Below, in pieces: positions 1 through 64,000 of a stretch of DNA of 64,000 nucleotides (position 1 is its first letter; each line of letters starts with the position of its first letter). The notes beneath the pieces were generated by a model, which saw only the letters and a program-made list of their open reading frames with translations, ran no database searches and was not told the origin of the DNA. The position numbers were made by a program, and so were the translations under genes. This stretch comes from Botryllus schlosseri (Eukaryota): the NCBI GenBank assembly GCA_051294905.1, contig CM119372.1, forward strand, positions 744,001 to 808,000, read 5' to 3'.

Positions 1-357
1 ATGAGATGCTTTACTCTATTGATGCTAATGGCGCTAAAGCAAATCTGGGAGTTCAAAAATAGTTTTCAGTAAAAGTGATATTCATCCGCTCTGCACGTAC
101 TGCGCTTCGCCGATGCCGGCGATGCGTTTCGTCCACTGAGCTATATAAACTTTTCGTCTCCACAAAGCGCGAAATTTCGTAATTCGTACAGTTTTAGGAA
201 GGTGAGTAGCAAACCCATATTTGTAATCTTGTGTTTAAACATACCACTATGTGCGCAAATGACGCTGGTTTTTAGAAGCAAAACCTAATTGATGAAATAA
301 TTGAAAGATTTTATGAGACGGGTTACCATCGTTTATGGCAGTGGTGTTTCCCGAAGG

Positions 358-621
358 GAGAGAGAGAGAGAGAGAGATGATATTCTTTCTCGCCTGCACC
401 ATCGAGATGCTTTGGCGACGGAGTTGCGATACGGCCCCATGAGGTCATCTAGTCTGCGCCCCCGTTTTTTTCTCCTCCATGCTATCCGTGATTGCTGAGC
501 GCCTAGCAGGATAGCCGCGGATACCATTTTTCGAGTCTTTGGTATGACCCGGCCGGGGATCGAACCCACGACCTACCGCTCGAGAAGCCGGACGCATAAC
601 CATTACACTATCTCGCTCGGT
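358..621 (-). mobile_element. tRNA-derived SINE with (TC)n tail
   Basis: Minus strand has A box TAGTGTAATGG and B box GGTTCGATCCC, then a non-tRNA body and a (TC)n tail. Flanked by the imperfect direct repeat TTTCCCG(A/G)AGG (347-357 / 622-632). A diverged second copy lies at ~41270-41440 (+). Confidence 0.85.
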
Positions 622-1043
622 TTTCCCGGAGGATCGTACCGTTTCCAAAGCGATCGTATCATTATAGAATGTAAACGTTTACATTCTATAGTATCATGTA
701 CGTAATGTTTTCCGGGTTTCATGCATAACTACACAACTTCCAAAAATTGCTACTCGCACTTTCTTCATTCCATTGCAATCTTTGGTGGACGTGGATGGTG
801 TCTTTAGAAACGATGAAATTTCTAAATTAAGGAATTATTTTTTATTTAGGCATCTTCAGGGCTCAGACCACGCACTGTTCTTACGGCGATATGACTTGAC
901 CATAAATAAGTGTTCCCCGGTCTGCGCCCGTATAATTGGGTGGGCATGATAGAAATCGAATGAGAAAGACTGGCGGTGTCCGACTAAGTCAAATTTGCAT
1001 CCACCGACACTACAGTCACATCTGTGAGCGGGCTTGTCATCGG

Positions 1044-1471
1044 TAGGGTTGGGCACAATGATTCGAGTACTCGAATCTGAATCGAGCATTAATATTAATG
1101 ATTCGCGAGACGAGTAGTAATAGACGATTTTTTCGAGTACTGAAATTATACGCTCCTCGCAGCTGAAAGTTAATTTACTAACGAGAATTATAGTTTTCAT
1201 ACTATTTTCCACTGAGGAAGCCTTGAAACCTTGATTGGCAGTGTCTCAGCATACGAGACGCAGTACAAAAGCTACGAACGTTACCGGAAATACCACATTT
1301 CCGAAATCATTGTGAAGAAGTGCAATGAAACCGGTATGGTTGAAAAAATATATAACATGCAGGCATTACGTTCTTTGTGGTGGCATAAGGTACATATTTG
1401 AACTTTTACATTGCACATTATCTTGTGACGTCATGATGAGTCACTCAGGTACTCGATTTTGCCTAGCGCTA
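1044..1471. mobile_element. Non-autonomous hAT-type MITE (CGAGTACTCG family)
   Basis: Termini TAGGGTTGGGC...GCCTAGCGCTA with perfect 8-bp TSD GTCATCGG (1036-1043, 1472-1479). Related pieces at ~12020, 20720, 21140, 28690, 30890, 42130, 54035 and 59815-62070. Confidence 0.8.
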
Positions 1472-2260
1472 GTCATCGGTTGTTGTCATTAACAACCCTT
1501 TGTTACAGATCTAATGTGCTAATTGTTATAGTTGAAGAAAGAATACAGTGCCAGCGTGATAAACGCAAAATTATGGTGCCAAAACCAACATGAAGATGTG
1601 CCAAAATTCCAATACTTTTGCATTCAAATATGCCAAATGTCAATACTGGCACCGGCCGCTATTACCTACAAAACACGGCGGAATGTTCCGATACCGATTC
1701 CACTCCTTTTTTTCTCGGCAGCGACGCAATCTTCTCGCGCTGAAAAATACTCTCAAACTTTGCAATATAAACGCATTGGGAGCGTTAATTCTTCACTTGT
1801 GAACTAGAAAAGCACATAGCTACCAACAATTAAGTTTTTGGAACTACGTCGAAACGGCAAATGTTACGGACTCACTGTACTTATCTTATTAGGTTTATTT
1901 GAATTATTCCATGTCAGAAAAAGCGAGAAATATGGACAATTTTCTTCGCACTCATCCGGGATTTTCATTCGCACCATGCTATATGTCATTCGCCCTGATT
2001 TTTTTTTTCATTCGTACAAGTGCGAACCGTCACACAGGTTGAAAAGCACTGTATAATATATATCATTGGTGTATCGAACAGACGATAGTGGGTGTCTGAA
2101 TCAAAAGTCTACACGAAATGGTTTCGACACATATTCTCATCTTTTCATTATATCGCGACCTTTTGAATGAATAAAAATATCAGTAATAATAACTGACGTA
2201 TTTGTAAAATCAGTAGTTAACTACAATTTCAATGATTCAAGGGTATCACATCCTATACAT

Positions 2261-2767
2261 TAGGGTTACCATATTTTGGAATCGGGAAACGGGGACACTT
2301 TTTCAAAATTTTCAGATTTAGAATTGTGGAGTGACGTCATATTTTGTGATACGATTGTTGATATACAATGTTCTTTCCAATTCTCTACTAGTTGCTGACG
2401 ATTACCCCTGACGAGTGTCAGCCGAAAATATTCGGGTTCATTTCAATATGAATATACTATTTAATAGGAGTAAAATTCGGAAAATGGTAATTATTTCCCA
2501 ACTTTGTGATTGGTTGACTAAAAAAGGGTCAACTTTCCGACTCAACTCCGGAAATAAGGATTTTCTTTTCACACTTCAAGTCAGTTGACTAAAAAAAGGT
2601 CATCACTTCGTTCGGATCACGAATTTCCTATTTAGCGTCATTTATGCCCACTTCGTAGCTCTAAAAGCTGCATGTATAGGAGGACGAATTCCCAAAAATA
2701 GAGGACATTTTCAAAAACCTGAAAAAATAGGACGAATCCTCCTAAAGGAGTACGTATGGTAAACCTA
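2261..2767. mobile_element. hAT (Blackjack-like) MITE
   Basis: TIR TAGGGTTACCATA / TATGGTAAACCTA with degenerate TSD CTATACAT/CTATACGA and GGAC-type subterminal motifs. Contains a nested copy of another dispersed repeat at ~2331-2460. Confidence 0.65.
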
Positions 2768-2949
2768 CTATACGAGCTTCAAATACTGGCAATTTGGCAT
2801 GTTCGTGCCAATATCACCCCGTTCTCGTGTTGCTACCACCTGCGAGTCTCGAGACCGAGCACTAACCTCTCAGAAGAGAGAAGCCGGAGACAACTTATAT
2901 TCGCTATCACAGGGGTACAAATTTCGCAGGTATATTTTAACTATGGCGT

Positions 2950-4200
2950 CACGAGGCTATTGCAACAGGGGAAAACTGATAGCTTCAGCGGCCCACGTTG
3001 AAAATCATGAAGGGTGCTGTATTACCACTTACCATATTTTGACATCCGAAAAATTGTGAAAGCTCTAGTACCGAAAAGTTATTAAATGGACTCTACGGTA
3101 CGATCGTTCGAAAGTGTAACTGCGCTACCAGTCCGTCCGACCGAATGCGTTGAACAAAAATCAGGATTTACGTCACTGAGAATTTGGAGTTGCATCAATG
3201 TTATTCACGCGCAATGCGCCGTTAGTTACGAATGACACTGGTCTGGCAAGTTTGCAAGTAACACACGACAACAAGCGGACAAGCCTGATGATTTTGATTG
3301 CAAACGCGAAATCGCGCAGCCAATCAGTAATTGCGGTTTCTGGCTTCGCGGTGAGTTGCTCGCATCGCGGCAATTGCCGTTTGCAGATTTTGGCGGCATT
3401 GGTGCATTTACCGATTTACGTTCGCGAAGTATCATTAAATCGCGGGCAGCGCGAATAAAATTTCAAGATCAATTAAAATCTCTCAAAAATTCTGGAGTAA
3501 ATTCAATTTCCATTTCGACGCCTGCCAACGCATACTAATTGAATTACGTGTTGACGGTCGCACAAATTCACTTCTATGCCGCAGGTTGCTATAATTCTTG
3601 GGCTAGAATTAATTCCACTTCCGGGCGCATGCCGCGATCTTTTCAATAGAAATACACTATCTAGCAAATATCCAATAGTTTAAAATACGATATTGTTGCT
3701 CTCGATACGAGTACGTCCAGCAATCAAGCTTATCGGAATATAGAAGGCTCCCTGTTCAAACTAATCGAATAAATTCAGAATTTGTGCCACCCAGATGAAT
3801 CTCGCGATGCATCGATTTTTGACAATGGCATGGCGCACCCTACTGCACGTTAATAACGAAAGGAACACTTAAAAATGACATTGTGCGACAATTTCGGAGG
3901 GCGAATGTATCAAGCAGACAACAAGAAATATAAAACATGGCAAACAAGAAAGCGTGTATTCTAATCAGTATCGACACAAATGGGCTCTGAGTCTGACACC
4001 GTATTGAGTAGCTTTCGTCGCGAAAATTGTTTTCTCATTATGTCGGTGTTTGCGCTGTATTGCTGCATTGCCAGAATAATGCTACTGGCAAAGCTTTGTT
4101 ATAGAAACGAATATGGGCAGAAATGAATTCCAATTTACCATCATACTCTTCAATTTTGCGTTCCGATTCTCAAGACTATATCACGAATCTAGCTAGCTCA
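2950..4200. repeat. Two tandem diverged copies of a ~600-650 bp CpG-rich unit (third copy at ~8690-9310)
   Basis: Collinear shared blocks: AGTCCGTCC, TGCATC(A/G)AT, GACA(C/T)TG...CAAGC(A/G)GACAA, CAATCA(G/C)TAAT and GCTCGCATCGC occur in the same order at ~3130, ~3710 and ~8800. Confidence 0.6.
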
Positions 4201-4828
4201 AGGATGGTTTTATATACGAATATTGGCGCACATAATTTAGATTTTAGAAAAGCAGGATGTCTTTTTGGACGCCTGGTCGGGAGAGGAGATCTAGGATGGT
4301 GCTGCTCAGCACACGCGCTAGACACGTAACCAGTCGTAAAATTAGGGAGTTGGTATTTTTTTCAAACTTATCAATATAGCATCAATTCAATTCCAGTTAT
4401 GTACAGTACATGTGTAAATGGCAATCATATAATCTCTTGGTGTTGACAATTTTGGGCGTATGGAAAGCTTGCCAAAGAGTCGGGAAGTGCTGTCAATTAG
4501 CGAGTCCCTAACCTCGGGTGAACAATTGAATACGCGCGCGTATTACGCAACCTCGGCGACAGTTTCGAAAATCAAATGTCCGAACATGACGGGACCGATT
4601 TCAGGTGGTTCAGACCTTTGTCGTCTTTTAGAACTCAAACCAAGATACACATTTTCTTATCGTCACGTTGAAGTACTAGCGGAAATCAATGACGCGCGGT
4701 AAACTCTGTTCGATGTTATTCAGTTTCGCACTTTAAATAATATGACATAAAACAATCACTAATCAGCGTAAACTCGGCCGCATCGTTTCCAAACCAGCAA
4801 GAGATAGGAGCCAAAGCATGCTATGCCC

Positions 4829-5110
4829 GAGATGCAATAGTTGGGCCAGAAAGGATATCGTTCGCACCAGGTCGCCAATGCAGATGCGATTGCGCAGGCA
4901 TGCGATGATATACTGTGAACAGGGCATATTGCAGATGCAATTGTTTAGTTCAAGCCAGCGGAACCAGGCTTGTTCAAGACACGATAAATCAGGCTATAGC
5001 GACGATTGCCGCGCGCACGGGAATGAATAATCAAATTTCGAGACCATCTCAGCGGAAGATCATCACGGACTCTTCTCGCAAACTGACAACATGCTTCTCG
5101 CAAATCGCCC
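4829..5110. repeat. ~51-bp minisatellite-containing dispersed repeat
   Basis: Units begin (C/G)AGATGC(A/G)AT at 4829, 4881 and 4932; a homologous array lies at 57047-57170. Confidence 0.6.
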
Positions 5111-6364
5111 GCTTGGAACATTGATTATACAATTATTGAATTGCAGCCGAATAATAGAGTTAGAATGGTCATTTCAAAATGACGTGGTTTCGCGTTTCAA
5201 ATAGCGGGGTCCCGAAACTCCCGTGACCACGCGCCTGGCACAAGCGCGTATCGAAATCGAAGACGTCGTTAACGAGGTGGCATCGATTCGCCTGATTACT
5301 TACCAATTATAGGTCACATATCGATTGGGTGTATGAGCATTTTGTAAATATGGTGTGGAACGTTGAGCATAACAACATGTCACATATTTGTTTCATTTGA
5401 CCGTTTATGATTCACAATGGGCAGTCAACAACGGGGGCCTATGAAGTAGGCTACTAAGTGTAAAACGCCAAATCAGAAGTTCACCGACAGTGCAAACATC
5501 TACGATACAAACGAAATGCAGGTTTTCCTCCAACGACACTTTCAATATATTGAAAAATGATGACGAATCCTCCTCAAACAGGACACATGGTAACCCTACT
5601 AAACAATCACTCACAAATGTTGTAAGTGTTACTCAAGTCAGGAAATTCATGATAAGAGTCCATTGGCAAATGAAATATTTATTTCAAGCTTCAACAAAGA
5701 ACAAATGCATCAATTTGCGCTGTGACCGCAACAAGCATCCCATTGGAAAGAAATTGACTTATCTGTGAGAGAAGTGCAAGTATAACGAATCGTATGGTGG
5801 AATGTTAGGAAACTGTAGACTGTTGTAATGCATGGCTTCAAATTAGGGTTCTGCTATTGATACAGTGCAATAGAGGACCATCGTTATTATCCGCAAGGGT
5901 ATGACCAATGACCATCATAAAACAGGGTTCCCCGTGAAGTTTTGGAAATCTATGGAGTTATATATTTGGTTTAGGGTCAGGTTGGGGTATCGTAAAATTA
6001 GGGTAGGAGTTACGGATAGATTGGAGTTGGTCAGTCAGTTTGGGGAATCAGAATGATTGGGGTTGGTTCATCAAGAAATTCGGGTTAGGTTTGGAGTCTG
6101 GTAGGATTAAGGGTACGGGTGATGAATGCTCCTACATTGGCTTAACCCAAAACCGAATATAAACGCCACGAATTATGACATGTTCATGAGGAATTCTGAT
6201 TGGCAACGATCGTATTGTTGTGGTGTGGGTTAGACTAGTTCCAAGATTCTACCAACCATGAATTGAACAAAGACTTCTCACAGTTCACTTCGTACAGTGT
6301 GACTGCAAAAAATATGACTGGATTGGATTAGAAAAGTAACTCATCGGCAGCAACCGGACATACA

Positions 6365-7348
6365 TTATTGCACTGAGCTGGGCGAGATGTTGAACATTTT
6401 CGGGTCAAATTCTTGTCCTTTGAACGGCGAGCCTTCCGCGTCCCATCCTTGTTTGAGCATCTCGTGAACTTTGAGCTCGTGACTCTGCGGAAGACCAAGA
6501 CGTTTCTGCTTTTCATCAAACTGAAGCTTGTTGATAACCGCTAGTTCATCAGGAGCCATATCTGCCATCGATCTTTCAGGCTGGATCTTCTTCAAATCAA
6601 TTTCGTCTTCGTTGGTGAGCAATGCTTTGAACCAGAAGTTCACATTTTTGCTGATAGATATCGTTATACACTTTCCTTTCTCCAAAGACCATGTGGTTTC
6701 AGTCCATCTTACTTCATGAGTAAGCTCTCCATCGATAACAACATCCGTTTCCCCGCTTGCATTTACAATGCTGACGTAAATCGATTTTTTTCCGACATCC
6801 ACCTTCACTTGGTCAGTTTTTACAATGGTTTTATCAACTGGAATCACAATATCAAGATCTTCATAGTTTTGGGACCATGAATATTTCTCCCTGACTGCTC
6901 CATTGTAGCTTTCAGGATTGCTCTGAAATGCTTCTTGCGTTTTAGGCATCTCGTTTGTTGATGGTTCAGCAGAGGTCGAGGCGGATGTTTGTGGTTTGGG
7001 ATCGTTATCAGAAGACTCAGCTGGCGCCTTCTCTGCATTGGACTCGGTTGGGGCCGTCTCTGCATTATCTGGTGCTTTAGCTTCGTTTTCTTTCTTACGT
7101 TCCAAAGCAGCGCGTACCATTCTTTCAGTCACTCCTTTGTACTTGATGAAATGAGATTTGATCATGTTTTCCGCCACCCCTTCGGGAAACCCATATCTCG
7201 GATCTTCCTCAGTCTTGACGTGGTAGAAGTCCGTTTTGCGGAAAAGAAAGCCAAACACGACATCTAGAAACTTTGTCACCTCTCCCTCGTGTTGCAGTAT
7301 GCCCAGCAAGGCGGAATCGTACTTTTGGAAGTCAGTCGGAGAAGCCAT
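6365..7348 (-). CDS. NUDCD3: NudC domain-containing protein 3 (intronless, 327 aa)
   Basis: N-terminal NudC motif (YDSALLGILQH...FLDVVFGFLFRKTDFY), p23/CS domain (SYNGAVREKYSWSQNYEDLDI...), and C-terminus KRLGLPQSHELKVHEMLKQGWDAEGSPFKGQEFDP. ATG at 7348. Confidence 0.95.
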   Translation of the reverse strand: MASPTDFQKYDSALLGILQHEGEVTKFLDVVFGFLFRKTDFYHVKTEEDPRYGFPEGVAENMIKSHFIKYKGVTERMVRAALERKKENEAKAPDNAETAPTESNAEKAPAESSDNDPKPQTSASTSAEPSTNEMPKTQEAFQSNPESYNGAVREKYSWSQNYEDLDIVIPVDKTIVKTDQVKVDVGKKSIYVSIVNASGETDVVIDGELTHEVRWTETTWSLEKGKCITISISKNVNFWFKALLTNEDEIDLKKIQPERSMADMAPDELAVINKLQFDEKQKRLGLPQSHELKVHEMLKQGWDAEGSPFKGQEFDPKMFNISPSSVQ

Positions 7349-7597
7349 ACTCGCGCCTGGGCAAGAAACCCTTCGCCACACTCACAGCAAACAGTCGCAA
7401 ACACTTCTGCTTCTGGTTCTGGAAAATTCAATGTGATCAGCAATCCGGGTGTGTCTATTTTGTCAATGTCGCCAATGTCGATAGTGTCGCCAATATCAAA
7501 AATGTCGAATTTACCAGGAAATATTTCATTTATTATACCCAAGTACCATCAATGTCGGTAACTACCTCGACTCTACCAGGAAATATGTCATTATAAT

Positions 7598-7700
7598 TAG
7601 GCTTACCATTTGTCCCGTTTTAAGCGGGATAGTCCCGCTTTTAACGTCTTGTCTCGGCGTCCCGACCAGTCAGCCAAACGTCCCGCTTTTTAAGGCCGTA
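7598..7700. mobile_element. hAT-Blackjack-like terminal fragment
   Basis: TAGGCTTACCATTTGTCCCG followed by repeated GTCCCG motifs; no second terminus found. Confidence 0.5.
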
Positions 7701-7779
7701 AGGTACTGCTGAACTAACAAAATTTTCCAATTTTTTTTTATTGCAGAATCCTAAAGTATGAAACTAGTTCTTTTCAAAA

Positions 7780-8516
7780 ATGTATTGCTTTTGTCTGATT
7801 TCGAATCAGAAGTATGTTAAACATGGGCATAAATGTTCACTTCCTGTTCAGTCATCTTGATATATTTTCCGATCATCATGTTGATTAGCAAGGGGAGAGG
7901 TTCTAACAATACATCAGAACAACAATAGAAAGACACCAGGGCATATGAGATGAACCATTGATCATATTATGTCAGACCGTTGCCGGAACCTTTTGAGAAA
8001 CTGCACTATATAGCATACAGGCGAAAATCGTACAAAAAACAATTTCGATTAAAAATATATCAGTAATATTGTATTCCAACTGAATATTTCAAATTTACAA
8101 TAGGTGGTCGACGTCAAACTGATTGATTTAATGCCACGTTATTTGAGTTTTTAGGTAAATACTTTTATACATGACTGGAGTTTATTCATGTATAAGATAT
8201 CCGTGAAAGTCTGTAACTATGATAAATCTAATACCCCAAAATACAGGGCTCTTGCTGTATTTTGATTTAATATAGTCTTCTGTGTGTAAATATAACAAGT
8301 ATATTGAATTTCTAAACTTTATAGTACCACTAAGCCGATTTTATATCTAGTCATTACCGCGAAAATGGGAGATTTTGGTCAAAACAGCCACATGGGTTAT
8401 CTCCACAACAAGAGCCAATTTGAAAAAACTAAGGTCATATTCGGGATCAGTGCCATTCAGAACCCCCAAAACCACTCTTACTTTGTCTGCCTAAAAATAT
8501 GTGTTGACCAGCAGTG
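7780..8516 (+). mobile_element. Chapaev3-like DNA transposon remnant (degenerate transposase C-terminus + right end)
   Basis: 7823-8000 translates as MGINVHFLFSHLDIF..D*QGERF*QYIRTTIERHQGI*D..MSDRCRNL, resembling the recalled MSxKxHFLxSHLDxF...EQGERFHQDI..MExRYQGxW...MADYCW motif. The element ends ...CAGTG followed by TTA. Confidence 0.65.
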
Positions 8517-9684
8517 TTATTGATTATTATTGCTATTGATATTCGCACGAGAACGCAATTTACTCCATGTCATTGCATGCATGCATGATACTGCATTAAA
8601 ACAGTGACGTGATGTTTAATACCAGTACTGCGCTCGTTAATATCAAGCCATACGGTCCAATTTAATGTTGAAATGCTGCGATTTGTTCAGATGTAACTGC
8701 AGAAATGAGCGCATGTCGCGACCTTCTATCAGCACAAAATCCACTTTTTATCAAATATACCGACGAATGGCTTCAAATTCAATATTCGTGCGCTCTTTAC
8801 CAGTCCGTCCGTCCTCGATCAAGTTCAGTGTAATATAGAAGTATCCCCTTCAAACGAATCAAATAAACTCGAAATCAGTGTCGCTGACAATCGGGTGGTG
8901 CATCGATGTTTTAGAACTTAATTCAACGTCGTGTACTGGACCAGTAGGCTACATTGTGACATTGCGCGATAATTCAAGAATACGAGTGTGTATCAAGCAG
9001 ACAAGAATGAATAGGCCTACACAAAATTGACGATTAGAAATTGGAAAGCACGCATCCAATCACTAATTGCCCTCTGATATTCCACGCCAGGGCAGGGTTC
9101 GGACACCGCATTGACTAGCTCGCATCGCAACAATTATAGGCTATGTGGACTATAATAGCGATCTGTGCTGCTTCGACGCATTTCCCTGTTTACGTTAGCA
9201 AATCGTGGAGTAAACTATCGTGCGCTTGAATGAATTTCAATTCATAGGCAAAAACGATAACACACTATCCAATTTGGCGCTACGATTAAAAAACTATCTA
9301 TCAACGAAGAACGTGCATTTGCTTGTCCAATTCCGAAAGGAAACACAGTGTATCTCGGCGTGCGGCATGCGCGCCTAGCATGTGCAGTTTGTGCACTGTG
9401 CACTGTGCACAGTGTGCAGCAATGTCATGCTGGTTACATCCTATGGCGTCGCTTATATATTCGTCTCATTACTAATTAGGTATATTGCTCATCTCACATA
9501 AGCATCAATCCCGTTTTGTGACATGCATGGTTTTCATTATTTTTCGAACCACACCATTGGCCATAGAGGTTTTGTGCTGATTACGAATTTGCGGGTATAG
9601 GCCACCTTTAATACAGAAATTACAGAGTAAGCGCGGTACCAGCCTACCCAGGTTTGGCACCTATATATGAACTGAACATGATTG

Positions 9685-10200
9685 AACTTCAAGTTTCAAG
9701 TTTATTCATAAAATTTCATCACTGCAAAACATCACAAGACGCTGCAATACAATGAATGATAGGATGATGCCGAAACGACTAGGAGTAGTCTTAAGATCAG
9801 ACACCCACATGGCATAGGCGATGCAAAGAGGAGGCAGCATATAGCCATACACTCGGAATGAAAGTAAAAGAATAGAATATAAAGTGGCAAGCGATAAAAT
9901 CAGGTGGCAAGTGACGGAAGGCGAGATCGATATGTCACGTCGTGGTCCGGCTGACTAGAATTCATTCACCGAAAATTGCTTGTATTTTGACTTGAATGTG
10001 GACACTGGACATGCTCGACAACTGTCGGATAGCCGGCGAGATACTGTTCCACACTTCAGGTCCGGTATATTTGATAGAGCGATGATCTTTTTTGTCAACC
10101 ATGATAGTTGGATGATGTGGACGCGCGTGCGTGTCGTACTTATGCACTTTTGATACCGAGTAAAGAAGTCATTGAAGTTTTCGTGGCAGTGGAACTGAGC
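9685..10200 (-). mobile_element. 5'-truncated CR1/L2-type LINE copy
   Basis: Homologous to the 3' end of the RT-bearing copy at 33870-34570 (ORF end SIKYTGPEVWNSISPAIRQ, 3'UTR, AATAAA and a short tandem tail). Confidence 0.75.
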
Positions 10201-10962
10201 AATTTACAAGTTACTGGCCAGATAGAAAATGTGGTGCTAACGAGGCAACAGTTCTTAATCTTTCGGACGAATATCGTAAAATTATGTGAATTCAGCCATT
10301 AGTAAAAGCATAGCATCTTATGAAATACATCGGAGCTGGAGCTACTGTTCAAACAACTGGCTCCAGCTCCACTTGAATTTCATGTAGAGCTCCGGCTCAA
10401 AGCCCCGCCTCAAATGTCGTATCGCTCATTGCTATCTAATACCGAATACTGTCCATACGTATTTTCTGTACCACCACTCCACATAAAGCCTGTGCAAACC
10501 TTAAAATTTGCGATTCAAACATTCACAATATCATAGACTCAACTTCAAAATTAGGTCGCCGAAGCGAGATGCATTTTGACCCATCTGCCACGATACGATG
10601 TCATTGAAAATAATCAAGGTAAAACAGCAGTCTTGCGAATGATATTATTAATCTTTGCCCTGAAATACCGTAGTCAGCAGTTGATTGCGGCAGTGATTGT
10701 GACCTGCTGTACCACGAAATAATACCGGATCCTAGATCTGACGGTACAGATTCCACCAGCTGTCTGTGAATGTCGGCAATCGTGTTATTACGGTACTATT
10801 CGGTTACTGCAAGACATGAGAAGCTTGATGTCTTGACTGATTGAAGCAAATTGACATATAGCGTATTGAGGCAGAGAAGAATTCCGAGAATATTACTGTA
10901 TTCATATATTACAAAAATCTGAAAAATTACAAATTGCACACAGTCGAGAGACCTAAAGAAGA

Positions 10963-13900
10963 CTATTTTTTCAGCTTTGGAAGAACGCCCATATATCTGC
11001 ATAGTACCGTCAACATAACTTCGTCAGCTCCTCCGCCGATAGAGCCCAGTCTGGCGTCTCTGAAATGAAAAAATAGGCGAGTGAGGTAAGATCAGAGTCG
11101 CTATGACTCGAGGTTGTCAGTAACGAAGTACTGCTATTCTCGAAGTACCGTACTCAATTAGCTTTTTGCCTCCGAGCACGACTTATTCAAAGTGATTATG
11201 ATTTTTAGACTAATTCATCACAGTTTTCCGCATTTCTGGCAAAAGAAGGCGCCTTCCAAAACAAGCACTTCCACTTGTACTTGCGCATAAATTTATGTTT
11301 TTTTCTATTTGGGTGCCAACCATAACTACTTTGACCGCCTCTGTTTTTGGTGACTCCATTGACTCGAGTCATTTTTATAAAAACGGAAAACTCTAGTCGT
11401 TATACATGACTCGAGACTCGGAATGCCAAGACAGGCATGTCATGCGACTTTGAAGAATAGTAAAGTTACAACATGATTGGTATTTCGTATATTAGTACTG
11501 GTACTTGAAAAATAGGGCAAGAAACTGCTTAGAGTGAACAGAATTAGTATATTATGTACAAGAGGGATTCGATTCACCCAAGCAAAGTTGTAAAAAATCA
11601 GCTGAACATGACTTGTACTCGGACTCATGTCTTAACACTATGACTCGGACTTGACTCGGTGGTTAATTGAAAATGCCTCGAGTCAAAACTATAAAAGTAA
11701 GATTGATTTGTAACTTAATTACAATGCTGATTAGGATATTTGAACTAAACCTAATTGCAACCTACCTGTAACATCTCGTGACGACAGAGTCCATGCAGTA
11801 ACCCATTCCGCCCCAGAACTGCAAACAGCTGTCGGTCAATTCCCGGCTTATCCGACCGGTTTTTAACTTGAGCATCGAAACGAGAGGTGTGACGTCGTTC
11901 CCTTTCATGTACAGAGCTGAAAATAGATGGCAGTCAAGCCTATATTTCAGTACCTGATCAGTCTCCTATGAAATTTATGTCTTGTATCGACCGGCATCAG
12001 TCTATTTATGAAACACGGCTATCTGTCCCATAGCATTGCCCCAAAAGTGCAATGAAATAGGTATGGTCGAAAATTTTAGCAAATTATAATTATTGTAATG
12101 TAGAACTGGCATTGTTTTCCTTTGTGTTCGCATAAAAGGTACATATTTGAACTTTACACATCAACCATATTCTTACGATGTCAGATCGAATCGAGTATCC
12201 CACAAAAGCTTTAATGAGTCTCAGACACAGGCAGGCATCTGCAGGGCAACCAGTCGACAAAACTGCTCAATTGAGTCTCCCTGACAATGTTTCATTTACT
12301 CACCTGCTGTTCTGTAGAGCATCGATCTCAAGGCTTCCACTTCCGTCTGCATCTCGGCCAACCTGAAAATATCAACGTTCACCGTCTCCATGAAAAAATA
12401 ATGAAGCACATTTACCGTAATTACATACAAAACACCGGAGGTGGTGAAGTAGTCAGATTTTTAAAACATGTAAAATCTACTTGAAGTGGAAAAAAGTATG
12501 AAAAGTACTTGTGTAGTTTTAAAAGGTAGATTTGGTGGACGAGTAGTATACTTTTAGAAGTTGATAAATGAATATGTTCTTGGGGGTCTACAGAACTTCA
12601 ATATACATTTGAATAATAAATTCATATTGAAATGAACCCGAACATTTTCGGCTGACACAAGTACATTGTATATCAATCGTATACGATAATCCCTAACGAG
12701 TCTCAGCTGAAAGTATTCCGGTATATTTCAATATCAATATCAATGGTACACTGAAGTTGTGCACCAGTAAGAGTATCGTAGGTGGGTTGAGTAGAAATTT
12801 TTCGTTACTGACCCCCTCTGTGAAACACGTCACATTTAGCCCGTGAATTACCGAGTGCCGTCCCAAAATACCAACAGGATTTCACGCCAATAATGGAAGG
12901 TTGCGTACTTGAAATGCACGACTTGGTTGTCCAGAACCGAGCCTGCAAAGATCTTTCTGTTCCGAGTGTAGTCGATCGTGGAATCGATGGCGAGCTGCAT
13001 CAGATTCAAAGCTGCGGAAAAAAAGTCGGAATTCAGATATTCCCAATTACATTAGAATTACTAAATACGGAAAAACTTGAAAATTCCAAATTAGAAGGAA
13101 ATACAACAAAAATCGAGTTCATTTCTTATCAAATCAGAGTTCATCCTCATAATCAGGAGAATTGCAAACGTCTGTGCATCAAGCTTGGATCGTTTCGCGC
13201 GATACAGTGCAGCATTTTCAAGAAAACCAGAAATAGACTAGAAATTCGATCATAATTAGATTACGGGCATTTCGCTCTAATTACTCTAATCAGAGAACTA
13301 CAATCATCTATTATCCCCAAGAAATAACTAAAGCTTTACGGAACCTATGCACGCCGTCACGATCCTTTCCTCTTGAAACTGGATCATTTGATACCGGAAT
13401 CCTGCCCCTTCCTCCCCGATGATGTAGGAACGCGGGACCCGGACGTCTTCAAACACAACCTGGCAAAGAATTTATTTATATATTCAATGTATGTTGAATT
13501 TACAATTGAATCGTATATTCATATTGAAATAAGCCCGACGAATATATTCGACTGACACTCGCCAGGGGTAATCGTCAGCAACCAGTAGAGAATTTAAAAT
13601 AACATTCAATACCAACAATCGTATCACCAATTATATATATTCAATTATAACGGATATAAATAACACATGTTTCACTGAGCTATGAGCTCGGTAACTTCAC
13701 GCTACCCACCTGCAGAGGGGGTCAGTAACAGTAACGATGTACTTCTACTTTTTTGGAGTACCAAAGTTGTTTTTACTTTTCCTACTTGATCCTAATCAAG
13801 TAGAATGTTTATTGACATTGACGCTACAGAAGCAGCCGCTTGACAGCCTACGCTCACCCGACATGAGTTTGAACTGAGCATTCCGAGTTTGTTGACTTTT

Positions 13901-16900
13901 TCGACCACAGATATTCCAGGGCTATCCATCGGCACGCAGATCAAAGACTTGTTGGTGTGCGGACCGGTATCGTTCGTACACGCCAGCAGGCACATCCAAT
14001 CTGCCTGAAAATGTACGCAGGTTTTACGATGAAATCGTATGCCCAGTCTCTAAACAGTAAATATTACGGTTGTTCGAAAGTAAGTTTTCGTCATATTCTA
14101 TTGGTCAGTTGATGATATTGCTTGGTTACATAAAAAAATACTGCACATCAAATTTGGCTGAATTCCAACCTGTAAAAGTGTAGCTATGAATAAGAGTGGA
14201 AAATTTTAGACTTTTTTTACACAAAAATCACATTTTATAAGTATTATATTGGCTACCCTGTGAAATTGTAACGTTGTATAACAAACGATGGATAAGAAAT
14301 TTGGCTTAATTACGGTAGAAAATTTGGAATTTAAAACCGTAATTCAAAATTTGCTGCCATGGGTCGGAATTGAATCAAATTTCGTGCGCATCGTTTTTTC
14401 ATACAACGTAACAGTTTCACGGCGTTTTTTTTCCAAAGAAACAAAAAGGCCAGTGGAAGTGCGGCAAATTCGATGCGAATCGCTTTTTCCCTCAACTAGC
14501 CCGTAAAATTCGAAAAAAAGTTATTTTTGAACAGCCCTAGTGAACATACGTGATCGCTGTTTGTGATCCACATTTTCTCTCCGTTGATGACCAGGTCGTC
14601 TCCGTCAGCTATGGCTTTGGTTCTGACGCCTGAAATGCACTGTTGGGCAACTAGAAAATCGTCAGCTTTTCCAAATGAGATTCGAATTATAACGAGAGCT
14701 ACAGTTTTTTTTAATCAACTTAGACTAGAATTAGTGAATTTGCAAAAATTTGGAGATTTAGTGCAATTCATATCAAATCAGAGTTCATACTCATTAAGCA
14801 CGAGAATGGCAAATGTCTGTACAGCAATCATGGTTCGTTTCGATGAAGTTCTCCTGTTGCATTTTCAGGAAAAGCAGTGAAATTAGATTGGAATTAAAAT
14901 GAAAGCACAGACAGAAACATTTCACGGATTAGATTAGAATTAGATTACCGGAAAAAGCACTTTCTGTATTTCGAAATCCAAACCTAAAAAGTGACAAGTT
15001 TTGTCTGAAGCGGAAGTAGTAAAGATTCCACGCAGACAAAAGCTACCCGATTGCTTCAAAAATTACAGGCACTTCGTTACTGACCACTCCCTAGCTGTAG
15101 CCACCAAACAGACCAGCAGACAGACAAAACTGACTTGCAACGTCGGATCCAGAGCCGGTCTCGCTCACTCCAAGACAAGAAACGAATTCGCCAGCAATCG
15201 AAGGCGCCAGAAATCTCTCCTTTAGCCCGTGACTGCCAAACCTGAAAGTTTGGTTTCACTTTTTGTTACTATGACTCGAAGACAAAATTGTTGCCCGCAT
15301 ATCAGTGTGTACGTCACCAGATTGGATATCGGCTGAGCCATATCAGATCCGGAGCGACGTTATTGATGAGCATGGCGCCTGTTGTAATGACTCGACTCAA
15401 ATCGGACTAGAGTCGCAATTTTGCGTTGACTCGAGTCAGTTCTTTGACTCGGTTCGAGTTAATTTGTGTATTGACGCAACTTGTACTTGAGTCATTGCGC
15501 ATGACATGACTCGACACATTCTATAATTATGACTCACTCAAGTCTGGTATAATATATCTGTTTCAATAAACATGTCAAGAGTTTGAGGCCTTTGAGGCCC
15601 TTGAGTTTGAGGCCTTCGATATCACCAAATAGTTTCACAGAATTGAGCTGAACCTGCCTTGAACTCGATACTGAAACATAAACACTCGGCTTTGACTCGG
15701 TGGTGAATTGAAAATGACTCAACTAGACTCAAGTCAAGACTATAAGGTGAGATGGACTAGTGTCGCGGAACCATGTGCCTTGGTAACAACCCTGGTTGCA
15801 ACCAGACATGGGGTAATCGCGATTAGTAATCGTAATCGATTACGACGATTACAGCATTTTCGAGTAATCGTAATCGATTACATTCGGAAAAAATCCAAAG
15901 TAATCGTAATCGACTACTTCGCATATCTAATCGATTTCCTTGTGAAAGAGCGATTACTTTTTATTTGTACAATGAATATGACATAACCGAACATTTGTGA
16001 ATAAGGAAGAGATATTATACCAGGTTATTGATAGCGCAAACGGTCGATTTTCAAACGCCACTGCTCATTATTACGTCAGAAGTATTAGCTTTGCTCGTCC
16101 TTGCGTAAGAAGTATCCACACGTAGTAAATATATATTCGATGTACATTGTTGTGTGATTGTAAGAACAGTGCAAGTCATGCTGTATATCAGGTAATCAAT
16201 ACACTCCAGACACCACTACCTCGCAGCAAGATAATAATCACCATACTCTGCCTAGTTTCAAATAGTGACTTATGTATTGATGTTTGGTTATGCTTAGTTA
16301 AACGTAGTTTGACCGTTGCTGCTTGGCGAGCAGTAGGCCTATCTATGTAGTATACGTATGTATTGTACGTACACCGGACAAAGATTTGAAATTTTGTACT
16401 CGTCAAATAAAACATTACGATGGTTAAAATCAACAGCTGCTGATATATATCATAACCGAGCCGTTCTTTGCCGTTTCTCGTAACAGCAGCTTGCAGTATC
16501 TGTATTAAGTGGAAGGTAGAATTTTAAGTTCACTTTATTTTATTCTCATATGACTCTACTTGGAACGGGCCCCAAGCGTTATTTCACAAGTCTTCCCTCG
16601 ACATTTATACCTGTCGCCATAACCATCCGCTTATACACCATGGTAGCGTGGGTTGTAGGTACAATCAGGACCAAAACAGCAATTCGTCCCGCACTCCAAA
16701 CGATGGTATTGGTAGGGTTGTAACCAAGTCACGATGTTCCGAGTCAAAACCAATCTCACTTTTATAGTTTTGACTCGAGTCAAGTCGAGTCATTTTCAAT
16801 TGACCCCCGGGTCAAGTCAGAGTCCAAGTCAGCTAGTATAGGGCCAAGTCCGAGTCATAGTGTTTGACTCGAGTACGAGTCCAAGTCGTTATGTTCACAG

Positions 16901-19900
16901 ATCAGTTTTCAGATCAATTCGGTTCAACCCACTCTTTTCAACTCTGCTCGAATTATATAGAATGGCTCGTATTCATAATATAGTGATTTTCATCAGTTTT
17001 CACAGTTTCCGGCCCTATTTCCAAGTATCAGGACTGATAGACGAAATACAAATAATGTGGTAACTTTACCATTCTTCGAAGTTACATGGAATGTCTGTCT
17101 TGGCCGTTCTGGTCTCAAGTCATATGACTTGGTTCGAGTCATGCAAAATGACTGGAGTACAAGTTGAGTCAATACAAAATTGACTCGAGTCGAGTCAATT
17201 TACGCATTTGAAAAAATGCCTCGAGTCAAGTCTAGTCACCAAAAAATCGCGACTCGAGTCGAGTCATGACTCGAGTCATTACAACCCTGGGTATTGGTGC
17301 CCCACAGGGTGGTCAGTTTTCAAGTTGATGACTGAATTTCGTCAATAATATTGGTAATTGCATTATATTGCTATTCATTCAGATTTACCGGTAGAGCTGG
17401 GGGGCACGTAATTCATAATTATAGCATCTGGTATGTTGCTATAATTAATTTATTGTATGTTGTTAATTCGTGACCTCTCGTCTTTTATATAATCAAAAGA
17501 TACTGTAGTCGCCCAAACGTAGCAGACTAAAAGATAAACTTTCGTGAGACGCACACACAAATTGTCATGTCTTCATTCCTCTGTGAGTTCCCAGGGTGAC
17601 ATTTGTATTGTTGGGGCTCAGATTGGAAGGACCGGACTATTCGTCATGCCCACAGAGCGCGGCTACTGACAATGGACATGGACACATACCCAAAGTTTTG
17701 GCCAAGGTCATTCTTTGGTAGCACACTTTGTGGAGTTGCATGTTGGCCGAAATTGCATACGTCTTTTGGTGTGTCGTGGCAATGATCGCCACCGAAATGC
17801 GTATTCCTATAAATTGGGGAGTTTGGCAGTTACAGACCTGGCAAGAATGCAAATCGTTGGGAGCGACGAATAGTCCTGTACAGAGTTGGGCAATGAGTGC
17901 ATTATGACGTAACAAGCAAATAATGTATGATTTATAAGGAAAGTTGTTATCCAATTAGACCTTTTCATCGCAAGCCTTATATTGTTTTCCAATATCTGTT
18001 CTGAAATTAGTTCTAAGAATCAAAACAAATGTAATCGTGATTACTTTTGAAATGTAATCGTAATCGACTACTTCCTGATTTTGCTGTAATCGTAATCATA
18101 ATCGTGGGATTCACAAGTAATCGTAATCGATTACATTCGTGGAGTAATTACCCCATGTCTGGTTGCAACCACTATCCAGCCAGTGCGAAGGTAAACGGTT
18201 GAAGTTTTCATATAACCAATATAACACTTGAACCTTGTTCGTAAAAGCAGTGCTTCTGTTAATTTTAATTACCCAATTAATGCTCAATCATAATAAAGAC
18301 AACTCAGCTTACTTTTGGTCGAATTGGCAGAAAAATTATTGGTACTACAGTAATTTGCACTGATCGTATAAAATGCACAAGAGGTATAATGAAATCACAA
18401 GGTTTTGACTCGAGTCATTTTCAATTCACCACCAAGTCAGGTCGGGATTCAAAAGTCCAAGTCCGAGTCACAGTCTCAAGAACGTTCATCTTGTAGTTCA
18501 ATCAGATTCAACTCACTCTTCACAACTCTCTTTGCATGATATTGAATGCCTCGCATTCATATAATAGCAATTTTCCTCACACACCTAACCCAGTTACTGG
18601 TACAAACACAAGTACTGATAGACGAAATACCAATAATGTGGTAGCTTACTATTCTTCTCAGTTGCACTGAAATGCATGTTTTGGCCGCCCTAGTTGAGTC
18701 AATACAGAAGTTGCTAAAGTCGAGCGAGTCATTTTCCGCATTTTAGAAGATGTACCGAATGATACAGAGTCAACAAAAAAATCGCAACTCGAGTCATTAC
18801 GATTACAGTTGCACCTTCAGGTTAGTTGAATCGTATTGTGCAGTACTTCGACACCAACCGATTCAACAAATACTAGTGCTACTGTGTAACACCGGGTTAA
18901 CATATAGAACAGTACCATTTTCTGCATGGATCATTGTTCTACCACACTGTAACAACGAACAAAGTACTGTTTATTGTGCGATAACCTAATGATAGGAATT
19001 ATGTATCCGTGTCCAAATTTAGTGGATTTAACTGTATTTACAAATTAATGTGGAACATGGAGCTTCATTTTTTCTATTTTTGATGCACACTTTTTCTGAT
19101 ACGTTCGGAGTCGGGAGTCGATTTTGAAGGAACAGGCTTTCTTGCTCTACTGCATAATTGGCTGTCAACTCACTTTGCCAATGCAGGTGTCGCCATGTCT
19201 GTTTGTATGGTAACCGCCATGGGCACGGCTCCACATTTCACATTTCCAAGTTCTTCAGCTATCGCAATTGCAAAACTGTAGTCCAAGCCAAGGCCTCCGT
19301 ATTCTGTGACCAATATCAGAGTTACTTTGACTCGAATCGGAAAATTTGCGCAAATAAAAACGAGCAGGCATCACCTACAGGCTTGTTCACCCCGAGCAGT
19401 CCGGCGTCCCCCAACGTTTTGAATACTTCATGGATCGGAAAGTCTTTTTGTTCTTCCCAAGCGTCGACGTAAGGGTTTATATCTTTATCAATGATCTGAA
19501 AAATGGGCCTCCCATGAGTCCTCAAGGAGAATTTGTCCTCTTTTCACGAGCAGAATGAATGGTCCTCTGAAGACGCCCTAAATTCCCCATTTTTGCATTT
19601 CGAAACTTTCAACAAGACTTTTAGGCGCGATGTCGGCCATTTTCTACTTCAAGTTTGAACATGGCTTGATAACCAGGGTGGTAACCAAGTTACAAGTCAA
19701 TGTCACTTTTATAGTTTTGACTCGAGTCATTTTCAACTCACCACCGAGTCAAGTCCGAGTCCAAGTCAGCAACCTGAGGGTCGAGTCCGAGTCATTGTGT
19801 TGACTGCTCAGTTTCCAGGTAAAGTCTTGTAAACCCACTTTTTATAATGCTGTTTGGTGATATTGAATGGTTCGCATTTATAATATACTAACTTTCCTCA

Positions 19901-21439
19901 CCTTTAGCAGTTTCTGGTCGCATTTTCAAGTACCAGCACCAATAGACGAAGTACCAATACTTTACTATTCTTCGAAATTACAACGAAATGTCGGTCTTGG
20001 CTGTCTGAGTCTCGAGTCATGCCCAATGACTCGAGTCGAAGTAGAGCCAATACACAGATGACTCGAGTCGAGTCATTTCAGTATTTTGAGAAAATGACTC
20101 CAGTCAAGTCATAACCACTAGCCTATTTTACATTAAAAGAAATTTACATTACTTCTACGAACGCAACACAAACAAATACTTTAGACAGAATAATATATTG
20201 ACATTGATATAAACCAAAATATTTTTGGCTGATGCTTGTCAGGGGTAATCATCAGGAACTGGCAGAAAATTGGAAAGAGTTTATATATCAACAATTGTAT
20301 CACCAAATTTGACGTCACCTGCATAAAAATTCGAGTACTTTCCAATCCTCCACCCTGACGAGCGTCAGCCAAAAATATAGGTTCATTTCAATATGAATAG
20401 ACTATCCAATTGTACATTGGAATTCTGTACCTCGACAGGTATATCGCTTCAATTTTCATTTAAATATACGCTAACCTTTCTCAATGTTTTCTGTATCTGA
20501 ACATGGTCGTCAGTGTAAATTGGTTCGTCACTTGGACTCCACGTCCTAAAGCTGGCTGATGAGATCTTGAGCGGGTTTAGCGCAGCCGAGTAGCACAGGC
20601 GCATCACAGGTCTTGATAAAAAGAAGGCAGGTTCAGTATATTACAATGATTGACATGTTGAAATTATTATCCAGAAATGACAAATTGTCAACAACAGTGC
20701 TGGTCACGCTGATTGGAGCAGGTTACTCAAATCGGAATCGAGCATGAATTGTAAAGATGAGCCGCTCAGAGATGATTTCTTTAGAGTACTAACTGAAATC
20801 ATACTCTTACTGCCACTAAAGTTTATTTATCAATGAGAATTATACTTTCGAAACTATTTTCCACTGTGGAACAGACTTATACAACTAGATAATTCTAGTC
20901 CAATTAAACTAATTCGTGATATGTTTCTTTGCTCTAATTCTGTCTAATTAGTGACATCTTTTCATGTTCTCATTTTAATGCTAATCTAGTTTCTGGTTTT
21001 CCAGATAACGGTAGAGGAGAACTGTGTAGTGCATTTAATTTCAATAATTAAATAATCAGTATTTGCGCATTCAGTAATTCTAATCCAATTTGGAAAAAAC
21101 TAGCTCTAGCTGCAGTAAAAATGAAATGACTTTTCTGTGTACTCAAGAAAAACCCACAGCTTTCTCACGAAATGTTATGAAATAGGCATGGTGAAAAAAT
21201 ATTAAATCATCTTTAAATTAACGTAAAACTGGCATTATATTCTTTGTGGTCGCATAAGAGGTGCATATTTGAGCGTCACACATCATTCATACTGCCTTGA
21301 CATCATAATCAGTGATACTGGATTCAGTATCGAATCACTCAGGTACTCGAATTCGCCCGGCCCTAGTGAAAAACAATCGGGAGACTTTCTATGGATAACC
21401 TGAAAAAGTAACTTGAGATCACCTCAAAGACTTCAGCAT
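10963..21439 (-). CDS. Mitochondrial acyl-CoA dehydrogenase (acdh-6/LCAD-like), 12 coding exons
   Basis: Phase-consistent GT-AG exons at ~21423-21439, 20476-20611, 19376-19495, 19174-19303, 15136-15242, 14551-14629, 13858-14004, 13346-13459, 12909-13011, 12305-12362, 11766-11916, 10963-11059. Motifs: EYGGLG, CLGVSETGSGSDVA, INGEKMWITN, FEDVRVP, FQEER, LQFWGGMGY, YRDARLGSIGGGADEVM. N-terminus resembles a mitochondrial targeting peptide. Confidence 0.93.
15379..15794. mobile_element. GACTC-repeat hAT MITE copy
   Basis: Dense GACTC/GAGTC motifs ending ...GTAACAACCCTG; same family as 16713-17289. Other copies at ~11350-11715, 18395-18810, 19674-20115, 26710-27230, 30355-30675, 43480-43660. Confidence 0.7.
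16556..18000 (-). pseudogene. Four-exon gene fragment (~195 codons, 9 Cys, unrecognised) inside the hAT element
   Basis: Exons 17961-18000, 17559-17875, 17389-17427 and 17290-17331+16556-16704 join through GT-AG introns (85, 131, 57 nt) in matching phases without frameshift. Three in-frame stops; terminal TAG is followed by AATAAA. Confidence 0.65.
16713..17289. mobile_element. hAT MITE (GACTC family), nested
   Basis: TIR TAGGGTTGTAA / TTACAACCCTG with perfect TSD GGTATTGG (16705-16712, 17290-17297). Confidence 0.9.
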
Positions 21440-21729
21440 GGCGTCCCAAAACGGTTACAGTCCTAGGTAGCGATCTAACTGAAATAAGAAAAATGTCGAG
21501 CATAAATATAAAATGCAGATCAAATATATAGAGAAGAAATAGAAATGAGTTCTTTTCGATTCGGTTGCATTTCTCATTTGTGCTACGATGGAAATGCCGC
21601 TGATAATCCAGGAACCCACCACTGTCACTATGTAGTGGGGCCTCAAGCTAGATTGAGTTCGCCCATACTACGTTGGCAGCCTTTAGCGCAATAAAATATT
21701 CATAGTGAGATGAAGCCAAACGTGAGTAT

Positions 21730-22383
21730 TAGGGCTCTTCAAAAATGACTTTTTTTCTCAAATCATACTGGCTACTTCTGTTAGGTTACCTAATTTAAGC
21801 CTACGCACCAAATTTGGTTCAATTCCAACCAGTAGCCGCATTGCTACAGAAGAAAGTTTCTATTTATAATATAAAAATAAATAACAAAATATTTTAAAAT
21901 TTTCTGTTCACCCCATGAAAGTGTTAGGTTCTCTATAGAAACGATATTCACCAAATTTGGTTCAATTCCAAATAGCGAAAGCGGAGTTATTGCCGTTGAA
22001 AAATGTGGATTTGTATAAAATAGTTTTTACGGTGAGCACCACTATAATAAATAATTAAAGAACTGGTCACCGTAAATACTATTTTATTCATAATACAAAT
22101 TTTTCGACGGCAATAACTCCGCTGCTACTGGTTGAAATTGAACCAAATTTGGTGAACATCGCTTCTATAGACAACCTAACACTTTCATGGGGTGAACAGA
22201 AAATTTTCAAATTTCTTGTTATTTATTTTTATATAATAAATAGTAGCTTTCTTCTCCTGTAGCAATGCGGCTACTGGTTGGAATTGAACCAAATTTGGTG
22301 TGTAGGCTTAAATTAGGTAACCTAACAATTTTATCATGTAGCCAGTACGATTTGAGAAAAAAAGTCATTTTTGAAGAGCCCTA
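21730..22383. mobile_element. Fold-back (long palindromic) MITE
   Basis: TAGGGCTCTTCAAAAATGAC...GTCATTTTTGAAGAGCCCTA with arms complementary over ~300 bp and perfect TSD GTGAGTAT. A related degenerate element follows at ~22400-22890. Confidence 0.9.
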
Positions 22384-22901
22384 GTGAGTATTAGCCGCGT
22401 GTTCAAATATGACATTTTTTCAAATTATACCCTGGCTACTTGATAAAATTGTTACATTACCTAGAAAAACGCTGCACAACATTTTGGGCTCAATTCCAAC
22501 CTATAGTGGCATTGCTATAAGAGAAAAAATTTTGGATTTATTCAATAAAAATAACCACGATTTTTTTCAAATTTTTCTGGCTACCCCATGAAATTGTTAG
22601 GTTGTCTGATAAAACGATGTACAACTAATTAGTTAAGTTATTGCTGTTAAAAATTTGAGATTTCAAATCATAGCAATACCGATAATAAATAATTAAAGAA
22701 TTTGCCACTGTAAATACTACTTTTTCCAATTCAAAAATTTTGTACTCCCATAACTTTGCTTGTACTGGTTGGAATTGAGCCAAATTTGTTGTGCATCGTT
22801 TTTTTAGACAACCCAACAATTTCATGGGGTAGCTAGAAAAATTTGAAAAAGTTTCAAATTCATTTTTAGGAAATATCACATTCTACGTGAGATACAACCA
22901 A

Positions 22902-24014
22902 CTATTCCTCACTAATTCGTTTACGAATGGAGCGCGACTTGACCGATTTCTTTTTGAAAGTCGTAGAACCCCCCTCCCCATCCAGAGACGTCACAATTTT
23001 TTCGTTAAATTTACGCGGTTTGTCATCAACGGGTTGTTCTAGAGTAGTTCTGTCAACGAGTCCCTCTTTTTCAGAGTCCTCAGATTTAGCTGGCAATTGC
23101 CAGTCCACCCGTTTCTTTACTTCAATGTTTTGAACCACGTTCCAAGTTCCGTATGGATTATGCCTCGGCTTTTTTGCCGGTAATTCATCGGAGGAATCAT
23201 TTTCTTTTTTCACTACAGGGGTAAAAACTGGTTTTGATTCGTAATCATCCGGTTTTTCCCACTGAGACTTCCCAGTTTCGCTGTTCCAATAATACGTGTG
23301 GCCTTCGGGAGAGACTTCTTCTGTCCAAGTTGATTTCGCAGGTGTTTCAGATGATTTAGATTGACTGCCTTCAACAATAACAGCTCCATCTGGCTTATCC
23401 CAACTCGTCTCCCCATTCTCGGTATTATAATAATAAGTCTTGCCTTCTGGAGATACTTGTTTCATCCAAGTAGCCTTTTTTGATTCCACAGGTTTTTGAG
23501 GTTCGGCCTTTTTTTTCTTCGATACAAAATCGGGAGGCTTATCCCAACGTGACTCTCCACTTTCGGAGTTCCAATAATACTCTCGACCTTCGGGAGACAC
23601 TTGTTTGACCCAAGGCGAATTTTTGATAATTTTAGACTCCCGGAAGTCCTCCTTATTGTGTATTTTCACTTTTTTCTTACCCCCTTCTTGAAAATGCAGT
23701 TCGTGGATGCCTTTGCTCGGCCGAGAAGCCCCCAAGTGCGGCATTTCCGAATCGATGACTAATCCTTGCTCCGCTAAATCCTTCTGGTACGCTTTCAACG
23801 CGGCGTCTTCCATTTGACGTAGATACACGCCGGCTTGTTGCTGGTTTTTGAACTGTTCTGCGCTGCGTTTACGCAAACTAGACAAGTGTTTCTCTTTCTT
23901 GTCAATATGGCTTTTGCCGCGTTCGTGAAATTCAATGCTAGCCTTATTATCGGCTAGCCAACATTTGCATATTTCGCAAAAATAACGCGGGTTTGATTTC
24001 CAGTACGACGCCAT
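22902..24014 (-). CDS. WBP4: WW domain-binding protein 4 / FBP21 (intronless, 370 aa)
   Basis: N-terminal matrin/U1-type zinc finger MASYWKSNPRYFCEICKCWLADNKASIEFHERGKSH, three WW domains, NPYGTW motif and a basic C-terminus. Confidence 0.93.
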   Translation of the reverse strand: MASYWKSNPRYFCEICKCWLADNKASIEFHERGKSHIDKKEKHLSSLRKRSAEQFKNQQQAGVYLRQMEDAALKAYQKDLAEQGLVIDSEMPHLGASRPSKGIHELHFQEGGKKKVKIHNKEDFRESKIIKNSPWVKQVSPEGREYYWNSESGESRWDKPPDFVSKKKKAEPQKPVESKKATWMKQVSPEGKTYYYNTENGETSWDKPDGAVIVEGSQSKSSETPAKSTWTEEVSPEGHTYYWNSETGKSQWEKPDDYESKPVFTPVVKKENDSSDELPAKKPRHNPYGTWNVVQNIEVKKRVDWQLPAKSEDSEKEGLVDRTTLEQPVDDKPRKFNEKIVTSLDGEGGSTTFKKKSVKSRSIRKRISEE

Positions 24015-24814
24015 TATGAAATGCAATATTCAGTAAGTCACTTGAAGCTTAGAGCAAAGGTACTAGCCAAAAGTCTGCAAAAACAAAACAATTGATAAAA
24101 TAACAGTTTTGTTCTATTGGCTGAAATAATGCAATCAACAGTAACAATTTCAATGGCAGTGGATGACTATCGGCTAGTCTTATAGCCCAACTGTAACAGT
24201 TGAGGCTAACAATTATCAACACATGCATAAAAAAAGGGTCTTTGACAGAATTTCAAACGGATATGATTGCAAAACATAGCATATTGAGGAAATTCTATAA
24301 GTTGGAGTTTTGACAATGGCGAAGCATTGTATTTGTTAAATCAAAAAATAAGTTATCGGGAATATTACTTTCGAGATTATAGGTTACCTGTTACATATCA
24401 TTCCAATTTTTTTTCAATACTGGTATTACAGATTTTTTATTGAAATCAAATTCCGCAGAGCACAGTTGTTTGAGGTCGTTTTTCAAGTTCAAATCATGGT
24501 AACTACAAAACACTGCATTTTGCTAAAGCAAGACGGAGGCCAACTTGTCTAGAAATGGATATCCGAGATTCTAACTTCAATTTTGATCAAATATTTTTTT
24601 AATATTACGGATATCTTAATGAAATAAGTCGGAGTTTTGACAGCTGCGAAACACTGTATTATGTTGCATCAAGATAAAACTTGCCAGGAAATTTACTCCC
24701 GGAATTCTATCTATTGCATTTTGTTCCAATCATTCTAATAGCGGTATTACGGATTTTTAATCGAAACTAAATTCAAAATATCAACTTGATAAGTTTAAAC
24801 ATCTGCAGAGAGCA

Positions 24815-25501
24815 TTATTTTTGACCGTTAGCGAGTTCCTGCGAATTTTCTGCTCCGGAATTTTCACCATTCTTTTTGTCAGCATCAGCATCAATCTTCA
24901 AATTTTCTAGATTATCAGCGGTAGTTTCCACTTCAGACTTATTGGATTTTTTATCATCTTCAACGTCATCTTCATCGGTAGTTGGTTGTTGCTTTGGAAG
25001 ACTTTTGTTGATTTCAATAGCTTCGTAAAATTGGTCCTTAAATTTACCTGCATTTTCTGAATTCAAAAACTTGATGGCAAGCAGTTCTGACTTCATTTCT
25101 TCATCAGAAAACTCTGCGGCTACGCTCCAAACCCACGCCCGATCGCTGCCGCAGTTTGGTGTCAATTTCATGTATTCTTCGATAAAATGATTGGCACACA
25201 CCTTCAGAGTTTTGTCGCGTCGCATCAGCAACCTCACCTTTTTCGTGATTTTATGTTGTAAGAACCTCACGTTGCCGGTACCGCGTTCTTTCCATTCCGC
25301 CGGGTCACATTCTGACGCCCAGCGATATAATTTTGCGCGCATTTGGAACAGGACATCCTCCTCTTCTTCGAGGGTTTTGGTTTCTTGCAAAGGCAAGCTT
25401 ACGATTGGTTCAAAATGGGGCTCGTGGCTTTCCGCGACAGTAGGAGACGCGGTTTCTATTTTACCCTCACAAGGGACAGTCTCTTCCTTACTTTCAGCCA
25501 T
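24815..25501 (-). CDS. RANBP1: Ran-specific GTPase-activating protein / Ran-binding protein 1 (intronless CDS, 228 aa)
   Basis: RanBD1 domain: [66 protein letters not shown]-like LENLKI. Confidence 0.95.
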
Positions 25502-25689
25502 GCTAAGTCAATAATATTAACCAATCTGGAAGAATCACAGAGCTATTATACAGAACATGTAAGAAGACAATGACTATTCATTCGGAACCGTAGGAATAAT
25601 TTTTTCAGGTTATTCATCCGGATCGTGACGTAATTATCCAGAATCAGAGATAGAGAGAGAAAGATTTATTGATTTGTACTCCTGCAAAC

Positions 25690-26171
25690 CAGAGATGAGC
25701 ATGGATTAGGATTAGATTTTGAAAAAACAGGATTTATGAAATTTTATCGGACTTGGATTGGATTAGGATTAGAGATCTTTTTTCTGAACGAATTAGGATT
25801 TGGATTGGATTAACCTATTTTCTGGGAGGTTGATATGTCGTGTGGCGAATGGCGACAAACTTGATTCAGATTAGTTATTAATGTGCTTATGGTACACTAC
25901 ACTATGGTGCACTCGATGCCAATGAACATGAGAGGTGCAGCCCTATGCTAAGTTATCTTAAATCTAGACAATCATTGGCTGTGAAAGAAAAATTTCCAAT
26001 TCCTATCTTGCATAATTTAGCATTTTTTTCTGAATTTCGAAATTGGAATCGGATTAGGATTGTACATGGACTTGAATATACAAAAGTTCTGGATTAGGAT
26101 TCGGATTAGGATTTGAAGCTTCGGATTTGGATTGGATTAGGACATAGAAATTCCAGATCCGCTCATCTGTG
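25690..26171. mobile_element. hAT MITE with GGATT(A/T) subterminal repeats
   Basis: TIR CAGAGATGAGC / GCTCATCTGTG with perfect TSD CTGCAAAC. Confidence 0.85.
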
Positions 26172-26279
26172 CTGCAAACCAGCTTGATTATCAGTAATTA
26201 ATAATTTTATACACACTGGGCGTCACCACTCACCAAATACCTTTGTAACCATCAATTCACATGCCGATGAGATGCACGA

Positions 26280-26660
26280 ATGGTCATTCAATTTTTCGTC
26301 GCACTCATAATTCACTAAGTTTTCCGCGGCGGTCCGCTTACCACCTATCCAGATTTATATTCTATGTAAATATCCCACCATTTTCACAACAGGGCTGATG
26401 TACGAAATACTTGCATATCGTTTTCCGCGGTTTCCGCATTTTAGAGCTGCTCTGCGCAAAGCTGCAAAGGTCAATAACCGAATGTGCCGCATCCGCAGCG
26501 TTTTACGAGTCATGAATTTTTGCGCGAATCTGTTGTTAATGCGATTTGTGGTTCATTTTTTGCAGTTCCCGCTTTTCAGGGTTATAAGGATGCCCCAAAA
26601 TGTAGCGGTAACAATGCGGCATTGACGCAGCAGACGCACGTGCGGTTATTTGATCCTGAC
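26280..26660. promoter_or_regulatory. Putative bidirectional promoter region for RANBP1 (-) and MRPL45 (+)
   Basis: CpG-rich segment with no recognised repeat between the head-to-head genes. A strong minus-strand donor GTG|GTAAGC at ~26341 could end a non-coding RANBP1 first exon. Confidence 0.4.
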
Positions 26661-27345
26661 TAACTTATCAGTGGCACATATATGAACGAATGACGTTTTA
26701 AGGTTTTATCAGGGTTGTAACAAAGTCAAAAGGTTCCGAGTCACAAGTTAATTCACTTTTGTGGTTTTGACTCAAGTCAAGTCAATATATAGTCATATTT
26801 CAACACTGAGTCAAGTCCGATTCCAAGTTAGGGATCAAATGCTAGAGTTCGTGTTCACTGTCAGGTTCAATTTGGGTGATACCATTTTTCCAACTGTTTA
26901 CTAATTCAAACAGACAAAAGACAGTTTCTGAGCATATTTTTCAATTGTATGGCCTCCTATATGATACACAAAACTTGAAAATCAAGTTATGTAGAACGTT
27001 GTGAGTCATATGACTTGCTTGAGTCATGTGCATTGTGAAATGACTCGAATTCATGTCGAGTCAATACATAGGGTGATTCTAGTCAGTCAATTTATATATA
27101 AGAATATGACTGAAGTCAAGTCATAAAAAAGTTGAGTCGAGTCAATACACACAAAGTGACTCAAATCAAGTGGGGTCAACGTAAAATTGCGACTAGGTTT
27201 GAGTCATGAATCGAGTCATTACAATCCCGCGCTATATCATTATTATGACTTTGGATTTTTTGTCATAAACAGAGGCTTTTACAACAATGATACACGTTTG
27301 ATCGTAAAATTAGTTATAGTATCTGTGTGAATGACCTACTGGACC

Positions 27346-30300
27346 ATGGCGTCGAGTGCAGCAACAGTTTTCGTGCGACATATGCCAAACTTTCACAAGG
27401 TTTTAGATCCCCATCGATCAGTATTGGGTGAGTTTACTTGATTCTGATGACACTGACCATGTAGTCTATCGTAGTTATTTTTTATATATGATCATGATCA
27501 TCGTGGATAATTGTAGGAAGATCTTAATTTTGACTCCATTGAGAATTATCACTGGTGTTTAGACATTTTGTTTTCAGTTTGTTTTGCGTTTTGAATCCTT
27601 GAACAGATTTGTACAAACTGCCATTTAGTTGGCGATCAACTAACTGTACTGGATATTTGAGTGGGCCTAGCAAATTCTATAGTTCTATTTGCGCATTTAA
27701 AAATAATTTAGTTGACGAACTAGAGAACATGTGTAGGTGTTTAGCGTGAATCGTGATACCGATGTTCTTATGTGTGATGCTCTTATAGCCCTCAGTCGTC
27801 ACTACTAAAAGTGGGGTGACCAGGGGTGGGTTTTGGGGGTCGATACCCCTCCCATTTCAAACTCGAAACCTGCCTATTTGAAATGCCTATTCCATCTCCG
27901 ACACTTCGTGCATCAGAATTGAATCTAGCGGTGTCTTAGTTGTGGAATTTTAAAGGTCGTTCGTTCTAGTTCTAGTTCTAGTTGCGTGTCTTGAAAAGTG
28001 AGTAGTTTGTACAAGTCTCATGAAGGTAATTTTTGATCGATTGCAGGACAATACTATTACTGATCTTGATATTCAGGCAATTGGGAATTATCAGTCTAGG
28101 GCAAGTTTTTGTTGCAGTTAAATCCATGGAAGTTGCATTTATTTTTGAAAAAAGTTGCAGAAGTTGCATTTTGACCACATTTTGCTCGGTTGACTAAAAA
28201 AAGGTCAATTTTCCGGCTCAGCTCCCAAAATACCCGTACAAGCGGGTGTTTCAGTCAAATTTGGCCGTGTATTTCCCCGTAATCGAAAATACTTTCATGA
28301 AAAAACGGGAAAATTGCAAAATGTTGCAAAAAGTTCCATGAAAAAAATGGACAAAAGTTGCAAAAAGTTGCACTATAAGATTCCTTCAAACAGCTTAAAA
28401 CGGCATTCTAAATATCTTATGAGTATTTAGGAAGCTGCCGGAAGCTGTAAAAAAAGTTGCATAAACTTGCCCTAATTATCACTATCATTAGAAATTTTGT
28501 CGCGACTTTATAATAGATTTGTTGAGTCCATTGAATTATCTTTTTCAGCAACCTTCATTCGAAATGTCTCCATTGCGCGCTCGCCGTTGACTCAGAAAAC
28601 GGACTTGTTTCAAAAGAGATTGGAAGAATCATGGAGGAGAAATCCGATTCGTTCGGAGGAAGTTGAGAGACTCGGTAAGACTTACGAGCTGTATTCGATT
28701 CGAGTAATGAGAGACGATTTTTTTTCGAGTACTGAAATAATACACTCCTTTCTACTAAGAGTAAATTTATCAAAGGAAATTATAGTTTCAATGCTATATT
28801 CCCACGGTGGAAGACTTGAAACCTCCATTGATTACATCTCAGCATACAAGTTACCAGAGGTGGTCACAGTAGTTACCGTCAATACTCAAGTAGAAGTACA
28901 AATAGAAATAACGCCGAAATTTCTACTCGAGTAGAAGTGGCGGTTGACAAGTAAGTAAGTAGAAGTACTTCGTTACTGACCACCTCTGCAAGTTACGCAG
29001 TAGCCCACAAAGCTACGCATGTTAGTGGAGATGACATATCTGTGAAGTTGTGATCAACCTAGCATTTTCACAAAGGGCAATAAAATAGGTATGGTCAAAG
29101 AAATAAAAAATTATATTTAATGTGATGTACAACTGGCAATATTTTCGTCGTGGTCGCACGAAAGCTACATATTTGAATTTTTGACGTCATTGATACTTTT
29201 ATGAAATTATAATTAGTGATATTCGAATACTCTGCACAAACCTTTAATCTGAACCGCATATGTTACTTCAGGTACCAGCAAAATGGCAAAAAAGAATCGT
29301 ATGTACGCGCAATTCAACTACATCGAGTGGAGATTCCCAACTAAACAACGGCCAATTGACATATCCTGCACAAGTAATTGATAGAATCCTCTGATTTCGC
29401 CTCGAATAAACGAAGATAGTGCTGGTATCAGTAAAATATCAGACATTGGGGCATGTCTGGCCCTATTGAGTGGGCAAACATCAGTTCCTGGGAGAGTTGG
29501 ACACCTAGATAATTCTAGTTTTTGAATTAGAATAGCAAAATGCAGGCAATCTAATTCTGATGTAATTTGAAAAATGTTTCTTCGCTCTAATCTAATTTGT
29601 TTTGAAATTCGAAATGCTTCTATGCTGAAAATGTAGCTTTAATCCAATTTCCTGGCTCTCTCAAAAATGCTACATCAGAACTGTATAATGCGAAAGGAGC
29701 CAGGCTTGCCATTGCACAGGCATTTGCTATTCTCATGCTTACGAGAATAAACTCTTGATTTGATATGAACTAAACCTGGTTCAATGTCCAAGTTTTTGTG
29801 AATTCTGTAATTCCAATCTAATTTGGAAAAAAATATGTAGCTATTATTCTGATTGTGATCTAATTGATAAAAAAATATGTCGCAATAATTCTAATTCTAG
29901 TCTAATTTGAAAAAAAAACTGTGTTGTTATCATTCTAATCTAATGTGGGACAAAAACGTTTGAGCTGTAATTCAAATTCTAGTCTACCAGAATTTGAAAA
30001 AAATGTGTAGCTATAATTTTAATTCTCATGCAATTTGTAAAGCTGAAAATTTTCTAGATGTCCAACTTTTGGTTCCAGGGCGTGTCCGACCCCTTTGAGT
30101 TCATAGAGATCAGGTCTAGAATATATAGGCACATGCGGTCACAATGGACTTATGTCACTTGCTTGGTCATTATCCGCTATTCAGGAGGAATCATCAAAGA
30201 GTACGAAGCCGAATCGGAAATGTTCTCCAATCTCCGTCAGCCACGAAAACTTCTACAAGAAAAAAGAGCTGAATTTTTCAGGTCCGATGAATTTCCAGGA

Positions 30301-33069
30301 GAGAATGAGAAAAAAAAACTGATTTTGTGTTTACTTCAAATAAACCATTTATCAGAGTTGTCACTAAGTCACAAGATTCCGAGTCAGAAATCAATATTAC
30401 TTTTACAGTTTTGATCAGTGTCAAGTCGAGTCGTTTCCGAGTCCAAGTCAGGAAGCAAAGGGTCGGGTCCGAGTCCCAGACATAGTTGATATCAAATCAA
30501 GTTCATCTCACAAATTTTTTGAGACTCTTCGGTGAAATTGAAGGCCTCGGATTCGTAATATTCTCATGTCGAGTCATTCTACATTTTTAAGAAAATGACT
30601 CGAGTTGAGTCGAATCAACGAAAAATCGTGTGACTCAATGTCTAGTCGAGTCATAACTCAAGCCGTTACAACCTTGCTATTTACGTCGGAAACTATTATA
30701 TGTCAGAATTCTATTTCTTTGCACCGCAGTCATCGAGCCATTAAGAAGAAAGTGAAAAGCTTTCATCGGAAACGTTTCCCAGTCGAAGCGCAAGAAATCT
30801 ACCTACAAGCTCACGATCTTCTGAATTCAAACAAGTACCGTTTTTCATCTCTGTCTTTTCAGCATGATACTTAGATGATCGTTCTCCAGAGGGGGCTGGG
30901 CACAATAATGCGAGCGCTCAAATCTGAATCGAGTATTAATTCTAATGATTTGAGTCGAGGAGTGAGATATGATTTGAATACTGCAATTACATGCTTCTTA
31001 TCACTAAGAGTTTCATCAAAGACCAAGCGACTTAGTTTTCAACCGCGAGCTATGCAGTTACATTTGTTTTCAGCTGGACATTGTCCAACAAGGAAGCCAC
31101 GGAGGACCGCCTTCATGGATTGGTGACAGAATTCGCTTATCTTGTGAGTGACGGTGACTAACTGGTATAGGGGGTCTGCAACAATGTAGTAAAGCTGACT
31201 GCCCTTGAGTGGACTTACTACCAGAATTGGTCGCTGAACTTGGGATGACTTTTCTGTTCCAAGAAAATGATCGAAGGCCTGGAAACCAAGTCCGTGAATT
31301 GGAAGTTTGTGGAATCGATCGAGCCGCCGCGTACCGTTCAAACGCTCATATCACCCATGATGCATGAAGATAATCTTTACGCTCAGGTCACCGTCCGATT
31401 CCATACCAGGCAGGTGTGTCGTTTTTGCTGTTATTGCGTCGCGTCTCATTCTCAGAGGCAGATTCGAGAACTGGATATAATTCTACTTGTCTAATTAGAC
31501 TAATTACTGTGGAATGCCGGTAACCTAATTTCAATGTAAGTTTTGATATGTTTGTGTTCTCTCATTTTCATGGTAATCTCATTTCTGGTTTCCTGGAAAC
31601 GCTACAGGAGAACTATATGGTGTGGAATGAGCATAGCGTGCTGTAGAGACAGTCGTCATTCGTTTTCACATGTTTCCGAAATCATTACTTTTTACAAGTA
31701 CTAGAGTGGAAGTTTACTGCATTACATGAATTTGAGCACTTTCAGACCTTGTTTATATCCATTTGATGCAGTTTCAAAAATCGCTACTTTCTACTTGATC
31801 TCGAATAGAAATGTAAATTAGTTACCGTATGTATACTATCAGTATATTTTATAATATATTTTAATTTAGCGCATTTCAGACCTTACTTCCTCGCAAAGCA
31901 GTTTTCACACGTTTAAGAAATCGATTCTTTCTGCTTATATCGAGTATATATTCGCTGCATTCCTTCTACTAGAGTAGCGACTTGACCACTTTTAGCACCT
32001 CTGCCCACTCTGCATTTCCAGATATTATCGCTCCACGACCGATTTGGCCGACTAATGCTGGGGTCACCGACTGAACCCAGAGATCTTCTCGAATTTGTGA
32101 CCTTTGAACGTCACATCGTCGACCCGTTCGGAAAATGGAGAATCCACGGCAAGAAGTTAGTTCAAAACAAAAACACAGATAACACCGACAAGGTTTGTGG
32201 TTTACCATTGAATTATGTACTCGTATTGAAATCTACACGAATATTTTCGGCTGATGCTCGTCAGGAGTAGGCTAATCGTCAGCAAGTAATAGACAATTGA
32301 AAAGAAATTTGTGTATAGGTTGATTTACAGAGTTCTTTGGAAATCCCTACTATATTGTTGCCTGATGGATGTCAGCCGAAAATACTCGGGCTCATTTCAA
32401 TATGAATATACCGTTTCATTGTATATTGAAGTTCTAGACTTGCGAAAAGCTCTTCTGTATGAGTAACAACTCCGACTATATTGACCTCTGCTCATACAGA
32501 CGATGGTGATCGTGCGAAAGAACCATCTGAAGGCGTCTGCAGAAGAGTGGCATAAGAAGGAGGAGGAGGAATGTTCGTATAAATGGTACCCGACGAGAGA
32601 AGTGAGTCGTTGCTGGTGCCGTGATTTTATGAAATCCTTTCTAAGCAATCATGAAGAGGATGGCTACTTGGCTAGTTTTGTTGGGCTCTCAAATTTAATG
32701 TTTAATACTGATCCTGGTGTTCATAAGTTATATTAGTTTCATAACTGTCATTAGTGTCATAAGTTTGACCGGTTTGCTTCGATTCGTTAGCTACATTAGT
32801 ATCATTATCTTCATGGTGCAAAGACATGACCATCCCTGTTGAATCGCGTGAAATTGTGTTTACAGAAAGTGCTAGCCCGCCTAAACCGTCCGTTCACGCG
32901 CTACCGTACGAAGAAGCAAAGGCGATCGCTGCGCAAGCACTGGGTGACCAAAGTTCTACACAAGCCAATCATCAGGATGAGAAAAAAGGATTTGCGAAGG
33001 GCCGCGCGAAAATCGAAGCGAGTCTACGAAATGCGACAGACGGGCGCGCTGCCGAAACCGCCGCCGTGA
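27346..33069 (+). CDS. MRPL45: Mitochondrial ribosomal protein mL45 (Tim44-like domain), 10 exons
   Basis: Phase-consistent exons ~27346-27427, 28549-28674, 29272-29372, 30185-30281, 30730-30834, 31074-31143, 31264-31413, 32023-32192, 32500-32601, 32866-33069. Motifs: RPIDISCT, AQEIYLQAH, LHGLVTE, WKFVESIEPPR, YAQVTVRFHTRQ, DRFGRLMLGS, EFVTFERHI, GKWRIHGK. AATAAA at ~33182. Confidence 0.9.
28097..28473. mobile_element. MITE with AAGTTGCA internal repeats
   Basis: TIR TAGGGCAAGTTT / AAACTTGCCCTA; both flanks contain ATTATCA but the TSD register is imperfect. Confidence 0.65.
28855..28988. mobile_element. 134-bp hAT MITE (AGTAGAAGTA family) nested in another MITE
   Basis: TIR CAGAGGTGGTCA / TGACCACCTCTG with perfect TSD CAAGTTAC. 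Confidence 0.9.
29492..30071. mobile_element. Abundant hAT MITE family with AATTCTAATCTA motifs (representative copy)
   Basis: Termini GAGTTGGACA...TGTCCAACT with TSD GTTCCTGG/GTTCCAGG. More than 12 partial copies elsewhere (e.g. ~13030, 14640, 20870, 31470, 41640, 42680, 43760, 45770, 46340, 47965, 48780, 56380, 62470). Confidence 0.75.
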
Positions 33070-34580
33070 TGTCGCCTCGTCGGATTGCTTCCGTTGCCAT
33101 AACGTTCGAGTAGTGGCGTTGTTCGGAAAGGGCGCAGGGTCTTGTAAACATTCGTGAAATATCGTTTTCTATTGCGTTGAAAATAAATGAAGTCGCTTGT
33201 GAGGATTGTAAAGTGTCTGCTTAATGTAGGGTCGTTAAACTCCAGATGGTTAAGTTACCCGCCCACGGACTGCACAAGTGAACGTATGGCAACCACACTC
33301 TTAGCGATAAGGCAGTGCTGGTTTTTACTCTACTGTTGCACTGGTTATGACATGTAAATGAAATATTACCATCTGGTCAGGGTACTGCAAACCCCAAAAT
33401 TGCACTTAAAAGTGTTGCGTATCTTACAATCGGAGCGCCACATTACAATGAACAATTGCGGTGGCACGATTGTTCGGTTCGGTTTATTAGCAATTCCTAT
33501 CAGTTTAATACACCACAAAAATTGAGGTACATTAAAAAGATGACAGTCGAAACGACTTGGAATGGAGTAGTCTTTGAAATCAGACACCCACGTTGGCCTA
33601 TAGGCGATGCAAAGAGGAGGCATGCGCTGCAAAACTGAATGAAAAGTAAAAAAGATGATATATAGGAAAGCAAGCAACAAAAATTATCTGACATGTCACG
33701 GAAGGCGAGATCGATATAGGTCCGTAATCTTAAGGACGGACTAGTATTCATTTAGTAGAAATTCCTTGTATTTACAATCGTTGAGTTATATTTTTCATCT
33801 GAACAAGTCACAGACAATGTACAATGCGATGTAATGAACAGATAGGAGGATTTCGAACGACACGCATGCAGTTCATCATCATCATCATCATCATTGGTTT
33901 ATTAGCAATTTTATCAGTTCAATACACCACAAAAAATGCGATACAATGAATAGACAGGAAGATGTCGAAGCGACAAGGAGTAGGCTAGTCTATGGAATCG
34001 GACACCCACCTTGGCCTAGGCGATGTAAAGAGGAGGCATGCACACTGAATGAAAGTAAAGAGGATGGTATAGAAAAAGAAAGCGACAAGAAATAGGGCGG
34101 CATGTCATGGGAAGCGAGATCGACAGGTCAGTCGTGGTCCGGTAATCTTGAGGATGGACTGTATTTATTTAGTAGTAATTGCTTGTATTTCGACTTGAAT
34201 GTGGACATGTTCGTCGACTGTCGGATGGCCGGCGGGATACTGTTCCACACATCAAGTCCGGCATATTTGATGGAGCGATGATCTTTTCGGTCGATCATAT
34301 GATATTTGAACGACGTGGACGCGCGTGTTGTACTTGTGCGCTTTTGATTCCGAGGTAAATAAGAAGTCATTGAAATAATCGGGGCAACGACCGCAGTGGA
34401 ACTGATACATAAACTTGGCGATTTCTAGTTTCCGCATATCTTCTATGTTCAGGACGCCGAATCTCTTCGGCAGCGACTTGTTGGATGGGCAGCCAAGCCC
34501 CTTTGGGGCCCTAGCTATGATTCGGAGTACTTTATGTTGTATAGTTTTTGCAGTGGCTTGAGTGCAGTTTTACTGGCAGC

Positions 34581-36171
34581 CAGGGCTTTGGAGCCGGAGC
34601 CGGAGCCCGGAGCCGGAGCCCCGGAGCCGTGCATTTTTACCGGAGCTGGAGCCGGAGCCGGAGCTCCACATAAAATTCATCCAGAGCCGGAGCTGGAGCT
34701 AGTTATTTGAGGGGGAGCTCCGGCTCCGACGTATTTCATAAGATGCTATCATACGGCATAGTTTAATTCGTTATAAGCATGGCGCAATTTACATGGTGCA
34801 GTGTTTAATTCGAGTATTCGATTCGTTTAAACGGGAAAATATTATATTCCGATAAACTAGATCGACACCGTATGGACTGGTAACGAGTGCACCAATATCG
34901 AAAGTCAAACCATTGGCCATTTGGTACAAATCGAATTTCTATTGATCAGGTCGTGATGTCCGCCCATATTGCTCTTACTATACAGTTACAGTTGAATACT
35001 AATCGCTTATTTAAAGATTGAATTGAGCTGTATGGCTTAATGTTAACGAGTACAGTGCCAGTGTTAAAACGCAGCATCAAAATTTTGATACTGTGCTCAG
35101 CAATGAGTTGTAGTAAAGTGCGTTCTAGTACAACTATGAAGTTATCGACAATTGACAAGTATTTATCATGACGTCACAAGCCGACACGGCAGCACCTATG
35201 TCTTCGTTGCTGCATCCGATGTTACTGACAGTTGACAGACTTTAGATTACTATAGATAACTAACCTACGGGTAAATTAGTAATCTATATAGACCAGGTTG
35301 GCCAACCTTTTCGGCTAAAAGGCCAAATGAAATTGACGAACGAATGCGCTGCCCACTAGCCGCGCCAGGCGCGTAAAAATTTCAAAGTTGATATCATTAT
35401 TACTCGGGTATATTGCGGGTCGACTGTATAACGCCCGCTGGGCTTAGTTTGCAAGGACAGGACTATTCGGCATCTGGACATATCGATATCGAAGATTTCC
35501 TTTAAAATACGACAATTAATTTGTGCCTACATTTCATCGTCGACGATCTTTCTGCGAGCGCAAACGCGAAAAGGCTTTCTCTCGTAATTGCGAATATAGT
35601 TAAACCCAATCGGCTAAATCAGGCGTTTTTTCATTTTCAGGAGTGGGTATGCTAAAAAGCAAGAAAGCGTGTGACAATTAAACCCGCGAATCGCAAAAAA
35701 ATTACTACTCTTTTAGTTTATTGTAATGTACGACGATTTACTAAAAATGTGATTGCGGACCATTGATCTGCCAATGCGTCGGAACTGATATTTTAGTCAT
35801 CAACATCCCAAGTGTCGCGGCCAGACTAATCATATTTTTGGTTCGCCTTGCAAGTTCACAATATGAGCATATGATCTGAGCAATTCAATTTCGATAATAT
35901 AACAGCATTTCGATGATATAATGGGAAATTAGCTCGCGGGCTACTCAAAACCGTCTCGCGGCCCACATATAGCCCGCAGGCCGCGGGTTGCCCACCCCTG
36001 ATATAGACAGACACCTTCGATAGTTTTCAGAGCCGGAGCCGGAGCCGGAGCTGGAGCCGGAGCTGTGGAAATAATGCGGCTCCGGAGCTGGAGCGGAGCT
36101 AGTGTATGATAAAAGAAAGCTCCGGAGCCGGAGCTGGAGCAATGCAAATTTACGGCTGCTCCGAAGCCCTG
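34581..36171. mobile_element. Non-autonomous hAT element with GGAGC(C/T) subterminal arrays
   Basis: TIR CAGGGCTT(T/C)GGAGC with perfect TSD CTGGCAGC (34573-34580, 36172-36179). Confidence 0.92.
35294..36000. mobile_element. hAT-Charlie-like MITE nested in the GGAGCC element
   Basis: Termini CAGGTTGGCCAACC / GGTTGCCCACCCCTG with perfect TSD ATATAGAC. Confidence 0.88.
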
Positions 36172-37369
36172 CTGGCAGCCCCCAACAGAGGATGCCATAA
36201 TGTAACTTCGATTGGATTAAGGATTTAAAGAGTATCAGAAGAACCCATGCTGGCATGAAGCGCCTAAGGCTGTAGAACAGGCCGCACTTCGGTGATAGGG
36301 ACTGAATATGACTCTTCCGGGACATGTTCGAGTCCAGTAAAACCCCGAGATATTTGGCATTATCTGTGTTGGAAACGGGCTGACCAGTGATATTAACGGT
36401 TAGATTATTTTTTGAATTTACTGTCAGCAATTGCGATTTCGAGGCGTTTATGCAAAGGTTGTTCTGGGCCGTCCACTCATGGACTTTGGGCATTTGGTCA
36501 ATTGCGATCCTTTTAATCTGATATCCACCTCGGCCTAGAGTGCCCGATGTCACAGCTCTTTTTGATGCTGATCGTTTTGAAGCCGCGGCCCTTTATACTA
36601 GTTCTTTCCATTCCTTTGAGTGCTTTCTTTCGTTGGGTCTTTATCTTGACTTTCTTGTCGCCGTATGAACGGCGACGGCGGGGGAAGAGGAGCCCAGAGT
36701 CCGACGGGAATCCAAGTCGGGCTGATTGACAGGCGCTTATAGTCACCACTACGCTATGCACCCCGCTTTTTTCGACTTGAATGTGGACATGCTTGTCGAC
36801 TGTCGGATAGCCGGCGGGATATGCCTATAGGCGTACTGTTCCACACTTTAGGTCCGGCGTATTTGATAAAGCGGTGCTCTTTTCGGTCGATCATGACAAC
36901 TGGACGACGCGACGCGCGTGTGTCGTAGCCTACGCTTTAGATTCCGAGGTAAAGAAGTCCTTGAAATATTCAGGGCACCGATACCGATCTCTAGCTATAA
37001 CTGGTTTCCCGACCATATATGCCAGAGATATATAGAACTAGAATGTTGCGCATCTATCCCCCATCCGTTAGTTATCATAATATCGCGTATAACAGTATAT
37101 GTAATCACGTAATATATGAGCAATGGGCCTTTTCGACAATCTTACATCGATGGTTGTCACTTTTGTCAATGGTATTCAAGGTTCGCCGTTTCACTGTTAA
37201 TCAGGACCGTAGCTGCAGCACTCAAACTCTCCAATTAGCAGGGGCGAGCTCGAAGGAGGCCCAAAATAATTTCGTGAATTAAAATAAATTATAGTTTTTT
37301 CTTTTCAAATTTATGCCACTTTTATAACAAATTTTGGCGCTACGCGCGATTTCAAGCTGTCAACTATGT

Positions 37370-37860
37370 TCAATTCAATTTATTCTAATAATTTCATCAT
37401 TTCAATACACCACAAGTCAGCGATACCATGAAAGATAGAAAGGTGTCAAACTATAGATAACTAACCTCCTTAGGTTATAGTTATCTATAGTCAAACGACT
37501 TGGAGTAGTCTTCGATACCAGATACCCCCGTGGACTAGGTGATATCAGAAAGGATGACATGCACACTGCATGAAAAGTAAAGGAAGATAGTATCAAAGGA
37601 CATGCAGGTGATAAAAAAACTGGCATCGTGTCGGAAGGCGACATCGATATATGTCATATCGATCGCTACGCGTCGAAAGTTCGGATCGGGATCCGACGCA
37701 GCTCGCTCTGATCAGAAACCACATAGGCTACCTAAACTTTATCGGAGTTACATATCTCCTAGGCCCAGGTGGACGTCTGATTTCAAAGACTGCTCTAAGT
37801 CGTTTCGACACTTTCCTACCTTTTCATTGTATCGCAATCTTGTGGTGTTTTTGAAAGGAT
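37370..37860. mobile_element. Two LINE 3'-end fragments in opposite orientations
   Basis: Match the 3'UTR of the LINE family (CAATACACCACAA...GAAAGATAG...; AAGACT...AGTCGTTTCGACAC). Confidence 0.65.
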
Positions 37861-38933
37861 AAAATTAGAATATACCCAACTGGAGTAGGTGAATTCTGAA
37901 CACAAACAGTCAAACACCTTGGCAATAATGATACAAAACGTTTTCCGCAGGTAGGTGAGATTATTGCCAGCATCTCTCTACTGTAATACCCGTCACAGCG
38001 AAACGAGTCAATCGGTCAAACAATATATCTTTTCCATGTATATTTCAGACTTTACCTTGTCTGTTTTGCCGCTTTCCAATACGATCGTTTGACGTATCGT
38101 ATATGACTATGCCAGTGTGCTGTGCTCAAGTCGCAAATTTGCAGTCGGAACGTTAGCTGTTTTCATACGCTCAAACCGTCACGTCCTACTCGGACGACAT
38201 AAAATGACTGACGGGTCATATCTGGTCCAAGGGGTTGTCACTACTGCGCAGGCCTACAGGTTCATACTTGAAACATTTACAACGGCGATTTCAAAACCTT
38301 CCACGACGCCCATCAAATCTTTTCAGAGAGCCGTGAATAATTTATCAACACCACGTCTAATCCACCATAACAAAAAAAATATAAAAGCAATAAGCTACCA
38401 GTTGGTCTAGACTTTGTTTTATGAATCAATAACATTAATATTTTAAAATTTGCCAACTGCTAAAAGAGGGAAGTATGTTTAAAGTTATATTAAGCTTGGC
38501 TATTGCACCATCATGTTTCTTGTGTGTTGTTATATCATTTTATCATTTTGACTTCCAATTACTGTTTTAAAATTATACTAAAATAACGGTTCCTAATTTT
38601 TTTCAAAAGATCGAAAAATCGGCAAGTTATCGAATTCTCAAAATTTTCAAAGAGGCCTAGGTATGAGAAAGGTGGGGAAACTCTCGTTTGCAAGATCACG
38701 CTCGATAAATTGGTGCACCATATATTTTATAACGTCGTTTGTGATGAGAACTTTCAATTGGTGTTATTCACGTAACTGACGGAGACATTGTGGATTGTGA
38801 TAGGCTTCCAGTGCGCCTTGCCAGTCAAATTATAGCTAGTTGCGAACGGTTTTCAATGGTCTCCCAACTGTTACGGGTTGACACGTCTGCGTTTCATGGG
38901 CGTGACCATCCTCTACTGCGTGGCGAGCCCAGT

Positions 38934-41900
38934 TCACGGCTGATCCGTAGTCAAGGCGTCGTCAGCCCCCCATTTCGCCAACCGATGCCACCTCGCCTGT
39001 GGCTTGTTGCTAAGAAGGTCCACCCAGTGGTCATATTCATCTCCGGTGGCGTGCTGGCCGATTTCAAGATAACCGATCGTCTCTTTGCGCGATCCGCGTT
39101 GAATTTTCACTCTGAAGAGAACAGATATGACCTTGAGCATGTCTGAAATAGGAGGGTTAAAAGGGAACAGCGCAATAGTCAAAGCTATACAACTATCGAA
39201 AATTTTCAGCCTTTCCAGATTATATTATAAGTATATAATAGCAGCGACCCAGTTTTTTCTTCTTCAAATTTGGTTAGAATAAGAATCGCAAAAAACTTGG
39301 AAATTGAATTAAATTTCAAATGAGAAAGAAATACAATAAAGATCAAGTTCACTTCATATCAAATCAGAATTAATTCTTACAAGAATGAGAATGGCCAATG
39401 TCCAAAACACCGAGCTTGGACTCGTTTCGTACGATACACTTCAGTAGGCTTTTCAAGTAAGCCAGAAGTGAGATCTAGTACAAGTCCGTCTGCGTTGGCA
39501 ACCAAAACGTTTTTAACAATTTCCACTTCAATTTGACCACACGTGGTATTTAGACCGCAGTGTCATATAAGGGATCAAGATACAAACCCTGAATCGTGAA
39601 CGATGTAAAGTTGAATCTCAATTTGAGGTAGAACATCAAGCGGAATAGCAAAGTTGATCGCTTGGTTATAGATAGGATTCGACGTCTTGCGCTTTGTAGA
39701 TGTTTTCTTCTTTTTGAGGAGGTTGCCGTCGTGCAGAATCGCAACCCGGATGTAGGGATCTGCACGAGATGCCAGCTTTGTTAGATTCGGGTTCATGTAC
39801 AGAGGTACAAACGAACTAGTAAGAGATAGCGTAGTGGTATAATCCACAGCTACAACATCAAAGGTTTGTGGGTTCGAGTCCGACCGAGTGTTGGAGGTTT
39901 ATCTAGGCTTCTTATCGCCATCTCATCCGTGTAAGCGGTGTCTTACAAGCCTAGAAGTGAGCCGTGCTGCAAGTCAGCAGCTACGGAATTGAAATGAAGA
40001 ACATTGGCTTGGTGTGAATGACAATACGAGTCGACAAACACCATGAATACAACAAACAAAGAAACTTCAGCATACAAAAGTATAATACATTCAAATTGAA
40101 ATAAACCCGAATATTCTCGGGGTAAGATAATGGTTCGGGCTGTCTCACGTGATTATTATGAAGATTAAACTCTTTCCCAAAAATTACTTCCTACTTTTCG
40201 AATCTAAATTGTAAAAAAGGCGTAGTTTTAACCCTAAAAACTGTCAAGTAGAAGTAGAAGTATATATTCTGAAAACAGAAGAACTTGAGCAAGTAAAACA
40301 AGCAGCAAAACATACTTGAGTACTCAAAATAAGTGGAAACACTTCGTCTCTGGCCAATTCTGCTCGTGGAACCTGGTGACATCACTCACCTGGTAGCTTG
40401 CTCTCCTCCCCGTCGCTGATTTGTTGTAAATTTCTAGCTTTTAGGAGGACGACCGTGAGTTTCTCAGCGCTCGGTAGATAACCGAGTCGAAGAAGAAGAT
40501 CTCCGTGATTGACTTGCATCTGGAACAGGAGCCGCGTATATATGGTAACTTATAAACAGGACTGTTATTTTGTGAATTGGAAAAATATATCGAAAATTCT
40601 GCCACATTTTGCCATAAAAAAAAACTCTTTGGCAAGATTTTGGAGTACCAAAAAGTCGAAATTTATTGTGGTACACCGAGAGATAGTCTGCTAAATTTTC
40701 TAAGTCATTCATTGAAATTTATGTCTATTCGGAACAGCACAAGATTGCGATTTAATGAAAATGATAGGAACCGTGGGTCCTTATGAGCGACAAGAATGTA
40801 CGCAGCAACAGTTGTTTTTGGATAATCATTTTAAACTAACACCATCATTTTGATAAATACTCAAAAAGCAATTGCCCTACTTTTAAACATATGCCTATAT
40901 AATTGTATATGGTGGTTTAACTCAATACAACCAAATACTCAACTAAACGCATAATTGTACTTATATTTTGATTGCCTTATCACAGCCAAATACTCCAATA
41001 AATACATAATTGTGGAATTCCTACCTCGGACGACTCTGGTCTCGCCATAGTGATTCTTCGCCAAAGGTCTATCTTGCCCTGACTCAGGTCGATCTCGGCT
41101 AGTCTCTGATGGACGTACCCCAGAAGCTCGTCGCGAGACGTTTGTTCGAACACAAAGAAACCGAGCTGAGAATGGAGGATTCGCGGACATATTGGAAGCA
41201 GTTCGATTCCATATGAAACTGGAGAGTTACGCGGTGCATCCCCCGATTCATATAGGCTGTTCGGCAAGATATCGTAATGGTGAAGCGTCAGGCTTCTTGA
41301 TCGGTAGGTCGTGGATTCATTCCCCGGTCGGGTCAGACCAAAGCCTTGATTAGTAACACTGGTATCCATGACTTCTCTGCTTGGCGCACATGCACTACTG
41401 GGATAGCATGGAAGGGTGGTGCCAGACCTAGAAAGCCTTACAAGGCTGTCCAGCGACATATGCATATCATGCACTCGATGGTATGCATATGTACACCGAT
41501 CGTGCGTATGTTTAGCATGGACTGGTGTATATGCCACAAAAAATATCAAGGACAAAATGAAAAAAATAAACTATGCGTACTTTCTTGTCGGAAATTATTG
41601 ATATACTCAGACATTTGATAAACTCCACCAAAAAAGGACAATAATATAATTCTAGTTTTTGTTAGACTGCGTAGTGCCGGTAAACTTATTATGATCAAAT
41701 TTGTGAAATGTTTTTATGCTCTCATTTCGATTTTAATTTAATTTAGGGTTTTCTTGAAAATGATACCGCAGAACTGTATCGTGCGAAGCGAGCCAAGCTT
41801 GGTGTACAGACATTCGCCATTATCATGCTTATGATAATAAACACTGATTTCATATGCACGGTATTTTTGTTGATTTTTTTTTAATGTGGAATTTCATTCA

Positions 41901-44900
41901 ATTTCCAAGTTGTTTCGAATTCATTGATTCTAATGCTAATCTAACGTGGAAGAGCTGAAAATTTTCAACAGTAGTCCACTCTGAACGCCACAGTTTGAAC
42001 ACAATACGCTATAGTGTGTTGAACATTTCTATGAGGACATTGCTTCGCGAGATTCATCGGCTAAATTGTATTAAATTTTTTTTTTCTGTAGCAGCCACTA
42101 TGGAACTCCAGTGTTGAGGAAACTGTTGGTAGGGCTGGAAAATTCTAGTACCTGAGTAATTCGATTCTGAATCTTCGTGGCAAGGAGCGTATAAATTCAG
42201 TACTCAAAAATCATTTCTTACTCCTCGACCGGAATAAGTAGAACGAATAATCGATTCAATATTATAGTACTCGAAGCCACTGACTTCTATCGTGGCCCGC
42301 TCGAGCTCTGTCCGAGAAATGTTGAAGCTGAACATCTCGTTGAAGTTGGGATCGAAAGACCTTTTTGCTTTGGTTTTCTTCTCCACGTTTCCGGGCTTCA
42401 CTGATACGGTGCAGTAGACATCGCTCGGACCTTTCATATTAAAGATATTTAGACTCTTATGGTAATATTGTTGTGGACTCGGATAGCTTGGACAGACAAC
42501 TCTTGTTGACAAAGTAGACCAGGGGTTCGTTAAATTGGAGTTCATGGACCTCTTGGATGTCCAAGGACTATAATTGTGTTCCGTGATAGAGCAATGTTGA
42601 AAGTGCAGCTATAAACCATAACAGTACATAGTCCTTATATGCCCATTCTATTTCTATTTTCAGTGCTCACCATTGGCCAAAATAGCGACATTGACAATGT
42701 TTCTATGCTCTAATTTTCATTCTAATCTAATTTCCGGTATTCCTGAAGATGCTACAGGACAACTGTATCGATCCAAGCTTGCTGTGTAAAAATTTGTCAT
42801 TTACGTTCTTATGGATATGAACTGAACTCTGATTTGACATCAACTGGACTTGGTTTTTGTTGTAATTCTTTCTGATTCGGAAATTAATTCAATTTACAAG
42901 ATCTTGCGAATTCAGTAATTCTAATTCCAGCCCGATTTGAAAATATGTGTCGCTATCATTCCAATATTAATCTAATTTTGGAAAGCTGAAATATTCTAGT
43001 TGTCCAAATCTGTTGTGGGCAAGAATAAACTTTGTCTAAACGGATTTAGCGACAACAAAACTAATACGCGCGTTTGATCAAACTCCGGGAGTTATACAAC
43101 GTGATACCAAAAATTTCTCATATAACCCACGTGAACCTAGAGAAAACTTGGTTTCAAAGAAACTTTACACCCAAAATTCAATAATATCGCCAATATCTCT
43201 TAACAAGAGGATTCTAGTCACCCGCGTCAGCGCTTAAACGCAAATGCTTGGCTTCCATGACGCGTATCTTCAGAATTGTGCACTCCTCGTCAAATTCGAC
43301 CGAGAAGATGACTTGCGGAGGCCGCTTTCCAGTGGACGAAGTCGAGCTCTGAACGAAAAAGACATTTTTGACATGAAACCATGAACTGTTTTTCCTTCGT
43401 TGCCTATTGTTTCGTTCGCTCGTAAACATATAATAAATTACTGTTTACATTTGCATCCGCACATATCTCAAAAGAGTGATACTGAAAAATTTGGTGACTT
43501 CAAATTGACACGAAACCGCCAAATCTGAGATGACTCGACTTGACTCCTGTCACGTTGCCAATTTGCGTGACTTGGCTTGAAATGGGTGAAGTGATTCGAC
43601 TCAGTCGAAATACGCATTGACTCGAAATGACTTGCGACTTGCAAGTAGTAACATATATGCGATAAGTTACAGTTAGGCCTAATTCATGCCGAAAATTGAT
43701 GTGCGGGTGGATGGCGGTATTCTGATCCTAGTCTATTTTGTAAATTGTTTTTGTGCCCTAATTTTACTCTAATCTCATATCTGGTTTTCCTGAAAATGCT
43801 ATAGCACGAAACCAGCCATATTTGCCATATTTGCATATTTGCCATTCTCCTACTTCAGAGAATGAACTCTGGATTGATATGGACTGAACTGGAATTTTTG
43901 TGGTGGGCCGACTTCTTTCTAATTCGGAAATGAATTCAATTTCCAAGTTTTTAACGAAATCGTTCATTCTAATTCTAATATAATTTAGAGAAGCTGAAAA
44001 TTTCCTAGGTGTCCAACTGTGGCGCGTGATTCTACGAACCAAATGTTCGCAAAGCGGCATGTCGGATCGCTATCGTGATGAAATCTTATTGTCGTGAATC
44101 TGATTTCCTCGGTCTCATTTTTGTATGCTTATTGACCATTGTCCTTTTCCTTTACAAAATCTTTTACTGGGATGCAAAAGATCATCACGTGATAAGCACC
44201 TAAGTTTTTCTTTAATAAACGACAACAATATCGGATTGAAAAGAGCTGAATAAAAGCATAATTATCATAGTAAGTATTTACTTTTTCTTCGTAGTCCGCT
44301 GAATACATCCTCGGGTCGAAATCTTCTGGATTCAAAGGCCTATACATCGATGGCTTGCCCGACGAATCTGCTGAAAGAAACACAGATTCGTAACACTCCG
44401 GAGTAGCCTACTACAGCTTTTCAACCTACGGATAGATGCTCATCACTACGTGACTCCAAGACTATAGGTAACTAAATGTCGAAATATGGGGCTACGCTAT
44501 AGATCACTGTTATGTATTTTCGGCATCGGTGCGACAGTAGTTCATGACCACGTTTAATCGATTTTCGCTCGTTTCGCAAGTTATAATACCACAATATCTG
44601 TTTCCGAATCTATCGGTAAACAGTACCCGTACCGATAACCATCCCATTATACCCGACCATGTAGTAAAGTGTTTCGCATCTATCCTTAGGTTAGTTATCT
44701 TTGGCAGAACCAACCTTCTTCTCCATCGAGTTCTCTTGAGGTGAACTGCTGTCCTGGTACAGCGGTCTGGACAAAGTTGGTTGTCACTTCTGGATAATTC
44801 GCTATCATTTCGGACCTGAAAATATCAACTATCACTTTCTGTTGGAAAGCAAAGCTTAAATAAATGTAGATCTGTGCAAACAACCTATCCAGATAGTTGA

Positions 44901-45563
44901 CGGTCAGCCAACCACTGTTTTTTTACCATGTCTAGTTGCGGATTTTCACAAAAGTTGTTCTAGTTGAGATTTGTAATAACAATTAGTTTTCGAACAACTA
45001 GAAAACGCGTGTCGTCGTTTGTCGCGAATCGTTATACCGCTGTCCTGTTGTGTGATGTTCTTGCAGCCATTGCTAAGTTCTAATTCTAGTTCTACTCCTA
45101 GTTTGAGTCTTGAAAAGTGAATAGTTATAGTTTAAGTTGCGAGTTTAGAAAAGTAAATAGTCCTATATAGTTCTATAGTTGCGAGTTTTGAAAAGTGAGT
45201 CCGAGTAGTTCTAGCTCTAGATCTAATTGCGTATTTTGAAAAGTGAGTAATTCTATTTCTAGTTGCGCATTTTGTAAAGTGAATATAGTTCTAGTTCCAT
45301 TTATAGTTGCAAGTTTTGATAATTGAGTTGGAGTAGTTTCTAGTTCTAGTTCTATTTGCACATTTTGAAAATCCAATAGTTTGTACAATTCTTTACCCTG
45401 CTGCAGTAGATCGATACTTGAAGGCGTATTTGTCGAACAACTTTGCGCACACCTCGTCTTCATTCTTCTTTCTTCGGTAATAATAAATGAAACCCAGAAA
45501 TAATAAAACTGCTATTATGACGACGACTACGATCGCCGCTATCAACCCGGGTGGGAGAGTCAT
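38934..45563 (-). CDS. Synaptotagmin-family protein (N-terminal TM + C2A + C2B), 9 coding exons
   Basis: Exon 1 (45396-45563) encodes MTLPPGLIAAIVVVVIIAVLLFLGFIYYYRRKK. C2A: MEAKHL...SDVYC...KKTKAKRSFDPNFNEMFSF. C2B: GDLLLRLGYLPSAEKLTVVLLKARNL...DPYIRV...KKKKTSTKRKTSNPIYNQ...DHW...ARWHRL. All junctions are GT-AG and in phase. Confidence 0.9.
39822..40070 (+). mobile_element. tRNA-derived SINE (second family)
   Basis: A box TAGCGTAGTGG, B box GGTTCGAGTCC, followed by a body and a CAA/ACAA-rich tail. Confidence 0.65.
41270..41440 (+). mobile_element. Diverged copy of the tRNA-SINE at 358-621
   Basis: GTAATGG...GCGTC.GGCTTCT.GA.CGGTAGGTCGTGG.TTC..TCCCCGG.CGGGTCA.ACCAAAG aligns with the first copy. 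Confidence 0.75.
45085..45375. repeat. TTCTAG/GTTGCGAGTTTTGAAAAGTGA minisatellite-like dispersed repeat
   Basis: ~35-bp degenerate units; related arrays at ~27960-28010 and ~59260-59430. Confidence 0.6.
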
Positions 45564-46971
45564 AATAGCAGTAGCGATCTAGCACACGAGCGACTGGTTG
45601 GTGTGCATCGTCACGCAGCAGGGTACGGACTACGGGCGAACATAAAATTATATCTAAACACAAAGCACAAACACAATGAGTGATGTAAACCAATTTTCAA
45701 GTGATCGCCGCGCTATAAAATCGAGATGTAGCCTATCGTTTCGATTGTCCTGGCTTGCCGAACCTGCTATCTACAGGTAATTCTAATTGTCGGATTAGTT
45801 AGAGCTGTAGAGCTGTATTGCGTGAAGCGAGCTGAGCTCGATGTACAGACAATTACGATCCTCGTGTTTACGAGAATCAACTCTGGTTTGATATGAACTG
45901 AACGTGATTTTCGTTGTAGGCCTACACCTTTCTAACTCGGATTTGAATTCAGTTTCCAAGTCATTGCGTATTCAGTAGTTCTAATTCTAATCTTGTGTAG
46001 CGATAGTTCCAATTCTAAATAAACTTGGAAAAGCCGAACAATTTCTAGTTGTCAAACCCTGATCAAAAGTAGGGCGGTTGGCCCAGTGACCATTTCTTGT
46101 CTAGCGCAAAAGTCCGGTGGTAACATAACAATAGAATACAAGTAAAAGTTTGCTACAGCCATGTATTCATCACAACGCGGCCCGCGCTTCAGTACAAAAC
46201 AGGATTTCCTCATTCCTGGCAAATGCAGGCTTGACAAAATCCAGGTTATTGTTCGTCGAATACGGCTTCCTGGTGGGCGACGGAAGCAAAACAATAATGT
46301 GTTTTGAAATATGTGCAGATTCAAATCGATGGACAGCAGACTACTAGATTATTCTATACATCTAAGTCTAATTACACTACTTAGAGTAAGTGTGCTGGTA
46401 ATCTAATACTAATCTAATTAGTGAAATGTTTCTTTAGGCTGTCTAATTCTAAGCTAGTTTCTGGCTTTCCTGAAAATGCCACATGAAAACTGTATAGTGC
46501 GAAACGAGCAAGGTTGATAAACAAACATTTGCCATTCTCGCACTTACGAGCATGAGCTCTGATTTGATATGAACTGCATGCACTTGATTGTTGCAGTATT
46601 TCTTTCTCCGAACCTCAATTTGACATATACCTTGCTTATCGACACATTCATTTTTATCAGTTGTTTTTTTGTTAAATCCGATATTACTTTCCATCCAGTA
46701 CGTACAATGTACATGCCTCTTTAGATCGCCCAGGCCCATGTGGGTGTCTATTTGCAAAGACTACTTCAAGTCGTTTCGACACCATCCTATCTGTTGATTG
46801 TATCGAAGTCTTGAGGTGATTTGAAATGAGATTATTATTATTAACTCATACTGATAGGTATAAGTCGAAATTTCTGATGGTAATCTAATTTGTAAAAAAA
46901 AGACGCGGTGTATAGATATCATTCTAATTCTAATCTAACAGTGAAACGCGGGGCATTTTCAAACTGTCCGA

Positions 46972-47465
46972 TAGGGGTCTTCAAAAATGACTTTTTTTCT
47001 CAAATTGTACTGGCTACTTGATAAAACTGTTAGGTTACCTAATTTAAGCCTGCACACCAAATTTGGTTCATTTCCAATCAGTGGAACCCGAGTTATTGGC
47101 GTCAAAAAATTTGGATTTGGATAAAATAGTATTTGAAGAATTGGTCACCGTAAATGCAATTCCATTGATAATCGAAATTTTTGGGCGGCGATAACTCCGC
47201 TTCCACTGGTTGGAATTGAGCCAAATTTGGTGAACATCGTTTCTATAGACAACCTAACACTTTCATGGGGTGAACAGAAAATTTTGAAATTTTTGCTAAT
47301 TTATATTTATATAATAAATAGAAACTTCGTTCTCCTGTAGCAATGCGGCTACTGGCTGGAATTGAACCAAATTTGGTGTGTAGGCTTACATTAGGTAACC
47401 TAACAATTTTATAAAGTAGCCAGTACAATTTGAGAAAGAAAGTCATTTTTGAAGACCGGCCCCTA
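46972..47465. mobile_element. Internally deleted copy of the 21730-22383 fold-back MITE
   Basis: Same termini (...TCTTCAAAAATGACTTT / AAAGTCATTTTTGAAGA...) with degenerate TSD CTGTCCGA/CTGTCCAT. Confidence 0.8.
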
Positions 47466-49209
47466 CTGTCCATTGTCCAACTATGATACTAAGTATAGGC
47501 CTAGGCTACAACGGGGCTGACTTTACAGGGAAGAGCAGACCACGAAGGTAATAGTAGGCTCGTGAAGCGTTGTGATACCAACATGAGGATCGATAGGCCG
47601 AATAACGTGCATTATACGGTGCACGACTAATCAATTAATTCTTACAAACAGGATTTGACTTTAATTCATGCGATAGCGATGCGCATTTGTGTATTTAGCA
47701 AAAATACCCACACGAGTATATAATGATAATCTGAAGGTTCGCATGTAAGAATGGTTGTACACTGTGTACAATGTACAGTTAAGGCTACGATTCGACATAC
47801 ATTCTCTCCAGAAACTGTGCTCCACCTCATATAGCAGTTCTATTTCGACTCGTATTTAGCAGTTTCCTTAATTTCCAACAATAAATAAGGTGCGCGTTTC
47901 CGTTTTGGTGTTAATGGCTTTGTTTCAAACCCGATGTCTCGTATATAAGTTTCGCAATAGCATAAAGACTTGGACTAGAAATTCTAGTTGTCTAATTAGC
48001 CTGATTAGAGTGAAATGTTAGTATAATCTAATTCTAATCTAATTTGTGAAATGTTTCTATGCTTTCATTTTAACTCTAATTCTTATTTCTATAGTTTTAT
48101 TGAAAATGCTTGAGTGAAAGAACTGTATCGTGCGAAACGAGCCAAGCTCGGTGTAGAGACATTTGCCCTTCTCGTACTTTGGAATAAACTCCGATTTGAT
48201 ATGATCTGAACTTGATTTAAGTTGTTTATCTTTCTATTCCGGAATTCAATTCCCGAGCTTTTGAAAATTCCGTAGGCTATTTCCAACCATAATATGGGCA
48301 ATAGCTGCAAATTTTGCAGTTATCCAACTTAAGTAGAATAGGCCGCACACAGCACACCGCAAACGTCTGGGTTGCGCACTGCGAATTCATAAGCGGTCGA
48401 ATGTATTGACGTAACGTAACAAACATATCTGGAGCTCATTGACTTTGAATTCGAACAATGACTAGCTTCAAACAACTCAAGATCTAAGAAGGCGCCTTAC
48501 TATTGCGATATCCCTGACCCGAAGCATTCCGTGAATTCCAGGTTCTTTCTGATTTAGACAGTTTAGATCTGGTCTGCATTGATTAAATATAGCCTCTTCC
48601 ACTGCAACATAGGCTGCTAGTCAGCTCTCGAGATTACCGGACCGCAATCTGACACATCGACCTCGCTTACCGACACACGCGTCACTCATTTTCATCGCTT
48701 GTCCATTTTATGTCATATTGTGCGACTTTTTATTTAGTACCTGCCTCTTATTCCCAGTCTGATTGTGAGACTACTCAAACAGATAGATACAGTTTCAGAT
48801 TTTCCAAATTAGATTCGAATTAGAATTATAGCGACACGGTTTCCCCCAAATTAGATAAGGATTAGAATGACCGAAATCGTAAAAAATGGATTTTGAATTA
48901 GAAATACACAATCGAGTTCAGTTCATATCAAATCAAACCAGAATTTCTCCTCATAAGCACGATAATAGCAAATGTCTGCACAGTGCGCACCGAGCGTGGT
49001 TCGCTTCTCACTAAATATACATATCTCCTGTTGTATTTTCAGGAAAACCAGAATTTATAAGGGCATATACACACATTTCTTTAGATTACCGGCAATTTGA
49101 TCTGATAAGTCAAAACGTAGAATTATCTAGTTGTCCAAGTCGTCTCGACCCTTTCGAACCCATTTTAGCACAAACTCGTAGCGTTTTGAAACGTTCGATA
49201 TTAATAAGA

Positions 49210-49590
49210 CTGTACCGATCCGGCACTTTCAGGTATGCCGACCTCAAGTGTGGAACAGTATCTCGCCGACTATAAAACAGTAGTCGAGCAGGTTCACATT
49301 CAAGTCACAATGCAAGCAATTTCCACTGAATGAATACTAGTCAACCTTCAAGATTACCAGACCTCGAATCGATCTGACATATCACCTCGCTTATTGACCC
49401 CTGCGTCAATCACTTTCATCGCTATAGTTTTATTTTAACCCTATTTCTTTGCATCCAGTGTGCATCCCTTTTCTTTACGTCGCCTAGGCCCAGGATGGGC
49501 GTCTCAATATAAAGACTGCTCTAAATCGTTTCGACACCTTCCTATCTTTTCATTGCATCGCAGTCTTGTGACGTTTTGAAATGATGAAAT
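49210..49590 (+). mobile_element. 5'-truncated LINE copy
   Basis: GTGTGGAACAGTATC...CACATTCAAGTC...3'UTR matches the family; a more degenerate copy lies at ~48620-48780. Confidence 0.7.
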
Positions 49591-50206
49591 TTCATATAAA
49601 CTGATACTGCTCCCAGAACACTAACATGACTACAAACTACACGCAATGCGTGCCTGAAATTCATCAACGTGCCGCTTTGGCGTCGTCGGATGTACAGCAA
49701 TTGATTACATACGCCTATGCTTGTATTGTCGCTACGTAAAGTCACGCGCAGAGCATTGTGTGTGGCGCGTATCGTCCATATGCTCCGGGCGCGCGCATCT
49801 ATAACTCGCCGCGCGCTTCCGGTAATTGGAAACCCGATTCGAGCACAATAATTGTGCACGGTTAGACGTTCTTGGCATCGACAATTGATCGGAAACTATA
49901 GAATACTGAGTCGTGATCTGATGAGTAGCGAATGAAATTTTTCTATTTTGAGTCACGGATATTTCCATTGAATGTCGTCAAAGAACGGTGAGGTGGCTTT
50001 GAAATCTTGGCTTGAAAAATCTCATTTTTCGCCACGAAAAGGAAAAGCAACCTGTCTAATGTCAAACGGTGCAGCAGCGAAACATTACGTTCGGTAATGT
50101 AGAACAAGTTCTGATCCTGACTCAGAAAGATTTTGGTGTGGTTTCGACTTGCAACCATCGCAAAGGTTGCAACAGATGTAGTCAAAGTCGCCGTCGGTAC
50201 CCAACC

Positions 50207-51203
50207 CAGTGTTCTGATACGTCACTACCTTCGAGTCACGAGTCATTTCGAGTCATTGCACATTTTGACTCGAGTTAAGTCAGGTCAATCGATTTTCAAA
50301 GATGACTCGAGTCAAAATGTGCAATAACTGGAAATGACTCGTGACTCGAAGGTAGTGACTCGAGTCAAGTCAGGTCAATCGATTTTCAAAGCTGACTCGA
50401 GTCAAGTAAAGTCACTCGATTTTAAAAAGGTGACTCGAGTCAAGTCTAGTCAAGTCTGAAAGTCAAGTCACGAGTCAAATCACATTTCAAGTCAAGTTGC
50501 GTTTTCGAAGTATGTATGAGGCATGATTACGTCATTGCAATTTGCTAGCTGTCTGAAATACAGTTTGAGTGGTCATTGATTCCGAGACGATGATCGAATA
50601 TATGGAGTTAAATATGCATGCAAGAAGGCGCTGTATCGCTCACATATACGTAGAAGTTAAACTACGAAATTGCATAGCCTCAGCTTATAGTTACCAGCCA
50701 AAATATAGAGTAGAGAAAGGAATTGATAAGATGCAATACATTATATCCATTTACAAATAGATATGATGCCATTCGAGCCTGCGCCAATGGTTGAGGACGA
50801 TATAAACTATATTCGACTTCAATTTCAATAAAACAAGAGGTTTGGTCAAGGTAAGAACAGATAGAAATTGCTATTCTATTACTTTACTACGAGAGTTACG
50901 ACAACGTAAGCTGTAAGCTTCGACCACCGCGTGTGCGGTCAATGTATTTGTGAGAGAACAACAGAGGCTCAGTGAAACGCACGGTCATTGAATGATTGGT
51001 CGCTCTTACGGGTTACACCAGCGTTTCCCGAACAATCTGAACATATGCAACATACAGTGATTTTGATCGACACCGATTACTTCATGACTTGAAATTGACT
51101 CGTGAATTTTGCACCGAGTCACGAGTCAATCCACATTTCTGATACGCCGAGTCAAGTTATGTCAAGTCATTTTAGCAAAGTGACTCGAGTCATCCCAACA
51201 CTA
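50207..51203. mobile_element. ~1-kb non-autonomous hAT-like element with GACTCGAGTC arrays
   Basis: Termini CAGTGTT.../...CCCAACACTA with dense GAGTCA/TGACTC at both ends; TSD not clean. Confidence 0.6.
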
Positions 51204-51354
51204 CGGTACTCAAGTAGAAGTAAAAGTAGAGATTTACAAGTAAGTAAAAAGTAAGTATTCTAGGCCTGATTACACCTGAAAACTGAAAACTGTCAAGTAG
51301 AACCAGTGTAACACATATACACTTGATGAGGTATTGCGATCAGGCCAAAACCTA

Positions 51355-51880
51355 CTCGTTCGGTTCGGTTTATTAGCAATTTTTATCAGTTCAATACACC
51401 ACAAAATTGCGTTACAATGAAAAGATAGGAAGGTGTCGAAACGACTTTTGGAGCATTCTTTGGAATCAGACACCCACCTTCGCCTACTAGGCGATGTAAA
51501 TAGGTCATAGGAGGCATACATACTGAATGAAAAGTAAAAGAAGATGGTATAGAAAAGCATGCGACAAAAACAGGGTGGCATTTTACGGAAGGCGAGATTG
51601 ATAGGTTAGGTCGTGGTCCGGTAATCATATGTGGGCTGACTAGTATTTATTTAGTAGAAATTGCTTGTTTTTCGACTTGAATGTGGACATGATCGTCGAC
51701 TGTCGGATGACCGGCGGGATACTGCTCCACACGTCAGATCCGGCATATTGGATGGAGCGATGATATTTTCGGCCGATCATATGATATTTGGACGACGTGG
51801 ACGCGCGTGTGTTGTAGCCTACTTGTGTGCTTTTGATTCCGAGGTAAAGAATTCATCGAAATATTTGGGGCAATAACCGC
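51355..51880 (-). mobile_element. 5'-truncated LINE copy with (CCGAA)n tail
   Basis: Closely similar to 33895-34390; the minus strand ends AATAAACCGAACCGAAC. Confidence 0.8.
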
Positions 51881-52187
51881 ACCTGACTTGTGTACTCTGA
51901 AAAAGAAAAGTCTATGCCAACAGAAAGAATTTGTGTATCATTTGAAAATCGCGCATTAACTTGTTTTGCTTCGCTATCTCCATGCCAACGCTTCAGTTCT
52001 CTCGTTTTCCTAACTTTGTATATTTTCTGTGTGACGTCATAATTAGCGATATATATTGTTGCTGAACATAGTTATTCGAATCCTCGCATTATTGCTGACG
52101 ATATTCCCCTGACGAGGGTCAGCCGAAAAGCTTCGGGAATAAAATGAATATTTTATTCAAATCTGAAAAAGGAGTAATACTGATGAG

Positions 52188-52319
52188 CAGTGTCTCCCTC
52201 TAATTTCGCACGAGTCTGCGCAAACACACCACCGTACATGCGCGGTTACTTGGATAACATGATAGCAGGTTTTTTGTACGCGCAGACTGTTCCAGCAGCG
52301 CAGCTCAGAGGGAACATTG
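52188..52319. mobile_element. 132-bp hAT MITE
   Basis: Termini CAGTGTCTCCCTCT / AGAGGGAACATTG with perfect TSD CTGATGAG; second copy at ~61012-61184. Confidence 0.8.
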
Positions 52320-52426
52320 CTGATGAGCTCTGCTTATAGGCGTTTCGATGCACACAAGCGCAGCAATGGCAATAAAGCTGTTCAAATAAATGCTATGGAG
52401 TTTCGAAAACGCGCTTTTAGGTATAT

Positions 52427-53003
52427 GCCGGTCACCTCTTAAATCGTCAGGTTGCAGTAGAAAACCTTGCTCACCAAATTTCACTCGATTCCAACCAGTA
52501 AAGGCCTCCGCAGATCCAATTAAAATTTTTAATTTATTACGGAAAATTGAAAAAAAATTTTCCATATTTTTCTGCCAACCCCATGAAATTGTTGAGCTAT
52601 CTTCAAAGACGTTGCAAAACAAATTTGAGTCAATTCCGACCAGTAGAAGCGGAGTTATGTGAGTTTTTCGATGATAATCCTGGGATTATCCTTGATCGGT
52701 GGGTAATCCGCGATTTATCAACGAAAAACTCACATAACTCCGCTTCTACTGGTCGGAATTAACTCAAATTTGTTTTGCAACGTCTTTGAAGACAGCTCAA
52801 CAATTTCATGGGGTTGGCAGGAAAATTTGGAAATTTTTTTTTCAATTTTCCGTAATAAATTAAAAATTTTAATTGGATCTGCGGAGGCCTTTACTGGTTG
52901 GAATCGAGTGAAATTTGGTGAGCAAGGTTTTCTACTGTAACCTGACGATTTAAGAGGTGACCGGCTTGAATCGGGAAAAGAAAGTTATTTTTGAACAGCC
53001 CTA
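52427..53003. mobile_element. Fold-back MITE with near-perfect ~250-bp arms
   Basis: 52427-52676 is the reverse complement of ~52714-52964 with few mismatches. Right end is ...TTATTTTTGAACAGCCCTA; the left terminus is missing. A degenerate relative lies at ~14068-14539. Confidence 0.85.
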
Positions 53004-53388
53004 TTGTACAGTCACATTATTCGTATTACGTCCATCAGTAGCGGTACTTGAAAAATAGGCCAAGAACTGTTGAATTTAGTATATTATGAATGCGACGCAT
53101 TCGATATCACGAAGCAGAGCTGTTAGCAGTGAGTTGAACATGACCCGAACTGTGAACAAATGACTTGGGACTGTGGTCTCAACACTATGTTAAGACCCGA
53201 CTCGGATATGTAAACGGGTTGAGGTTTTAGCAAAAATCCACTCGAACACTATAGGCTTCATTGACGTACAGTCTTCTTTCTAATTCTCTACTATATTTGC
53301 TGACGATGAACCATGGCGAGTGTCGGCCGAAAATATTCGAATTTATTTCAATATCAATATATTATTCGATTGAATTCACAGGGTTTTA

Positions 53389-56300
53389 TTAATGTTGCGC
53401 AATTGAAAGGAGCATGGCGCGGTATTGCTGTATCAGACCCTTTTCTTCATCGAGCATCACGTCGAGATATTCGTCGTGCTTCTGCGTCACGTCCTGCGCA
53501 ACCTCACGCATCATCACCAGCTCATCCTCGGTGTACTTGCTGCTGCCCTCTTGGTCCTGCAAAATTCGTGCCGGCAAAGACAAATGTGACATTCGTAAGC
53601 AGGAACCTCGAAAACCCCAGAAACGGCTCTCAGATGTTCTGCCAAATTTTTTTTTTTCATTTTCTTGATGAGTGTTATTAAACTTACTAGTAAATCTCTA
53701 CTTGTACTTGTAATTGAGAAGATTTTAATGACGTTATTTCTACTTCTACTCGAGTAGCAACGATGAATACCCTGATCACCTCTGTAATAATGATAATTAT
53801 TAATAAAACAACTAATCAGTTTGGTAAACATAAAATCCGACATACCAAATTGCCCCTATAAGCCTCGACCCATTCTGCCGGAATCTCGCCTGTTGCATTG
53901 GCCAGATATTCGGCGGCTTCCTCCATTGCACCGGAAAAATGATGCAGACAAGCTTTGGCGGTGGCCTCGTCGAATCCCATCGCTTTGAGCTGTTCGAGAG
54001 AAACACAGGAATTTTTCCACATTGATCTTTAGTGTCAGGCAAAATTCAGTACCCGAGCATCACTCGATATAACGGTGCGAAAGATGTGTAAGGTTCAAAT
54101 ATGTACCCTTTATGCAACCACAAACAATATAATGCCAGATTTACACCGCATTGAAGACCATGTCTAGTTCATTGCACTTTGTGAATATGCTGTGGATTCT
54201 TCTCAATTCTCGACTAGTTGGTGAGGATCACCCTTGGTCAAAAGTATTCGGGTAATCCAAAAAGTGAACATTCTACTTCTACAGAATCACTACAAGTCGT
54301 TTGAACTTCATTTAATCTCAATCTCATGACGTTTTAAAATGATGAATTTAATTCTCCAAAATCGCTTCTATTTCAACAAAACTCGATCACCCAAACCCGA
54401 TCAATAGATTAAATCGAACCCACCCGGGCCGCGGCAGTTTGCTTTGGTTTATTCCGACTTTGATTTTCCTCGCGAGACAGCCGCAGCGTATCTGGATCGT
54501 TGCTAATCATTTCGATTGCGTCACTCATTGCGTTGTTTGCGTGTTTCAGCGCTTCCACTGCTAAACCGGGGTCGAAACCCATTGTATCGACCAGATGGTG
54601 GTAGCTTTCAATGTTAACCGGGTCACCGTTGGCACAAGAACCGAATTCCCTGAAACGGGTAACAGTTAATCTTGAGACTCACGGAGGTGCAGAACTTCAA
54701 TATACAATTGAATAATACCTTCATATTGAAATCTCTCGTTGGAATTGGAATTGAGACAAATTAACTGTGCACCATTTATTTTTCAAACAACATAACAATT
54801 TTATGTGGTGGTAAAATTCATTTTTTCAAGGACCGCCAACAAAAATAGCCCTCAATTCGAAAATTGGCATGTTTCCAACAATTGGAGTGCTGAAATTCAA
54901 TGATCATAACAATGAGTCATTGTAGCACCACGATTGTTCAGAACAATGCCGCTTTCTATGCAGTCACGTGTTACGCATCTATCTGTCGGTCTAATACTCA
55001 AAGAAGTACTCACTTTTGCATTTTTCTCTTTCTCCTCCTCTCCTTTTCTCTCTTTTTCGTTTCTTGATTCTCCTCGCGCTGCTTGAAAGCCCATTGTGAC
55101 GCGAGAGTCACGTTCATATTGTTCTGTCTGCAAAAAGAAATGGGTTCAGCCCATTTGAGGCCAATTTCATATCATAATCAACATCAGTTCTATTATTTCC
55201 ATCCGCTTAAGCAGTGGAGACTTGCACCCACGCCAGCGCCACCATTGAATTAATTCAACTGGCGAGGAATGGGTATAGTTTGAACTTTCGTTAAGCTGCA
55301 GCTCCACTGCGGTGCCTTTCTCAAGAAATGGCTACGGCCAAAAAAAATTCCCGATTCTATCTTGAATCTGAGACCACATCATATTTAGAGCGCAGTGCCC
55401 TTTAATACAATATTGATGCATCACGTTCATAATAATAATAGTTATTACATTTCTAATGTCAAATTCACCAAGGGCCGGATTCACTGGTGACCCCCCAAGA
55501 TCAATGCTGTTTCAATTGTGAAGTAGTAAAGAATCACCTCAGAGCCCTACGAGCTTCACGAGCCGACAATCCCAGGCCCATCAGATCGCTGACTTTATCC
55601 TGGTCCACGGCCACCATCTTGGCAAAGCTGGAATGGAATGTCGGCATTTTATCCGTTTAGAGCGGTGCTTCCCAAACGTTTTGAGCTTGTGGCACACTAG
55701 AAAAATTAAACAGGCTCACTGCACACTTACGAGAGAAATATTACTTTATAATTTATTTTCACTTGTTTAAGTAGGGTTATAGGAACTTGACATTTTTGTA
55801 AATGGAAAATGACTTGACTCTCGCGTCAAAACTATGAAAGTAAACTGACTTGTTACTCGGAACCTTGTAACTAGGTTACAACTCTGCCCATCTAACTACA
55901 CTTCTAATACATTGCTATAGAAATTTATAGTCGACAAAATGAACTGTGTGCATCAACAGAGTCTCAGTTGCTAAAACATGCCATCAAGGTTATATGGGAA
56001 CTACCACTGAAAGAGCACAAGGAAGAAAGATAACTGCACCCACCCCTGAGCTTTATCGAGAAGTAGGCTGCATTCTTGGTAGTTTTCATCGTGATAGTGC
56101 AGGATCGCTTGCAACACATACAGACGAACAAACATGGTGATCTCGCTACCGGATGAGCCCTGTGAATGCGCGGTTTATTTCTCATGCCAACAGCACAAGT
56201 AGAGCCTCGCTGATATCGGATTTTTTAACCGATATTGAAAACATATAGCATCTAGCTTGAGGCGCATTTCCAAAACTTCGGAGCATTTATTTGAACAGCT

Positions 56301-59300
56301 GTTATGCTTGAGCATGAAATAAACGAGAAATACTGCATCCAGACACATGTAAGCTTTCATAAGTGCATTAATATTACCAGCCTAGACTTGCACAATTAGA
56401 TCATTCTCAAACGAGAACGACACGGACAGCGTAATGACGGTAAGCCCACCTTTCGAATGTTTATTCTGTGAGGCCATTTCTATTGCAATCGATTTTCTGG
56501 ATTCCCCAAAAATGCTTCAGCACTGTATAGCGCGACACGAGACAAGCTTGATGATATACTGACATTTGCCGTTCTCCTGCTTGTGACAATAACTTTGATT
56601 TAGATGAACCTACTTGATTTTTGTTGTACTTCTTTTTAATCAAGAATTGAATTCAATTTTAAAGTCTATGTGAATTCAGTAATTATAATTGTAATATAAT
56701 TTGAAAAAAAAACGTGTACCGTAATGTTCCAAGTATAGTACGCCGCCATGTATAATTCACACCCTTAAAATGGCATGAAAATTCTGGGAAAAAGCCTGTA
56801 CCCGTGTATAGTAGGCCTACGCATCCTGCATTCGCAGTAGGCCTACATGAATAGTTGTGCTTCAGTATACAATGTCATTCTGTTTTGCGATGTCACTGTT
56901 GAACAATCAAGACATAACGATCGCTAATCATTATACAATTACCGGCATTGTCTCTAAACGATAGTTGATAGCAGCCAAAATCTGCGGAGCTGGCGACGCG
57001 ATAGTACAGGCCAGTGGCACGGCATCTTGCGCATGACGTCTATTACAGATGCGATTGCTCAGGCCAACGGTTATCTCGTGCACACCAGGCCTGTTGGAGA
57101 TGCGACTGATTAGGCAAGCGATTATATCTTGCGCACATGGCCTGTTGTATATGCGATTGTTCAGGCGTATTGTTGATGCGATGAATTAGCAAGCTTGTGC
57201 AGCAATCAATGTCCAAATTTCGCTCGCGTACAAACGGCAAACCAACTCAGCAGGAGATCGCTTGCTGTACAGACGACTCTCGTTAATTGGCAACACGCTT
57301 CTCGCTGATTGGCAGCGCGTTCCACTTATAATACGAATTACTGGGCACGATGTCTGAAAGTGATGCGCGATTGGAAACAAACATGAAGAAAGGTGTGATT
57401 TCAAGTTCTTTTTCGAGATTAATTTCAAGGCTTGCTGTACCCATGTATAATATGCACCCCCTATTTTAGGGCAAAAAATCGTCCAGACGCAATCCTTCTT
57501 GTTCATTTCATGTCCAAGCTTAGCAATGGGTGCAAATCTATTCAACTATATGCTCTGACGTTTTGGAAATGTGCCTCAAACTAGACGCCACACCTCTGAA
57601 TATTGTTTTCATCACTCAAAAATCAGACGTCAGTCGGGCTTTAGTCACGAGTGCCGTTACCTTGATCGCTAGAAGTCTCTGTAGTGAGTCACCATACGAC
57701 TTCTTGAAAGCTTTTTCGCAAGAATCCAACCTTAGTTTCGCATCGGGCAACGCGGCAATATTCTTCGAGCAAACGTAACACCACACAATGTCCAAGCACA
57801 GCACTGCGTAATTATCGACCATCGATAAGATTTCAGAGCGGCACGTTTCGAATTCTTTATCGGCCTCGAGCAGGAGCAAGAGAGCCAGCTCGTACTCTTT
57901 TCTTTTCAGTATGGCTCGTCCTTTTTCGTGGAGTCCCAGAGCTATTGTGAGTGACCTTTTTTCTTCCGCCGGTATTTCGAGTGCTTGACCGTTTTGGTCT
58001 TCAATCTCAATGTCGTAGCCTCTGAACGCGAGTTTTTGAATTTTTACACAAACCTAGGTTGCGTCGACAGCCGACAGGAGTTTGTTATAATCTAAAAATA
58101 GTAGATTGGGTTGGACAGCTAGAGAATTTCCAGCTATTTCAAACTAGATTTAGAACGACATCTACACCAGTGGTTCGTAACCTTTTTTTAGACATGCCCC
58201 CCTTTTTGTTAGCAAAAACTTCGCGCCCCCCTTATTGTGATATCACAAAATATTAAAGTGAGAATATAGTTAACCCTTTTTATTAACTAAGTCGAAGTTA
58301 GCCTCGATTATTCCAATTTTTCATGCCGGTGACGTCATATTTGATGATGCGTTTGTTGATATACAATATCCTTTTCAATTCTTACTCGTTGCTGACGACT
58401 ACCCCTGACGAGTGTCAGCCGCGAATATTCAGGTTCATTTCAATATCAATATATTATTCAATTGAACAAGTTTAAAGTAAGGTATAAAGTAGACTTGGTG
58501 TTTGTTTGCATCAATTTTTTGAGTGAAATTGTCATAACTGGCAAAAAACCTGTAGCCTACCACAACAACTGAATGAATTTTTGAAAAATTGCACTTATTT
58601 GTTCAATATCAACCCGATTTCCACCAAATACCCAAGGGTTTGAAATTCGATATTGATGCGCGGCGATCAATATGGCGTATCAAGTACACAAGAATCAATA
58701 CAGACAACAGATGTTCACAAATGAGAAAGCGAGCACGCAATCTATAATTAACGTTCGCAGTGGAGTAACGATTATGCATATGCACGTGAGTGAATCCCAA
58801 ATCTCAGGCATACACAGACAAAAATCTACCACAATAGTCATCTGATACATTGCTACAGATTGCTATGCATCAACAAAGTGTTAACAGATTAAAAGCAGTA
58901 AAATATAATCTTTACGGATAATGAAAATATTATAATGAATATTTCTTGTGTTGTAGCTATTTCATTATTTAATAAGTTAGGCTTCTGCTGTCCCCTTTCA
59001 GACACCAGTTCAGAAATGCGAGACTTCACGTTGAAAAGTACGGTTGAATTGTTCGGTCGAAATGCAACAGCGTGATATCAATTGCTTAATTACAAATGAG
59101 CTTATAAATAGGTAGAATCGACATTTCAGAAGGACATGGCTTTCATTTCGAACCCAAACCTCCCCACTGCACACGGCATACCACCACTTAAGTCACAATA
59201 TGACTATCGCCCGACCCAAACTGCCTGAAATCAACGACAGGCACTAACAAATGGTTGGTAGTTCTAGTCAACAGCTGCCAGTTTTGCAAAGTGAGCAGTT

Positions 59301-62274
59301 GTAGTTCTAGCTGCGAGTTTTGAAAATTGAGTAGTTCTAGTTCTAGTCGTGGATCTTGAAATGCGAGTTCGAGTCTGCAATTGTTGGAAGCGAGATTTCC
59401 AGATTTAGTTCTAGTTCAAGTTTTGAAAACAAATTCACCAACATTTAGCTAGTCTTCCTAAAACAACTCACCCCGCCGAGCCATCATCGTCAACACCGGC
59501 TTTAGCGAGAAGCTCAGCTCCTTGCCTGGCTCTCTTCACTTCGTTCAATGCCTTTTCTACCTCCTTGGATTGGTTTCTGTCAGACGCCTTCACAACGAGA
59601 CACAGAATAATGTTGTTGTTTCTGATCCGTTGCGACTGAAGAGAGGCGTCATTTTCGATGATCCGCCCGCCGCAGATCAATTTCAAGTCGTCTTCAATAC
59701 TGGAAAATGGGCAATAAATACGATAATCTTGGTATGCATACGCAGACACCGTGTGTATGCATATCACGAGTCTGTGTATATGCTGGAAAAACATAAGGGA
59801 CAAAATTCTTATTACTAAGATTCGAGTATTGGTTCTAATGATTTAAGTCAGTGGTTCTCAACTGGGGGGAATTTTGAAATTTTTAGGGGGGAATCTGGCT
59901 TTGACATTGTATCGGAAAATACACTGGGTTTACAAGGTTTTTAGATTTTTATGGTACAGAACTGTTAAGTAGAAATTAGTTCTTAAGAATTGTATGCTTC
60001 TTTGGCGGATTTCAAGCTAGGTGTACGTTTAAATGCCTTCCGTAGATATTACACCCCCTGATAAATGGAGGCTCACGAGACGATTTCGTTGGGCCCGCAA
60101 CAGCCTCTCGACCAAATTACTACTAAGCAGGAAAACGTCAAGCCCAATTCAAGCCCAACTTTTTAAGCCAACATATGAGCTAACGTGAAAAACATAACAA
60201 ATTCATCGATTCAATTCCAGTCCATAGCAAGCGGACTTGTTGATTTATTTTTCGTCAGCGGCTACATGACCGTTCAAATTTAATTTACTTTGCCAAAGTT
60301 TAGTGCGGTCCGTATTCGACATAGTTCGGACATATTTGAATATGTTTGGCCATTAATTGCTCAGTCAAAAAATGGTTGAACGTTAAAAAGCACATTTTTT
60401 TAGTCACAGGCAACTTTTTCATAGGGGGGGGAATTTTAGCTCAAATATCGGCGAAGGGGGGCACGAGACGAAAAAGGTTGGGAATCACTGATTTAAGTAG
60501 TGCAGTGAGAGTGGAATCTTTCGAGTACTGAAATGATACGCTTCTTGCTGCTAAGAGTAAGTTATCCATGAGAATTATAGTATCGATAGTATTTTCTGCT
60601 GTGGCAGTCTTGAAACCTCGGTTGGTCCTATCGCAGCATACGAAACATGTAATGGGGGAGAGGAGGCCAAGATGAGACATGCAATTTTTTTATTAGAACA
60701 ATTTTCAGATGGACAGATTCCTTCAACTATGTTGTTTCCGTAATGTCATTCTATAGTCCTACCATATTAACAAGGCCAACAGATTTGAGGTTGGGCAGAA
60801 AAACGCCAAATCTATACTTCCAGGGTATATGTCAGTTATGTGAATTCGTGTTTGTAAGGGCATACCTATCATAGTATTTCATATTATAAAACAGCATTAC
60901 TGGAGCTGGAAGAGTGCAATATTAGCAGTGTAATCTTGCACTTACCTCTGAAAAGTAAACGACAGATAGTTTTTTATTGACGTTTCTACAATAATTGAGG
61001 TGGGGGGGGGGCAATGTCCCCTCTAAGCTGCACACGTGCACAGTTGCGCAGTGCTGACACGGTCTCTGCGCACAGAAAATCAGAAGGGATGACCTTTTTT
61101 TAGTCGCTACGCACTGTAGTCCAAGGGACCGCGCAGCGAGTTGGTGAGTGCGCGCAGACTCGTGGAAAATTAGAGGGAACATTGTGTGGGGGTAAGATGA
61201 GACAAAGCCATGGGGATAAGTTGAGACATGGGTATCGGAGGGCTTTTCCATTGAAAGCCTCATAATATTCAAAATTTACTGTTCAAGGCACACATAATAG
61301 ATTATTTATCTAGTAGTGGACCAGATGTGACATTACAAGACAAAACAATAAGAAAATTCTTATTGTTGCTGGATCCCATGGATAATTGGTTTTAGATGTC
61401 ATTTAAATTCGTATACGTAAAAATTATTTTTAAAAGTGTAATATTTCAAGATTATTATATTTTATTCACGATGTTGCTAGTTCATTCATCATTTGGGATG
61501 AATTGGTGGTGTAACGAGCAAGAATTGCTTGGTGTCTCATCTTGAACACGGTGTGTCTCATCTTACCCTCACCTGGGGGTAAGTTGAGACATCTGTACAA
61601 GGATTTTTGAGGGTCAAGAAATCCGTAAGTATGTTGTTCAATATAACTCAAAAACAGAGTCATGAATAGTACAGATCACAGGCTTTGCATTGGTACCAAA
61701 ATTACTCGTCAGAAGGCAACACTCTTCGAGTGGCGTTGAAATATCAGAAACGTGTCTCATCTTGGCCTCCTCTCCCCTACAAAGCTACATACGTTACTGG
61801 AAATGACATATGACATATCTGTGAAGTCGCGATCAACTCACAGCATTGTCACGAAGTGTAATGAAATGGGAATGAATGAAAAATACAAAATTACCTTTAA
61901 TGTGATGCAAAACTGGCGTTTTATTCCGTGCGGTGGCATAAAAGGTATGTATTTGAACTTGCCAGCTCACACCGTTACTACGTCACGAGTGATAGTGAAA
62001 TACTCGACCTGAAGCCTAACACTCGATTCGGAATGGAATCACTCCGGTACCCGATTTTGCCCATCTCTACCACTCACCCTAATTTCTCCGCTATAATAGT
62101 CTTTAGTTGTACCCCGGAAACAGCAAGGCTCACTTCAACCGATTCGGTATTGGAGCCCTGCGTTTGCGAACACTTGATTCTGAGGCTGACAATGTTTTGC
62201 TGCATTTTTCGCAACCTTTGGACGGAGTGCTGGTGAAGATTTGTGACGCAGCTCGACACGAGGTCTTGTGGCAG
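53389..62274 (-). CDS. NUB1: NEDD8 ultimate buster 1 (5'-partial; 9 exons in window)
   Basis: UBL (LKLICGGRIIENDASLQSQ), core (IEDQNGQALEIPAEEKRSLTIALGLHEKGRAILKRKEY...MVDNYAVLCLDIVWCY), three UBA-like repeats (LMGLGLSAREARRALR; MGFDPGLAVEALK; MGFDEATAKACL) and C-terminal DEYLDVMLDEE. Junctions are in phase; the start codon was not found in the window. Confidence 0.92.
56717..57480. mobile_element. Probable Tc1/mariner-pogo-type non-autonomous element containing a 51-bp minisatellite
   Basis: Starts TACCGTA..., with repeated (G)TACCC(A/G)TGTATA motifs near both ends and internal 51-bp tandem units at 57047, 57098 and 57149. Confidence 0.45.
59849..60490. mobile_element. hAT-Charlie-like MITE
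   Basis: Termini CAGTGGTTCTCAAC / GTTGGGAATCACTG with perfect TSD ATTTAAGT. Confidence 0.88.
60652..61777. mobile_element. TA-targeting (Tc1/mariner-pogo-type) non-autonomous element
   Basis: TIR GGGGAGAGGAGGCCAAGATGAGACA / TGTCTCATCTTGGCCTCCTCTCCCC, flanked by TA, with internal TGAGACA repeats. Confidence 0.8.
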
Positions 62275-62817
62275 CTGAGAAAAAGAAGTGATCAGACTTG
62301 TACAAATTTTCAAAACTTGCAACTAGAACTAAAGGTTTTTAAAAATAGCTAAAACTGCTAATAACTGAAAATACGAATTACTGAATCGGAAATGAGCTAA
62401 GGTATATCGAAGATAGAATGGGCATTTAAAAAGGACGGGGTTTCGACCCCCAAAACCGACCCCCTATCTTCACCAAATTAGATTAGAATTACTGAATTTG
62501 CGAAAACTTGGAAATGGCGAGTGCTTGTACAGCAAGTTTGGCTGGTTTCGCACGATACAGTTCTTCTGCAGCATTTACAGGAAACCCAAAAATTAGATTA
62601 CGATTCAAATTAGAGCATTGGAACAATGAAACATTTCACTAGGATTAGAATTAGAACAAAGAAACATTTCCCAACTTAGATTGGGATTAGAGATTACCGG
62701 CATTTTCCCCTTATTACTCTACTAGCCAAGTTGAGCTACACCAATGTTAGTAGTTATGACTCTGAGCTAGCAATGGCTGCAAGAACATCACACAGCAGAA
62801 CACTGGTATCACGAATC

Positions 62818-64000
62818 CAGAGGTGGTCAGTAACGAAGTACTTCTACTTTTTCGAAGTACTCAAGTAGTTTTCCTCTACTTCTGGTACTTACTCAAGTAG
62901 ATCTGATTTTCTCTCCTTCTACTTTGTAATATTTTGTGATCTACTTACTTACTTTTCGCTATTTTCAATTTGTCAAGTATAAGTAGTTTAATCACCCAAT
63001 ACGAAAGATAGCTTGAGGACTTTCGGGGCTGTTTTCACGGAGCATCAACATTTAACATTCATAAAAGTCAAGTAAAGTCCAGAAATTTTGTTGCGCTTAG
63101 CGCATAGTAGCGATGGAGTGACAAATATATTTCATGAAAGTGTCAGTGAATATAATGTAGGTACCGGATTGCTGGGTTCCTCTCACACCACATTGTCGCC
63201 CATATCAAATATTTCATCACAGTAAATATGGCTCACCATAACGTTTGAAACTACCGTTTCACAATCTAGCAATTAGGCCTACCTATCATATCGTAATCTA
63301 GCAGCCCATTACGTGTCTTGCTAATCCGGAAAATCCAGCTTTTTTTAACGTTACACCTGTTTTAGCAGATCACCATTGAAGCTTTATGGACAAAAGACAT
63401 GAAATATATTTTTCGCTTTTTAGAAGTGGTATTTGTGTTTCACTTTCAATTGCGAGTACTTTGAGTTCTAATTACTTTCAGCTCTTTTGTCTGCAGAACA
63501 TACATGTTGAAGCATGAAAGCAAGTGTAATAAAGCTACACTAAATATAACTTTTACGATCCACAATATTTGTTATTAACGTATACTAATCGCGCAAAGTG
63601 ATGAAACCGTATCCGATACAACTTCTGCGTATTGCTCTTCGCCTAAACTTGGGGTCTTATAATATGCGGTAGGGCGCCATGCCAAAAAAACGGGGTCTTC
63701 TAGTAGACAAAGGGTTAGTACCGCATTTTCATATCAATACTCTAATCAGCACTCCATGATGCGAAACATTGCTTATTCTGTATAAAATTGATACCTCCTG
63801 GGATGGATCAATACGAATCAAGCTCTCTGCACCTGCCGCATAGCTCAATTCGCAGTTTTCGACAGTCCATGCGAACGAATTAAGATTGCATTCAAAACTA
63901 CTTACTTACTTGAGTAGTTTTAAAGTCAGTCCATTCTACTTCTACTTCAAGTAGTTTTAGGTGGCTTATTTATAAAGTACTTCTACTTGTACTTGAGTAG
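62818..64000. mobile_element. Long hAT element (CAGAGGTGGTCAGTAAC family), right end beyond window
   Basis: Same terminus as 28855-28988; TACTT/AGTA subterminal arrays at 62830-62980 and again at 63895-64000. Confidence 0.75.

What the first reader, a model, noticed from the sequence alone, without database searches (positions are those of the whole stretch)
15803..18161. 'Pack-hAT': a non-autonomous hAT transposon carrying an intron-containing gene fragment
Seen: perfect 15-bp TIRs, 8-bp flanking repeat GTTGCAAC and GTAATC subterminal arrays enclose no recognisable transposase but four minus-strand exons. These are joined by 85/131/57-nt GT-AG introns in matching phases and end in TAG plus AATAAA; the frame is restored exactly when the nested MITE and one TSD copy are removed. 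Known: DNA-level gene capture is well documented for plant Pack-MULE/CACTA/Helitrons and much less so for animal hATs. Inference: the retained introns point to DNA-level capture (gap repair), so this family may shuttle host exons around the genome. It sits sense-oriented in an ACAD intron, so its acceptors and poly(A) signal could divert ACAD transcripts.
Basis: partly seen in the sequence, partly recalled or inferred. Interest (0 to 1): 0.8.

Follow-up and report, generated by a model that had tools for sequence, protein, structure and literature searches.

The report
Common hAT transposon, no captured gene
This is a real cut-and-paste jumping element whose whole interior recurs many times in the genome and which is spliced away with the host gene's intron, but the four 'captured exons' inside it are likely a chance reading of non-coding filler, so it is ordinary.

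Summary
The transposon is real; the captured gene is not supported. Confirmed: 15-bp TIRs, an 8-bp TSD fitting nTnnnnAn, GTAATC arrays, a nested 577-bp MITE with its own TSD, and a position inside a 3,932-nt ACAD intron. In two DNA runs the whole interior, not only the ends, is covered hundreds to thousands of times deeper than unique flanks. MITE-less copies and copies with other flanks exist, so this is a multicopy ~1.77-kb non-autonomous hAT family. The four-exon model keeps phase but holds three in-frame stops and is no longer than chance spliced models. It scores as non-coding by codon use, has no homologue in Pfam or protein searches, and is interrupted by frameshifting indels in other copies. 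No listed RNA joint matches its introns (15 of 55 joints shown), and RNA splices the ACAD intron out whole. No genome was available, so neither a parental locus nor an empty site could be sought; a decayed orphan-gene capture stays possible (about 12%). hATs are the commonest carriers among animal Pack-TIRs (208 of 370, PMC8277862).

The parts
15795..15802 (.). left copy of 8-bp target-site duplication GTTGCAAC (fits nTnnnnAn)
   Evidence: pattern from PMC10368747 passage
15803..15817 (+). left terminal inverted repeat
15813..15960 (.). left subterminal GTAATC/GATTAC array (likely transposase BED-domain sites; inferred)
   Evidence: 11 motifs
15961..16704 (.). interior, left part; multicopy; holds the 3' part of the proposed last exon, TAG 16558-16556 and AATAAA 16544
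   Evidence: X1 summed depth 55,099-185,972 per bin; no Pfam hit
16705..16712 (.). left TSD copy GGTATTGG of nested MITE
16713..17289 (.). nested GACTCGAG-type MITE, 577 bp, 8-bp TSD, many relatives in the window
   Evidence: loose ends at 16714 and 17289
17290..17297 (.). right TSD copy GGTATTGG of nested MITE
17298..18030 (.). interior, right part; multicopy; holds the proposed exons 1-3 and the three proposed introns
   Evidence: X2 depth in 30 of 30 bins of 17295-18005, 879-110,114
17631..17879 (.). inner inverted repeat (22-nt arms, 82%) covering most of proposed exon 2; possibly an old nested element
   Evidence: I13; fold z -2.33, 2 of 200 shuffles as good
18025..18146 (.). right subterminal GTAATC array
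18147..18161 (-). right terminal inverted repeat
18162..18169 (.). right copy of target-site duplication
15242..19173 (-). host ACAD intron (3,932 nt, GT-AG) that holds the element and is spliced out whole
   Evidence: joint 15239/19172 in X15 contig (depth 84.8) and 8 reads of X23; splice sites

Best explanation
This is a copy of a multicopy ~1.77-kb non-autonomous TIR element with hAT-type ends and a likely non-coding interior, likely moved by a hAT transposase supplied in trans, later hit by a second MITE, and spliced out with the ACAD intron. Shown: ends, TSD, nested MITE, deep coverage of the whole interior, other flanks, MITE-less copies, whole-intron splicing. Inferred: an Ac-type transposase binds the GTAATC arrays through its BED domain, cuts at the TIRs and inserts at nTnnnnAn sites, making the 8-bp duplication; copy number grows by excision from replicated DNA and gap repair; the interior is passenger DNA (filler and old repeat pieces) that drifts neutrally. 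The four exons are a reading fitted after the fact to GC-richer patches.
For: Interior bins outside the nested MITE: X1 summed depth 34,677-310,338 against 0-160 in bins 18744-19650, with unique contigs at 5.9-14.8; X2 879-110,114 in 30 of 30 bins, 3,531 contigs laid. Summed depth is no copy number, but 45-76 distinct X1 contigs share single interior differences at 16590, 17305, 17589, 17881. MITE-less form: X1 joint 16689 to 17331 with 29 letters between, depth 60.4; matching loose ends in X16 and X23. Another copy's flank ends in GTACATAG (39 reads of X23), again nTnnnnAn, so GTTGCAAC is a TSD and not TIR. Three in-frame stops. Best stop-free three-intron model is 479 nt against 365-673 in 12 shuffles and 527 on the other strand. 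Codon score -0.133, below the 5th percentile of all 5 host controls mutated by 15% (-0.038 to 0.06); 26% of 1,614 non-coding frames score as high. Other copies differ by indels of 7, about 5, 6 and 1 nt inside proposed exons 2 and 3. None of 15 shown joints (of 55) matches a proposed intron; 0 of 66 X23 reads on 17295-18005 are 99% alike or more.
Against: Proposed exons 2-4 are GC-richer (46-50%) than proposed introns (26-35%), though like swings occur in the non-exon 3' part and exon 1 is 33%. Three stops in 194 codons against 9.8 expected (P 0.012 before allowing for the choice of frame and splice sites). Other copies show a stronger donor at the 57-nt intron (loose end before 17401), and some indels between copies are multiples of three (27 nt in total across the MITE site, 6 nt at 17672). 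Homology searches are weak for this lineage: a conserved window gene (RanBP1) finds named relatives at only about 36-70% identity. The synonymous-only codon test could not tell controls from non-coding DNA. 40 of 55 and 680 of 695 joints were not shown; only about 6% of X23 was read.
Confidence: 0.72

Rival explanations
1. The interior is an old DNA-level capture of part of a lineage-specific host gene, introns included, that was already decaying when the family amplified (a multicopy Pack-hAT).
For: GC contrast between proposed exons and introns; phases match in this copy; stronger donor at the 57-nt intron in other copies; TAG followed by AATAAA; hAT capture is common in animals; orphan genes would escape the searches.
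Against: Three stops; the TAA at 17832-17830 is not among the 33 of 39 common X2 differences shown, and by their listed kinds only one hidden T>A or both hidden T>C could fall there. Frameshifting indels in other copies, no homologue, non-coding codon score, no spliced joint at 82% likeness among those shown. Two of three donors (GTCTAA, GTGTGT) depart from the GTRAGT consensus (recalled; the ACAD donors are GTGAGT and GTGATG).
Confidence: 0.12
2. The interior is a deletion derivative of an autonomous partner's own intron-containing gene (transposase or accessory ORF), decayed past recognition.
For: Non-autonomous hATs commonly arise by internal deletion, and hAT transposase genes can have introns (BuT2, five exons; PMC3942097 passages). 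It would explain any exon-like texture without host capture.
Against: 0 of 12 read-through frames hit a transposase, BED or dimerisation domain, although this copy differs from the family's common letters at only 39 of 711 places.
Confidence: 0.14
3. The two ends are independent short MITEs around a resident nested gene, and the palindromic GTTGCAAC is part of their TIR.
For: GTTGCAAC is palindromic; three other palindromic 8-mers in the window mimic TSDs inside long inverted repeats.
Against: The interior is as multicopy as the ends; other copies run from the interior into the right subterminal array (loose ends at 18002 and 18031); another copy has a different 8-bp flank.
Confidence: 0.02

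Closest known systems
Non-autonomous hAT elements / hAT MITEs (Ds-like; BuT2-derived MITEs, PMC3942097 passages; Hermes end architecture, PMC10368747 passages)
   Same: Short TIRs (10-25 bp), 8-bp TSD, short subterminal repeats near both tips, no transposase, many copies; target fits the Hermes pattern nTnnnnAn.
   Different: Cognate transposase not identified; about 1.77 kb, longer than most MITEs; carries a second nested MITE.
Animal Pack-TIRs, including multicopy Pack-hAT-N8_XT of Xenopus tropicalis and Ssk-FB4 of Drosophila (Tan et al. 2021, PMC8277862; abstract and sections 7, 9, 10, 14 read)
   Same: TIR element with 100-5,000 bp of non-transposase interior; hAT superfamily; lies in a host gene's intron.
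   Different: Pack-TIRs are defined by a unique TE-free parental locus at 90% identity or more; none is shown here. Their cargo is short (median 224 bp) and mostly single-copy. Ssk-FB4 is spliced and expressed, whereas no splicing is seen here.

Membership tests
non-autonomous hAT element | short TIRs of 10-25 bp | tested here: met
   15 bp; range from PMC3942097 passage
non-autonomous hAT element | 8-bp TSD that differs between copies | tested here: met
   GTTGCAAC both sides; different flank in another copy; empty site not seen
non-autonomous hAT element | short subterminal repeats at both ends | tested here: met
   11 and 9 motifs at the ends, 1 between
non-autonomous hAT element | no intact transposase, multiple copies | tested here: met
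non-autonomous hAT element | autonomous partner with the same ends encodes a hAT transposase | not testable with these tools
   no genome held
hAT, Ac group | target pattern nTnnnnAn | tested here: inconclusive
   fits at this site and at the X23 flank; a third junction (X15, 17290/18161) does not fit but abuts another MITE; too few sites
hAT, Ac group | transposase falls in the Ac clade | not testable with these tools
   no transposase in the element
Pack-TIR (Tan et al. 2021) | 100-5,000 bp interior between TIRs of one element | tested here: met
Pack-TIR (Tan et al. 2021) | unique TE-free parental locus at 90% identity or more | not testable with these tools
   no genome; contigs too short to span the interior
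Pack-TIR with gene cargo | interior derives from exons of a gene (homology, open frame or splicing) | tested here: not met
   searches are weak for orphan genes
Pack-TIR with gene cargo | chimeric transcript with the host gene | tested here: not met
   ACAD intron spliced whole; no listed joint into the element; shallow depth, 15 of 695 joints shown

The most novel reading that the evidence does not exclude
An ancient hAT captured several exons and introns of a lineage-specific gene at the DNA level and then spread them to hundreds of sites, a high-copy multi-exon Pack-hAT that sows ready-made acceptors and poly(A) signals into host introns.
Probability: 0.12. Interest if true: 0.5.

Novelty: new member of a known kind. 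Interest (0 to 1): 0.12.

Why it matters
As read here it matters little: one more non-autonomous hAT family in a repeat-rich invertebrate genome, useful for repeat annotation and as a warning that GT-AG models fitted by eye to 1.5 kb of repeat DNA arise by chance. [quoted passage not shown]

Tried and rejected
Pfam on 7 interior ORFs among 18 proteins: 0 of 7 hit; on two read-through exon peptides: 0 of 2; on 12 six-frame read-throughs: 1 hit at E 0.23, below cutoff. phmmer over 1.84 billion representatives with the 51-residue last-exon piece: 3 hits, all rejected as summed weak matches to repetitive proteins (best pairwise 22 bits, 7 of 22 identical). Word-seeded searches of longer proteins: none (weak evidence by the tool's own note). 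ESM Atlas on a 61-residue ORF: no usable hit; the last-exon piece was not searched there. Rfam: 1 match at E 0.14, below gathering. TIR scans: 1 metagenome contig, 67% GC, TIR-only match, taken as chance; 0 viral contigs. Within-window BLAST: no second copy of the interior, only nested-MITE relatives and one 34-nt match at 35440. The look-up of sequencing runs listed no holder on record as RNA; not used as evidence. One search had one control exon in the wrong frame; superseded. The synonymous-only codon test was uninformative. An empty site was not seen among listed joints (15 of 695 shown), which proves nothing. Earlier-finding look-ups by sequence and near place were empty. PMC7540406 (passages) was not used, as the species is not established here.
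Full report
Structure. The element runs 15803-18161 with 15-bp TIRs and GTTGCAAC on both sides. No 10-bp inverted pair with an 8-bp flanking repeat arose in 10 shuffles of the window. GTAATC/GATTAC motifs cluster at the tips (11 and 9, against 1 in between). A 577-bp GACTCGAG-type MITE sits at 16713-17289 with its own duplication GGTATTGG and has many relatives in the window. Without it and one TSD copy the element is 1,774 bp. The host gene is a minus-strand acyl-CoA dehydrogenase; its 3,932-nt intron 19173-15242 has GTGAGT and TTTCAG ends. The organism is an animal by its genes; earlier notes of this scan call it a sea squirt, which I did not test.

TSD or longer TIR. Other copies settle it. 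In RNA run X23, 39 reads carry the left TIR behind a different flank ending in GTACATAG, and an X15 contig joins the TIR end at 18161 to another MITE end. GTTGCAAC and GTACATAG both fit nTnnnnAn, the Hermes target pattern (PMC10368747, passage). In X1, depth falls from 69,592 at 18149 to 12.7 at 18181. Nearly all X1 depth differs from this copy at 18149, so the family TIR is 14 of 15. An X6 contig (another study) spans 18112-18428, 50 letters inside the element, with flank differences from the window, so the insertion is probably shared by another haplotype. No empty site was among the 15 of 695 joints shown.

The interior is a multicopy repeat. In DNA run X1, interior bins outside the nested MITE have summed depths of 34,677-310,338, against 0-160 in the bins from 18744 to 19650. 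In X2, all 30 bins of 17295-18005 are covered at 879-110,114 by 3,531 contigs. The tool warns that summed depth is no copy number, so I claim only dozens at least and likely hundreds or more: 45-76 distinct X1 contigs share single interior differences. A MITE-less form exists (joint 16689 to 17331, depth 60.4; same loose ends in X16 and X23), and other copies run from the interior into the right array. This copy differs from common X2 letters at 39 of 711 places. The unit that moved is therefore the whole ~1.77-kb element, and the rival of two MITEs around a resident gene fails.

The exon model. The joined frame has 194 codons and three stops before the TAG. Three against 9.8 expected looks low (P 0.012), but the frame and sites were chosen after the fact: a search over all three-intron models gave a best stop-free length of 479 nt, against 365-673 in 12 shuffles and 527 on the opposite strand. 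Restoration on removing a MITE and one TSD follows for any insertion. Copies drift neutrally, so the useful question is whether other copies lack the stops. Of 39 common X2 differences 33 were shown, none in the two stops covered; by the listed kinds, the first stop could be lost only through one hidden T>A or both hidden T>C. The third stop lay outside that call. Other copies carry 7 extra letters behind 17823, about 5 extra near 17780, a 6-letter loss at 17672 (41% of X2 depth) and a 1-letter loss at 17399 (46%), so the frame inside proposed exons 2 and 3 is not stable across the family; the net phase in the family consensus could not be fixed. Most of proposed exon 2 lies within an inner inverted repeat (17631-17879).

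Coding signal and homology. With codon frequencies from five window genes, the model scores -0.133, below the 5th percentile of all 5 controls mutated by 15%, and 26% of 1,614 GC-matched non-coding frames score as high. The training set is small and rich in charged residues, and the synonymous-only version could not separate controls from background, so this is modest evidence. No homologue was found in Pfam, among 1.84 billion representatives (3 hits, all repeat artefacts), by word search or in the Atlas. These blanks are weak for orphan genes: even RanBP1 from this window finds named relatives at only about 36-70% identity. For a gene relic: exons 2-4 are 46-50% GC and introns 26-35%, though the non-exon 3' part swings as widely; other copies have a stronger donor at the 57-nt intron; TAG and AATAAA are present.

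RNA. The ACAD intron is spliced out whole in an X15 contig (depth 84.8) and in 8 reads of X23. On 17295-18005 at 82% likeness, none of the 15 joints shown (of 55) matches a proposed intron or has CT..AC ends, and none has X23 reads. X23 laid 66 reads, none 99% alike or more, so they come from other copies. About 6% of X23 was read, and X15 and X16 are RNA by guess, so minor diversion of ACAD transcripts is not excluded.

Mechanism. Shown: ends, duplication, nesting, multiplicity, clean host splicing. Inferred from hAT biology (PMC10368747 and PMC3942097, passages): a transposase in trans binds the subterminal arrays by its BED domain, excises the element and inserts it with an 8-bp stagger. 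The interior needs no function. The second MITE came later, as MITE-less copies show.

Comparison and novelty. It meets the tested marks of a non-autonomous hAT. It is not filed as a Pack-TIR: the defining parental locus could not be sought, and the gene-derived test was not met. In Tan et al. 2021 (PMC8277862; abstract and sections 7, 9, 10, 14 read; supplements not opened) hAT accounts for 208 of 370 animal Pack-TIRs, 13.4% of cases hold exonic sequence and only 4 are multicopy. Capture by an animal hAT is thus known, while a high-copy multi-exon case would be uncommon. Paper searches listed no description of this family; I saw listings only for papers not named above. Verdict: new member of a known kind, interest 0.12.

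Noticed in passing
window 15381-15802: The element's left TSD copy directly abuts the end of an older GACTCGAG-type MITE (ends 15794); an X15 contig shows the same two families end to end at another locus. Possibly reuse of hAT target sites.
   Followed up: partly
window 18149: This copy's perfect TIR is atypical: over 99% of X1 depth has another letter there, so a private change made the TIRs match.
   Followed up: partly
window 17631-17879 and 35440-35473: Inner inverted repeat with a core motif that recurs once at 35460; may be an old nested element.
   Followed up: partly
window 21730-22383: Another TIR element with an 8-bp TSD GTGAGTAT (fits nTnnnnAn) and long inverted arms.
   Followed up: no
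window 6365-7381, 22902-24029, 24815-25507 (minus strand): Three single-ORF, apparently intronless housekeeping genes: NudC-like, WBP4-like (U1 zinc finger plus WW) and RanBP1 (gene names partly recalled).
   Followed up: partly
window 52427-52965: Near-perfect 265-nt fold-back (95%, 9-nt spacer) of a MITE family with several copies in the window.
   Followed up: no
window 15806, run X23: 39 RNA reads carry this family's left end behind one unique flank: a copy elsewhere lies in an expressed transcript.
   Followed up: no
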